64,000 bases of DNA from Podarcis gaigeae (taxonomy: Eukaryota). The translations under genes were made by a program, and so were the position numbers. Positions 1 to 64,000 of the stretch are shown piece after piece. The stretch lies in the NCBI GenBank assembly GCA_964106915.2, contig OZ066923.1; one strand, written 5' to 3'. Below the pieces are notes generated by a model. That model saw nothing but the letters and a program-made list of their open reading frames with translations, searched no databases and was not told the origin of the DNA. Numbering within the stretch: position 1 is the stretch's first letter; the number at the start of each line of letters is the position of its first letter.

Positions 1-16
1 CCACGCTACGCCACTG
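1..16. mobile_element. Right terminus of a hAT-like MITE that extends beyond the window
   Basis: ccacgctacgccactg is identical to the right end of the element at 40315-40483. Confidence 0.6.
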
Positions 17-565
17 TGCCCTTCCCTTAGATGAGACACGGAAAAGGGCCTCTGATGAAGACCCACAGGATCTGGGCTCATTCATGTGGAGAGGGGCTGT
101 CCTTGAGGTTTGAGGGTCCTAAGGCTTTATAGGTCAAAACCAGCACTTTGGGTGGAGACCAGAAACGAATTGGTAACCACAATAGTCAGGCTTACAGCGG
201 TGACTGGGTAGCGTATGAAAGCAGGAGGGGGCCTTTGTGTGGGGGAGAGGAGGACCATTGCAATATTTGTTAATGTTTAAGATGCACAAAGCCTTTCAAA
301 AGACAACCCCAAAGCTCCTAGCTCTTACCCAAAATTCCTATTGAGCTGCTGGTGGTGGTTCATGCTACTAACTGATGTTGGCAACAACTATGATGATGAT
401 GGCCAACTCATAGGATTCTTGCGCAGGGGGCATATTTTAAAGCTGGAGGCATTTAGGACTTGAAGAATCCCTGGAAAGACAGGCTTTGTAAGATGCCAAG
501 TGTCTGCCTGTTCCTTTAAGAGCAGCAGATAAACGAAGCCTGACTCTTCCGCTCCTTGTCCCCAG

Positions 566-679
566 GAGTTACAGAGGCGCCTATCGGAGGAAATTGGGCA
601 ACTACGAGCATTCATCGCAGCCCAAGGCTCACGTGATGGTGCTTCACACAACAACGAGAGGAACTCTTGTGAGCTGGAG
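566..679 (+). CDS. TRIOBP: TRIO and F-actin binding protein, internal coding exon (C-terminal coiled coil; gene starts upstream of the window)
   Basis: ccccag|GAG...GAG|gtaagg; 114 nt, phase 0; ELQRRLSEEIGQLRAFIAAQGSRDGASHNNERNSCELE matches the recalled TRIOBP C-terminus; synteny with H1-0 and GCAT. Confidence 0.92.
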
Positions 680-2072
680 GTAAGGTCTCTTGTTTCTTTT
701 TATAACTTGGTTCAATGCTCATTGTGCGCCAAGTGTCTCAGATAGGAAATATGAAATGCTGCTTATATCTGAGAGCTTGCCGCTTGTGAAGTGTCAGGAG
801 AAGAGTAATCAGTTTGGAAAGGAGTAGATATCAAAGCCTGGAAAGGGGAAACGTTTGTGCAGTTGCCTGTGAGAACTGTCCTTGGAATGGTTGTACAGCA
901 GATAAAACACGGAGTACAGCAACTAAGGAGAGTGATTTTGATATGGAGGATAGTGGATATTGTCTGACTTTGTGTGAGCGACCCTTGGCTTTGGGCTTCC
1001 TGAGTAATCTTAGGGCAGCCCAGTCCGTAAAAAGATGGCGGTTTTGAGCGCTGTAAAGACAGTGAAGCTTTTCATACTCAAGCAATGCCATGATGAAATA
1101 GCAAAGAGTTACATGTTTTATTTATAAAAACATTTATATACCACTATATCATTAAAAAAATCAAAGCAGTTTGCAATAGGAATATCTATACAATCAAGAC
1201 ACTTAGAAATTTAGAGTAAGAAACTTAACGTGAAATGTCAGAGTCAATGCCTAGGAACCATGTGTAAAACACAATGAACTTCTCCAAAGGAAGAGCAAGC
1301 CATAAGTCTGACTAATCAAAATAGAAACTCAGCTTTAATTCGATTTTTACCTTCAGTTTGCTGAAAGCACTTGAATCTAGAAATGATTATTTGTTTAGCA
1401 AACAGAAATCCCAAGCAGGTGGTTAAATCTGGAGGAAACTATAAAACTCAAGGCCTCTTCACACAACCCGTTGAACTTCTGGCAGCCATGAGAGAAGATG
1501 GCCGCCAATTATCAGCTTGCAGCTGCTTAACCCCCACCGTGTAACAGCCAATAGGCGTCTGACAACCTTGCACTGAGTTCAGTTTGGATTGGCTATTGGT
1601 GTGTCACAGTGAACACTGTTTTGCAGTGGTGTGCTAGTAGTGTGCCAAAGGCTATGATCCATGCTGGTCAGAACATTGGAAGCAGAGGCACATAACTTGT
1701 CTTTCTAAAGGCTAACATAGCTAGACTTTGACATGGGGCAACCTGTTTCCCTCCCCAAAAGCTGCCATAGGCTGTGAAGTAGTTATTTGAGGAAGCTTGT
1801 GATGAGGCCCCATTGTGTTGCTCAAGATGGATGACTTGCTGAGTGTAGTTGCACTCTTAGACGACTACTTGGCCCATTCATGAAAATGCGTGTGTGTTCT
1901 GATCTTCTGCATCGTACCAGAAGCCATTTTGCAAATATGCTATATGGGACACTTGAGCAACCTAGCTATTGTTGCTTATTCTCCCAAGTAGGTTAGGAAA
2001 CCTATTTTACCTGCGCCCTTGGCAAGTTTTCAACCCATTTTCTTACTTCTCCCCTTCTGCTCTTCTTTGCAG

Positions 2073-2159
2073 GTGCTGCTACGAGTGAAGGAGAACGAAC
2101 TTCTGTACCTGAAGCAAGAAATCCGGTGTCTTAGGGACGAGCTCCAAATGATGCAGAAG
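2073..2159 (+). CDS. TRIOBP: TRIOBP penultimate coding exon
   Basis: Polypyrimidine tract + ttgcag|GTG...AAG|gtagat; 87 nt; [29 protein letters not shown]. Confidence 0.93.
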
Positions 2160-3216
2160 GTAGATTCCTGGGAGCAAGTCAGGTTCGCTCGTCAGCAGGG
2201 AAAAGGCAGAGCCCCTCCTTTGCTCAAGTCCTGCAGGCAGGGACAGAGTTAGTTGTATTCTGTATGCTGACTTCTGTGTGGTGTCGTTTGGTACCCTGAT
2301 GCTGATGTCACTGTGCGATTCCCACCTGCAACATCAATCTGCTCTGTAGAGCATCTGCTTTCATGCAGAAAGTTCCAGGTTCAATTCTTGGCATCTCCAG
2401 GTAGGGCTGGAAGAGTTCCATCTGATGTCTTGGAGATGCACTGCCACTCAGTACAGACAGTACTAAGCTAGATGGTCTGGCTCTTAAGGCAGCTTCTTAA
2501 GTTAGGTCAGAATAAGTCTCCCTTGCACTCATTTCCTTGCTTCCATCCTTTCTGGACCATCGAGGGCCAGAGGAAGCTGAAGGCATAGACTTTGGGAAAA
2601 TGGGAAAGAGCGGCAGATCTTCAGAAGAATCCCTGCTGAACCAGACAATGGCCCATCTTCTCACAGTGGCTAACAAGATGGTAGGCAGGGCCAGAGGCAA
2701 AAAGTAGGTAGAGCAATGGAGGAGATTCTCAACTTTGAACAGAAGGCTGTGTTCCTGCCATGTACGTGTCAGAGGTTTATACAGGGAGAAACACACGCAT
2801 ACATCCTGGCAAGCAAAAAGCATTATCACATTTCAAGGACACGTTCCAGCCAGGCCAAAAGCATTTGTATGCAGAGCCGGGCCAAGAGCGCTTGAGTGGA
2901 AGGTGTTTCCTGGGGAAAGTACTGAGGGCCACATTTGGTCCTCAGGTCTGAGGTCCCCTGCCCCTGTTCCAAATCTTCTACTTGTTTATCAGCTAATGAG
3001 ACTGTTGCAGAGGACAGCACAGACAGATGTTGTTGAACTCCATCTCCCATCATCCCTGTTGGTTAGCCTTGCTAGCTGGGGGCTGGAGTCTGAACAACAT
3101 TTGGTTCCACATCCCTGGTGTGTAGACTGCAGGAGATCCTGGAGAATAGGATTTGAACCGAGCCTCACTCTGGGTTGGATACCAATTATCAGTGTGTGGA
3201 TTCCTTTGCCCTACAG

Positions 3217-3378
3217 GATAAGAGGTTTGCCTCGGGGAAATACCAGGATGTCTACATGGAGCTGAACCACATCAAACAGCGGTCAGAGCGAGAGATTGAG
3301 CAGCTGAAGGAACACCTGCGCCTGGCCATGGCAGCCCTGCAAGAGAAGGAGATGCTGCACAACAGTATCGGCAAGTAG
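3217..3378 (+). CDS. TRIOBP: TRIOBP last coding exon
   Basis: ctacag|GAT...TAG; [53 protein letters not shown]. Confidence 0.93.
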
Positions 3379-4057
3379 ACGAGAGCAGCTGTCAGGCCTG
3401 ACAAGTGAATGTCTGGTGGAGCTATGAATGAGCAAGGGTGCAAAAGCAGGGACAGGATTTGAGAGGCCACCTTTGCTTCCAGCTCAGGGGATGGCAGTTA
3501 TATTGGGCATGGTGTCTCTGCCTTCTGCTTGCCAGTGATCAAAACTAGTCTTAACATAAAACAATGTGAAGCTATTCCTTCAAGAAGAGTGTTCTAGGAG
3601 GGTGCTATTTTCTTGCCTTCATTCTCATGTGGGTGTAGGTGTAGCATGTGGCAGCACACATGTTAGAGGTGAGTAGGGTAGTTCATACCCCAAAATGGAT
3701 GGGGCCATTCCTTTTTTCTCTCCCCCTTTTCCATGTTGCCCAACAGGCTCCAGGGGAAGGGACAAATTGCACTTGCCACAGGTCTGAATTGCCAACTTTT
3801 TGAAGCTAGGCCTAGAGCAGCAGGCTGCCCTCCCTGCATAAGCTCAGAATCGGCCTGCAGAATTGTTCTGGTGACCCAGGTATCCAAAAATACCAACATT
3901 AAGATGTGAACACTTCCTTTGTTCTCGGCAGCAAGAGAAGCACAATGTTTTCCCCTCTCTAGTTTTCCTTTGGACTCCAACTGCTATCAGCCCCGGCCAA
4001 CATGCATGGATGATGGGAGCTGTATTCCACAGTGCTATCTGTGCTCTACAGGATCTA

Positions 4058-4320
4058 CCGTATTGGCCTGAATATAAGCCACACTTTCCACCTAAATTCT
4101 GATTGTGAAAAGTTAAAGTGCAGCTTATATTCATGACCTTACGGTATCGCTGCTAAAACAACTGCCCACGAGGGTCATGGGGGACAAAGGCGTGCAGTGC
4201 ACTCAGAATTGAGCGCCAGCCACCACCCCCTGGGATAGAGCCAGAAGGTGGGCCGCACCTGCAAATAAGTCTTGAATTTTAAAGCTTTTGCGGGTGTGTC
4301 TTGTATTCAGGTCAATACGG
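4058..4320. mobile_element. Tc2/pogo-like MITE in the TRIOBP 3' region
   Basis: TIRs ccgtattggcctgaatataag / cttgtattcaggtcaatacgg, TA on both sides; a second TIR-like end at about 4125-4144. Confidence 0.7.
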
Positions 4321-5248
4321 TAAATATCCTGTGCTTCCATAAAATGGTTCTGAGTCTAAAACAAATTTATAAACAAGAACTGTTAAACCTGTGGTGTGAT
4401 GACTGCCATCTCCTAAGCCTTGCACATTTTGGTATGTTTCAGGTGTAAGTCAGTTTACCTAACTTTGTCTGTTTGCTCCATAGGTTAGTCAGCTTTGTGT
4501 ACCTTGCTTTGGAGGACAAAGCTGTATCCTAGCAACCAGCATCCCCCTCCAGGAAATGGACCAAGCCTCCATCAGACTATCCATCACGTGCACCTACATA
4601 ACTCGGCGTGTTTGGGGCTGGATCCTACTACTTGCACCTTCTTTGGGATTTTATACATGAAAATATATTTTATATGGGGGTGGGGTGTTATATTTTAAAA
4701 TCCTGTATTACGTTTTTAACCAGCAGTTGACAAGAGAAGTGAGCCAGAGATTCTCCCCAGCCTTCTTTTAGTCATAACAGAATCCTTGTTCCAGGTCCTT
4801 GAATATATCTGAAACCACACATGACCTCTTGCTTCCAATTCTCTTCCAAGCAAAGAGACAAAATTTACACATGTTCCAAGTTTATGGCAAGTCTCCTTGG
4901 ACGGACAATGTTGATCCACAGTGATCCATGTTTTGAGATGCACTGTGCCAGGAGGAGGAGGATGTTCTTCAGATGAAACTGGTTTTGTTCCGAGAATATG
5001 GGTTGGTTTGTTTTTTGTTTGGGACCAGCCGTTTGTTTTCATGTACTAAAAGCAAAGGCAGTTGTTTCCCCCCTTATGCCGATGAAACGTCTATGCATCC
5101 TACTGCAAAGTCAGCACCGGCCACATTCCAGAAGCTAGTCTTCCACCTGTGTGTTCCTGTGGGGAGGGATGTCACTGCTAATGTCGCCAGAGCCAAATGA
5201 TGAAGGTGGCTGAATTTTCTTTCTTTCTGCACAATTATAAACTAACTT

Positions 5249-5254
5249 AATAAA
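5249..5254 (+). terminator. Candidate TRIOBP polyadenylation signal
   Basis: AATAAA about 1.9 kb after the stop, followed by a GT-rich tract (gatggtgttgcttt). Confidence 0.5.
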
Positions 5255-5336
5255 AATCCTCAAATACCAAAGATGGTGTTGCTTTATGGCGTGGGCAAAA
5301 GAAGTTAACATGAATTCTTTACAGTTTAAGTTAAAA

Positions 5337-5677
5337 GTAAAGGTAAAGGTACCCCTTGCCAGACTCTAGGGTTGTGCGCTCATCTCACTCTATAGGCCGG
5401 GAGCCAGCGCTGTCCGCAGACACTTCCAGGTCACATGGCCAGCGTGACAAGCTGCATCTGGCGAGCCAGCGCAGCACACAGAAACGCCGTTTACCTTCCC
5501 GCTGGTAAGCGGTCCCTATTTATCTACTTGAACCCGGGGGTGCTTTCGAACTGCTAGGTTGGCAGGCGCTGGGACCGAACGACGGGAGCACACCCCGCCG
5601 TGGGGATTCGAACCGCCGACCATACGATCGGCAAGTCCTGGGCGCTGAGGTTTTACCCACAGCGCCACCCGCGTCCC
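5337..5677 (-). mobile_element. Sauria SINE
   Basis: tRNA-like head GGGACGCGGGTGGCGCTGTGGG...GGTTCGAATCC on the minus strand, (ACCTTT)n tail; near-identical to copies at 24374, 39966 and 58719. Confidence 0.9.
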
Positions 5678-5683
5678 ATTACA

Positions 5684-5924
5684 AAAAAAAAAAAAATCCT
5701 TCCAGTAGCACCTTAAAGACCAACTAAGTCAGTTCTTGGTATGAGCTTTCGTGTGCATGCACATGTCTTCAGATACACTGAAGATACATTGTTGTATCTG
5801 AAGAAGTGTGCATGCACACGAAAGCTCATACCAAGAACTGACTTAGTTGGTCTTTAAGGTGCTACTGGAAGGAATTTTTTTTGTTTTGACTATGGCAGAC
5901 CAACACGGCTACCTATCTGTAACT
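5684..5924 (+). mobile_element. Short non-autonomous Penelope-like element with fold-back (inverted pLTR) structure
   Basis: About 90-bp inverted arms (about 5685-5777 and 5793-5883), terminus gactatggcagaccaacacggctacctatctgtaact, 11-bp direct repeat gtcccattaca at 5673-5683 and 5926-5936; related copy at about 55245-55444. Confidence 0.75.
5794..5831 (+). ncRNA. Minimal type I hammerhead ribozyme motif inside the Penelope-like element
   Basis: Stem I gtat(5794-97)/atac(5828-31); core CTGAAGA(5798-5804) plus extra A; stem II gtgtg-catg-cacac; GAAA(5820-23); palindromic AGCT in place of stem III; UC cleavage site after C5827. Confidence 0.7.
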
Positions 5925-8900
5925 GGTCCCATTACAGTTAACTTAAGCCCTGGTAAATATTCAACTTCTGCATTCGCAGAAGAGCGATTTCTACTCTGGT
6001 ATCGTCATAATTGGCACTTATCTGTAGCATGCTTGACTGTTATGTACATATTGTAAAGCAAGAAACAATAGTTCTTGCAGATCAATCTATGCATTTATAA
6101 ACCTCACAATCACCCCAATGGGCTGGTGACATTAACAAAGTAGATCCTTGCAGAAAGCGGGATTTAACCCCTCACTGCTCATCTGATGGGTGGCAGGGTT
6201 CAATTCTGCTTGGTCGTCATTTCCCACTTGCCATCATTGACAGGTGAATGGGGCCATCTACCTGCCAGTCACAATGATGATTGACGTGGAGCATTTGCAG
6301 GGGGTGAAATAAAGGTAGACAAAATTGGGGGTGGGTATCTTCAGTACCTGGTAATGAGGTAACTCACAAAGGAAATGCCATTCTTGTCTAGCATGGCAGA
6401 AAGCTAGTGCCCTTCATTTATATGTTTTTAAAATAAGTCATTTACACTATTATCTCCACCTCTTGCCTTAATAATAAGATTTGTGATGGTGCTAGGCATT
6501 AAAATCCTGAGTTTTAAAACAGAATTATCTTAAATATGAACCACTATTAGTAATTGCCACAATTACTGCTTAAATTTCCCTTTTCAATCGAAGTTTCTTT
6601 TTAAGAATGCAAATTTGCTCTTCAAAATGGCTGTCAGTGCCGTCTTAGGCATGCCTACTCGGAAGTAAGAAACTGATCTCAACAGCCTTTCTCCTCCGCA
6701 AAACGCATGTAGTACAACAACAGCCCATTAAAAAGCCGTTTCCGATCTTATTTCTGTCACCGAGGTGCGCTCCAAAAAACGTCTGGTGCATCGGTGGAGA
6801 TACAAGAGGAAGCCACTAGTTCTGTGGCAAACCACAAAAAGGGAAGTAAAATACCTACCGCGAGAAATCAAAAAGAAAACCACTGTAGTAGCTTCGATCA
6901 GCGGTTACAACAAAGGCAGCGAGATCTTGCTTACGGTTGAGGATAACGAAATCTGCAAAAAAAATTGTTATATTGTGCGTGCGCGTAATGTGGAGAGCAA
7001 GAAGGGGCAATCCTTGCACAGTGCAAGGAGGCGAGTTCTCGAGAGGCGCCGTGCATTGGCCAGCCAGCGGCTGCTTACGGCAATCCTATCCCGTCGCATT
7101 TTTGAGAGCTCTACATTTGCTGCTGCCCATCAGAGGGCACCCAGCAGCGTGCCGACTACATTTCCCACAAGCCACGGCTCGGGCATCCTACGGTGGCCCA
7201 GAGCGACGCGAGAGAGCGAGCTTTCGCCTCGGCTGTACCCTCTTTAAGAATTAATCAGCTGACTGATGAGAGGCTCTTCAAAGCAGCTATGACTACTGTC
7301 AACAGAGGGCTGTCAATGGGCTATTGTGCACGGGGCTGCTTCCTCCATGGTCCTTTTTCAGGATCATTCTCAACTCTTCACTAAACACTCGCCCAGCCCT
7401 CATAAAGCCACTTTCATGAGAACAATTTTCTCAGCCCACAATTTTTTTAAAAAGCGCGATGTCACCTTTTGTCGTTGTCATTATTTCACTAAAAACACTC
7501 CATCTTTGCCTTTTTAGAAAAACACCCATTGCAGTTTTGCCTTTTTACTCTACCTGCTGCATCGATAACTTTCTGTTCCTACAGAAAAATCCACGCCCCC
7601 CCCCAAAAAAAATACTGGTTAGCGGGGCATTCAGAATTTACACAAATGCAATCCTCTCCCGTTAACAACGTTTCTGATACGTCAAGTCAAGAGGAAAGAC
7701 ACCTTAAAAAACGAGTTTCAAAACAACACGTTATCTACCCGCCGCTCCATCCCCGCACCCAAGTGTTAAGTTAACTCTCTTAACTTAGATGCAAAAACTT
7801 ATATATAGTTTATATACATGCACTCATCAGGATAGTGGTAAAGGGTGGAGGCTACTTGAAGGAAGACGATCCCGGAACTCTGTATCTTAGCAAAAAAGCC
7901 CCACACCCTTATCCAGACCGGGAATCCAAACAATGGAAAGGGGCTAGGTGTGTGCGGACGGGTCTCCTCGACCGTCCCCTGTTATCATTTCACTTTGGAA
8001 CTCCCTAAACAACTTAACCCGTGTTTAGTGGTGGGTTAACACTACCACGCAAGTCTGTAGCTCTCCCTCACTGAGCAGAATCATATCCGGACACGAGACT
8101 CCTTTTAAAATATTTAAATTAGTGTTTGCACTTATTCCAAGTAGACAAACATCAGTCCGATTGCTTTTGGAGGAAGAACTCTACTAGATAAAAACACTAG
8201 AAAAGATACGAGCATTTCAAAGATATTGACGTTTATTCGCCTGCCACAGCCATAGAACTGCAATCCCCATGATCATTTTTAAATAAAGCTAAAGGCAAAG
8301 CGCACATTTAAAAGCCTTACATTGAGCTGCGATGGGGTTGGGGGGATCCTATGAGGATGGGGGGAGGTGGAGACAGAGGTACCAAAGTGCCCGATTACAT
8401 ATACATATATTTGTTGCTAGTGTGCTCTCCGTGTTGCTAGGATCCCAGGTTGTTTTTATAATTCTTAACAAGTATTCTAGAGGTGCTTTTTACTTTCCCA
8501 CCCCGGAGTTACTCAATACCACAAGCCGTCAGATTGCAGCTCCGCATCTTCAATTTTGCATCCACAGCGCTTTTAATTAATATCTTTATTAAGGAAGAAA
8601 AAAATCTGAAGAGGGGAGATGGGGAAAAAACAACCTCAGTTCTTCCAGCAAGATGGCGATGGCACGTACATTTAATCTCCTAACAACAGTTAAGCACTCC
8701 CACAGGACTGGGAAATTAGGGTTAACACATCTAAAGAAACTGCCCTGCACCCCAGTTCGTCACCTACCTTTCCCCCCTCCCCGATAACTTTTGTCGAGAA
8801 AGTATTTTTAAGTAATAGGATCGACTCCACCTTGAAAACCCAAGGAGGAACAAAACAGCCTATGTAAATCTCGATAACATTTTTGTGGGGGTTCAAAGTG

Positions 8901-9059
8901 ATCCGGGGGCGGGGGGGGACAGGTGTAGTGCAGGAATAGGGGGGAGTTTCTGAAAAGGCGCCGACTCTAGGTTGACTAAGATATGGGGGCTTCGCGTCCC
9001 CCCTCCCCAATCCTTTCCTATACAGGCATACTTGTTATTATTTAGAAAACCACTGCGGC

Positions 9060-10600
9060 CACTGAAATACTTTTTGGGGGAACAAGAGTTAGCGAGGCAA
9101 ACTCCCCCTCTGTCCCTTTCTACCCCTTAGCTCAAGAAAGGCAGGCCTGTGCCCCCCACCCTGGCCACGGACCCCCAAGTCCAAGCAGGGGGCTGCCAGG
9201 TGCTCCTTGGGGGAGGGGATGGCTGCAAACTTCCCATCCGACAAAAAGGAAAGTTTTTGCAGCGCTAGGGCTTCGGGGAGGGGGCGTCTGGAGGAGGGGG
9301 TCCACGGGATGGGGGGCAAGGGTCCCCCTAAAGACCCCCCACCCTTGGGGGAGTCACTCCTCCCCCCTTCCCGGCCAGGTCTGAGCTGAGCCTCGCCTGG
9401 CTCGGGGCTCCCTGTGTTAGTTGGGGTCTGCTCCCGGGGCCCCTGCGCGGCTCTCGGGGCGCTCAGAGGGCCGGGACGGGGGTCCCCCGGTGGCCCAGGG
9501 GTGCCCCTTGGTCCTCGCCTTTCCCCCTGCCGGGGCTCCCCTCGGCTGCTCGGCTATGGGGGCGCAAAGGGGAAATGTCGCCGCGCCCCACTCGCACCCA
9601 GCGCCGTTTGGGGCGCCCTGAGGAGGCGCGGGACGGCGGGAGAGCGAGCCGGCGGCGGGGCCCAAGAGCTCAAGGACCGGAGCAGCCGGCGGCCGCGGTG
9701 CGGGGCCCAGGAGGCGCCGGGGGACGCGGGAAAAAGCCGCTTTAGGCGGCGGAAGAAACACAGATGTCAGCGGCGCGGCGCCATTCGGGGCCTGAACAGG
9801 CAGCCAGCAGCCCTGTCCTCACCGCGGTCCGCGCCTGAGCGCTAAATACCCGGATGCGCCGGCTGCTGCCTAGAGAGCCAGACGCAGAGCGGGAGGCACA
9901 GGCAGCGGCGGCGGCGGAGGAAGGAGGTGTCCAGTGGCGCCCCGGAGAGAGAAGCGGGGAAAGAGGGGGGCGAGCAGGGCCCGGGCCTCTGGACAGAGCC
10001 ACGCCAGCGAGGGCTGACCGTGGCCGTTTGCCCGCGGAAGAAGCTGGTCAGGTGCACAGCAGAGGCCTGAGCCGGGAGCTCCTTAAGTTTCCGTGGGGGG
10101 CATTCGCCGGGACGGCTGCCCAGACCACACCCCGCCAGCAGGAGCCTGAAGGGGGGCGACAGCCACACTCGCGCGTGGTGTTGTTTTAAGCCACGAGGAG
10201 ACTCTTTGAGGGGGGTGAAAAGTGTTACTCCCCTCATCAACAAGGGAGGAATCCCACGTGCTGTTCAAGAGCCACCCGTGGCAGAGGCGAAGAGCCAGTT
10301 TTCCTGAAGGGGAACTTCCAAAGCGAGGATGACCGAGAACTCGTCCACGGCACCTGCTGCCAAGCCCAAGCGGGCCAAGGCAGCCAAGAAGTCGACGGAC
10401 CACCCCAAGTACTCGGACATGATAGTGGCCGCCATCCAAGCCGAAAAGAGCCGAGCTGGCTCCTCACGCCAGTCCATCCAGAAATACATTAAGAGCCACT
10501 ACAAAGTGGGGGAGAACGCCGACTCCCAGATCAAGTTGTCCATCAAGAGGTTGGTGACGACAGGTGTTCTCAAGCAGACAAAAGGCGTCGGTGCCTCGGG
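9060..10600. promoter_or_regulatory. CpG island over the H1-0 promoter and 5' end
   Basis: Visibly high GC and dense CpG compared with the CpG-poor flanks; limits estimated by eye. Confidence 0.8.
9413..9848 (+). promoter_or_regulatory. H1-0: H1-0 promoter: TG box/upstream element, H1 (AC) box, H4 site II-like box, TATA-like box
   Basis: TGTGTTAG 9413-9420; AAACACA 9756-9762; TCACCGCGGTCC 9819-9830 (TCANNNNGGTCC); TAAATA 9843-9848; no ATG between about 9873 and the start codon at 10329. Confidence 0.75.
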
Positions 10601-10907
10601 GTCCTTCCGCCTGGCCAAGGGGGATGAGCCCAAGAAAGCGCCCGTGAAGAAGGCCAAGAAGGAAGTCAAGAAGGCCGCAACACCCAAGAAAGCAGCCAAG
10701 CCCAAGAAGGCAGCTGCCAAGTCGCCGGCCAAGAAGCCCAAACCTGCGCCCAAAAAAGCCAAAAAGAAGCCAGCGCCTGCTCCAAAGAAAGCCAAGAAGC
10801 CAAAGACTGTCAAGGCTAAGCCAGTGAAGGCGTCAAAGCCTAAAAAGGCAAAAGCGTCGAAACCCAAAGCAAAGTCCAGTGCAAAGAAATCTGCCAAGAA
10901 AAAGTGA
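10329..10907 (+). CDS. H1-0: Linker histone H1.0 (replication-independent), 192 aa, intronless
   Basis: [97 protein letters not shown] is the H1.0 globular domain; K/A/P-rich tail; located between TRIOBP and GCAT. Confidence 0.98.
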
Positions 10908-12128
10908 AGTGCAAGCTTGGGACCTTCTTTCTTGGACTTTCTTCTTGACCTCTACTCTGTAAATAGATTCCTTCTTTGTTCTCTACTCCTTTCTATTGCA
11001 GCTTTATAAAAGACTGAACTATTCCGCCTATAATGCTTTCAATCGATAGCTTTTTTAAATGACACTCATCAATATGAAAGTCCCCCCTTTTTTTGGTTTG
11101 AATTTTTTCCCCCAATTGGAATTTTTAAAATAGATTTCTGTGCTCATCTTTCTTCCCCTCCCTCTTAAAGGTATGCAATACTTGTTTGTGTTTTGAGCAT
11201 GAGGGAAGACCAGGTCAGATAAGGGAATATTTTAGTGTTCCTATTGCTTGGAGATGATTTTTAGAAATATTTGAATTAAGAAAGGGACTTGCATTGGATG
11301 ACTTTTTAGCCAAGGCCCTGAAATGGTGGGATTAAGAAATGTAACTAATAGTGGAAGCCACCTAAGATGGAATAGGGTAACTTCATTTTTTACAGAACTT
11401 CAAAATTTCGTGGTGGATAAGATTCTAATGTAACTGCATACATGTAGGATGATGTCTTTCTAGCCCTGGCAAGGACTGGATGGACTGAGATAAGCTTTTC
11501 ACTGCTCTTTCAAGGGGAGGACTGTGCTGTTGTCTGGAGTGGGTGGTAGAGTTTGAGACAAGGAATTAAAATGAATCATGCCGGGGGGGGGGGGAGAGAT
11601 CCTCTATTTAAAATCATGATAGTTTGACCACAACAAAGTGGGGATACAGTGAAAATTTAATTTCCTGTCTCTTTCCAAACAAGTCTGACCACTGTCTTGG
11701 TCCCTGCCAACTTCCAGGAGAAGGTGTTAACAGAAGCTCCATTCTTCCCAACCCTTCAGTGCCTATCCACAGCTTTTTGTGTTTAAAGTCTTGTGTCTGC
11801 AGTGCATCCTACACCTCCAGCAATCTTTATTTTTTCAATTGTGGATCTTGAATCGGGGAGGGAAGAATGAATGTAGAGGGGGCAGACTTGTTATTGAGGT
11901 AACTATAAAACTGTGTTACCATTGCTTAGGTTTGGGATTGGGGGTTTTTCCCATCAGGAGGGGGAATGGAAAAGATAATTTTCAGTACTCCCATTTTTAT
12001 TTTTAAAAGATATGCTTGTTTAAACAATGGAAGATTCTCATAGGACTGATAGCTAATTGTCCATTTTATTTTGTATGTGTAATTTTGTGCAAGAAGGATT
12101 TAGCTGTCTTTGTAATTTTAGAGTTAAA

Positions 12129-12134
12129 AATAAA
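12129..12134 (+). terminator. Probable H1-0 polyadenylation signal
   Basis: AATAAA about 1.2 kb after the stop at the end of a U-rich 3' UTR; no histone stem-loop seen after the stop codon. Confidence 0.65.
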
Positions 12135-15100
12135 ATGTAAACAGCATAATGGCTTAGGTTTTCCACGGTGTACTGTCTTTTGCAATATAGCTATATAAAA
12201 CAACTTTAAACATTGAAAATTCAGGCTCAGCTGTACATTCTCAAAATGGGACTGTGCGCAGTTGATTCTGTAAAGTTTGAAGGGAGGGGGGAGACAGTTC
12301 TGCATCAGTGAAAGTGCAATGGAAGGAAACAAACTTGTGTTGGTGTCTAAACTATGGGAACACTTTCTTGGGTTATTGTGAAGAATCTGGATGAATGGAA
12401 AGTTTCACCATGAAAATCTCCACATAATTAGCCACTAGATGGCAGCCTAGCAAGGCATGATCTCACTTTACAATGGAAAAAAGGCAGTTAAGAAATAGTT
12501 GTGTGTTTCACAGGGAAAAGGCCAACCAATTTGCAAGTAGGTTCCTTAGTCCTATGCAAACTGATCCACAATATGAGGCAAGCATGTTTCAGCAAATGCA
12601 GTGATTAAGTGCTATGGAATGTAAATGTATTTGTGAGCACAATAGACACGTGCATGAAAACCCAACTGTCAATTTAAATTCTACTTTTTCATTTTTCCAG
12701 TCTTAAATTCTCCACATTTCTGTAGCAGTTTGGTTAAAAAAAATAATCCTCCAGCATTTTTAATTTCTAATCACATTTTTGTATGCAGCTTTAACCAATG
12801 TACACTTACTTTTTTTTTTTGCAATGAATTGGTCATATGCAATTTTGTATGTTACTTCCATGGATACGTTCATTTTTATCCACACTTTCCCCTAATATAT
12901 GCATTTTTGCAAAAAAAATTTGCTTGGAGAACTACATTACAAAATTCAGATAAGTATGAATTTTGAAGGTTGGCTATATTTCAGTTCTTGTATCATTTTG
13001 TAAAGTGTCAGTTCAGTAGATTACACATTTAATGTTAAAGGAATTGAATTTCTCTCCCCTCCCTACCCAACTTTGCTCCTTGAGGTGTGTCCATTATGTG
13101 TTTAAAACAGTGCTTCATTCTAAAGTCCACATGGCAAACACACTTCCCATCCAAACACTGGTTTGCCACTACATGTTGTTCTTATACTTGCCCACTTCAC
13201 TGAAGATAATTGTGGGGGAGGGGAGCAGTTACTTTTCTGTTGCATAGTAACACAGAGGGATGCCCCAAGGCCCGTGCTGGTCTACAATTACTGTTTCGAG
13301 TAAGAATAAAGGGACAGCATACATGGAATGCAGGAAACAGATTCACAGAATGAATGCATCGGATCCCCTGAAATGCCCATGAAGTTCTATGAAATTAAAA
13401 TCAATTAAATATGTGTGGCATGCTTATAGATGGAAATTTCAGGTGGGAAAGGGACTTCTCTGCTGATCACCATATTACGACTTCCCCCATGTAAAACTAG
13501 GTCCTATCCAATTTCAGAATTTTGGTCCACTTAACTTTGTGTACACATTACTAGCTTAAACTGCAGCTAAACTGTTAATTTCAACTGAGATGGAAGCTGG
13601 TTTGTGAGGAAAGACATCAAAAGGTACTTGATTTTAACAAATTACAGGTTACATGTGGATTGTGGTTAATGCTGTGTGTGCACCATTTCTCCAATCGGTG
13701 ATAGGGGCACTCTGGGTGCTGAGTAAACTGGTGTACATAGTCTTAGTATTGTCTACCCTGACCAATACAGACTTGTCAAGGTTTCATAAAGGGGGTCTTT
13801 CCCATCCCTAGTTGGAGAGGCTGAGAACTAAACCTTGAGACCTTCAACATGCAGAGTTCTCCACACGGATTCCCTACATCCAGGGTTAGGAGCTTCATGT
13901 GGTTTCCAATGTGGGGTCACATGCAGAACCCACCCTGTGGAATACGTTGGATGCTGATGTGTGTCTGCATATTGTATAGTGCATCCACCACAATCTCTCA
14001 CCATGCTACATAGTGGCAATGCACATTTCCTCATCTGCTTGTGATGCAGATCAGGTACGTCCATGTAAAACCACTGCCTCAGGCCAGTGCGCTTGTTAAC
14101 TGCATTTTGCTAGTCTTTGTAGTGCACTGTTATGTGCAACATCAGGGCCAATGGGTGTTGCTCATGGTGCAAGTTTTGTTCAACACTCACGTGACATCAC
14201 CCTCATAAAAATGCCATCCTATGCTGTTTTCTGTTCATTCCACATTTTCTCCAGAAATTTTGATAAGTGAAAACAACCAAGGGAATGATAAATCTATTGA
14301 ATTGGGAGGTGTATGGGGATGAGGCTGACAATTTTGATGAGACACTGAACAAAATTTGCATGCATGAACAGCTCTGAGTCCACACTATACTGCCATGTTG
14401 AAGGTCCCAGTGTCGCCAAGCAGAATGCAAGCCTGCGGACAGAACACAAAAAATAGTTTCAATTTGGGGCTCTATTCCGATAACGTTCTTGGTGTCATTT
14501 TATAAGTTGAGTTTCAAAAGTTGGGTGCCCAGCCTGTGCCTGGAAAAGGCATGAGAAACCCTACTCTATGACAAGGAAGAAACTGCAGGCAGCTGTCTCT
14601 CCTGTAGCAAGTGTCTGTCTCTGGCTGCCCTAGCCATAAACAAAGTCTGAGCAGATTCTGGCTGAGTAGATAGACAGCTTGTAGCACAGGTTGGGTTGGG
14701 TAGTGGGTAAAGCTCAGGGCAAGCCAGTGTGGAAAATAAAAGAAAGCTTTGTTCTAAAGCACAGCTGGTAGCTGTGGAAAACAGATGATCCAAAAAGAAA
14801 ATTCAGTATATGTATCTCTGATGAATAATTCTGTTGCCTCTCCCCCAGCTCTCTGCCCAAATCCTAATCCAGTTTGAGATTTTTGAGATTTCCAATGCTT
14901 GCATTTTCAACACAAATCTATGGCTTAACTAGTAGAGGCCACTACTTACTCTAAATATATAGATATTGGATTGGCTTCAGTTTGTGCTGCTACCTTTTAT
15001 AATGAGTTATTAATCCATTATTTCATTGTCTAGTAACATAATTTTGTGAGCAAAATCCAGAGTGACAGTGGTTGGTGGTGTTACTATTAAAATGTTTTTT

Positions 15101-17032
15101 GCCTTCATGCAAGCTCCTAGGTTGAGTTACAGATGCACACAATTTAAAACAATTAAAACCTATAAACAGTATATTTAAAGTAGCAAAGGTTTATAAGGAA
15201 CTGCGATTATTATTATTATTTAATGAATGGGAATAAATTGGATTTAGGCTGCACTCACTTGGGACTGAACCCCATTAAATCCAATAGGACTTACTTCTGA
15301 GCAGATGTGGTTAAGATTGCATTGCAAATTAAACCACTGCAATACTTTGCCAGCACATTGCACACATTTATACAAACAACATCCACTTAGGTGTGATGCC
15401 GGAATCTTCTGGGAATAGTAGCAGACAAGGACTCAGACTCTCTGAGCACTTTTAAAAGAATGAAGAAGGAAAGAGGCAAGCAAATGTGAGGTTGTGTAAC
15501 TACAGAGGAGGGAAACACATCTCTCTGCCAATGCTTCTGTGAAAGGTGGGAGAACAAACAGCTAGATCATTCATTAGCAAATTTAAAAGATGGGAAGAAG
15601 GTGCTGAAGATCCCAGGCTAAGCTTCAAGTCAGTTGACTCCATAAATTTCTCCCAGACATACAAATTTTATAAAATTAGGGATAATTTTCATTGCCCTGC
15701 CACGGATGCCAATCATATCAATTATTCAGTACTCTGTCACCAACAACATTCACCTCTCGCATTGTTCTGATCATGTGACACACTTTCTTAAATTCCTGCA
15801 CTGGCTTTCAGTCTGTTCCTGCATCCAACACAAGTTCCTTGTCCTTATTGTCAAAGCCATCTATGTCCTCCTTGCTTCTCCCTCTGCTTTTTATGTTCCA
15901 ATAAATCCCTGCCCTGTGGTCTTCACTTCTCCAGCCCTCCTCCTCCACATTGACTACCATCCACAGCTTTCCTGCACACTTCAAAAGACTGCTTTTTGTC
16001 CCTTACTGACCCAAGTGCCTCCTCTGCATAGATTTTTTTTTAAATGTAAGCTCCTTTTGGCAGGGACCTGTCCATCCACTAAAGCTGAATGCTGAAAGAT
16101 TCAGGACAAAACAGACAGAGGAAAGGCACATAGTCAAACTATGGAAAAAGCTCCCACAAGATGATGTGATGACCACCAATTTGGATGTCTTTAAAAGAGG
16201 ATTAGACATTCATGGAGGATAAGGCTATCAGTGGGTACTACCCATGTTGGCTATGTTCTCCCTCTACTGTCAAAGGCAGTATGACTCTGCCTGCCAATTG
16301 CAAGGAATCACAATTGGAGAGAGTGCTCTTGCACTCAGGTCCTGCTTGGGAGCACCTTTGGGGTATCAAGTTTCCCTCTCTACAGACAGGATGCTGAAAT
16401 AAATGGGCATTTGGTCTGATCCTGCAGAGCTCTTCTTATATGCTTATGCTCTGCACTTTCTTAAGTACTAATGCATGTGTCATGCGTGCACACCCCCCCC
16501 CCTATTATTTTATGTGCTGAACTAGGCACTTCAATTTCTATGGAGCCCACACCTGAAAGCGTCAAACTTGTCCATCACACCTCCCTGTCCTCCTTATACT
16601 GTAGTTCTCATTTATTTATTTCTATCCAACCCTCCAAGCTCAGGGTTTCTTCCTTCCCATTTCACCTTCTCAACCACTTGCGGTAGGTTAGGCTGAGAGA
16701 TAATGGTGACCAATATTTCCAAGCAAATTTTTGTCACTGAACAGGAATGTGAACCTTTCCATATGCACACAGTCTACACTAACTGTGGATATATGAAGAT
16801 GGGGCCAGCAGTACAACCCTGCTTCCAGTAATCTCTCTTTCCATGGGAGGAAATTCCCCTTTTAGAAGTGCACTTTTTCATTAAAATTTATTCATAATGA
16901 ATGGACACAGTATAAATCAAATGCACTCTGACCTACAAGTGTACATATTATATACAAATATATAGGTTGATAATAGGTGGAGGAACAGCTTAAACATTCC
17001 AATAAACAGCTATTGTATTACGGTATTTTAAT

Positions 17033-17121
17033 ATTTTGTTGGAAGCCGCCCAGAGTGGCTGGGGAAGCCCAGCCAGATGGGTGGGGTATAAGTAATAAAT
17101 TTATTATTAATTATTATTATT
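17033..17121 (+). mobile_element. L2/CR1-clade LINE 3'-end stub
   Basis: ggaagccgcccagagtggctggggaagcccagccagatgggtggggtata + (TTA)n-like tail; same terminus as the longer copy ending at about 34470. Confidence 0.7.
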
Positions 17122-17699
17122 AGCTAAAGCCTACTGCCCCTGAACAGAGCCTCAGATCTCTCCCTCTCTGGCTTATTTTCTTTTTCACAGACCTAAAGCA
17201 CATCATCCTTAGCTAGGGTGCAGGTGGCAGGGAGCCATAAAAGACATATCCCGGTGTTTCCTAGCCAAGCCATTCAGAAATCAGACAGCTATCTCCCTAC
17301 CGAAAGGAGGATCTTGCCACACCTGGCCAGCATTGTAAACAGCCCTCTTAGCTCCATGAAACCTCTTCCATCGAAACCTCCAATCTTAGCCACGCTCTTA
17401 TTGTTCCTCATCCAGCCCTAGGCCGCTTGTAGGCATCGGCGCAGCACCTTTTGTGCCGCAGGTCCTGCTGACCGAGACGTAGGAAGCTGCCTTATTCCAA
17501 GTCAGGCCAGTTCAGCGGCCCATCTAAGCTCAGTACTGCGGACACTGACCGGCAGCAGCGGCTCCCCTGGGCTTCATACGAGAGAATGGAGTGAACCTGG
17601 AACCTTTTCCCTTCCAAAGCACCTGCTTTGCCGCTGGTATGGAACTTAAGACCGAACAACTATTAATTTATTTTAAAATTTAAATCCGGCTTAAAAAAA

Positions 17700-18400
17700 A
17701 AAAAGAGCGTGGGAGGCGGTAATAAGCGTTTGTCGTATGCACACAAAACGGTCCCGACCCGGATCCATGCCTGCGGTTCGCATACGAGGGGAAATGTCCC
17801 ATGGAAGCGAATGACAATCCTCCCCCAAGTATAAATTGAAGCAGGGTGTGAGACTGATAAATACGGCTGGAGAAAAGGGTTAGCCCGAATACACCACCGT
17901 AAGGTCCCGCTCCATATCGTGCACTGGAACCTTGCGTTAAAAATCATGGAAACTTGCAAAAAAAGCAGTGAAAGTCATATCCACGAAGCTGAGAGCATCC
18001 TGCAATTGGCACCTCTTCCCACAGCCCGCGTCTTCTTCTCTGCCCCTTTAAATGAGCTCCGCCGCCCATTGGTCGTGCTTCCGCCGAGGCCTGATTGGCT
18101 GGCTCGGCCTACGCCTCCAGCGACCTGCCTCTCGCCTCTTCTTCTTCTTCCTCCTCTCTTTCGCTTTGCACGCGGAGCTCGGCTATGTGGTGGTGCAGGC
18201 GCCTCTTGAGGACCCCGCTTTCTCCGGGCCTGGGCAGCCCCTCCCGGGCCCAGTCTGCCCTGGCGCAGCTGCAGCAGGTGCTGGAGGGGGAGCTCGAGGG
18301 CATCCGCGGCGCGGGCACCTGGAAGAGCGAGAGGGTGATCACGTCGAGGCAGGGACCGCGCATCCAGGTGGAAGGCAGCCGCGGAGGTAGGGCGGGGACT
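17700..18400. promoter_or_regulatory. GCAT: CpG-rich GCAT promoter
   Basis: CpG-dense; GC box ccgccc at about 18060; inverted CCAAT boxes (ATTGG) at about 18068 and 18094, upstream of ATG 18185. Confidence 0.7.
18185..18386 (+). CDS. GCAT: Glycine C-acetyltransferase (2-amino-3-ketobutyrate CoA ligase) exon 1, with mitochondrial targeting peptide
   Basis: ATG..GGA G|gtaggg; MWWCRRLLRTPLSPGLGSPSRAQSALAQLQQVLEGELEGIRGAGTWKSERVITSRQGPRIQVEGSRG; the nine exons total 1266 nt = 421 aa + stop with consistent phases. Confidence 0.93.
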
Positions 18401-18544
18401 TGGATAGGAGAAAGAGAGCTTCGGCTGGAGTTGACTTATTATTATATTTAATTAATTAATTGAATTTTGCCAGTCACTCTATCTTGCCCAGGGCAACCTA
18501 AAGCGACTTAACAACCCAAACAGACAGACAATAAATCCTACATA

Positions 18545-18681
18545 CGGTGCTTTTTTTCCTAAAAAAATGTTTAAGGGTACTCTCATTTTCCTGCTCATAT
18601 TGAAATACTGCCCCTCAACGAGGCCAAACTTAGATTCGCAAAATGTTTAGTGGTATGCGTCCCCCCAGAAAAAAAGCACTG
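18545..18681. mobile_element. hAT-like MITE in GCAT intron 1
   Basis: TIRs cggtgcttttttt / aaaaaaagcactg; 8-bp TSD cctacata / cctacaca. Confidence 0.75.
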
Positions 18682-19637
18682 CCTACACAAATACATTAAA
18701 ATCAAGAGGAAAGAGTTTAAAACATTGCACTCACTTCTAAAAGGCCACAGATAGTTAAAGGCCTGGTTACGGAGGAAGGTTTTTGCCTTAGACAAATAGG
18801 ATTACTTTTGACAGCTCCCAAGAGAACATGGATGCCTTTCTTCCCCCTTCTCAGGATTCCTTGGCCAGTTAAACTTGTTGAACTTAGGTGCTGGCTATAA
18901 AGAGAAAGCATCATGGCTCCTATTACCCTCAGCAATGTAATTTATCTAGTGAGTGCTGCAGTTCCACCGAGCTATGCAGAACTAAAAGTATATTTGCAAA
19001 ATTGCTTTACATTTGAAAAAAAAAACAACTTCAGTTCAGTATTATTAGTCTAGCCATGGCTGAAGTTAGAGAATGGTAACTCATATTGATGGAAAGGAGA
19101 GCTTTTACAGTGCCCGAAAGAGTGTGAAAACATGGATTGGGGCACAGGAAGATGCAGTGCAGAAACAAAAGGGGTAGGTGTAGGGGATGAGTGCATTGTT
19201 TAAAAGGTTGGATCCAGCTGATCCATCAGTTTCACAAGGTAGCTGAACAGCAAAACAGAAACAAGCTTAACCCACAGCATTCAGGCCCTGTGTCCGTTTT
19301 TCCTTCCTCCTTTTTGTTTGTGAGCAGGCTATTAGCCAACACCTGTTCCTTAAAACTGACTTGATATGAAAACTAATCATGTCTGTAATAGCCTACTATA
19401 TAATTACTAAATATTATTTATTCTTACAAAATGAGCCACAATTGTGAGACTATATATTGTTGTAATTGATATAGCCAGTAGAAACTTAGCATATGTTTGG
19501 TAGAACCTTCCTTAACTGGACTGTTTCCATAGTTCTGATCCTGTGCTCAGTACTCTTGGTGTGTTTGTTTTAGCTCTTTAGCTCATGGAGGCTTGATTAG
19601 TTGACCTGGTTCCAAGTAGCGTTGTTAAACAAATGGA

Positions 19638-19663
<26 letters not shown>
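19638..19663. repeat. (GT)n microsatellite
   Basis: Pure GT run. Confidence 0.95.
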
Positions 19664-19668
<5 letters not shown>

Positions 19669-20915
19669 AGTTCTGCTTTTTTTACCAATTGCCAGATCTT
19701 TTTGTGTAAACTCCAGAATTTCAACTTATTGCCTAATGTCTTTTGAGCTGAGCTGTCATTTTTGAGGAAAAGCTGTATCCTTTCCATTTAATTCATCAGG
19801 GATGAGGAATCTGTGGCCCTCTCAATGTGGTTTGACACAGTTTGCACCACCCTTAACAAGGAAGATTAGTCATGGTGGCTGGAGCTGATGACTGTCCAAC
19901 AACATCTGGAGGCCACAGATACTTGACCTGTGCTTGAACTATGTAGCTGCTGCACACACAAACTGGGATGGGGGGAACTTGGTGGAGCTCTGCTTTGAAC
20001 CGTAATTTCTCATGAATCAAATTCTCCTCCTCCAAAGATTTCAAGCAGCCAGTTCTTTCAAGTATTCTGTACATTTCAAGTGGCTAAAAATACAGTGCAT
20101 TCCATAAGCGCAAATTCTCAGCATCAAAAATGGGCTAGAAAGTTTGATTTGAGATTTTTAACTTTAAATTCCTAGCATTTCAAGTGTGCATAGTGCTTCG
20201 TCACAAAGTAGGCATTTAATATCCTCTGTTTTACAAAGATGTCCAAGGCTCCCAGTAAATTGTTTCGTTTAATAAAATTTGCTGCTTGATTTGTAATAAC
20301 ACCACTCTCCCTAGCCAGCCAGCCAGCCAACCCTCCCCACCCCAAATTCCCTTAAACTGGGTAAGGTAGGGTGGACATGGCATATGAGTATTGCAACAGC
20401 AATGACTTCTTTTCTCATTTCCCTCTTCAGAAGCATTATGCTATGAACACCACCTGACCTCTAGCTCCAACTATAGGGAAGAGACTATAACTGGGTGCAG
20501 TCTTCTCCAGCCAGGTGCCTTGTATATTTTGGACTACAACTCCCATCTACCCAAGAAGGAATAGTGAATGGTGAGAGATGGTGGGAGTTGCAGTGCAAAA
20601 TATCTGGGTATTGCCAGGTGGGGGGGAGGCCGGCTTGATGGGGGAACTCATGGTTTACATGTAGAAGGCTCCAGCTTCAGCCCCCACCATCTCCAGTTAA
20701 AGGGATCAGATAGTGGGTGGTAGAGAAAACACCTGCTGGAGATCCTAAAGAGCATCACTGAAGACAGTAGAGAGCTAAATAGCCTGACTTGGTCCAAGGC
20801 GGCTTCCTATGTTCCTAGAATCAAAGTAAGAAATATGCAGCTACTTAAGAAGATGAATAAGGTAGGAGTGTGCACACATCGCTCGTTTGTTTCAATCTTC
20901 TTCTCATTGTTGCAG

Positions 20916-21046
20916 ATATCCTGAATTTTTGTGCCAACAATTACCTAGGATTGTCCAGCCATCCCAAGGTGATCCGTTCTGGACTGGATGCCCTGGAGAA
21001 GTATGGAGCTGGCCTCAGTTCCGTCCGCTTCATCTGTGGAACACAA
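20916..21046 (+). CDS. GCAT: GCAT exon 2
   Basis: tgcag|AT...CAA|gtaggg; ILNFCANNYLGLSSHPKVIRSGLDALEKYGAGLSSVRFICGTQ. Confidence 0.96.
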
Positions 21047-21865
21047 GTAGGGATGAGCAGGAGTGTTGCAAAGAGCTAACCATGTTTGCAGTGCAAGCGT
21101 CTGAAAATGCCACTGGCCTGCTTCAAGTAATTGCTTTGAGGGCAAGCTTCTTGATTAAAACTGCTATTGTTCTAGCAATTAAGGAAAAGCTCTGGCTGCA
21201 TTGATGCTTTTTTATTAATTCACAAGCAGCTGTAATCCAAGGACTTTGCATTTTTGTGGGGCGGGGAGGGGAGAAGGAAATTCAAAGTTCTGCATGAGTA
21301 AAACGGTGAAAGTGTGTAGCAGTAATGATACAGAATAAGCATACTTACATGTATTTGCATGCTATGCATAATTTTACACTTCTTATGGTTGTGGGAAGAA
21401 GCAGTAAGAAGAAACCACACAGGGCACCCTGTCTCCACCCCATAGTTGACTATTTGATATTATCAGATGTTACCCACACACTCTCAACATGTACAGGCTA
21501 GAAACATCACTTTAAGGAAAAAGATTCCCACGATGGCGCTTTATGCGCAAGTTAACAATCTCTGCCCCTAGGCAGCTACACAGCCCCACCTAAAACTATC
21601 CCGATAGAATGATGATGCAGCTCCTCTCGGGGGAGTTTTCTCATGCGTCTCAGAAGTGGCCCTGAACAACAAAAGACATCTTTCTAAGGCTTCAGTGCAC
21701 CTTCATTGATGAAGAATCTGTCATCATACATAGGAATTAGCCTTTGAATTAAGTGCGGACACATACACCTTCCATCATCCCCACCCAAGAAAAAATAATA
21801 ATGGGAAGGATCACTGTACAGGCCTATCCACCACCACACACAGAGAGCTGCCAAACTTATCGGTA

Positions 21866-22103
21866 GAGTGGTACCTCTGGTTACATAATTCATTCTGGAG
21901 GTCTGTTCTTAACCTGAAACTGTTCTTAACCTGAAGCACCACTTTAGCTAATGGGGCCTCCCATTGCTGCCGCGCTGCCGCTGCATTTTTTCTATTCTCA
22001 TCCTGAAGCAAAGTTCTTAACCCGAGGTATTATTTCTGGGTTAGTGGAGTGTGTAACCTGAAGCGTATGTAACCTGAAGCGTATGCAACCCGAGGTACCA
22101 CTG
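21866..22103. mobile_element. Tc1/mariner (Tigger-like) MITE
   Basis: Termini (c/g)agtggtacctc / gaggtaccactg, TA flanks; same family as 44259 and 62032. Confidence 0.8.
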
Positions 22104-22535
22104 TATATGAATTTGCCAATATACAGCCAAGGGGGAAATGAATTTATATGTTAAATTTCATAGCTGGAAGTGGTATGTCTCTGCGTCCCATTTGCTGGGA
22201 AGCGCAAGTAGAGAGAGTGCTGTTGCGTTCAGGTCCTTCTTGCTGTCTCCCCATAGGCATCTGTTTGACCACTGTGAGAACAGGATGCTGGAATAAATGT
22301 GCTTTTGGCCTGATCCAGCACGACTCTCCTTAGGTGGTATTTCCACAGTCATCAAGATGTTTCTGGCAAGAAAGCTGGGCCTGTTTTGGATGTGGGAAGT
22401 ACCGTATTTTTCGCTCTATAACACGCACCTGACCATAACACGCACATCGTTTTTAGAGGAGGAAAACAAGGGAAAAAACATTCTGAATGAAACAGTGGAT
22501 GTATCATTTTTGGGCTTCATGCTGTGGCCACAGAC

Positions 22536-22926
22536 ATGTGATCTGATGGTGAATTTGGGGTGACCCAATGCAAAAATCCTGAGAATCCCTGTGGATCCAT
22601 GCTTTGTAACCACATTTTTGCACCATTGCAGCCCCAGGCAACAGTGGGTGCGTGATTTTTTTGGTGCAGGCTGTAGCCATGGACATGCTATGTGATCTGA
22701 TGGTGAATTTGGGGTGACCCAATGCAAAGATCCTGAGAATCCCTGTGGATCCATGCTTTGTGACCACATTTTTGCACCATTGCAGCCCCAGGCAACAGTG
22801 GGTGCGTGATTTTTTTGTTGCAGGCTGTAGCCATGGACATGCTATGTGATCTGATGGTGAATTTGGGGTGACCCAATGCAAAGATCCTGAGGATCCATGT
22901 GGATCTATGCTTTGTAACCACATTTT
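22536..22926. repeat. 154-bp tandem repeat, about 2.5 copies
   Basis: atgtgatctgatggtgaatttgggg recurs at 22536, 22690 and 22844. Confidence 0.9.
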
Positions 22927-23044
22927 AAGTGGGGAGCGAAGTAAAAACAAAGAAGGGACATGAGAGGGGTGTGCAGAGAAGCAGCTGGCTAAGAATGCAG
23001 GAGAGGGATTTAACGGGAGGGAGGAAAGAAAGGCAAAAGTTTCC

Positions 23045-23174
23045 NNNNNNNNNNNNNNNNNNNNNNNNNNNNNNNNNNNNNNNNNNNNNNNNNNNNNNNN
23101 NNNNNNNNNNNNNNNNNNNNNNNNNNNNNNNNNNNNNNNNNNNNNNNNNNNNNNNNNNNNNNNNNNNNNNNNNN
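23045..23174. other. Assembly gap (N run)
   Basis: About 130 N characters. Confidence 0.99.
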
Positions 23175-23607
23175 GCACAGAGAGGAATTCCCCTCTGCTT
23201 GCCTGGAGGGGAGGGGCTTTCCCTGCTCTTTGTTCCGTTTCAGCAAACACAGCAACGAAACAGAGGAGGGTGGGCAGTAAGACCCTGAGGCAGAATGCAG
23301 GAAAGCAGCCACTTCCTCTTTTCAGGTTTCGCTTCTCCGTGCAGCGCCGCGATTTGATTTTTTGCCTGATTTTTGCCTGATTTTTCGGCTCCAGGGACCA
23401 CACATTCGCTCTATAACACGCACAGACATTTCCCCTTCCTTTTTAGGAGAAAAAATCTGCGTGTTATAGAGGGAAAAATACGGTAATAGCCTTTCTCATA
23501 CACCTGTTTCAGTCAAGGTAGATCCTACAGAATAAAAGGAATGGTCATGTAGATGTTTCAGTGCTGGGCCCTGGGGGCAAGCAGACTGGCTAAGGAGGAC
23601 TGGAGTA

Positions 23608-23854
23608 CAGTGGTACCTTGGTTGTCGAACTTAATCCATTCCGGGAGTCCATTCGACTCCCAGAACCATTCAAAAACCAAGGCGTGGCTTCCGATTGGCT
23701 GCAGGAGCTTCCTACACTCAATTGGAAGCCACAGAAGTCGGACGTTCAGCTTCCAAAAAAACATTTGCAAACCTGAACACACAGTTCCAGGTTTGTGGCG
23801 TTCGGAAGCTGATTTGTTCAGGAGCCAAGCCGTTCAACAACCAAGGTACCTCTG
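23608..23854. mobile_element. Tc1/mariner-like MITE
   Basis: TIRs cagtggtaccttggttg / caaccaaggtacctctg, TA flanks. Confidence 0.8.
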
Positions 23855-24070
23855 TACAAACCTTAGCAGGGCTAGAACCCTGGAACAAAAGAGGATCCCA
23901 ATTTAACTTTCACTGTTTATAAATAAGTGATCTAGAATGTCTGGCTATAGCATTAATGATGGCAATAATATATAATATATTAAATTTCTTAGTTGCTTTA
24001 TGAGAAAAAGAAAATGTCTCAAAGCAACTTAACAGGATAACCATTGGAACCTTTTGTGCTTTCTCATTAG

Positions 24071-24172
24071 AATATACACAAGGATCTGGAGGAGAAGATT
24101 GCCCGTTTCCATCAGAGAGAAGACACCATTCTCTACGCCAGCTGCTTTGATGCCAATGCTGGGATCTTTGAG
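24071..24172 (+). CDS. GCAT: GCAT exon 3 (too short for the ORF track)
   Basis: cattag|AAT...GAG|gttcat; NIHKDLEEKIARFHQREDTILYASCFDANAGIFE. Confidence 0.94.
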
Positions 24173-24373
24173 GTTCATAGCACTTTGTGTGTAGGAAGTT
24201 GGGTGTTGGTGGTTGGGGGGTGGTCCCAAAGCAACTCTCTTTGTGACAGATTTCTGGAAGGTAGCCATGATAATATGTTGCACCAACAGGGAACTAAGAA
24301 TCTCACGGCACTTAGAAACTAAGCAGCTTTATTATGGCATAAGTTTTTTTGGACTAAGGTTTACTGCATAATA

Positions 24374-24730
24374 GGGGACGCAGGTGGCGCTGTGGGTTAA
24401 AGCCTCAGCGCCTAGGACTTGCCGATTGAAAGGTCGGCGGTTCGAATCCCTGCGGCGGGGTGCGCTCCCGCTGCTCGGTCCCAGCGCCTGCCAACCTAGC
24501 AGTTCGAAAGCACCTCCGGGTGCAAGTAGATAAATAGGGACCGCTTACCAGCGGGAAGGTAAACGGCGTTTCCGTGTGCAGCTCTGGCTCGCCAGATGCA
24601 GCTTTGTCACGCTGGCCACGTGACCCGGAAGTGTCTCCGGACAGCGCTGGCCCCTGGCCTCTTGAGTGAGATGGGCGCACAACCCCAGAGTCTGTCAAGA
24701 CTGGCCCGTACGGGCAGGGGTACCTTTACC
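24374..24730 (+). mobile_element. Sauria SINE, full length
   Basis: tRNA-like head with A/B boxes, ACCTTT tail, perfect 13-bp TSD ttactgcataata (24361-24373 and 24731-24743). Confidence 0.92.
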
Positions 24731-24789
24731 TTACTGCATAATATGCATGGTTATCTTCAGTTGGTAGACATGCACAGCCGCATACTGGG

Positions 24790-24791
<2 letters not shown>

Positions 24792-24834
<43 letters not shown>
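24792..24834. repeat. (GT)n microsatellite
   Basis: Pure GT run. Confidence 0.95.
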
Positions 24835-24835
<1 letters not shown>

Positions 24836-25089
24836 CAGTGAGGACAAAAGGAAAGAACGTGCAAAAAATCCACAGTCCATGATAATTTTGTTAAAGTGGC
24901 CTTGGGAAGTTATGGCTCTTCAGAGGTTACTGGGCTACAGATCCCAATATCCCTGACCATTTGCCGCACTGGATGGAATAATATCTGGCCCACAGGTTAG
25001 CAACCCCTGTGTTAAACTTCTATGTATCCAAAAATCACACAGACCATTCACAATGGCCATAATGGATAACACAAGCATCACAACATAAT

Positions 25090-25304
25090 TATTTTATTTA
25101 TTAGTTTATATACCACCTTTTTCTTTGAAGGGGCTCAAGGTAGTGTACATGGTTCTTGTCCTCCCCATTTCATCCTCACAACAACCCTGTGAGGTAGGTT
25201 AGGCTAAGAGATGGTGACTGGCCCAAGATCACCCAGTGAGCTTCATGCATGAGTGGGAATTCAAACCCTGGTCTCGCAGGTCTAACCATTATACAACACT
25301 GGCT
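25090..25304 (-). mobile_element. Old tRNA/CORE-type SINE (Squam3/MIR-like)
   Basis: cacaacaaccctgtgaggtaggttaggctaagagatggtgactggcccaagatcaccc core; degraded tRNA head. Confidence 0.6.
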
Positions 25305-25481
25305 TAAGTTAGATATCCCTTGTATTGGGAAAGAAAAATGCCACAGGACTCTTGTGGGCATTTTTAAAGAGTCTGTGGAGTAGCCTATTATTTTAGGGAA
25401 GTATGAAACATCAGTTGTTAAGTGATGTATAGTAAGCAGGTGCTTGCTGTAACTATTCTCTCTGCCTTCTGGTACCTACAG

Positions 25482-25628
25482 GCTCTACTGACCCCTGAAG
25501 ATGCAATACTTTCAGATGAATTGAATCATGCCTCTATCATTGATGGGATCCGGCTGTGTAAAGCCAACAAATATCGCTACAAACACATGGACATGCAGGA
25601 CCTGGAAGCCAAGTTGCAGGATGCCCAA
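25482..25628 (+). CDS. GCAT: GCAT exon 4
   Basis: ctacag|GCT...CAA|gtaagt; [49 protein letters not shown] (class II aminotransferase NHASIIDG motif). Confidence 0.96.
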
Positions 25629-25764
25629 GTAAGTTGGTGCTGTGGATCCAAAGCAAAGTCAGATTGCTGCTTTTCCAAGTCTCCACCTCCCCATGAGCAA
25701 TTTTTCTTAGGTTCTTGCTTACTTGGTCTCTACTGACCACATCCCTGCTTGCTCTCCTACGCAG

Positions 25765-25919
25765 AAATACCGTTTGAGGATGGTGGCTACAGATGGTGCT
25801 TTCTCCATGGATGGTGACATTGCTCCCTTGCAGGAAATCTGTAGGCTGTCTCAGAAATACAAAGCCATTGTTTTTGTTGATGAATGTCACGCCACTGGAT
25901 TTCTTGGGCCCAACGGACG
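25765..25919 (+). CDS. GCAT: GCAT exon 5
   Basis: acgcag|AAA...CG|gtaaaa; [52 protein letters not shown]. Confidence 0.96.
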
Positions 25920-27233
25920 GTAAAAAAAATCAAATTATTCTCTTTTGTCGCATTCTTTGTTGCTGTCGTTTTTAGCAAAGAAAAATTATCGCCAGTGATT
26001 TCTAACTATATAATAAAATTGTAAGGATGTTGCCAAGGTGCAATTTGCTGCAGCCATGTGAGCTGCAGCAAGGCAGCGAATAGCATGTGGGCAGCCCAGG
26101 CAGGCAGGTGAACGAGCAGGTGGACATGGCAAACCACAGAGGAACACCAGGACAGCATACTGATGCTGCTATTTTGGCCTCAGCAGGGTCAGAGACCGAG
26201 GAGGAGGGAAATGATCACAGAGCCAGATGGTTGCTGGAGAGTTGCCCCAGCCTGTCCTGTCTCTTGCTCTGTAGCTTACCTGTGCTGGGGTTTGAGTGAC
26301 CTGTAAGGGTGGGTTTGGCAAGGCTGGCCAAGTGTAAAGGGAGGGGGGTTGGTCAAGCATAGGGAGTGGGGAGGGAGGTTGGCAAACGAAGTGAGCAGGG
26401 GTAGCAGCCCTGAGAATAATTAGCCAGGATTAATTTTGTGCTGCTTTTTAGCCCCCAAAGTGGCCCACAAGTGAAAATACAGTATCAAACACACTATATA
26501 AAACCCAGTCTTGCATTATAAGATGATAGTGACAATGATAATAATGACTTAAAATAGCAGAATATAAAGCAGACTCTGGGGCGAGAACAGCAGTTCGGTC
26601 ATCATAAAAAGACCAATGGGATGGTTGAAGAAGTGTGATATCTTTTATGCCCTAGCTAAGTTAGCTCATAGCGGTAAAATAGGAAGCTTAATAAACCACA
26701 CTGTACTTTTTTATGGCTTTTATGGAGCCCCCATTAACTGGGCTATGTTGTGGACCTCCTTGTAATCTTGGGATGTAAGGGCTGTATATAAATTTGATAA
26801 ATAATATTAATGGAAAGAGGGCAAACAATCAGGAAGGAGATTGCTTTGTCTTCAGTTTGAACCCGAGATCGTGGTTTGTTGTTCTGTAATGAACCACAGT
26901 CTGTAAGCAAACAACAAACCATGGTTCAATCCTGGCTAGCAGTTTGGGCTTCTTAGAAGGGAAACAAGCCAGCTGTGGAGTCTGTTCCATTAGAGGGAAT
27001 GGGGCACTGTCTCACCAACCTGCCTTACTATTTAGGTAGGTTAGGCTGAGAGCTGGTGACTGGCCTACATTTATATTCATAGCTGTTTCCCAGACCATGC
27101 GCATTTCCAGTTGCTGGGGATGATGGGAGTTGTAGTCCAGCAGCACCTGGAGGAGAAAGCTTCCCCAGCTCTGGAACAGACAAATGGGAGAGTTCTGAAG
27201 CCTAAGCTAATAACAGTTATTTTCTCCTTGCAG

Positions 27234-27316
27234 GGGCACTGACGAACTCTTGGGAGTGATGGACCAAGTCACTATAATCAACTCCACACTTGGGAAAGCG
27301 CTTGGGGGAGCAGCAG
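27234..27316 (+). CDS. GCAT: GCAT exon 6 (contains the PLP-binding lysine)
   Basis: ttgcag|G...GCA G|gtgcag; GTDELLGVMDQVTIINSTLGKALGGAA. Confidence 0.95.
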
Positions 27317-27934
27317 GTGCAGTTGCCAACTAGCAGTACCCTAATTAGAAGTGTAGGGGAGAAAAATACATATTTTTTTGTATTAATAACTTCTGCCCTG
27401 CTTGTCTCAGAACAGCTGACATCTTCTTCACCACCACCATCCATTTCCCAGAGCTCCCCCTGTTCATTATTCTTCCTCTCACCTCTCTTTTACAGAGACG
27501 ATTTGAGAGGCAGGTTGGATATGTCATCTTTGGGCCAAAGCTAGAGGGGTTAGACACAAGGAACATCCTTGAATATGGGGGCAGGGAAAGGGAATAGAGT
27601 CAAGAGAAACCACTGAGTTGGAGGAAGCCGTTTCAAGTAAAAATTGGAGAGCAGTAAAGTCCCCAGCCCCCAATTCTGCCTTGACTTTGGCAGCACCTGA
27701 TACCTTAAAGTGCAGATTGGGAATCTCAGGCATTGGGGCAGAATGTGGCCCTCCAGGCTTCTCTGCCTGGCCCCTGGAACTCTTCAGAGGCAATGCCCCT
27801 TGTCTGGCCAACCCCCTTCTCCATAGACCACAGCCCTTACTGTCTCTGCTCTGTGCTCAAATGCTTTTGCCTGGCTGGAATGCATCCTTGAACTGTGATA
27901 ATATATTTCACTTGCTTGGATGGAGAAGAGAGAG

Positions 27935-27936
<2 letters not shown>

Positions 27937-27973
<37 letters not shown>
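27937..27973. repeat. (GT)n microsatellite
   Basis: Pure GT run. Confidence 0.95.
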
Positions 27974-27974
<1 letters not shown>

Positions 27975-28382
27975 TTGCAATGCAGCCTGCTGTGTAAAGG
28001 TAAAAGTGCATCCTTGGCTCTGCCCACTTTTGTCCCTCTCCCTGCCCCTGCCTTAAAGGAAGAGTGGTTCAGTTCTGTGCATCTGCCATTGACAAAATCC
28101 ATTTTACAATCTAGAAGGGATTGCTGTAGAGCTGGTGCAAGGATCTCTTGCTGAATGACAGCTCCCATCACCCCCAGCAAGCATGGCCGCAGCAGTGATG
28201 ATGGAAGTTGTAGTCCAGCAACATCTGGAGGGTCAAAGGTTTCCCACACCTCCATTGAGTAGAGCAGATGAGCACAACAAATGAGCGTCTCCCTCCGCCC
28301 CCCGTGAAGAGCACATTCATCTATGTCATCTATGGTGGCCCATTGGGGCCTTGAACTAACTTTGTCTTTCTTCTCTTTGCAG

Positions 28383-28554
28383 GTGGCTACACAACCGGCC
28401 CCAAAGCGCTCATTGACCTTCTGCGCCAACGTTCGCGCCCTTACCTCTTTTCCAATAGTTTGCCTCCTGCCGTGGTGGGCTGTGCCTCCAAGGCTCTGGA
28501 TCTCCTCATGGAGAGCAATGCCATTGCACAGTCCATGGCTGCCAAGACCACACG
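28383..28554 (+). CDS. GCAT: GCAT exon 7
   Basis: ttgcag|GT...CG|gtaagg; GYTTGPKALIDLLRQRSRPYLFSNSLPPAVVGCASKALDLLMESNAIAQSMAAKTT. Confidence 0.95.
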
Positions 28555-29024
28555 GTAAGGGAGCCTGTCATTTATCCAGAGCATTTATACCCCACCTTTT
28601 GTTCAAATTGTCCTCAAGATGGTTTACAACCCACTCCATTTTCCTTCCTGGTTTTCCACTGTCTTTGGCCACTGAACATGCTGAACCCTCATTGGGCTGT
28701 TTTGGGGGGAGTTTGCTCAGCTAGTCCCGTTCCCACCGAAAGTACTATTTGTACTTTTGTACATCTTTTGGTTCCTCCAAATTACTGTCGTCTCCCTTTC
28801 GTTTGTCACAGGTCACATTTTGACTTACAGCTGTCGGCACTCCACACACCATTGCTTTATTAGAGGGTGTGATGTTTTCTGCTGTCAGAACAGTTTCTGT
28901 GTCAGAATGGAAGTCAAATAGTACACAGTCCCTTCCGCAGACGTAAATGGGAGAGGGAGGGAGTGCTCCGTAGAGGGGACAGGCAAAGTAGGTCCCACGC
29001 TGAAGGTGTTCCTCTTCCTTGCAG

Positions 29025-29146
29025 TTTCCGAAGCAAGATGGCGGCAGCTGGATTCACCATTTCAGGGAATGACCACCCTATTTGCCCTGTGATGTTGGGC
29101 GATGCCCGGCTGGCGTCCTTGATGGCTGATGACATGCTGAAGAGAG
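29025..29146 (+). CDS. GCAT: GCAT exon 8
   Basis: ttgcag|T...AGA G|gtaacc; FRSKMAAAGFTISGNDHPICPVMLGDARLASLMADDMLKR. Confidence 0.95.
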
Positions 29147-29594
29147 GTAACCAATGTGGGACAGGGGAGCTTCGCGTAACTTATGATATCTTTGGGTGTT
29201 ACTGCCTGAAAAGCCCTGGGATGGTTTTAAGAACTTTTGAGTTGAGAGGAAAAACCTAGAGACTCTTCTTTGCTTTGGAAGCTGTCACAATCGGTGTGGC
29301 TCTCCTTGTAACCCCATTTCATGTGAAGCCAAGCAGGTAACTCAGGGAAGCAGGTAAGGGGAACTCCCAGGCAGCCTCTGAGGAGAAGGAGGAAAAGCTG
29401 ATGAGTTAATTCTTGCTTTAAGACATCGAGTGCATCTTTATATATCAAGCATGAATTGTGTTTTGCATTTCTGAGCTAATAAAATTGGCTGGGCTGTTTT
29501 TTGTTTTGCTTTATATTGTGCATTATGCTATACTAACTAGTGTTCTCAGCACTTTTTGTAAAATAGGTATTTAATAATATAGACCCTATTCCTG

Positions 29595-29842
29595 GTTGTT
29601 GTTGTTGTTGTTTAGTCGTTTAGTCATGTCTGACTCTTTGTGACCCCATGGACCAGAGCACGCCATGCACTCCTGTCTTCCACTGCCTCCTGCAGTTTGG
29701 TCAAACTCATGTTTGTAGCTTCGAGAACACTGTCCAACCATCTCATCCTCTGTCGTCCCCTTCTCCTTGTGCCCTCCATCTTTCCCAACATCAGGGCCTT
29801 TTCCAGGGAGTCTTCTCTTCTCATGAGGTGGCCAAAGTATTG
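29595..29842 (-). mobile_element. BovB (RTE) LINE, 5'-truncated 3' end
   Basis: Minus-strand peptide QYFGHLMRREDSLEKALMLGKMEGTRRRGRQRMRWLDSV; (CAA)n tail. Confidence 0.9.
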
Positions 29843-31202
29843 ATTAAGACATGGCAATTCTGTCTTCAGATCCCTAACCTCCATGCTGTGTACCAGTTGC
29901 TTTACCATAGAGACAGCATAGGAATCTTATTTAAACCTCCTTTGTTTTTCTCCTCCCTGTCTTGACTTTAAGTGTTCCTGCATTTCTCTTAATGATTTGA
30001 TAGTGGCATTATCCCCGATCCCCTATACCAGTGGTTATGAACCATAATCTGCCTGCCATTATGTGTTGCTGCTCCTGCTACTTTCATTTCAGAGACTGAG
30101 AATGGGCCACATGTAGAGACTAGACCTCATGCTGCCAACCCCTGTTGCTTCTTGCTCAGTTTTCCTTTTTCTTCCTGTTCTGAGGGGCTACTCCAGAACA
30201 GGCAGAAATTCAGTACACACACTTGTGCCTCCACCCTGGGCGGAAGCTGTGATGATCGGCAAATCATTTGTCGAACTTTTTGCTTGATGTGCAGCTGTTA
30301 AGTAGAGGAGGGGCATCAGGGACAGCATAAAGCTGCAGCATTGAATCAAATCTGTTTGATCCAATTTTTAAAAAAAGTTTAATCTGCCCTCTGAAAATAA
30401 GCATATAAAATTACTATCATTTTTAATACAAGTAATTGCAATTTAAAAAAAACTCCAGTTGGCCAATCTTAAGAGGCATTTCTGCTTTTCTCTCACTTAA
30501 GTTCCTTAAATGATGTTTGCTACACATCCAAAAACATTAAGGATAGGAACAGCCTGCTGGCATCCTGTTCTCACAGTGACCAACCAGTGCTCTCCACTCC
30601 TGCAGATTCCTGCTCCTTGATTCAGTGCTACTTTCCCCCTCTTCAACCCAGATTTGCTCAGTCCTTCCAGAGCTGCCTTTCTGCTTTGGTTTCAATCCCA
30701 CCTTAATAGCAGCACAAGTCCATCTGACCTGTCACAGAGCCACTCCTGCATCTTCCAACAGGAATTTCCCTGGCAGCTCTGTAGAGGGCAGCATTGTCTC
30801 CAGAAAAACCATCCTGGAAGTTTGACACTGGTAAACGCACACTCCTTGTTGCAATCCAGAGCTGGCCCTAAGACAATACTTTGCTGTACAACCTCATTCA
30901 AGAGGTGCGTGATCTGCCACACTGGAAGAAATCTTGGGCAGTACTAAACATCAGTCTGCAACCCAAGAAGCGGTTGGCTAGTTCAGAGCAGTATAGCATT
31001 CCCACCTTGCCAGCTGCCTTTTTGGTCCTCCTGTGTTGTATGACAGCTTGGGTGATAGTCTGCAGTGTGAAAGGGTAGTGAAGGCAGCCAAACAAAGTCC
31101 TCTTGCTTCTTAACTTTCCCTCTGCCACCATGTGGATATCTTTATTTTCTCTTGACTCTGGGTGCGTCCAACACAGTAAAACATCAAATATTAAAAACTT
31201 CC

Positions 31203-31242
<40 letters not shown>
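31203..31242. repeat. (TAA)n microsatellite
   Basis: Pure AAT run. Confidence 0.95.
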
Positions 31243-31643
31243 GGGTTGGGGACCCTGGTGCTGTTTCTGCTTCCTGCAAGTTTTATCCCGAGTGATGCTT
31301 AACAATCCACATCAAATGTTGTAGATTCTCTAGGTCAGCCTGGTAGCGAAGTTCATGAAATTGTGGAAGTCAGTCAAACGTGGCATGCCCCCATATGAGT
31401 TACAGGGATGGATGCTGATACTTTAATGCATTGTTTTCTTAAATTGTGTAATATGTTCTTGTGATATATTTGTTTATGCATTTTTGTGTGCTGCCTTATG
31501 AAAGTTTTATTTATGAATCTCTTTGTTTATTATTTATTTTACTCATTTATTAAAGAAACAAAATAAGGTCTTGCTTATGCAGTTGATCTGCTGCCTCTGC
31601 TACACTCATCTCTCTCTCCCTCCCTCTCTTTCTCACCTGTCAG

Positions 31644-31795
31644 GCATCTACGTCATTGGATTCAGCTACCCCGTGGTGCCCAAGGGAAAAGCTCGCATCC
31701 GGGTGCAGATCTCGGCTGTTCACAGTGACGAGGATATTGATCGGTGTGTGGAGGCCTTTGTGGAAGTTGGCCGTAAGCATGGAGCCTTGCCTTGA
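31644..31795 (+). CDS. GCAT: GCAT exon 9 (terminal)
   Basis: tgtcag|GC...TGA; [49 protein letters not shown]. Confidence 0.96.
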
Positions 31796-31992
31796 ATGGC
31801 TGAAGATCGTGAGCTGTAGGATGCCTTTCAAAACCTGAAACCTGCAGGTGGACCGTGCTGCTTTTCAGAGAGGTGGTAGTGGCTTTGAAAAGAGGTGTTG
31901 CTCACATCACTTTTGGTGCTGTGTTGCCAGACTCTAGAACCTGTGCATTCTACCTCTGCTTAAGGAGGACCGCAATGTGCCTGGAGGAGAGT

Positions 31993-32061
31993 AATAAAGG
32001 TGATACCTGACCCTAGTCTGAAGGAAGTTTTTTGTTGGTACAACGCATCTGCTGAAATAAA
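31993..32061 (+). terminator. Two candidate GCAT polyadenylation signals
   Basis: AATAAA at 31993-31998 and 32056-32061. Confidence 0.6.
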
Positions 32062-32611
32062 TTTGCTCATGGAGAGACAGTGCTGGTACTTTGATCTTGT
32101 GCATCAATGATGCATATTTGCCTTTGTATATATCTTGAGCGGCTGATATTGCCCTCCCCCCTGCCCTGAACTGATGCTAAAGGCAGGAATGGATAATACA
32201 ATGAAAAGGGTTGGCTTTGGACCAATTTCCGTAGTGTCGAAAGGCAGCCTACTTGGGTAGCTTTAAAAGGCGATTGTACAAATTCACGGAGGAGAAACTT
32301 ATTCACAGCTATTAGTTATGATGGGTATATACTCCCTCCAGAATAAGAATTTAAGAAGAGACTGCAGGATCAGGCCAGTGGCCCATCTAGTCCAGCATCC
32401 TCTTCTCATTGTGGGCAGCCAGATGCTTATGAGAAACCCTCAGGCAGGACCTGAGCAGAAGGGCATCCCCCTCTCATGGTTTCCAGCAGCTGCTGTTCAG
32501 CCCCTCTAACTGTGGGGGCTAGTAGCTATTGAGAGCCCATCTATCATGAATCTGTTCCTCTGCTAAAGCCATAAGAGGCAGTATGCTGCTGTGGGACCCA
32601 GGATGCTAGAC

Positions 32612-32857
32612 TAGAAGAAGAGTTTGGATTTGATATCCCGCTTTATCACTACCCAAAGGAGTCTCAAAGCGGCTAACATTCTCCTTTCCCTTCCTCCCCC
32701 ACAACAAACACTCTGAGAGGTTAGTGAGGCTGAGAGACTTTAGAGAAGTGTGACTAGCCCAAGGTCACCCAGCAGCTGCATGTGGAGGAGCGGGGAAGCG
32801 AACCCGGTTCACCAGATTACGAGTCTACCACTCTTAACCACTACACCACACTGGCTC
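32612..32857 (-). mobile_element. Squam3-like tRNA-derived SINE
   Basis: Head GAGCCAGTGTGGTGTAGTGGTTAAGAG...GGTTCGC on the minus strand, (CTT)n tail; near-identical copy on the plus strand at 56569. Confidence 0.8.
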
Positions 32858-33620
32858 ACTAGATGGGCCTTTGGTCTGATGTAGCCAGGCTTTTCTTATG
32901 CCCTTAACTAGGCCGTGTAGCTGATTTTGTGCCTCCTTTCTCTGGAGAGAACAGTTTGTCGTACTACCCAGTAGGCTCACCTCCAGGATCTAGAGCCACT
33001 GAACATAGTGGGACTCACTCCTGATTAAACATTCCATTGGACTGCATTATATGTGGACCCAGATACCACCTCCTTCCCTGTCCTAGTGCCCTCTTTTTCT
33101 TTGCTGCGCCTAGTACCTGACCGATTGCCCTAGATGACATGGTTTATTCTCCAATATCGTAGGATCTTGTGGCTGAGCTACACAAGCCTGGTGTTTGGTA
33201 CTGGTTGCAGAAACTGAGGATTTCTGCTTCTTCTTTTAAGTTCTTTAAAGAATGGATTTTAGCCCTAGGGCTTCAAGGATAGCCTTGGGCAAGTGAAAGG
33301 AAAACTTGGCACAGTCTCAGAAGTCAGAGCACAGCTCAGCAAGATTTCTAGGGGCTAGGAATGCCGTTGTGAATGCCTTAAAGCAAGGTTGATGTTTCTA
33401 TTCTATCTGAGCTTTCACACAATGTAAAATAGAACAGGGAAACACTGGGGGAACAGAATTAACCACTGTGTGGCTGGACAGTTAGGCATGTGTGTGATTG
33501 CTACCAATGCAGTTCATATCTAATCTATACACACTTTTGGGTGTGTATAGATGCTGACCATGGGCCAGTCACTTTCTCAGCATAACGTACCTTTCAGGAT
33601 TGTTGAGATATAAATGGAGT

Positions 33621-34470
33621 ATGGATGGCGGCTAACAGATGGAGGTTGAATCCTTACAAGACAAAAGTACTGTTTTGGGGGGGACGGGCGGCAGGCAGGT
33701 GTTGGGGACTCCCTGGTCCTGCATGGGGTAACTGTGCCCCTGAAGGACCAGGTGCACAGCCTGGGAGTCATTTTGGACTCACAGCTGTCCATGGAGGCGC
33801 AGGTTAATTCTGTGTCCAGGGCAGCTGTTTACCAGCTCCATCTGGTACGCAGGCTGAAACCCTATCTGCCAACAGACTTATGGTGCATGCTCTAGTTATC
33901 TCCTGCTTGGACTACTGCAATGCACTCTATGTGGGGCTACCTTTGAACGTGACCCAGAAACTGCAATTAATCCAGAATGCGGCAGAATGGTCACTGGGAA
34001 CGCCTGCCAAGACCATGGTAACGCTTGTCCTGAGAGATCTGCATTGGCTCCCAGTACATTTCCAAGCACAATTCAAAGTGTTGGTGCTGACCTTTAAAGC
34101 CCTAAACAGCCTTGGCCCAGTATACCCGAAGGAGTGTCTCCACCTCCATCATTCAGCCTGGACACAGATCTAGCGCCGAGGGCCTTCTGGCAGTTCCCTC
34201 ATTGTGAGAAGTGAGGTTACAGGGAACCAGACAGAGGGCCTTCTCGGTAGTGGCGCCCACCCTGTGGAACACCCTCCCATCAGATGTCAAGAAATAAGAT
34301 AGCTGCTTATCTTTAAAAGACATCTGAAGGCAGCTCTGTTCAGGGAAGTTTTTAATATTTAATGCTGCATTGTTTTTAATACTCAATTGGGAGCCGTCCA
34401 GAGTGGCTGGGGAAACTCAGCCAGATGGGTGGGGTATAAATAATAATAATATTAAATTTAGTATTATTAA
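33621..34470 (+). mobile_element. L2/CR1-clade LINE 3' portion, degenerate
   Basis: WMAANRWRLNPYKTKVL...VHALVISCLDYCNALYVGLP...LRDLHWLPVHFQAQFKVLVLTFKALN; 3' end with (TAA)n. Confidence 0.88.
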
Positions 34471-37400
34471 AAAGATGGGGAGTTAGCAATGAGTTTCTTC
34501 TATCTCCTGCCGTGCATTGATGGACTTGCAAAAGATGCCATCTTTATTTAAACAGCTGCTTCAGCCTGCTCACTAGAGGGCATCCTTGTAACAATCCCAA
34601 ATGAGTTGCTCTTGCATAAGGGAAGAACTGTCTCAAGTCGATGATAATGCATCATAAAAACCCCATCATTTTGATGTCTTCATCATGATGCACTACAGAA
34701 TGCTAAAAAACAAACCTCCATCAGCAATCTGGTTTTGTGATTCTACACTATAAACAAACTTTGGGAGAGGAATACAAGGCTGCTTTTTCTTTCTCTTCCA
34801 GCCCCCTTGTATTTCGATTGCTGGATTAATTTCCTAGTCCAGAGATACTCATACACAAGAGCAGGCTGTGCACATACATATGACAGCATGTGTGGATCTC
34901 TGCATACTCATACTTCAAACAGGAAAGATGCTGACCTATGTGTGCCGTGCAGCTTGCCGTGAGATAGCTGCTGCTCTCAGGATCATTGGAGTGGAGGACT
35001 GCCCTGTTTATAGTGTTGAAGTGAAATTCAACTGCTTGCCTGCTCCGTGCTTGTAAAGGGAATGGGAAGCAAGTGAAATGTCAGCTTATCTTTTGCTTCT
35101 AGCAGCAAAAAGTCTTGGGCTAGCCCTGGGTGCAAAATTGGGTATGTGCACAAAAGGTAAAGTATTTTTTTTTTTTACAAGGGGAACCTGTTTCAGAAAT
35201 GCTACTTCGGGAAAATCTAATTTGCCCTGGCAAACAGTGTCTTGGTACTTCTAGCAAACCCCACTGCTGCTGTTCCCTTCCATTTCCTTACTGAAAACAA
35301 ACCATATCGTTTCTGCCGTACCCGACAATCAGGTTTGCCCTTCAAGAAATTCAACGACTGTTGTTTTTTGCGTTGGTTAAATCACTCAAATAAAGGTTGC
35401 TCAGCTTCCAATGATTTCGTTGGTTTCCAAAAGGATAGATGGCACTTCCCCACTTTCTGCTTCCAAATATTTTATCTCTGTCCACCTTTTCTCTGCTCCC
35501 ACCACCTTACTTTTTGGCAGCCAAGTGCTGCACTGGCCTGCAGCAAGAGGCATGCTGGGAAATAAAAAGGGCTGCAGTATCAAAAGATTTGGCAGAGGGG
35601 AAAGATGAATAATGCAATTGGTTTCGATCAAAATGTTCATGTTTATAAAAAGGTCATGGCTAGTTTCTGATTTGTCGGCATCCATGATGTACAGCAGGCT
35701 GCCGGTCTGCAGCTGAACAACACTGGGACAAAGGAAGATAGCTTCTAGATTACCAAGTCAGATAATACAGAGCTAGATGCACCAACTCTCTATAGTAACA
35801 AATAGTGGCTCTTTCCCATCATTACCTGATGGTGGTAGAGATTGCATGCAAAGAGGCCCAGGTTCAAAGTATGTTCTCTAGCACTGAACCACAGCCCTTC
35901 CCTTTAATGTAATCTGCAACATTCATATGCAGCGGCTGTCTTGCCATCCATCACAATGCACTGCCAAAAGCAACACACACACACACACACCTTTTGTTGC
36001 TCCAGCCACAGCTTTTCTGCTACTCTGGTTCAGTCACTTTCAGATCCATCAGTGCATCCCAGGGCTGCGATTTCCTTAATTACTAAATTCCTGTCTCATT
36101 CCTGTCGCTGATGATTCCTGTCTTAGAGATTATGAGCCATCAATAGAGTTGCTCTCAGCTGCAATTTCTCCTGTTGTAACATGGAAACAAATTGCAGCCT
36201 TGAAATTGCGAGGACAAAGGAGTTCAAGGTAGCAATACTTTAAAAGCATCGCTGTCCTGTTCATATTTCCAACATACCTACTCTCCTCTAGCATGCCTCC
36301 AGTTAGAAATTGATGCTCATTGTTTTACAAAATCCTGGGGCACTTTTAATTAAAAAGGCTGCCTGAACCAGACAAGGTAAACAAATCAGGACCTGACCTA
36401 CTTTCAGACTTGCTATCGATAGTAGGCAGAAGTTGAACCCAGGACTAGCACTCTGATCCCATACATCACACCTAAATCAAGACCCACAGGATTGTCTGCT
36501 GGAAGCAATGACTAAGAATTTCAGTTTGGTTTGGATTCTAAGACCTTAGAGGTTTCCTAGCATCCTCCCTTCACCAAACATCAGTTCCTAGGGCTCCCTC
36601 GGAAGGCTATTGTTCCTAGGGGTCCCTGGGAAAATTATGAATCCTGGGAGTCCCAGGAAAAAAGAAACTGTTGAACAAATTCAAGCCTGTAGTGTGGATA
36701 TACTCAAATACTGAAGTACAGGAAGTATTCTGTTTTGGGAAGGTCACATTTTTATCACTAAGCAGCAGGTGCTTGAGTTGTCTTCTGTAATATTTCCCTG
36801 CACACATCTTTAAGATAAGTTATGGGATGAAGGTACAAAATGCAGCAGAAGCCTTGCACTTGCTAAAAGGTCTGATCAGTACCTGGGTGAGGACTGCCTG
36901 GGGTTCTATTGAAGAAAGGTAGGATACAAATTTAATAAATAAGTCTAAGGCAAGAGGTGCAAAGGGAATAGAAATTGGGCGTTTTTGTCACTTCGAAGTT
37001 GCCAGGTGTGTATCTCAGAGTCTAATGGGCTTCTTTGGAGGTTGCAAAATGAGTGTTGCGAGACCCATGCCCTATCTAGATTTAACTTACAAATGCAGCC
37101 GTCTTCCATCCACTTTCTTAAATCAAGGATGAGGAAGTCCTCCAGATGTTGTTGACCTCCCAGTCAGCCCCAACAAGCACGGCTAATGGTAATGGATGAT
37201 GGGACTTTGCGTTCAACAACATCTGGAAAGCCACAGGTTCCCCAGGCCTGCCACAAATGCATATTAAAAACTAATGGAGAGAAAAGTAAACTGCACAGCA
37301 GCCCTTCATTATCAAAGACCTAGGTCAAAGTCAACGAAACCAATATTTTCCCATCTTTATAGCTACCCAGCTAGATTATCATGGGGCACAATTCACTAGC

Positions 37401-38006
37401 ATAAGTCTCGTGGAAAACAGGAGGTGTAGAAAACCCACCTTACTAAATTATGTTCAAGCAAAACTGCAGCCCTATAAACCCAACAACATAGCAATTGCTC
37501 TGGCTCCAGATAAAAATTAAATGAGGCTAAGTATCCCAAACACTTATTAAAACCATTTATTTCTCCACACAAAAAAAATCAGGTTTCACCAACAGTGATG
37601 ATGAGCACAGTTCCTTGACTTTCCAAAGCACATTGCCTCCCAGGACGTCAATGGTGAAATGCTTTCCATTTCTGCCGTCAGTTTGTCATTACACCTGTCA
37701 GTCCACAAAAGATGTTGGCCGTCTCTGCTTCCCACGAGATATCACTGCCTTGACTTCCTTTCCTGAAAGACGGCAGCAATACCCCAAAGTCTAGTTCTCT
37801 TTGCTTGCTGTAAACATCTCGCTGAGACGCAGTCTTTAATATCTTCACTGCTTTCTGGCGTCTCTTGCCACCGTTACCCTCTGGTTCAGAGACCCATTGA
37901 GACTATGGGTGACCACCAGCTCTGCAGATTTCAACTCATCAGCAAACGGCAGCAAACTCCTTGAGAAATCCGTAGCTGGCAATGTGAAACCCACATCGCC
38001 TTGTCA

Positions 38007-38791
38007 TCAGCAGGAACACTTGCACGTAGCCACCACAGGGTAAGGGACTTGCCTCCAAGCGCATTGCTGTGAGGACTTCCCTGGTCTCAGCACGTGGTCT
38101 TTCCTTGCCCAGCAGTGCCACGCTAGGGGTTTGATCTGGGTGACTTGGGCAGGCTGGCAAGTCATGCCTGGAGGCCAAGAACACCCAGTGTGAGTCTGGT
38201 TGCAGTCCGTATGGTGTACCAGCGTGGCCAGAAGATGGGTCCCATGTCCACCCAGGAAGAGGTCAGGCAGCAGGTAGCACTATCCACAAGCCACTGATGG
38301 AAGTGGTGGAGGAGGGTTTTGCTCAGGCCGAGGGAGATCCCGCCCTCAACAGGCAGCAGCTAGGAAAGATCTAAACCCTTTGCCTGCTGCAGAAGCTTCT
38401 TCCTAAAGCATGCTGTACGCTCACCCAAGTCCTGGCTGAGGACACCCACTTCTTTTAGGCTTGTGTTGAGACCTTGGGGGTCCTTGAGAGACACCCAGAA
38501 GGGGTTGTAGGAAGAGCCCAGCAGTTTCATCAGCCGTGTGGCATGCAGGAGCTTGGGCTTGGGCAAATAGCGGTTGCAGTCATCCAGGGAGAGGGAGAGG
38601 CTGTAGGGCCTTGCCTGAGCACCCAGCTCGCTGCAGATGAAATGGACGTCGGGGCTGTGCTGCTTGCCGATCCTATCAGGAAGCAGGGGAGCCTCTCCAA
38701 GGGGAAAGTCTCTTTCTTGAGAGAAGGAAATTGCTCCGGTTCTCTCACACCAGGGCTCCAGGAGACAGACGAACCAAGCTTTGACACCCAT
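38007..38791 (-). pseudogene. NOG4: Noggin-family gene (Noggin4-like), single exon, disrupted by a premature TAG (38362-38360) and a 1-bp deletion (between 38219 and 38218)
   Basis: ATG 38791; RPYSLSLSLDD..PKPKLLHATRLMKLLGSSYNPFWVS..FRKKLLQQAKGLDLS*LLPVEGG..QWLVDSATCCLTSSWVDMGPIFWPRW / (V)HHTDCNQTHTGCSWPPGMTCQPAQVTQIKPLAWHCW..QQCAWRQVPYPVVATCKCSC*. Nine-cysteine noggin C-terminus; span of 785 nt is one base short of 262 codons. Noggin family confident; subtype and pseudogene status less so. Confidence 0.85.
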
Positions 38792-39639
38792 GCCTGCCGC
38801 AGAGCCTTCAAGACTTGTGTGCCTCTCAGCTGCAGCAAACAAAGTATGCGGGATGCGTCTCTCAACCCACCCCCCTTTTAAATCAGCAGATCCTTTGGGC
38901 TAAGAACCTCCTAGCTTCCCTTTCTCCCTGCTACAGACTTTGATATCAGATTGCACTGTTGCTCCCAGACACAAACAATTATAAAGATGAAAAGAAACCA
39001 AGAAGTGGGCTTTTAAAATATGTTTTTACCATGAGCAGAGGCCAATAATGAATAACTAGAATGAGTGTCTATCTGAGCCCCATGCTTTTCTATGTTATGC
39101 TATTGTCTACCTTAGGCCTTCTCCAGATCATAGAATTGGAGAGTTGGAAGGGAACCAAATGGTCTATTCCAACTGCCTGCAATGCAGGAATCACAGCTAA
39201 AGAATCCCTGATGGATGGCCATCCAACCTTTGTTTAAAATCTCAAACTTAGCATCTTATTAAGAGTTCATCCTGGTTTGCCTGCACAAAGCTTACATGGA
39301 GGTTAGATTATGTCCAGTTCTTCTGGAGCATTTGTTCTGATTTGCTTGTGGGGAGATTATGTGGCAGTGAGCATTCATCCTGCAGCCATCCTGGCTTGCT
39401 TATGTAGTCAATGATTTGTTCATCACACAGTGCAATTCTCTCACTTCCCTAACTGCAAAAAAAAATGTTTAACAGTGGGGTTGAAGCCAGGGGCATTGTT
39501 TGGGGGTCGTCCAAACCAGAGCAGCACATGTGTCTGTTTCCCACTTCCAGCTTCCAGCTCGCATACATCACAGCTCTGGCCATTGTTGTTCTGCCTAAAA
39601 GCCAGGGTGGCTGGGATAGCACAATCATATCATTTGCCT

Positions 39640-39698
39640 TGCCTTCCACTGCAGAGGGTTGGACTACTTCTAACCCTACAATTCTATGATTCTATGAC
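39640..39698 (+). mobile_element. CR1 LINE 3' tail stub
   Basis: gagggttggactac...ctacaattctatgattctatga, the CR1 ATTCTATG tail repeat. Confidence 0.65.
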
Positions 39699-39965
39699 TT
39701 AGCTGTTGTGATCTAGTTCATTCTTTGAGATGCTAATAAGGGCACTTCAGTGGCCAGATAAAACCATTACCTTATCAAAGGAACCGGTTTGGCAGGTTCC
39801 ACAGCTGCTTCAACTAGATTCCAACTCTTACTGGATATAGGATCATAGGCCTGGAAGGGATCCAAGGATATCATTCAAACTGACCTCCGCAACTTTTAAT
39901 AATAATGAAAATATAACTTACATAACTAATTACATAAAATATATGTTACCTACCGTAATTTTTTA

Positions 39966-40504
39966 GGGACGCGGGTGGCGCTGTGGGTAAAACCTCAGCG
40001 CCTAGGACTTGCTGATCGCATGGTCGGCGGTTCGAATCCCCACGGCGGGGTGTGCTCCCGTCGTTTGGTCCCAGCGCATGCCAACCTAGCAGTTCGAAAG
40101 CACCCCCGGGTGCAAGTAGATAAACAGGGACCGCTTACCAGCGGGAAGGTAAACGGCGTTCCGTGTGCTGCGCTGGCTTGCCAGATGCAGCTTGTCACGC
40201 TGGCCACGTGATCCGGAAGTGTCTGTGGACAGCGCTGGCTCCTGGCCTCTAGAGTGAGATGAGCGCACAACCCTAGAGTCTGTCAAGAATGGCCCGTATG
40301 GGCAGGGGTACCTTCAGTGGCATAGCGTGGGTTGTCAGCACCCGGGGCAAGGCAAGTAATTTGCACCCCCTAACACGTGGATTTGCGCCCCCTAACCCGT
40401 GGATTTGCGCCCCCTAACCCTAACCCCCAGATGTTGCGCCCGGTGCGGCCGGCCCCCCCTGCACCCCCCACGCTACGCCACTGGGTACCTTTACCTTTAC
40501 CTTT
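39966..40504 (+). mobile_element. Sauria SINE with a hAT-like MITE inserted in its tail
   Basis: Full head and body at 39966-40314; (ACCTTT)n tail resumes at 40484; flanks taccgtaatttt / tactgtaatttt. Confidence 0.88.
40315..40483. mobile_element. hAT-like MITE with internal 22-bp repeats and CCCTAA units
   Basis: TIRs cagtggcatagcgtgg / ccacgctacgccactg; perfect 8-bp TSD ggtacctt (40307-40314 and 40484-40491). Confidence 0.85.
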
Positions 40505-40526
40505 ACTGTAATTTTACCATAGCAGA

Positions 40527-40954
40527 TTGTTGTTGTTTACTTGTTTAGTCGTGTCCGATTCTTCGTGACCCCATGGACCAGAGCACACCAGGCACTCCTG
40601 TCTTCCACTGCCTCCTGCAGCTTGGTCAAACTCATGCTGGTAGCTTCGAGAACACTGTCCAACCATCTCGTCCTCTGCCGTCCCCTTCTCCTTGTGCCCT
40701 CCATCTTTCCCAACATCAGGGTCTTTTCCAGAGAGTCTTCTCTTCTCATGAGGTGGCCAAAGTATTGGAGCCTCAGCTTCACTATCTGTCCTTCCAGTGA
40801 GCACTCAGGGCTGATTTCCTTAAGAATGGATAGGTTTGATCTTGCAGTCCATGGGACTCTCAAGAGTCTCCTTCAGCACCATAATTCAAAAGCATCAATT
40901 CTTCGCCGATCAGCCTTCTTTATGGTCCAGCTCTCACTTCCATACATCACTACT
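40527..40954 (-). mobile_element. BovB (RTE) LINE 3' fragment
   Basis: LRVPWTARSNLSILKEISPECSLEGQIVKLRLQYFGHLMRREDSLEKTLMLGKMEG...; CAA-rich tail. Confidence 0.92.
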
Positions 40955-43265
40955 TTTTGGCAGAAGATAAAATACAGCACAATGGGAATAGTGCTGCGTG
41001 TGACAAATACAGAATGGAATGGAAAACAAGGCCTTCTTACATCCCTAGTCTGGAGTCTTAAGTAGCTAGTAATGCCCTTGGTTGAAGCTTAGAACTGAGA
41101 AGAGCCTTCTGCATCTCTGAATTTTCAACTAAAATAAGTTTCCAGTAAACATTCTCCACCATCCCAGCTCCCAAGCATAATAAATTGCACTTCTCCGGCC
41201 CACTCAGGAAAGCTGGATTCCATTTAAACCTCTTGTGCAGGGCCAACCAAATACATTTTGCCACCTAAGGACACTTTTCCCTTTTCATGTACAAAAGCTG
41301 ATCAGATTGACAGCAGTTGGATCTTATTTTGACACTGGCAATGGGAGCATACTGCACTCTGAGGGCAGCAGGCTTGCTTAGGTAGGACAAGTCAGACCAC
41401 ATGACTCACGCAGCTTCTTCCATTTCCTGCCCTTCACCATTTGCTGCCTGAGGTAGTTGCCTCAATTTGCCTCAAGACAGGGATGGCCCTGCTCCTGTAT
41501 CATCTCAACAGAGCACTTTGTGAAAAAGCAATAGAGGAAGTCAACAGAAGCACACAAACATTTATAAGACCTTCTGTAAGCCTCTACTGGTATTGCCTGG
41601 CAATGTATAATTTGTCCAGTTTCCAGCATGATGAGGGGAAAAACATTCCTACTTTCATCCAAAATGTATTGATGTCTCCTAATCAGAAAAGCACATTGGG
41701 CAGTAAAAAATAGAGAGAAATCCTTCACTTGCAGTGCACACTGACAAGGCCAAATACCTCTAGATGCTCCTGTTTCCAAGGCAACAAAGCACTTAGAGCT
41801 TGTGAGCACTCCCCCCCCCCTTTCGGCTTCATCAGTCAGTAACTCGGTGTGCAGCTAAAATAGATATCTGTACTGTAGCTCACACATAACAGAAACATCA
41901 GCATCTTGTGCTACAACATCCTTCCTCAAACTGCTGCCTTCCAGATGTAGACGGACTCCAACTCTCATCACTGTCTGTTGGTCATGCTGGCTGGGGCTGG
42001 TGGGAGCTGGAATACAACAACATCTGGTGGGGCCACAGCATGAAGAAGGCTGGGTTAGAGCAACAGGAGGTCCCTTGGTCAGGGATAAAGTATGTGGGAC
42101 AGTCTGCGCTCAGCCATTGAGTGGGTGATGCCTTATGGATCCTGTCTCACAGCAGGTTTGGTTCACTTTGAGAATCTCAATTGAAAAAGCTCCTTCCATG
42201 TATCCCATTGCCCTTAAAAATCACCAGCACCAGAAATGATCCGACAGAAACATGTCCTTAGGGATTAGAAACTGTGTTTACACAGCTGTCATGCATCATT
42301 TCTAAGCAGCCTATCATAAACGATCCAGAATATGAACTCAACAACAAAATCCAAGGATGTCTGTTACATTGGCCCGGAACATTTCTTTCTGCCAACGCCT
42401 TCCCTCCTTATCTGGGTTTGAGCCTTAGAGGCTGCCACCTCACTGGAAGCGCATGTAACGAGTCCTTTAGCCCAGCCATGAGAATGTCTAATTCCCCCAG
42501 TGGTCCAAGAAACCTCCACAGCAAATCATCCTTGTAAAAAAAAATCTTACACAGTCATACCCTTAGACCTACTCACACGATGCTTCTGTAAGTCAGCTGG
42601 CTACGTGGCTGGGTCACACCAGCAGATAAGCTACCTGCAGCACAAGGTGAAATGGAAAAAACAAATATTGTAGTAATAAAACATATTAAGTAAATCAAGC
42701 ATTGGGAAGCCATGGCTCTCCGAATATGTTTGGGCTACACAACTCACATCATCCCTGACCATTGGCTGGGTCTAATGACATCTGGAGGGCCACAGGTTCC
42801 CTACTCCAGAACTAAATAATGCTTAGCTTCATTGCTACATTTGTTTCTCCGCATTGCCACCCCATGTCTAACTGACTACCTGCTTTGTTGAGCTAAGAGG
42901 GTTTCACAATATGTAATGGGATTCACCTATCCCATTTATTTTAGGTCCACAGAAATATTGCACATTGGATCGTCTAGATTCTCTCCAGTTAAAAGTTGGG
43001 AAAATATTGACATTAAGATATCGGAGAAGATGTGCTGGTAAAGGCTGATAGTAAAGTGGGCATACGGAATCTGTGGCTCTCTAGATGTTGCTCTAAATGT
43101 CGATGACCATTGGGCATGCTGGTTCGGGGTGCAGGGACTGATGGAAGTGAGCACAGCAACATCTGGAGGGCTTGGAGTGTAAGAAGGCAGTGGGTTCTGT
43201 TCTGAGCTGTCCTCATTACAAACAGCTCTATTTCCATTCTGCTGCAGTTCGGTTTCCTCCAAATA

Positions 43266-43506
43266 CAGTCATACCTCGGGTTGAAGTTGCTTCAGGTTAA
43301 ACCTTTTCGAGTTGCGCTCTCTGGCGACCTGGAAGTAATGGAGCATGTTACTTCTGGGTTTCGCTGCTCGCGGATGCGCAGATGCTCAAAATGACGTCAC
43401 ACACGTGTGAATCGCAACCTGCGCATGCGCGGACGTGGGTTATGTTCACTTCAGGATGCAAACGGAGCTCCGGAACAGATCCCGTTTGCATCCAGAGGTA
43501 CCACTG
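43266..43506. mobile_element. Tc1/mariner-like MITE
   Basis: cagtcatacctcggg / ccagaggtaccactg termini, TA flanks. Confidence 0.75.
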
Positions 43507-43760
43507 TACTACATTTGCCTTGTTCTCTGCCTTTATGTTATGCAGCTAACCCACATTTCAAGCAAAGGAAACAACCAAAAAGCCATTACTTTCTGCGGAT
43601 TAAAAAAAACCTAGAACAATGTGAATATTGATCATATTTGCTTGACTGATTTCTGCTGCTGACCACAGATGAACATGCAAACTGTGGCAATTTCCACTTC
43701 CTTTTCCATCGGAATTTCCTAGCATCCCTTGGAGGGCCATGGGTTCCCCATACTTGGTGT

Positions 43761-44559
43761 TGTCCTGAACCCCTGGCCTACCTGGCAACAAGTCAGTATG
43801 CCAAACCCAAAGTCCAAAGGTCAGGAAACACATTCCAGGGTCAATCCAAGTAGCCAAGTCTAAAGTCCAGCAGTCAGGATACAGTCCAGAGTCAAAACGG
43901 AAGCACAGTCCCATAGAGTTCCAGAGGCATCCAAGTCAAGGTCCACCAACATGGGCAGTTGAGGAGACACAGTCCCTCAGCTCTGCTGGGCTTGACGAGA
44001 CTTGTGACCCTCACCTGCTCCAAGCCTCCTCCAGCTCTTCCCAGAGCTAGCAAGACCCACCTGGCCAGCTAGGGAGCTGGGCTGTGGGCTCTTGCCTGCC
44101 TCAGCCTCCTGCAATGCCCAGCCTGCTGCTCCCTACACTTCAGAGCCTGCTGTGTTCATGAAGAGAAGGGCTTCTCTGGCTCTAGTGATGGGTCCTGCTG
44201 CTCTGGTTCCTCTGTGCTGACCCCCATCTCCTCACTATGCTCCTTCACCCTGTGAGTACAGTGGTACCTCGGGTTAAGAACTTAATTTGTTCTGGGGTCC
44301 GTTCTTAACCTGAAACTGTTCCTAACCTGAGGTACCACTTTAGCTAATGGGGCTTCCCGCTGCCGCTGGAGCTCGAGTTATGTTCTCATCCTGAAGCAAA
44401 GTTCTTAACTCGAGGTACTATTTCTGGGTTAGCGGAGTCTGTAACCTGATGCGTATGTAACCTGAGGTACCACTGTACTTCTTTCTCCATCCCCTGCTTG
44501 TGTCCCAGTCCTTGCTGGGATCTTCTTCCTCCTCCCCAGTGTCCTGCCAGTTCATGACA
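43761..44559. mobile_element. Candidate solo LTR, interrupted by a MITE
   Basis: TG...CA termini with a 10-bp inverted repeat tgtcctgaac / gttcatgaca; TSD only partly matching. Confidence 0.5.
44259..44475. mobile_element. Tc1/mariner (Tigger-like) MITE
   Basis: cagtggtacctc / gaggtaccactg TIRs, TA flanks. Confidence 0.85.
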
Positions 44560-46189
44560 GCAGTAAATGGATATCCGATACCATTTTGATGCAGTATGGT
44601 AGGGTTTTTATATCCTTAACTTTACAGTGATGAGGGAAAAACTGCCGCTGATCCTTCTTCGGGGACCATTTGTTTTAGTGGTCCCCCCTCCCCAATAGAG
44701 AGTTGATATGTTGCTATTTGTATGGCACTATATTGCTTAATGCTGCTCTATTTTTGTAGACCAGATGCTTGCTGGTTGGCAAGAGATTAGCAGTGTTATC
44801 TTTGTGGATAATTGGAAGGTTTGAGAGTGAGGCTTGTATGTGAAGCTTTGCTAAGGGTGTGTTTGGGAGAAGTTAGGCGGCAGGGGTATGGGCATAGCTG
44901 TTACTTCACTTGTTTTTTTCTTGTTAATGAGTCTGCTACTTTCACAAGCTCCATTCATTCTGCACTTGTTAACAAATCAATCTTTTAGTGTGACAGCTCC
45001 TACACTACGGAACTCCCTGCCTATTGACACCAGGCAGGTGCCTTCACCAAACAGTATTATTTTCAGCATCTACTAAAAAATAAAAAAAATAAAAATTAAG
45101 CAAGCTTACCCAGACATGCAAGTACTTTAATCTGAAATTTTAAGCTTATTGTGTATACTTTAAATCTGTTGATTTTATTTATGTTTTAATTCTTAAACTT
45201 TTTTTTTTTACTTTTTTGGACAGTTTGAATCTATTTTTTTAGCATTATTGTAAACTGCTTAGAGGTTTAATTTACAATTAAGTGGTATACAGATTCTGTG
45301 AAATAAAACGTAGAGAAATATGTCCCCATCTGCTACTTGCTGCCACGAGCAACTTTTGCAAGTCGCTGAGCCGCGCGGCACATCTTTGAGCACGAGTGCA
45401 TTGCAGAGTACATTGCAGTGCAACATGGAGAACTGTGTTTAAAAACCCTGCTGCAGACTTGCAGCATAATTTTTATTGGCCTACTTTTCGTTTCAGCGCC
45501 TTAGATTTAAAGTGGGAATATTGATGTGTTCAATCTGTGGAAAGCGGAGCGCCGTAACTGACGAGGCCTAGTTCGAAGCTGTATGCCGCCTAGTCCCAGA
45601 TGGCTGGAAGTTAGCAGTGTCTCTTGTTAATAGCAATGGTGAGGAAAGCCTTTTGCACTCGGAGGAGTATGTTTCTCTCCAGTCAGCCTTCAAATATACA
45701 TGCGTATATATGTGCAGCACACAAACAAAGAGAGCTCACAATATGAGAGAGACAGGACCCTTCTGGACGCAGGGTTGCCATGCCTACTTTTCACCATACA
45801 TTTCCATGGAAGCATTAAGAATGTGCTTAACATCCCCATCTTGCAGTTAATGGGACTTCATAGTATTGATTGTTGGCTGACTCACGCCTATCAGCTTTTG
45901 CTATGGTATAAGTGCATAAATCACTTAATTACAAAGAGGGATCTGGGCATCTTTCCTCAAGCTATTACATGTCACATTTCCCCAGCATTCAAAATGCATT
46001 TTTTTGGGTGGGAGTGGGGTGTCCCTGGGAAAATGTGATCTGTTTCACTGGGTAGTAAATACACTGCTCTCTTCTCCTTGATGTGTAGAATGGGATCTAC
46101 TACCCATTCCTTTTTTAAAATGAAAGTGCCAGGAGTTTAATCTGGGACCTTTTGCATACAAAATGTTTGCTCTACCGTTGTAGAAGTTG

Positions 46190-46392
46190 GCCTTTGCCAA
46201 GCTGGTGCCCTCCAGATGTTCCAGACTACACACTTCAGAATCTGGTAACGGGCCCTGCAGGATTTATGCCAGCCTTTGCCAAGCTGGTGCCCTCCAGATG
46301 TTCTAGGCTACACATTTCAGAATCCGGTAACAGGCCCTGCAGAATTTATGCCAGCCTTTGCCAAGCTAGTGCCTTCCAGATGTTTTAGATTA
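46190..46392. repeat. 82-bp tandem repeat, about 2.5 copies
   Basis: gcctttgccaagctggtgccctccagatgtt recurs at 46190, 46272 and 46354. Confidence 0.9.
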
Positions 46393-46888
46393 TGACTTCC
46401 ATCAGCACCTGGATCCAGTGAGCCTGGCAGAAACGAAAAAACAATGGTCAGGCTCATGTAGGCTGTGAGAAAAGCTCTGGGAAAGCCTTTGTGCCGTGAT
46501 GCTAAGTCCAAGGTGAGCTGGTGGCTTTCAATGCCACGTGCAGAAGCATAGAACACCCCAAGAAGTACTCAGAAACTTAGATGTCCCCAGTGCCTGCTAG
46601 CAGCCTGATCCTTGGCATGCCTGCATTTTTTGTACAGCTTGGGAGAGACAGAGGGGGCAGAATATGCTCTTTTCCCATTGGCTATCAAGATGGTTTTGTA
46701 AATGCGTTCTTTGGCTGTAGCTGCAAAAGTGATCTTGCCACTTAAAAGCCGGCGGTAAAATATGCAGCGCTCGTAGAGAGGGTGTGGAGGGCAACCCGTG
46801 ATATATGGATATATATTCGCATCTTCATGCCCCTGGATCCCTGAAGAATAGAACCAGCTGTGTCAGGAAAGGAGGCTAGCAGAGAGAT

Positions 46889-46889
46889 C

Positions 46890-46935
<46 letters not shown>

Positions 46936-46998
46936 GCAGATAGATAGGCAGATAGATAGGCAGATAAAATAGATTAGGTAGGTAGATAAGCAGATAGA
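46889..46998. repeat. (AGAT)n microsatellite, pure then degenerate
   Basis: agatagatagat... with aggc interruptions. Confidence 0.92.
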
Positions 46999-49900
46999 CA
47001 TTTCGATTAGGAAGGTAAGTAGGTGGATTGATAGGCAGCCAGATAGTACTGGAGATCTGGCCACAGGAGGGTTAACACCCAACCAAACCTCAAGGAAAGA
47101 AAAAAAAGGATCAATGGGCTTGGCACGGCAAGAGCAGGAGAGGGGGAGCAGAGATCTAGAGAGAGACATCAGGGAGGAGAGAGAGAGAAAGAAGAAAGCA
47201 GATGCAGCAAGGTGGATGCACTGAGAAGTAGCTAAGAGGAAGAGGCACAGGGGAGACCTACTGAGCACCTCAACTTGCAGAGTCCCCTCCGGGCAGTTTC
47301 TTTTCCCTTGGCACTGGAGAGAAGCAGGGCAAGGGCTTCTTCGTGTTGCCCAAGCATCGGTGCCGGATAGTGAAGACTCGAAGGAGGCCAGGAGGATCTC
47401 GCCTCTTTCCTAACAAGTGAGTACACAGCTTTTGAGAAGTAAAACAAAAAATAGAAATGGTATCGAAACATGGGGAGGGTTCCCTGTCTCCCCCCAATGT
47501 GGCTCAAAGGGAGTTTTTCAGGAGGGGGTGTGTGTGTTTGTGTGGAGTTCCTCCTAGAGTGGCCAAATTCAGTAGGCAAGGCTCCTGCCTGCTTTTAATT
47601 GCTGTACCGAAGGGAGAATTTCAGCAGATGCTGCTTCACTCTCTTCTATTCTTCAGAGGCAGGGAAGTAAAAGATCGGAAAGGGCTGCGTCTTTATTCCA
47701 GTTCAGAGACAGTTCTGTTCAGTGTGAGACAGATGGGCTGGAACGGGAGGCGGGGTGGAAATGACACCTTCCACAATGGGACAGGTGAACAGTCAGAGTC
47801 TGAGCATCTTCTCTTTGGGCAAGCGATGAACAGCCGTGGATATGTTATGGCTTTACTTTAATGATGTATTTGATTGTTGGGTGTTCTGTAGCTATATTGT
47901 AGCTTCTATCTTATAAGCTCTGCCATATGATTTGTAAATATAGAGTTTCTTCATTGTGATACTTAGCTTACAAGGGTTATTATGTATGCAACCCTTTGCA
48001 ATAAGGAAATGACTATTCTTTCTTTAAAGAATGATCTTGTGGAGAGAACGAGTGCAGTCTGGAAGCAAGCGGGGGTGGGGGGCTCAAGAGAATTCTGGGA
48101 AGGAGGGGCAAAGGCACAAACCTTGCTCACACAGCAATCTTTCTGGTATACATGCGGAAAGGCTTAAAGGCTAAAGAGGCAAATCACAGCTGAAACAAAA
48201 CAGCATTCTTCCTTCTGTAGCAATGATCTGTCCTTTCCCCTTACCCACTCTCAGTTTTGTAGAGGTTGCTAATGTTTTATATTTTAATTATGAGTGTAGC
48301 TGATGCATGACACAAACGCTACAGTACAAATTAAAAGCCATGTTCAATGTTAATCTTAAGCATGTTATAAAACCATGTGAGTTCCACCCAACCCCAGCTC
48401 TTAGTGATTCCCACCCCCTCCCAAATTCTGATAATGGCATCTTAACATTGCAAAGTCTTTCTGATTCTGAATCCACTACTAAACCATATGTGATTTTATT
48501 GGCTGCTCTGATAGATCAAACTTCACATCTCCAAGCTGTGTGTGTTCTGTTGAAGAAAGCTGCCATACTCAACCCAGCTAGGGACAGGCCACCCATTTGT
48601 GTGCAATCCCACATTCGCAACAAATGGGGTGGTTGGACTCATTTTGTCACAAGCAGCACCTGGAATATTGTACGCCACCATAAGCCACTTACATGTGGGT
48701 TGATTGGTAGCATTCAAAAAATTCACTTCTGCTTGCAGCAAATAAAATCATTCATTCAACATGAGCAGGGAAAAGCAACATAAAAGCAGCTGCTACAGGC
48801 AAGGCAGTTGTGTGCATCAGATCATACTGCAGCTTTTGCCAAACTTGTTCCTTCCAGGTGTTTTGGTCTAGAATTCCTATCAGCCCCTGCTGGCACGGGG
48901 TGCAGCTTTAGTTCCAAAACTAGTCTAGAGTAAATGATTTACTACAACAGCCTAATGATGCTAAGATTGGAGATTATGACTTTTTGTTTTTTGTTTTGTT
49001 TTGTTTATTATTTATTAATTTTATATCCTGCCCAGGACAGCAAACAATAGGTTGGGGGAAGAGTAAAAATATATTTAAAACAATTCCAATACAGAGGCAG
49101 ACTGGGAAAGATTTCAACTTAAAAAGCTTGCTGAAAAGGGAAGGCCTATAGGCATCAAAAAGACAACAGAAATGGTGCCCATCTAGTATTCTATTGCAAA
49201 TATTAGTATTATGCAGCTTGAAGCAATGGGATGAATCAAAACTCTAGGGAAAAAATTGTCCATACCCAAATTATGGTTTTAAAGCTTTACTAACAGAACT
49301 TTGTTCAAACAGTCACAAAAACAAATAATGATACATCCGAATAGTTACATAAAATCATATGTTTGTCCAAGCACAGTTTCAGCTTCTTACAAATATGAAA
49401 TACTATTTATAATCAGAGCTGACACACAGAGCTCTCTGTCTCCCACATCTATTAGCCTGGAGACTGTTTTCTTTCCAGGGGAGACATTAGAACACCTTTG
49501 TCTTTAGTGGCTTGAGAACACAGATTCCCTCAAAATGGTGATTTGTAACTGAATAAACCTCCCATGTGATCTACAGTTAAACACCACATGAGAGAGCAGC
49601 AGAGATACACCCTAAGTTAATGATCAACGTATTGCTCAGAAAGCTCTTCAATGGAATTTTCCCAATGTTCCCTTTAGCAATACATATTCAGAGTCATTTT
49701 CCATTTCGATGTACAATTAAACAATTCTACTTAACATATTCAAAAGGAAGGAATTCCAAAGGGTAGGTGCTACCATGCTAAAGTCCCAATTCCTACTTTG
49801 TGTGGGATAGTTCTCCTGATAAGATGGTATCTACCAGGATACCTGTTTCCAGTGCGCCAGGAACGGAGTCTCCCAACACTGCAGGAGCGAGACAGACCAA

Positions 49901-50899
49901 GATAATCAGATAATGATGGGGGAATTTCTTTGGTTGAAAGAGGAACCAGGCTCTCATCGCAGTTTGCCTGGCAGTCTGGCACTCACTTCCCCGTGGAATG
50001 TGAGGTCAGGCAAAGTCACTTGGTGCACGGAGCACTCCGGCTGCCATGACCGCCACCCACCAATCCCATTCCTGGAAGCACAGGTTACCCTGCAGGAATT
50101 CAGCAGGTTCAGATTTCCTGGATGCAGATAGAGTCTGCAGGTGGGGAAAGTTGCATCTTTTCAACATGCCAGTGTTCAAAGTGCCGAGGGAGGAAATACA
50201 ACGTTAAAAGAGACACTTCAACGCCAGTCTATGATTAATCAACAACTTCAAAACACAATCCAGGCCTGCCCTCCCTTTTCACCACCATTCTCTTTAAATG
50301 TTCTGTTCCCTCCTTCCAGCTTTTTCCAGGCTGGTTGCAGCAGCTGAGTCCTGTCAAACAAAGGTGGGCATTTTAATTCACCAAAACAAGAGGCTTAAGA
50401 GCTTTGGGGATGTAATGAACTAAAGAGGGTCAAGTAGTGCTTGGCAGAGGCTTTCTCCACGATGGATTGGCGGTCAGGGTTAAGGCTTGTGCCTGCTATA
50501 GGAGAAAGGGGTCTTGAACCCAGACACCCAGAGTGACCTAGAGTTAATCCAGTCTCATGCCAATGTAATCTGAGCCATTTACATCACAGAGGAGCTTTAC
50601 AGATCCTGATGTCACTGTTAAATTAACTTGTTTCATGCTGGTACCCAACAGAGTCTGATAAGTGCAAGTTGCCAGCCATAACCCATTCCTGAACATTCCA
50701 TTTAATGCAATTTCAAATGCACAGAATTTGACCAATCCAGACTAACGGGCAAGTAAGGAACTGGGAACTAACTCTAGTATCTTACCCTCACTGGAGTTGC
50801 ATTGGTGTGTGAGGGGACATTGGTTGTGTTTAATGCATCATGATCTAATATAATCTTTCCTGCTTATTGGAGCTGTGGCTGGCATATGGATTCAGTTCT

Positions 50900-51515
50900 C
50901 AAGACACGATACAGAAGTGCTTAGGCAGAATAATAGTAGACTCTTCACTTGAGCATGGTACATTAAGGCTTGAATCCATTGTGCCTAAAATATTCTCAGA
51001 TTGACAATCCAGTGCATGCTTTCCGAAATGGCTATTTGTACAAGATTTGGTTGATAAAGAGATTCTTAGGAGTAAATCGCATACCCGATATATAAATTAT
51101 CATATGAATGACAAAAGTCTTTTGATACCTCTTATTATGATCCGCAACAAAAGTACAAGACCCTTATAATTCTCACAGTTCAGGCTGTATCAAGTTAATG
51201 GCATCAACTGATAATGGCCTCCCATTCTTGAAATTCTGCAAACTTTGGGCAATTAGGTTCGGGAATTTTAGTCCTTAATGTGAGTGGTCTATTTGCCATG
51301 TACCTGCCAGGGTTTGGGAGAACCATTTTAAAGCCGTCTTTAACCATCGTCAAAAGGTTCCTATAAAATGGTTCCTATAACTTGCAGCTATATCTGCCTC
51401 CTGGTATTCCTGAATGGACAATCAACAGGTCCAGATGATATATGAAACAACATCAACCTCTTGGTTGGCTACTCTTCTTTCACTTATTGATAAATCTGGA
51501 TTATTTCCCCACTTA
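50900..51515 (+). mobile_element. Highly degraded non-LTR retrotransposon ORF2 fragment
   Basis: Broken peptides WHQLIMAS..NSANF, VWENHFKAVFN, TGPDDI, WLATLLSLIDKSGLFP in the order expected for the pre-RT region of LINE ORF2; boundaries approximate. Confidence 0.4.
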
Positions 51516-51903
51516 TTAATAAAATGAGACTGAAAGCAATCTTGTGTGTGTGGTACAATTTTATGATGGTATGATGGTGTCTTTATGAGTGCGTGTTTCT
51601 GTATGCGCGCATGCACACGAGAGAAAAATGGAATTATGTGTATGCTTGCTGTGTGTGTGCTGGTGAAGAAGGTAGAGCTGGAGGAGTGAATATCCTGAGC
51701 AGGGATAAATTGGGATACAAGAGACGATGGAAGACAAGGTCCTGGAGAGCTTTGAAGGGACAAGAAGCGTGTGCAGGATCTGGGAGCGGACAGGAAACTA
51801 GTGCAGGGATCTGAGGCAGGGCTTGTCCCATGATTTCCTACTTTTACCTCTGTTCATTTCATCTTTTCCTATTTCTCCAGGCCCCTTTCTCTCAGATGGG
51901 GAG

Positions 51904-52253
51904 ATGCCAGACAGCTGGAACACATCTTCAGACAGCGTAGAAGCACGAACTGCAGGCATTGTTGTGCCGGTGGTCTTCTCCCTCATCTTCTTCGTGGGCA
52001 CAGTAGGGAACGGCTTGGTGCTGGCTGTGCTGCTGCGCAATGGACAGGTGAAATACAACACCACCAACCTGTTCATCCTTAACCTGGCGGTGGCGGACCT
52101 GTGCTTCATTGTCTTCTGTGTCCCCTTCCAGGCCACCATCTACACGCTGGATGGGTGGCTCTTTGGTGCCTTTGCCTGCAAGGCAGTGCACTTTCTCATC
52201 TACCTCACCATGTATGCCAGCAGTTTCACCCTGGCAGCTGTCTCTGTGGACAG
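51904..52253 (+). CDS. GALR3: Galanin receptor type 3 (galr2b-like) coding exon 1, TM1-TM3
   Basis: [77 protein letters not shown]; intron splits the DRY arginine (AG|gtaaat), as in GALR2/3. Confidence 0.92.
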
Positions 52254-52968
52254 GTAAATACAAGCACTCCTCCTCTCTGGCATCTCTCCCTCTCTGTCCT
52301 CCAAACCAATATATTGCTTGATCAATGGAAGGATCCTACTTCTTCCATAGGAAGGAGTAGAGGACAAAGGACCTTGCTCCTTTGAATACCTTTCAGGGAT
52401 GGGAGAGAAATTTGATCCACTTTGCATTTAAAGGTGAACCTACCAAATTTGCGCTTGGGAACAGAAACACAGCTCTGTTTCCAAAGTCACGCTTTTCTGA
52501 ATTTTGCAGTCAGTTTTCCAGCGTACAGAGATGCATATACTAAAGTAAAGTGTGTATTAAAATGCACACATCACCAAAAATAGCATTGTATTAGGGAAGA
52601 TTGGTTATAAGAAAAGATTGCATGGAAAAATATTTATAGCAGGAGAAATTTTCACTAAAATGCTGATGAATTTCCATGATGATTTAAAATAAATGAATGA
52701 ATCTTAAATTGCTGCAAACTGTGGAGAGCTGAATTTGATACCAGAAAAATGAAAGATCCTTCCAAACCTGCTCCACATACATTTTCTCAATACCCTTCTC
52801 AAGTTTTCTCCATTCCTTTGTCCTTAACAACCTAATCCCACTTATCACCTCTTGCTGTTTCTGCATAGGGGGCACCTTAATAAATTTGTGCCTGAACATG
52901 CAGTCTCCCAGTTCACCTGGATTCTTGGCATTCCTCAGGCATATGTGTTTCTGCACTCAGTTTTCTGT

Positions 52969-53014
52969 ATTGAAGGAGGAAGGAAACACATTGAAGGAGG
53001 AAGGAAACACATTG
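52969..53014. repeat. 21-bp tandem duplication in the GALR3 intron
   Basis: attgaaggaggaaggaaacac twice. Confidence 0.85.
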
Positions 53015-53476
53015 TACACATATGAAAAGCTTTGTGAATTATGGAAGCTCTTCCTAGATCTGCATAAGTTGTTGTGGGCCCCAATTTGGAGTTTTCGTTG
53101 GCAGTTTAAGCTTAAGGAGTTTTGGGAAGACCCTAGAAAATAACTCTGTTGGCTTGTCACCAAGGTCACATCCTCACCAGGCATTTAAAGCACATAGCCT
53201 CCCTCAAAGAATCATGGGAACCATAGTTTACCCCCTCACAGAGCTACCATTCCCAACACACTCAATAAACAACACTTCCCAGGATTCTTTGGGGGAAGTC
53301 ATGTGCTTTTTCAACATATGGTATGGCTGTGACCCAAGATAATATGTGGAAATGAGAATAAGGAGGTCAGGCACTGAAGCAACCAGAGGAAAGGGAAGGT
53401 GATGTTTTTTGGGCTTCTCAAAATTTATTGTGTTCAAGAAACTAACCCCTTTACCCCACACCCACTCTGCTTCCAG

Positions 53477-54347
53477 GTATCTGGCTATCCGTTACCCCCT
53501 GAAATCCCGGGATCTCCGGACCTCTCGCAATGCAGCTCTTGCCATTGTAATGATCTGGACGCTGTCGCTGCTTTTTGCAGGGCCGTATCTCAGCTACTAC
53601 CAAATAGTCCACTACCAGGAGGTGCCCATCTGTGTCCCTATTTGGGAGGACCAGCGCCGAAAGATCTTGGACATCCTCACCTTCGTATTTGGCTACGTCC
53701 TCCCAGTCTTTGTTGTCAGCCTGGCTTACGCTAGGACCATTAAGTTCTTGTGGACTGCTGTAGATCCCATTGAGAGGATCTCGGAGTCCCGTAAAGCCAA
53801 GCGCAGGGTCACCAAGATGATCATAGCAGTGGCCGTCCTCTTCTGCCTGTGCTGGCTGCCCCACCACCTAGTGATCTTGTGCTTCTGGTTTGGCTATTTC
53901 CCCTTTAATCGGGCCACCTACGCCTGCCGCTTGGCTTCCCATTGCCTGTCCTACGCCAATTCTTGCCTCAACCCAATTGTCTACGCTCTCATCTCCAAGC
54001 ACTTCCGCAAGAGATTCAAGCAGGTCTTCACCTGCCTCCTCATCCAGGACAAGAACAAGAAGAGGCAAGCAGGCAACAAGGTCCACGTAGCCAATGTCAA
54101 CAATGGTTTAGCCAACCATACGGCAGGCTTCTGTGGAGGGAACACAGAGGTAACCCAACTCCATGAGGAAAATATCCGATGCTACCAGGGCCTGTTGCTG
54201 AAAGAAACTGAAGGGGGGGTGCCTGAGGCATGGTCTCATCAGTTAGAAGACACAGCCATCTCGGATCAGAGAGAGCTAATGAATGAAGAAGGTTCTGGGG
54301 CAACTGACAACAATCAACTGGCTGTGACAACACACGAGGGACTGTAA
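53477..54347 (+). CDS. GALR3: GALR3 coding exon 2, TM4-TM7 and C-terminal tail; 406 aa in total
   Basis: ttccag|G TAT; CWLPHHLVILCFWFG..ATYACRLASHCLSYANSCLNPIVY. ATYACRLASHCL is GALR3-type and the position downstream of GCAT is the GALR3 locus. Confidence 0.92.
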
Positions 54348-54779
54348 CCTACTAATTATCCATGGCAGATGATTTAAATGGAGGGCAGTGCCTCTTAGCA
54401 TCACAGTCCTACCCCCATCAGCATCAGATGTGGAATGGGTTGGCTTTAGATAGCTTTTCTCAAAACACACAAACTACCCAGAATTTCTCAATGAGAATGT
54501 CAATGTTTCCCAGCCGAGACTGCATTTTAATGGTTCCATTTACACCCTGTCCTTGGGTAATGGCTACAAAAACTATTAATGAAGCCACCAAATGGTTGTA
54601 GAAATAAGGGGTGCATAGAGATGTACCCAGCAGTGAAGGGATGGTCAGTTGGGTCAGAGAATTTATTAATGTCTCTTGACAAAAGTGGGTGGTCCCAGAC
54701 TAGCTAATGGCGATGGCAGTAAAACATGAAAAAGCCATCCCTAGATCTGGAAGATCTAGCTGAATAGCTACAAACTGGT

Positions 54780-56060
54780 GGCAAACAACCTCTTTCTCGG
54801 CAAAGTTCTTCAGCGGGTAGTTGCTGCCCAGATCCAGGCATGCTTGGATGAGACTGCTTTTCTGGATCCAATTCAGTCAGGTTTCAGGCACTGAAACAAC
54901 ACTGGGCACCCTGTATGATTACCTTTATCAGGAGAGAGATGGGAGAAGGGTGATGCTGTTCTTCCCTTTGAACTCTGGTTTGCTTTTGATACCATTGAGC
55001 ATGGTATCCTTCTGGACCTTATGTCAGAATGGAAAGTGGGTGTCACTGTTTTGTGGCGGTTCCTCTCCTGTTTGGGTGGTCCACTTCAAAAAGGGATGCT
55101 TAGAATTATTGTTCAGTCCTGTGGAGCCTTCATTGTGGGGTTTCACAGGGATTCATCATATCCCTCCATGGATTTACTGAATCAGTGCCTGGTTGCAGTA
55201 AACAACTGGATGAGGGAAAACAACTGAAACTCAATCCAGTTAAAACAAAATAATTCCCCCCCCTTCCAGTAGCACCTTAGAGACCAACTAAGTTTGTTAT
55301 TGGTATGAGCCTTTGTGTGCACTTTTTGGAGTGGACCACCCAAACAGGAGAGGAACCGCCGCAAAACAGTGACACCCACTTTGCTGGAAGGATTTCCCCC
55401 GCCCCCTGACTATGGCAGACCAACATGGCTACCTACCTGTAACTCAATCCAGCTAAGTCAGAGATACTGCTACTAGGTGGTTCCTTGGTCCAGGTAGGTG
55501 ATGTGCAACTGGATCTCCCCACTGTATAATCAGATGCACAGATTGGGGATACTCTTTGTTCCGTTGCTGTGACCGGAGATGCAAATGGCATAGAATGCCT
55601 TCTTTCAGCTCTACCTGTCAGCCCAGCTATGACATATGGCTGGATTACTGCAATGCATTGTATGTGGAGCTGCCTTCGACAATGGTTTGGGGAAACTGCA
55701 GCTGGGGCAAAATTCAGCAGCCAGTTTATTGGTGGAGACCAGGTGCTTTGAACATGTAACACCAATTCTGGCTTGATTACAGAGGATACCAATGTGTTTC
55801 TTGGTTCAATTCAAAGTGCTGATTCTGACTTGTAAAGCCTTATACAGATTGGGATCCCATTTTCTACAAGACCCCTCTTCCCATACGAGCCTGACTGGAG
55901 CCTGAGGTCATCATCAGAGGCCTTATTCTGTGTTGTCCAGAAAGAGGTAAGAACAGGTCTTCTCAGTACTGGCTCCCACATTTGTGAGGTGCTTTCCCCA
56001 GAGTGGCTTGCCTGGCATCAACACCAATGTATTTCCATTGCCAGATGAAGCTGTCCTTTC
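54780..56060 (+). mobile_element. Old L2-like LINE RT fragment, interrupted by a Penelope-like insert
   Basis: Broken motifs SGTETTL, AFDTIEHGILL, VNNWMREN-LKLNP, LDYCNALYVELP, FKVL. Confidence 0.7.
55245..55444 (+). mobile_element. Second, rearranged Penelope-like short element
   Basis: ccttccagtagcaccttagagaccaactaag...ggtatgagc and terminus gactatggcagaccaacatggctacctacctgtaact match 5684-5924; flanking repeat aactcaatccag(t/c)taa. Confidence 0.75.
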
Positions 56061-56568
56061 TTCTCCTGGGCAGTATTAATTTCTGCAGCAGTTGATGGTA
56101 TTTTAGCTAGTTAATTCTTTGGTGGGGAGCATGGAGTGGGGGCGGGATTTGTTATTTTGGGGTGGTTGTTGTTGTTGAGGAACATCAACACTTTTTTGAT
56201 GTTGCTACAAGTATTATAACTGGTTTTAAACATTTTTGTACCGTGTGCTGCTATTTTTGTAAGTTGCTTTTGAGATGTTCTGTGGAAAGTGACTGATAAA
56301 TTCAATAAATAATGATAATAAAAGCAAAAATACCTGGAAAGAGAAGAGGTTGTTGAGGTTTTTGTTTGCTTGATCAGCCCCTTCCTGCACTGATACATGT
56401 ACATCCTGTGGATTGCTGTTTCCTCTTTGCCCCACCATCTCTGTCTTCAGACATGTCTGCTTTGTTTCCTCCCCTCCCCACAAGAGACCACATGTCTATT
56501 GAACCAAAAATTTGTTCAGTGCTTTTATTTTATATTTTTAAAGACTCTCTGCAACACCGGGTTTGTGC

Positions 56569-56823
56569 TGAGCCAGTGTGGTATAGTGGTTAAGAGCAGT
56601 GGACTCGTAATCTGGGGAACCGGGTTCGCGTCTCCGCTCCTCCACATGCAGCTGCTGGGTGACCTTGGGCCAGTCACGCTTCTCTGAAGTCTCTCAGCCC
56701 CACTCACCTCACAGAGTGTTTGTTGTGGGGGAGGAAGGGAAAGGAGATTGTTAGCTGCTTTGAGACTCCTGAAGGGGAATGAAAGGCGGGATATCAAATC
56801 CAAACTCCTCTTCTTCTTCTTCT
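56569..56823 (+). mobile_element. Squam3-like tRNA-derived SINE
   Basis: gagccagtgtggtatagtggttaagag head, (CTT)n tail. Confidence 0.8.
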
Positions 56824-57549
56824 GTTCTGAGAAGTGAGGAAGTTGGCTTTCAGAGTGACACGGGGGATGGCTGATAGCACAAATCTTGCTCCTGCTGAAA
56901 GCCAGAACACAGACCCATTGCGTGCATCCCCCAGTCCCTTACAAGAATATGCCTACTATGGGCTCCATATGCCCTTTTTTCTTGTGCATTTGTGATTATT
57001 TGTGCTCATGACAGAATCAAGGTGGTTATACATGATCCCACTGTCCAACTGTTTATGCTTGCAAAAGTTTTGAGGCGGGCACACTGCTTCATTTCCAAAT
57101 GATTTGTGTCCCATAGTTTCCTGCTGAAATCCTGTAACTTTTCATACTTCAAACGTTCTGGGTTTGTGTGCCCTGCTTTTGCAGCACTATAGTGTAAGAA
57201 TGTCAGGTTCACAAGAATGCAATAACATGGGGAAAGCATCACCAAAGAACTATGAAAGCAGAATGATGGAAGGATGGTCCAGTATAAACCCACCACTAAT
57301 GTACTATTATCTCACCAGTGATACATTGCAGCCTGCGAGAAAGATACCAATCAGGAGGGACCCAGAGGTGCTGAAGGATTCAGGCTCAGAGCTTGAACAT
57401 TTGAGGGGGGGCAAGGAGAAATTTCAGGGGAATAGGAAAGGAAAGTGTGTCTTCCCCACTCTTGCTGCTGTATGTGTGCATGTACCATGCTGAGCATGTT
57501 TGCTTGGGAGTAGAGTCTTTTGTCAGATTCAGGAGTATGCATTTAAGTA

Positions 57550-57817
57550 CAGTGGTGCCCCGCAAGATGAATGCCTTGCAAGACGAAAAACCCGCTAGAC
57601 GAAAGAGTTTTCCGTTTTTGAGGTGCTTCGCAAGACGAATTTTCCTATGGGCTTGCTTCACAAGACGAAAACGTCTTGCGAGTTCTTGCAAGTTTTTTCC
57701 CCTCCCCCCCTTTTTCTAAGCCGCTAAGCCGCTAATGGCCGTGCTTCGCAAGACGAAAAAACCGCTAGACGAAGAGACTCGCGGAACGAATTATTTTTGT
57801 TATGCGAGGCACCACTG
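57550..57817. mobile_element. Tc1/mariner-like MITE with internal gcaagacgaaa repeats
   Basis: cagtggtgccccgca / tgcgaggcaccactg TIRs, TA flanks. Confidence 0.82.
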
Positions 57818-57889
57818 TAAGCATGTTTAGAATCACACTTTGGGTTCAGATCAATGCAGCTAGCTTCCAAGTAGACATGGTTAGAACAA

Positions 57890-59410
57890 GATTGGTAGAT
57901 CAGGGGAAAGCTGTGGTCATAGTGTATCTTGACTTTTGCCAAAGTCTCCCATGGCATTCTTGTGAGGAAGCTGGTAAAATGTGGGTTGAACGAGGTAACT
58001 GTTAGGTGGATTTGTAGCTGGTTGACTTATCGAACCCAAAGAGTACTCATGGTTCCTTGTCATCCTGGAAAAAAGAGATAAGTGGGGTGTCACAGAGTTC
58101 TGTCCTGGGCCTGTTGTTCAACGTCTTTATAAATGACTAGGATGAAGGAATTGAGGGGATACTCATCAAATTTGCAAATGATACCAAACTAGGAGGGGTA
58201 GTTCATGCTGCAGAAAACAGTATCAGAATTCAAAGTGACATCAACAGACTGGAGAACTGGGCCCAAGCTAACAAAATGAATTTCAGTAGGGACAAATGTA
58301 AGGTTGTGAACTTAGGCAAGAAGAACCAGATGCACAAATATAAGATGGGGGACACCTGGCTTACTAGCAGTACCTGTGAAAAGGATCTAGGGGTCTTAGT
58401 GGACCGTAAGCTTGTCATGAGGCAACAGTGTGATGCAGCAGCAAAAAAAAAAAAGCTAATGCTATTCTATGCTGCATCAGCAGAAGTATAGTGTCCAGAA
58501 TCCAACAGTACCACTCTGGTCTGCCTTGGTCAGACCAAATCTGGAATGCTGTGTCCAGTTCTGGGCGCCATGATTTAAGAAGGATGTTGACAAGCTGGAA
58601 TGTGTGCAGAGGAGGGCAACCAAGATAATCAAGGGTCTGGAAACCAAGGCTTATGAGGAACAGTTGAAGGAGCTGGGTATGTTTAGCCTGGAAAAGAGGA
58701 GACAGAGAGATATAATAAAGGTAAAGGTAAAGGGACCCTTGACCATTAGGTCCAGTCGCAGATGATTCTGGGGTTGCGGCGCTCATCTCGCTTTACTGGC
58801 TGAGGGAGCCGGTGTACAGCTTCCGGGTCATGTGGCCAGCATGACTAAGCCGCTTCTGGCAAACCAGAGCAGCACACGGAAACGCCGTTTACCTTCCCAC
58901 TGGAGTGGTACCTATTTATCTACTTGCACTTGACATGCTTTCGGAGTGCCAGGTTGGCAGGAGCAGGGACCGAGCAATTGGAGCTCACCCCGTCGCGAGG
59001 ATTCGAACCGCCAACTTCTGATCGGCAAGTCCTAGGCTCTGTGGTTTAACCCACAGTGCCACCTGCGTCCCAAGAGATATAATAACCATCTTCAAAAATA
59101 TCTTAAGGGCAGCTACATGGAAGATGGAGGAAGCTTGTTTTCTCCTGCTCAAGAGGGTAAGACACAAGCCAATGGCTTCAAGTTACAAGAAAGGAGATTC
59201 CGACATCGGGAAGAACTTTCTGATTGTAAGAGCTGTCTGACAGTGGAAGAGACTCCCTTGGGAGGTGGTGGACTCTCCCTTCCTTGGGGGCTTTCATGCA
59301 AAGGTCCGATCACCATCTCTCATGGATGCTTTTTGTTGAGATTCCTGCATTGCAGAGGGTTGGACTAGATGACCCTTGGGGTCCCTTCCAGCTCTGATAC
59401 TATTATTCTA
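57890..59410 (+). mobile_element. CR1 LINE, RT/3' portion, degenerate
   Basis: LVDQGKAVVIVYLDF..KFANDTKLGG..MNFSRDKCKVVNLGKKNQMHKYKMGDTWLTSSTCEKDLGVLVD; 3' end ggactagatgacccttggggtcccttcc. Confidence 0.9.
58719..59071 (-). mobile_element. Sauria SINE nested in CR1
   Basis: Same head and tail as the other copies; TSD agagatataataa on both sides. Confidence 0.9.
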
Positions 59411-60900
59411 AGGCTTTTCATATGTGCAAGTGCTACGCATTGCAATTCAGTTCCTGCCTCCTCTGTCTTCTCTCTGAAAACTGCAGCATGATCATGGTGC
59501 ATTTGGAGGTTAATCCTTCGCTTCTTCCATTTTGCTGCTTTGTATTGGAGGGCCTCATTTTCAATCCTGTTCCTACTAAGCCCTAACCAGAAAGAAAGCT
59601 GGCAGCTCATATAAATAGCTTATTATTCCAATTTTACCCTGGGAGCTATGGCTCAACAGAATAACTGTGAAGCTTGAGGGGAAGGGGGGATATGGAAACC
59701 TTCCTGCTTTTCTTACATTTTGTTGTTGTCATTCCAACTCTCTGCTGGTTGATGGAAACAGAAGCTACAGACGGAAAAGGTCTAATCACTCATGAGGCTG
59801 ACCTTTCCACTAGCCATCTCCCCACTCAGATTCGTTCTGAAGGCCGCGTTGAACGCTTGGCTCACAGGCTAGAAAGAGGCAGGCAATATTTTTATGACAG
59901 CTGAAAGTTGCTTGAGACTTTGGTTCCTGAGGTTGCACACATCTAGTTCTTTTGTCCCACTGCTGACGACGTTCATATAGGTTGTCTGGGTTTTGGAAAC
60001 AACGCAAAAGCTTTCCAAATCTGCTGTGGCAAAAGTAGAGTGAAAAGTAATCCCTTTTCCAAATCGCCTTCAGTTTGCTGAAAATGCAATCATCTGTCCT
60101 CCGCCTACATTTTAATGTCCCCAGCCTGTTCCTGTGCACACAATATTGCTTACTTCGCATCCCGGTGTGTTCTCAGTGCTAGTTTTTGGAGTTGCATTCA
60201 CATGGTGTTAGCCACAATCTATGTCAAACCTATTCTTCCTGTTGTTGTTGACATCTGTCTTCAGAGACAATGGAGTGCACCTCCACAGGTGAAGTCAAAC
60301 TGCTGCATTAGTAGCACTGACGTGACCTCCCTGGGGCACAAACCCGGACGGTGTATATGGAGGTCCTGGGTTGCCCAGATGACAAGATCATCTCAGCCTC
60401 ACTGATGTGGTCCAAAGGAAAGCAGAGCAATATATTTGGCACGAGCTTGGCTTGTAGGAGTTGCTGCAAGGAGGTGTGCAATACGTCATCCAACCATCTT
60501 AGGGACCCCACTCTGGATTTGTGTAGTGTTTGCTCCCTTAGCCTTTTCTTCTCCCAAAGATACCCTGCAAAGCATGGAGGTTTAGGATTAAAGTTTTCCT
60601 TCTCCTAAATGGGCTACCTTCCCAAGTTGACAAGCCGCATCTGCCCCTGTAGTTTCTTGACAAATACGGCTGTTTGATGCACACCCCCCCCCCCTCAAAC
60701 CAGCATCACTCTGCCTAGAAAAGTTAAGCCTCTTTTGCTTTGTATTTGAGCCAGGTGTGCACATTTAAGACAGCCATTGCAAATGCACAAATAAACACCG
60801 ATGTGCAGGTGACAACTTTGTGAACAGGAGTTTGGTGGGAGGTGTTCAGGAGCAGGGAAACCAAATAAGTCAGTTAGACATACTGAGGAGCTTCCTCTAT

Positions 60901-61209
60901 GACCCTCATTCACACTAAACTTTGAAAGCACTATGATACCACTTTAAACACTCGTGGCTTCCCCCAAAGAATTGTGGGAGTTGTTCTTTGTTAAGGGTGC
61001 TGGGAGCTGTTGGGAGACTACAATTCCCAGAATTCCTTGTAAAGAGCAATTGATTGATAAACCCCCTCAGGGACCCCAATAGGGGAATAGGGGTTCCCTA
61101 ACAGCTCCCAGCACCCTTAACAAAGAACAGCCCCCATAATTCTTTGGAGGAAGCCATGAGTGTTTAAAGTGGTATCATAGTGCTTTAAATATACAGTGCA
61201 GATGGGTTC
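60901..61209. mobile_element. Long fold-back MITE (possibly Harbinger-type)
   Basis: About 90-bp inverted arms: aaagcactatgataccactttaaacactc...gggagctgtt versus aacagctccc...gagtgtttaaagtggtatcatagtgcttt. Confidence 0.78.
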
Positions 61210-61238
61210 TAGGTGAGGTATAACTCATGCTTCTATCC

Positions 61239-61560
61239 CAGGGGTCGGCAACCTAAGGCCCATGGGGGTCGTTTAACTGGCCCATGGACCCCCGCCGCCT
61301 GATTGGGGAGTCCCAACACCCGCTCAGTCGCCTCCTGTGCGCCGTGCTAAACCGGAGTGGAGCAGAGTGGGGACCGCCTTCCACGATGCTGGCTGGCTTC
61401 CCATTGGCTGCAAGAAGCTCCTGCAGCCAATGGGAAGCTGCACACGCCTCCTCTGCGCCAAAAGGAGCACCAGAAACAGCATTTGTGCATGCATGCGCAC
61501 ATACTCTGGCCCACCGTGGCATCTGCAGGACCGTGAACTGGCCCAAGCCCCAAAAACTTC
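61239..61560. mobile_element. hAT/Charlie-like non-autonomous element
   Basis: caggggtcggcaacctaaggccc left end typical of hAT MITEs; right end uncertain. Confidence 0.5.
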
Positions 61561-62031
61561 GCCTACCCCTGTTCTATCCTCTGCCTATGTGGAGTGGGAG
61601 GTGGGCAAGCCAGCCTGCCATCTGGGATTCAGTGTTGTAACTGGAACTGAGAGACACAGAGGCTTAGCTTGTTCTCCGTGATAAACCAAAGCTATCGCTT
61701 GGGTTTCTCCCCACCTTCCCCCCCCCCCAATGATTAGGAGCAAGACCTCTTGGATGGAGCCTTCCACCTCACACTAAGGCTATATGTCTGTGTAAACAAA
61801 CATTACATCTTAAGAAATGGTATTGGTGTTCACTGCAGCGACCTTAATTCCAGGGAAACCAAAACCAAGATAGACACTGGATCAGATCCCCAAGACCTCT
61901 CGTCATCAGAGAACAGTATGTGCACATCCATATGAAGGTAACAGGCTCTGTGCAGTTGTTCAAACAGCATTTTGTAGGCAAGCATGCTAAAGAAAAATGT
62001 AGCATATTTTTTATATTTGGGTGGCCATGTA

Positions 62032-62220
62032 CAGTGGTACCTCGGGTTAAGAACCTTCTTAACCTGAAGCACCACTTTAGCTAATGGGGTCTCCTGCTGC
62101 TGCTGTGCCGCCGGAGCACGATTTCTGTTCTCATCCTGAAGCAAAGTGCTTAACCCGAGGTATTATTTCTGGGTTAGCGGAGTCTGTAACCTGAAGCATC
62201 TGTAACCCGAGGTACCACTG
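62032..62220. mobile_element. Tc1/mariner (Tigger-like) MITE
   Basis: cagtggtacctcgggtta / taacccgaggtaccactg TIRs, TA flanks. Confidence 0.87.
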
Positions 62221-63192
62221 TATATATCACCAAAAATAACAAATTAATCATCATAAAAGGACACAAATTCGCCTAAAATTTGCATATGCTAAGATATAGA
62301 TTTTGAAACAGAAGTAAAGAAGAGGAATGCATGGTTTTAAAAAGAACAAAAGAAGACTCAGATTTGCATAACATTTCTATGTTCCTATCTGCATATACCA
62401 CATTTGCATATATGCATATTTAGAAATAATTACTGTCAGGAGTAGGAGTAGCAATAAAACCACCAGTGTCAGTGAAGTTAACACTTTATTCAAAGAAACC
62501 AAAACAGCATAGGCCTAGTGAGAACAGCAACTCTTCCTAATAGGCCTTGGCCCCAATGAGACAGTTGTGAGGACTCAAGGTCCCCACCTTCCCACTGGTC
62601 TCTAAGGCTCCTCTCCTGGGACTCAGCTATACACCTGCAAATAAAGCATTTAAAATGTGTTTTAAAGTGCGATATACAAATGTGGCACTAGATGGCGATA
62701 GTGAGCTATGCAAAATTCAATGTATTTTTCAAAAAAAAAAAAGCATTTTCACAGTGTTTTTTTATATATGTGTGTAGATTCCACCTCAGTTCCTTCCCAA
62801 GCAACCCAAAGCTCTGCTGCCTTGTATCATGTTGCTCTGCCCTCTTCAAAACCCTTTGGATTCTGGGAGACCAGGGGGAGAGGGCAGCTGGTTACAGCAA
62901 GAAGGAGAGACTCCCTGGATTCTTCAGCAGCCTGCTGCATCTCTGTCTCCTAGCCCTCCTCCTGTCCTGCCTGTGTGTGCCTCTCATTCCAGATGGCTGT
63001 CACTGTAGTGGGCTGTGACCAGATGATGGATTTACCTCTGTCTGTTGTCCAGGCTCTGACTGCTGATAAGCAATTCCAAGGCTTCTTGGTGTTCTTTATC
63101 TTCAAATTGGACAGCTGTTCAAACAGAGGTCTGTACTCTGCAAAATAAGATACAGTGCAACCCTATTGTATGTATTTCCCCCCTGTTCTTCC

Positions 63193-63552
63193 TTGCTGTT
63201 GTTTAGGCATTTAGTCGTGTCCGACTCTTCGTGACCTCATGGACCAGAGCACACCAGGCACTCCTGTCTTCCTCTGCCTCCCGCAGTTTGGTGAAACTCA
63301 TGCTGGTAGCTTTAAGAACACTGTCCAACCATGTTGTCCTCTGTCGTCCCCTTCTCCTTGTGCCCTCAATCTTTCAGGGTCTTTTCCAGGGAGTCTTCTC
63401 TTCTCATGAGGTGACCAAAGTATTGGAGCCTCAGCTTCAGGATCTGTCCTTCCAGTGAGCACTCAGGGCTGATTTCCTTCAGAATGGATAGGTTTGATCT
63501 TCTTGCAGTCCATGGGACTCTCAAGAGTCTCCTCCAACACCATAATTCAAAA
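63193..63552 (-). mobile_element. BovB (RTE) LINE 3' fragment
   Basis: Closely matches the copy at 40527-40954, with small deletions. Confidence 0.9.
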
Positions 63553-64000
63553 TTATGAATTATGAATCTTCCTTACTCATCCCCAATTTTCCTCTGTCAG
63601 TATACAGCTCCTTTGGGCATAAGGGTGTTACTCCAAATACATCATTATGAATTTATGTTTATTTTGACAATTCAGGGGCTTTGATGGTTTTGGTTTGGCT
63701 TCTGAATACTTCTTGTACAGTCTTCCCTTTTAATAATCAGACCTATGTGCAATAGACTTTCATCTTCTCCCATAATAAATAAGTTCCTCTAGTCTTCCTC
63801 TGAATTGCAGCCAATTTTGTCAACATCCTGTGGCCAATATGATTCACACAGCCCTGTTTATTGTATGTTTACTTGGAAATAAGCCCCACTGAGTTCCATG
63901 GGGTGTCCTCCCAAGTTATCATCCACAGTGTTTTGGTCTTAGATCTAGACGTGATTTTGCAGGTGATGGTTCCACCATAGAAAGATGTGTTCCTCCCTGC

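Follow-up and report, generated by a model that had tools for sequence, protein, structure and literature searches.

Minimal hammerhead ribozymes of reptilian Penelope-like elements (PLEs), and the inverted truncated copies, tails and target site duplications (TSDs) of such elements, are already published (PMC4209133, PMC8557442, PMC3846280). The minimal hammerheads of metazoan PLEs have no true helix III, are palindromic at positions 15.2–16.2, reside in the pLTR and number in the thousands as dispersed single copies (Cervera and De la Pena 2014, PMC4209133), a description that also applies to the motif analyzed here. Head-to-head insertions with an inverted, 5'-truncated pLTR, a one-sided tail of 30–40 bp and a TSD are described for the endonuclease-bearing (EN+) PLEs of the Neptune clade and for Pen2a_Av (PMC8557442, PMC3846280), and a Cys linker is common to Neptune and Nematis (PMC8557442). 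PAc, the Poseidon element of Anolis carolinensis, uses two internal start sites for reverse transcription, extends both strands and copies an unprocessed RNA template (Frangieh et al. 2024, PMC11167929). No lacertid example of a PLE hammerhead was found in the literature searched, which included searches for Podarcis together with Penelope, and the open-access literature yielded no account of Penelope fold-backs in terms of a cap or start site or of two-ended priming (twin-priming).

The motif examined here lies in a 64-kb stretch of Podarcis gaigeae DNA (the window), downstream of the gene TRIOBP. It is very probably a genuine minimal hammerhead that rides as a passenger in a defunct stub, of head-to-head structure, left by a young Neptune-type PLE, where it is predicted to be enclosed in a 96-bp hairpin and unlikely to cut TRIOBP read-through RNA; the family, the intact parent element, the TSD, an empty site and the ends of the copies were directly observed.

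The fold-back stub and its hammerhead motif

Table 1. Coordinates of the stub, its hammerhead motif and the neighbouring features in the window
Feature	Position	Strand	Remarks
TRIOBP last main coding exon	3217-3369	+	spliced from GC donor to 4483; X1 contig piece 3215-3369
TRIOBP terminal exon / 3' UTR	4483-5271	+	X1 contig piece 4483-5271
Older SINE-like repeat	5334-5677	+	stub inserted at its 3' end; repeat read ends at 5677
Left TSD	5673-5683	+	11 bp; present once in empty-site contig of run X20
Left, inverted arm	5684-5782	-	short 3' end at about unit position 97
Second, degenerate hammerhead copy	5739-5776	-	2 substitutions; one breaks G10.1-C11.1
Arm junction	5778-5792	.	15 nt; short snap-back complementary to stem I
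Right arm	5793-5925	+	parent 5' end, hammerhead to long ('tail') 3' end, unit position 134
Stem I	5794-5797/5828-5831	+	4 bp
Hammerhead core CTGAAGA	5798-5804	+	
Bulged A	A5805	+	follows A9
Stem II	5806-5810/5815-5819	+	5 bp; G5806-C5819 = G10.1-C11.1 pair
GAAA	5820-5823	+	
AGCT palindrome	5823-5826	+	
Predicted cut	after C5827	+	
Parent ORF start, 11 codons (MADQHGYLSVT) of 910-aa ORF	5892-5924	+	interrupted at tail end
Right TSD	5926-5936	+	11 bp

A sequence-only reading of the window had proposed a minimal type I hammerhead at 5794-5831 of the plus strand, with the letters GTAT CTGAAGA A GTGTG CATG CACAC GAAA GC TC ATAC, perfect pairing in stems I and II, a stem III reduced to the palindrome AGCT and C5827 as the predicted cut site, and in each of these points it proved correct; AGCT occupies 15.1–16.1, and C5827 is H17. 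The conserved core CUGANGA...GAAA...UH is present together with both stems, as are the published features of minimal hammerheads, namely a bulge after A9, the G10.1-C11.1 pair and the palindromic 15.2–16.2 positions. A type I descriptor has this motif as its single match in the 64-kb window and finds it in 0/200 windows shuffled by a first-order Markov model. Stem II plus its loop (5806-5819) form a perfect 14-nt palindrome. Folded alone, the 38-mer has a minimum-energy structure of -6.8 kcal/mol that consists of stems I and II; this energy is not better than that of shuffled sequences (z -0.44). In the covariance-model check that had been suggested, an Rfam search at E<=10 returned no hammerhead family; the matches to miRNA hairpins that it did return scored below the gathering thresholds, reflect the long hairpin only and were rejected.

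Covariation was assessed on 21 older copies, obtained by removing 9 young-family copies from the 30 loci of a variant-core search whose pattern had a fixed core and first stem II pair. With kinship among the copies ignored, the inner positions of stem II were paired in 59 of 84 cells as compared to 41 after permutation (0/5,000), and stem I in 56 of 84 cells as compared to 48 (46/5,000). Pairing in stems I and II is kept across these older families, and the turtle motif carries compensatory pairs. When the core was compared with the rest of the unit within the young family, the 65 copies showed few changes, and most of those counted in the flank and in stem I were due to one subfamily site and to 5' truncation. 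The motif is therefore a conserved minimal hammerhead of its parent element, with predicted cleavage.

The motif is part of a head-to-head insertion of 242 bp (5684-5925), and the fold-back recognized earlier is real, with complementary arms at 5682-5777 and 5793-5888 that are 96 nt long and 96% complementary. The right arm is 98.5% identical over 134 bp to an intact parent element, L223, and the left arm retains a few bases of the upstream pLTR context of the parent. The older repeat into whose end the stub was inserted, which we take to be Sauria/Squam1, has three more copies in the window, at 79–95% identity. An empty site was recovered in a single contig of run X20, from a related organism, in which 17 letters of the SINE end (16/17 match) are joined directly to one copy of the TSD. 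Run X16 carries the insertion but is possibly from the same source DNA, and the single-cell run X21 has 0 reads on 5900-6400, so that it provides no coverage either way. Further downstream, in a contig of run X17, the sequence after 6114 resumes at 6107, an overlap of 8 bp, with about 475 additional bases in between. X20 also breaks at this point, and the additional bases look as if another insertion had occurred there in relatives. The same family has left another, older fold-back stub in the window (55238-55444), with a 10-bp TSD (about 55231-55240 and 55443-55452) and a truncated hammerhead. The centre of this second stub holds a 61-bp inverted copy of the host DNA at 55033-55093, a sequence arrangement that suggests a template jump onto neighbouring DNA.

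The Penelope-like family and the ends of its copies

The exact 38-mer is present in 9,021 copies in the 1.51-Gb genome, about 6 per Mb, a density at which one near a gene end is to be expected. The core pattern has 13,458 matches genome-wide, about two thirds of them exact copies, as compared to 23 for a reversed control, and a pattern anchored downstream of the motif has 16,261. Copies of the family are 97–99% identical to one another, and the family has probably been active recently. The parent L223 (G000:C17:77539500-77546500), to which the stub in the window is 95–99% identical, consists of a pLTR with a hammerhead, an open 910-aa ORF (L223:2003-4735, minus strand) and a second pLTR with a hammerhead, the two hammerheads being 3,010 nt apart. 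The ORF carries a CxxxxCxxC linker, which conforms to the CX2-5CxxC Zn-finger-like linker between RT and endonuclease, and a sister copy (L061) matches RVT_1 (PF00078) and GIY-YIG (PF01541). L223 accordingly has the organization of an EN+ PLE, a single ORF with RT and C-terminal GIY-YIG between pLTRs, and the family also displays the inverted, 5'-truncated copy, one-sided 30–40 bp tail and TSD of such elements. The assignment to a minimal type I hammerhead of a Penelope-like pLTR, made from the letters of the window, is supported by this parent, in both of whose pLTRs the hammerhead is found. At all 30 of the 30 GIY-YIG loci fetched, the unit lies 3' of the ORF in sense orientation, and residues 300–910 of the parent ORF are 68–69% identical to turtle proteins, the closest named matches. 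The Cys linker points to Neptune or Nematis, and it is on this linker that the Neptune-type assignment rests.

The unit of the parent is preceded, at a distance of about 30 nt, by a TATATA, and the first ATG of the long ORF follows the motif end by 61 nt; an intron between motif and ORF was considered and dropped, as it had no read support and the ORF opens without splicing. The genome also harbours older repeats, of at least two families, whose hammerheads have different stems I and II (L127-L156). Head-to-head pairs of 5'-truncated copies also occur at kilobase length, again with one long and one short end (L063, L064, L065). At another locus (L215), the 5' junction consists of several short tandem re-copies of the tail and the ORF start, a pattern that suggests repeated template jumps by the RT.

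The survey of copy ends used contig C1, in whose first 4.7 Mb 95 sites were selected by an anchor motif lying 3' of the cut site; they were taken from 30 loci of the downstream-anchor search and 40 fetched regions, with the last few of 100 listed sites omitted. The 3' ends fall into two classes, short (unit positions 79–107; 47/95) and long (129–134; 47/95), with 1 intermediate. The 5' ends are not sharp: 40/95 lie at -4 to +5, 23/95 upstream and 32/95 are shorter, and near the cleavage point there are 3/95 within 33–42, with 1/95 at the cut site. Among 29 close pairs, 26 are head-to-head and 2 have the same orientation, and 25 of the 26 head-to-head pairs combine one long with one short end. 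An extra G precedes stem I in 72 of the first 100 listed of 3,723 copies that have a non-template base there, where about 31–33 would be expected (p about 1e-15 against one third). At two upstream positions tested, no G excess was seen (12/100 and 21/100), and the flanking contexts of the extra-G copies are heterogeneous. A one-base-shorter subfamily or a variant of the parent context, tried as the source of the extra G, gave 0 matches; one position further up there is an excess of T (77/100) that is only partly explained. A transcript start at the hammerhead is not evident in the RNA runs, in which most reads crossing 5793 carry upstream pLTR and both strands are covered similarly.

The motif and TRIOBP read-through RNA

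The upstream gene, for which TRIOBP had been named as a candidate, is indeed TRIOBP: the exon upstream encodes the C-terminus of the Podarcis protein at 100% identity, and a contig from the putative RNA run X1 joins 3369 to 4483 and stops at 5271. The proposed poly(A) signal likewise stands, with AATAAA at 5249-5254, 545 nt ahead of the motif, and the transcript end 17 nt after it, which places that end 556 nt before C5827. The last intron of TRIOBP (3369-4483) has a GC donor; the spliced stop codon is in the terminal exon, and unspliced reading stops at 3378.

Were the motif active in place, as the sequence-only reading had suggested, it would cut TRIOBP read-through RNA after C5827 and aid termination or turnover. 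Pol II normally runs past poly(A) sites, the core and stems are intact, and the motif is in sense orientation 556 nt beyond the mapped transcript end; in addition, the Anolis PLE hammerhead cleaves with the help of a protein (PMC11167929). The proposed cut itself found no support in our analysis, and activity in place is extremely improbable. The motif is predicted to be trapped in the locus RNA because the mirror arm is transcribed earlier and, according to the folding, takes up the entire motif in pairing: the RNA of the locus folds at -169.6 kcal/mol (z -23), both stem I and stem II have a predicted probability of 0.000 at each of the 16 growing 3' ends tested, and forcing the hammerhead within this RNA costs 49 kcal/mol as an equilibrium prediction. 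The forced structure retains the outer hairpin, so that a cruciform with a folded hammerhead is possible in the model, at +49 kcal/mol. By comparison, in an RNA starting at 5794 the predicted probabilities are 0.65–0.75 for stem I and 0.96–0.97 for stem II. In the RNA 5778-5925 that of stem I is 0.0, so that in folding the junction by itself abolishes stem I. In the parent, the pentamer directly upstream was tried as a piece that sequesters the core and was rejected, stem I remaining at 0.62–0.72, and longer upstream context lowers stem I to 0.26–0.30 with 30 nt more and to 0.02 with 150 nt more.

Several further observations stand against cleavage in place. The locus has only one intact hammerhead in sense, hence no second copy for a dimer, and comparable PLE hammerheads did not cleave as monomers and were weak as dimers (PMC4209133). 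RNA runs X23 and X24, from a related organism that is about 1% divergent and possibly without the insertion, cover the last TRIOBP exon at 54–76x and positions 5948-6081, beyond the element, at 0 in the approximately 12% of each run that was read, and they contain no pile of read ends at 5827/5828, as far as standard RNA-seq with repeat reads from many loci can reveal. Moreover, the insertion is missing from the contig of one related organism, and any RNA reaching the motif would have been cut already at the poly(A) site. On the basis of these predictions and reads, the motif at this locus likely does not cut TRIOBP read-through RNA.

Formation of the stub and relation to known elements

The fold-back had been viewed as a mini-element; it is not a distinct family of such elements but a truncated by-product of a full-length one. 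A fold-back DNA transposon or MITE was rejected, as the arms are asymmetric, vary by locus and derive from an RT element, and there are no fixed terminal inverted repeats with a constant interior. That the 134-bp unit or the fold-back could be a self-propagating non-autonomous family (SINE-, retrozyme- or MITE-like), with the hammerhead processing its own RNA, might be argued from the very high copy number, from the many solo 134-bp copies with TSDs of their own, and from a preprint in which animal retrozymes are derived from pLTRs (10.64898/2026.07.22.740005). We consider this very improbable, given that junctions and arm lengths differ at every locus, and fold-backs are therefore made anew; that the unit is simply the first 134 nt of the parent, including its first 11 codons; that the stubs lack the upstream TATATA; that same-orientation pairs are so rare, hence no tandem arrays; and that the ends are not at the cut site. 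Alternatively, fold-backs might be formed by self-priming of a single cDNA or from an antisense template, with the pile-up of 5' ends caused by RT stalling at the hammerhead or by a splice acceptor. Snap-back pieces and palindromic centres at junctions are in accord with such an origin, ahead of stem I the parent has a sequence reminiscent of a pyrimidine tract followed by CAG, an intron of D. virilis ends at helix I (PMC4209133), and antisense self-priming has been proposed for a rotifer Penelope (PMC3846280). However, a simple snap-back cannot alter the second arm by a fixed tail, and all but one of the 26 pairs are long plus short; no upstream exon shared among stubs was seen, and the extra G is confined to one position. 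This origin, to which we assign a low but appreciable probability, concerns the formation of the stub only and is compatible with the family assignment.

In our preferred account of the passive stub, the parent would be transcribed into a capped RNA whose 5' end coincides with the first base of stem I or lies no more than about 3 nt from it, some 30 nt behind the TATATA. The RT/GIY-YIG protein would nick the two DNA strands 11 nt apart, and internal priming would use one site per DNA end, at unit positions of about 95–97 and 130–134, a spacing of about 36 nt. Each cDNA would reach the 5' end of the uncut RNA after approximately 100–134 nt, and the joining of the two cDNAs by snap-back or microhomology would yield a fold-back with one long and one short end. 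That uncut, likely capped templates are copied onto both DNA ends is suggested because it is at the first base of the ribozyme that the 5' ends pile up, often preceded by an extra G, rather than at the cut site, and because of the long/short pairs. We regard a capped start at stem I and two-ended priming as each moderately probable. In the parent, the ribozyme would likely have a role in weak, dimer- or protein-assisted cleavage, by analogy with other PLE hammerheads. It is also conceivable, if unlikely, that the RNA begins, capped, with the hammerhead, which would serve mainly as a dimerization module and whose palindromic stem II would pair two uncut RNAs for a dimeric RT/endonuclease that copies both ends. 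Two 38-mers co-fold through the stem II palindrome with a predicted -30.6 kcal/mol, as compared to 2 x -6.8 for the monomers, and such pairing would explain the one long and one short end in 25 of the 26 fold-backs; against it, the loop of the turtle motif is not palindromic, and a single RNA could serve both ends.

A single locus of this kind is of little weight; the value lies in the young family with an intact 910-aa parent, of which thousands of stubs appear to record the RNA start, the copying of uncut RNA and the different priming sites at the two DNA ends. What the Penelope hammerhead does and how inverted ends and tails originate are treated as open questions in PMC8557442 and PMC11167929; for these questions this family provides a Neptune-type test system, and the intact L223 makes the dimerization proposal testable. 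In addition, the 96-bp hairpins could give rise to double-stranded RNA in lizard transcripts.

Among the known hammerheads, that of Chrysemys picta bellii (PMC4209133 supplement) resembles the lizard motif in being of type I, with a 4-bp stem I, a CUGAAGA core, one bulged nucleotide and the G10.1-C11.1 pair. The two differ by compensatory pairs in both stems (PMC4209133), and stem II plus loop are a perfect 14-nt palindrome in the lizard, whereas the turtle loop is not palindromic. In contrast to other PLE minimal hammerheads, the lizard copies are almost invariant. Animal non-LTR retrozymes are likewise non-coding, related to pLTRs and equipped with a type I hammerhead (10.64898/2026.07.22.740005), but a retrozyme was rejected for this locus, since retrozymes are head-to-tail tandem units each with a hammerhead, and here the units are head-to-head with one intact motif. 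With the EN+ PLEs of the Neptune clade, the family shares RT, Cys linker and GIY-YIG in one ORF, a pLTR with the first codons, a TATA and an Inr-like site, an inverted arm shorter by about 36 nt and a TSD of about 10 bp; the lizard stub differs from the Neptune-clade insertions described in being minimal, with both arms comprising only the first 100–134 nt and no RT or endonuclease sequence. PAc belongs to another clade, and its ORF starts at stem II, as compared to 61 nt past the motif in the lizard (PMC11167929). It nevertheless has a hammerhead near the pLTR/ORF start, internal start sites that match the tail, an uncut template and no read ends at the cut site (PMC11167929), and the copying of uncut RNA from two sites onto both ends of one cut that we infer for the lizard family fits what is described for this Anolis element (PMC11167929).

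Follow-up and report, generated by a model that had tools for sequence, protein, structure and literature searches.

A stretch of 64,000 nucleotides from Podarcis gaigeae (hereafter the window) carries the coding relic of a single-exon noggin-like gene, and the question it raises is whether wall lizards have truly lost Noggin4 and, if so, how long ago. The initial annotation had read this locus as a Noggin4 gene recently pseudogenised in this lizard lineage. On the minus strand the broken frame runs from an ATG at 38791 through an in-frame TAG at 38362-38360 and a shift after the Trp codon at 38221-38219 to a TGA at 38009-38007, and both the sequence and the Pfam matches agree with the frame as originally described, including its cysteine-rich end. 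The three pieces of the relic (Table 1) were searched separately, and all of them matched the Pfam Noggin profile (PF05806) in order, at profile positions 43-80, 115-150 and 155-211, with E-values of 0.047, 1.2e-5 and 1.4e-13 (two of the three above the cut-off); in scripts the breaks were entered as X or as missing data. The intact Lacerta agilis CDS aligns with the window over its full length at 94.5% DNA identity (43 of 785 bases differ), and among the database matches of the 5' piece the intact 263-residue "noggin-like" protein of the same species ranks first (87%), followed by a 201-residue Podarcis muralis model (92% over 63%). The relic is colinear with an uninterrupted CDS in seven squamates and Xenopus, indicating a single coding exon. 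It retains the nine-cysteine pattern of the family (codons 176, 199, 206, 214, 229, 246, 259, 261 and 263); the nine C-terminal cysteines noted at the outset are thus all present, but only eight of them lie past the frameshift, that of codon 176 preceding it. The TATA-like and AATAAA motifs noted on the same strand are likewise there, and AATAAA lies 417-460 nt past the Noggin4 stop in five other squamates.

Table 1. Coordinates of the Noggin4 relic, its lesions and its neighbours in the window
Feature	Position	Strand	Evidence and remarks
GCAT exons seen (3' part of gene); downstream neighbour, tail to tail	25470..31800	+	Exon matches to relatives' GCAT-type (Aminotran_1_2) gene
AATAAA polyadenylation-like signal, about 445 nt past stop	37561-37556	-	Same offset in Lacerta and Zootoca; putative function
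Single-exon coding relic of Noggin4, a pseudogene (263 codons in relatives with an open frame)	38007..38791	-	Pfam Noggin in three pieces; full-length Lacerta agilis CDS alignment; trees
Cystine-knot half of Noggin domain with the ancestral stop, out of frame at present	38007..38216	-	Pfam E 1.4e-13
1-bp deletion in G run of conserved FWPRW motif (codon 193); oldest shared lesion	38219..38221	-	CDS alignment and four-species contigs
Premature stop TAG, from AAG (Lys146)	38360..38362	-	CDS alignment; both individuals of window species; species B heterozygous; lacking in E
Open piece at the 5' end (143 codons) with signal peptide and N-terminal region; maximum coding capacity of window allele	38363..38791	-	ORF and Pfam
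6-bp in-frame deletion, shortens hydrophobic core of signal peptide	38758..38764	-	Shared with species B and E, not D
TATA-like motif TTTAAAAG, 91 nt before ATG	38882-38875	-	Same distance in Lacerta and Zootoca; absent in more distant lizards; putative function
Two-exon galanin receptor gene (GALR3/galr2b position); upstream neighbour	51886..54347	+	7tm_1; best solved-structure match galanin receptor type 2

Phylogenetic analysis, with X placed at each break of the window, consistently unites the relic with Noggin4. A quick tree of 50 rows put it beside Lacerta and Zootoca (support 100), in a clade holding the named Xenopus noggin4 proteins (99), with a protein branch length of 0.086 for the window versus 0.017 and 0.015 for Lacerta and Zootoca, respectively. 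A careful tree of 17 rows confirmed this, placing the window inside a clade of Noggin4 and lamprey NogginD with support of 100/100. AU tests rejected its placement with Noggin1 (p 1.9e-104) and with Noggin2 (p 1.5e-38), so that this tree and these tests rule out an identity with either paralogue. Gene order points the same way: gcat and galr2b are the diagnostic neighbours of noggin4 (PMC10869764), and the relic sits between gcat and a galanin receptor gene. The relatives' GCAT exons match the window at 25.5-31.8 kb, and a GCAT-type gene is the next one downstream of Noggin4 in Lacerta, Zootoca, Rhineura, Tiliqua, Sceloporus, Varanus and Gekko, as it is of noggin4.S in Xenopus. The upstream neighbour is predicted to be a galanin receptor from its sequence, its GALR3/galr2b label coming from its position. 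Hence, the Noggin4 identity initially proposed is borne out by trees, AU tests and gene order, and the suggested checks against Pfam and a Noggin1/2/4 tree agree with it. Elsewhere in the window, a single-exon gene for linker histone H1-0, a usual neighbour of GCAT, occupies positions 10329-10907, and positions 5701-5924 match, in both orientations, part of a GCAT intron from Gekko (L007:17714-17846).

The "noggin-like" proteins of Lacerta agilis (XP_033018601.1) and Zootoca vivipara (XP_034983712.1) are one-to-one orthologues at 94-94.5% DNA identity, with colinear flanks and the same TATA-like and polyA-like sites, but unlike the window they have open 263-codon frames under purifying selection (omega 0.32). 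Xenopus laevis noggin4.S (NP_001089147.1) and lamprey NogginD fall in the same clade and share the single exon, the nine-cysteine pattern and a FWPRWVRHTDC-type motif, and the Xenopus gene occupies the same site beside gcat, whereas in wall lizards the gene is broken. The N-terminal region of the lizard Noggin4 orthologues is unlike that of Noggin1/2. Intact versions of Noggin4 are present in an amphisbaenian, skinks, a cordylid, anguimorphs, iguanians, geckos, snakes, the tuatara, turtles, crocodilians and birds. No intact Podarcis Noggin4 was found among the annotated proteins of a database in which Podarcis Noggin2 is present.

The lesions themselves are real. The loss of a G from a run of Gs is a typical long-read error, and this would speak for an intact gene obscured by faulty assembly; however, both the stop and the 1-bp deletion are kept in a second individual of the window species from another study, in which one contig of equal length spans the CDS with 4 SNPs and no gaps. 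As both lesions recur in an independent sample, neither can be an assembly error, and the deletion is additionally found in three other species; an intact gene disguised by such errors has next to no chance of being the explanation and was rejected. Besides these two lesions, both counted at the outset, there is a third that had been overlooked, the 6-bp in-frame deletion. This deletion, near 38761 in the hydrophobic core of the signal peptide, accounts for the weak signal peptide noticed earlier, the best 9-residue hydropathy being 2.03 in the window versus 2.84 in Lacerta (2.22 in Varanus). The codon behind the TAG had been assumed to be CAG. We reject this origin, since Lacerta, Zootoca, Rhineura and two relatives all have AAG (Lys) at this site, the ancestral state. 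The frameshift at codon 193 cuts off eight of the nine noggin cysteines, the shifted frame stopping 19 codons later, and the window has gained four extra unpaired cysteines at codons 55, 74, 130 and 177. No second Noggin4 locus was evident in the contigs aligned to 37950-38900. As in a unitary pseudogene, the lesions are genuine and lie at the ancestral locus.

The distribution of these lesions was traced in contigs from four public runs aligned on 37950-38900, which represent four species with one or two individuals each and can drop rare alleles. The species are designated A (that of the window), B, D (P. muralis-like) and E, with B and E probably also belonging to Podarcis. The frameshift near 38220 is common to all four, with no insertion there in any of them: the contig of E spans the stretch and that of B covers 37950-38290, both without a gap, and D shows a single gap over 37950-38260, namely another loss of 1 bp, at 38173. 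An intact frame in Lacerta agilis and Zootoca vivipara is thus set against a frameshift in four of the four wall-lizard species checked, which argues that the loss of Noggin4 is old rather than a recent accident in a single species. The Lys codon at the stop site is kept in E and in one haplotype of D, while B has one contig with the stop and one with Lys (depth 7 and 6.5), no other base in the second contig being compatible with the letter counts; D has an additional frameshift at 38748 and keeps the 6 bp missing from A, B and E. The points of truncation consequently vary by species (codon 146, about codon 212 and, in D, near codon 17). As the frameshift occurs in all four species, and the stop and other lesions only in some, the frameshift probably came first and the later lesions piecemeal, with the stop being younger.

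A second contig of D (38261-38368, depth 4.1) carries none of the first contig's seven alleles, including the Lys codon; either the stop lies on a very different short haplotype in this species, or there is under-reporting. Over 38748-38900 (153 bp), species E does not differ from the window and has its 6-bp deletion too, but further 3' it is 4% from the window and D-like (chance 0.002-0.02). The haplotype of E in this interval is possibly recombinant or introgressed.

The alleles of D equal those of the P. muralis UniRef model A0A670IPI0 (201 aa) at 12 of 12 comparable codons, including the derived N159 and N173, suggesting that D is P. muralis and that the window comes from another Podarcis. 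This model derives from the same locus (92% identity over the shared part), but the protein entry is without the N-terminus and the segment from WPRW to CSW. The deletion of D at 38173 explains why the model leaves the shifted frame and resumes that of the cysteines. The "Noggin" of A0A670IPI0 is therefore best read as a gene model patched around the frameshifts at 38748, 38220 and 38173, and the entry can be flagged as a patched pseudogene.

Selective constraint was assessed with branch models in a purpose-written codon-model script, broken codons being treated as missing data. Omega is 0.325 for the background of other squamates and 0.32 for Lacerta and Zootoca combined, which departs from 1 with p 0.004, whereas on the crown branches of A and E it is 0.95, statistically indistinguishable from 1 (p 0.90; profile range about 0.45-2.2), the value near 1 characteristic of a unitary pseudogene. 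The Podarcis lineage differs from the background with p 0.003 (0.003-0.006 under two other topologies). The branch dN/dS check initially proposed thus reveals a loss of constraint in wall lizards (0.95) and its retention elsewhere (about 0.33). On the stem, omega is 0.65 (0.54-0.87 by tree), a value compatible with both 0.33 and 1, and dating of the loss from it was abandoned on account of too few changes. Lineage-specific changes in the CDS amount to 4.1% in the window versus 1.4% and 1.8% in Lacerta and Zootoca (Fisher p 0.026), while in the flanks they are about 3% in all three alike; 13 of the 31 lineage-specific CDS changes in the window are CpG transitions.

These rates also bear on the age of the loss. 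Species A and E are 4.2% apart in the Noggin4 CDS, as compared to 3.4% between Lacerta and Zootoca, and the codon-model branch lengths are 0.066 each for A and E and 0.06-0.10 for the stem. Judged from the sequences, the branch lengths of A and E would fit a deep split within Podarcis, the crown of which is placed at 18.6 Mya, with splits of the major clades at about 16.7-9.8 Mya (PMC8114931). Fixation of the loss may accordingly predate the Podarcis radiation or belong to its early phase, with an age of at least about 10-17 My, and the loss probably extends across the genus. The description as "recently pseudogenised" does not survive, given that the frameshift occurs in four species up to 4.2% apart in the CDS and that evolution has been neutral on both branches since their split.

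Given that Podarcis genomes are mosaics (PMC8114931), it is conceivable that the pseudogene is real but that the loss is limited to part of the genus, or that the frameshift allele was introgressed and postdates the splits between the species. Signs of a mosaic are seen at this locus too, as E matches the window over 38748-38900 and is D-like further 3', and B has two unlike haplotypes. Nevertheless, the frameshift is found on haplotypes about 4% different around it, with neutral rates on both branches, so that the allele is as old as this divergence, and we consider a partial or introgressed loss unlikely. A still smaller likelihood attaches to the locus being at work today as a truncated secreted peptide, a non-coding transcript or a regulatory element. 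Single-exon transcripts may escape junction-based decay, and the motifs resembling a promoter and a polyA signal persist; lineage-specific change is also lower in the promoter and 5' region (2.5% versus 3-6.5% nearby), although this figure represents 4 changes and is not significant. The species-specific truncation points, eroded signal peptide, gain of free cysteines and omega of about 1 all argue against such a function, making it very improbable.

Taken together, the locus is in all likelihood a unitary pseudogene of Noggin4, that is, a gene lost at its ancestral site and subject to neutral decay thereafter. In Xenopus, Noggin4 is secreted and diffuses freely; it binds Wnt8 and not BMP4, and its knock-down reduces anterior head structures (PMC4789793). 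By analogy with the Xenopus protein (PMC4789793), the product of the ancestral lizard gene would have been a secreted protein of the cystine-knot type, able to bind Wnt8 and to dampen the canonical Wnt pathway in the head. Between the divergence from Lacerta and Zootoca and the separation of the four species, the gene would have escaped constraint, and the loss of 1 bp at codon 193, which took the cystine knot with it, would have become fixed. Later neutral decay would have brought the signal-peptide deletion, the stop at codon 146 and many CpG transitions, with two further frameshifts in the P. muralis-like species, so that the window allele could specify at most a 143-residue stub lacking the knot. 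Since the fixation of the frameshift there has probably been no folded or useful product, and other Wnt antagonists presumably cover the role of Noggin4 in wall lizards. That the loss was fixed in the common ancestor of all Podarcis and altered head or neural-crest development in a way important for the genus is a very improbable proposition; were it true, wall lizards would represent a Noggin4 knockout made by nature, with the gene intact in their sister genera.

That individual lineages lose this paralogue is already known, and in this respect the present case is only moderately surprising. Noggin4 has been lost in some elasmobranchs, and noggin1 pseudogenes occur in the mako and white sharks (PMC10869764); Noggin2/4 were lost in eutherians and noggin4 in zebrafish (PMC3296468). 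These losses likewise affect single lineages in a conserved neighbourhood, but in wall lizards the relic is nearly complete, the succession of its lesions can be worked out and the gene survives in close relatives. With Lacerta, Zootoca and other squamates intact, the loss is independent of those in mammals and sharks, as originally surmised. Wall lizards furnish a datable addition to the independent losses of Noggin4, demonstrate that the gene is dispensable in an amniote even though its knock-down reduces anterior head structures in the frog (PMC4789793), and form with Lacerta or Zootoca a close pair for studying Noggin4 in amniote embryos. The loss is apparently unreported: no account of Noggin4 loss in Podarcis or lizards, or of its retention in mammals, was found in the literature searched, most subscription papers lying outside the search.

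The description of Noggin4 as a paralogue of non-mammalian vertebrates agrees with published accounts (PMC4789793, PMC3296468) but fails for two rodents with intact open reading frames of the Noggin4 clade. In the ground squirrel Callospermophilus lateralis (XP_076711547.2), a 299-residue noggin frame lies between a 7tm_1 gene and a GCAT-type gene, the latter followed by a linker histone in the same order as in the window. This protein and that of the jerboa Jaculus jaculus (XP_004650651.2) have all nine cysteines and group within the Noggin4 clade in the 17-row tree. Judging by these sequences, the published absence of Noggin4 in mammals is too strong a statement. The intact rodent copies, in conjunction with the wall-lizard loss, suggest repeated losses of Noggin4 rather than a single one at the root of the mammals. 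A third close relative has a changed C-terminus without the last three cysteines.

Several squamate gene models depart from the usual form. In the limb-reduced skink Lerista edwardsae (L010:4001-4810), the protein model diverges at the same motif as the wall-lizard relic, but a parallel loss was rejected, as the DNA has an intact 269-codon frame; a false splice is annotated where a GT falls within the WV codons of this conserved motif. The Noggin4 models of Phrynocephalus forsythii and Sphaerodactylus townsendi are without the C-terminal cysteines and are either annotation artefacts like that of Lerista or further squamate losses. In Hemicordylus capensis (L006:10001-19710), the annotated Noggin4 has its first exon 9 kb upstream and is placed within the span of the receptor gene model, which is probably a matter of annotation.
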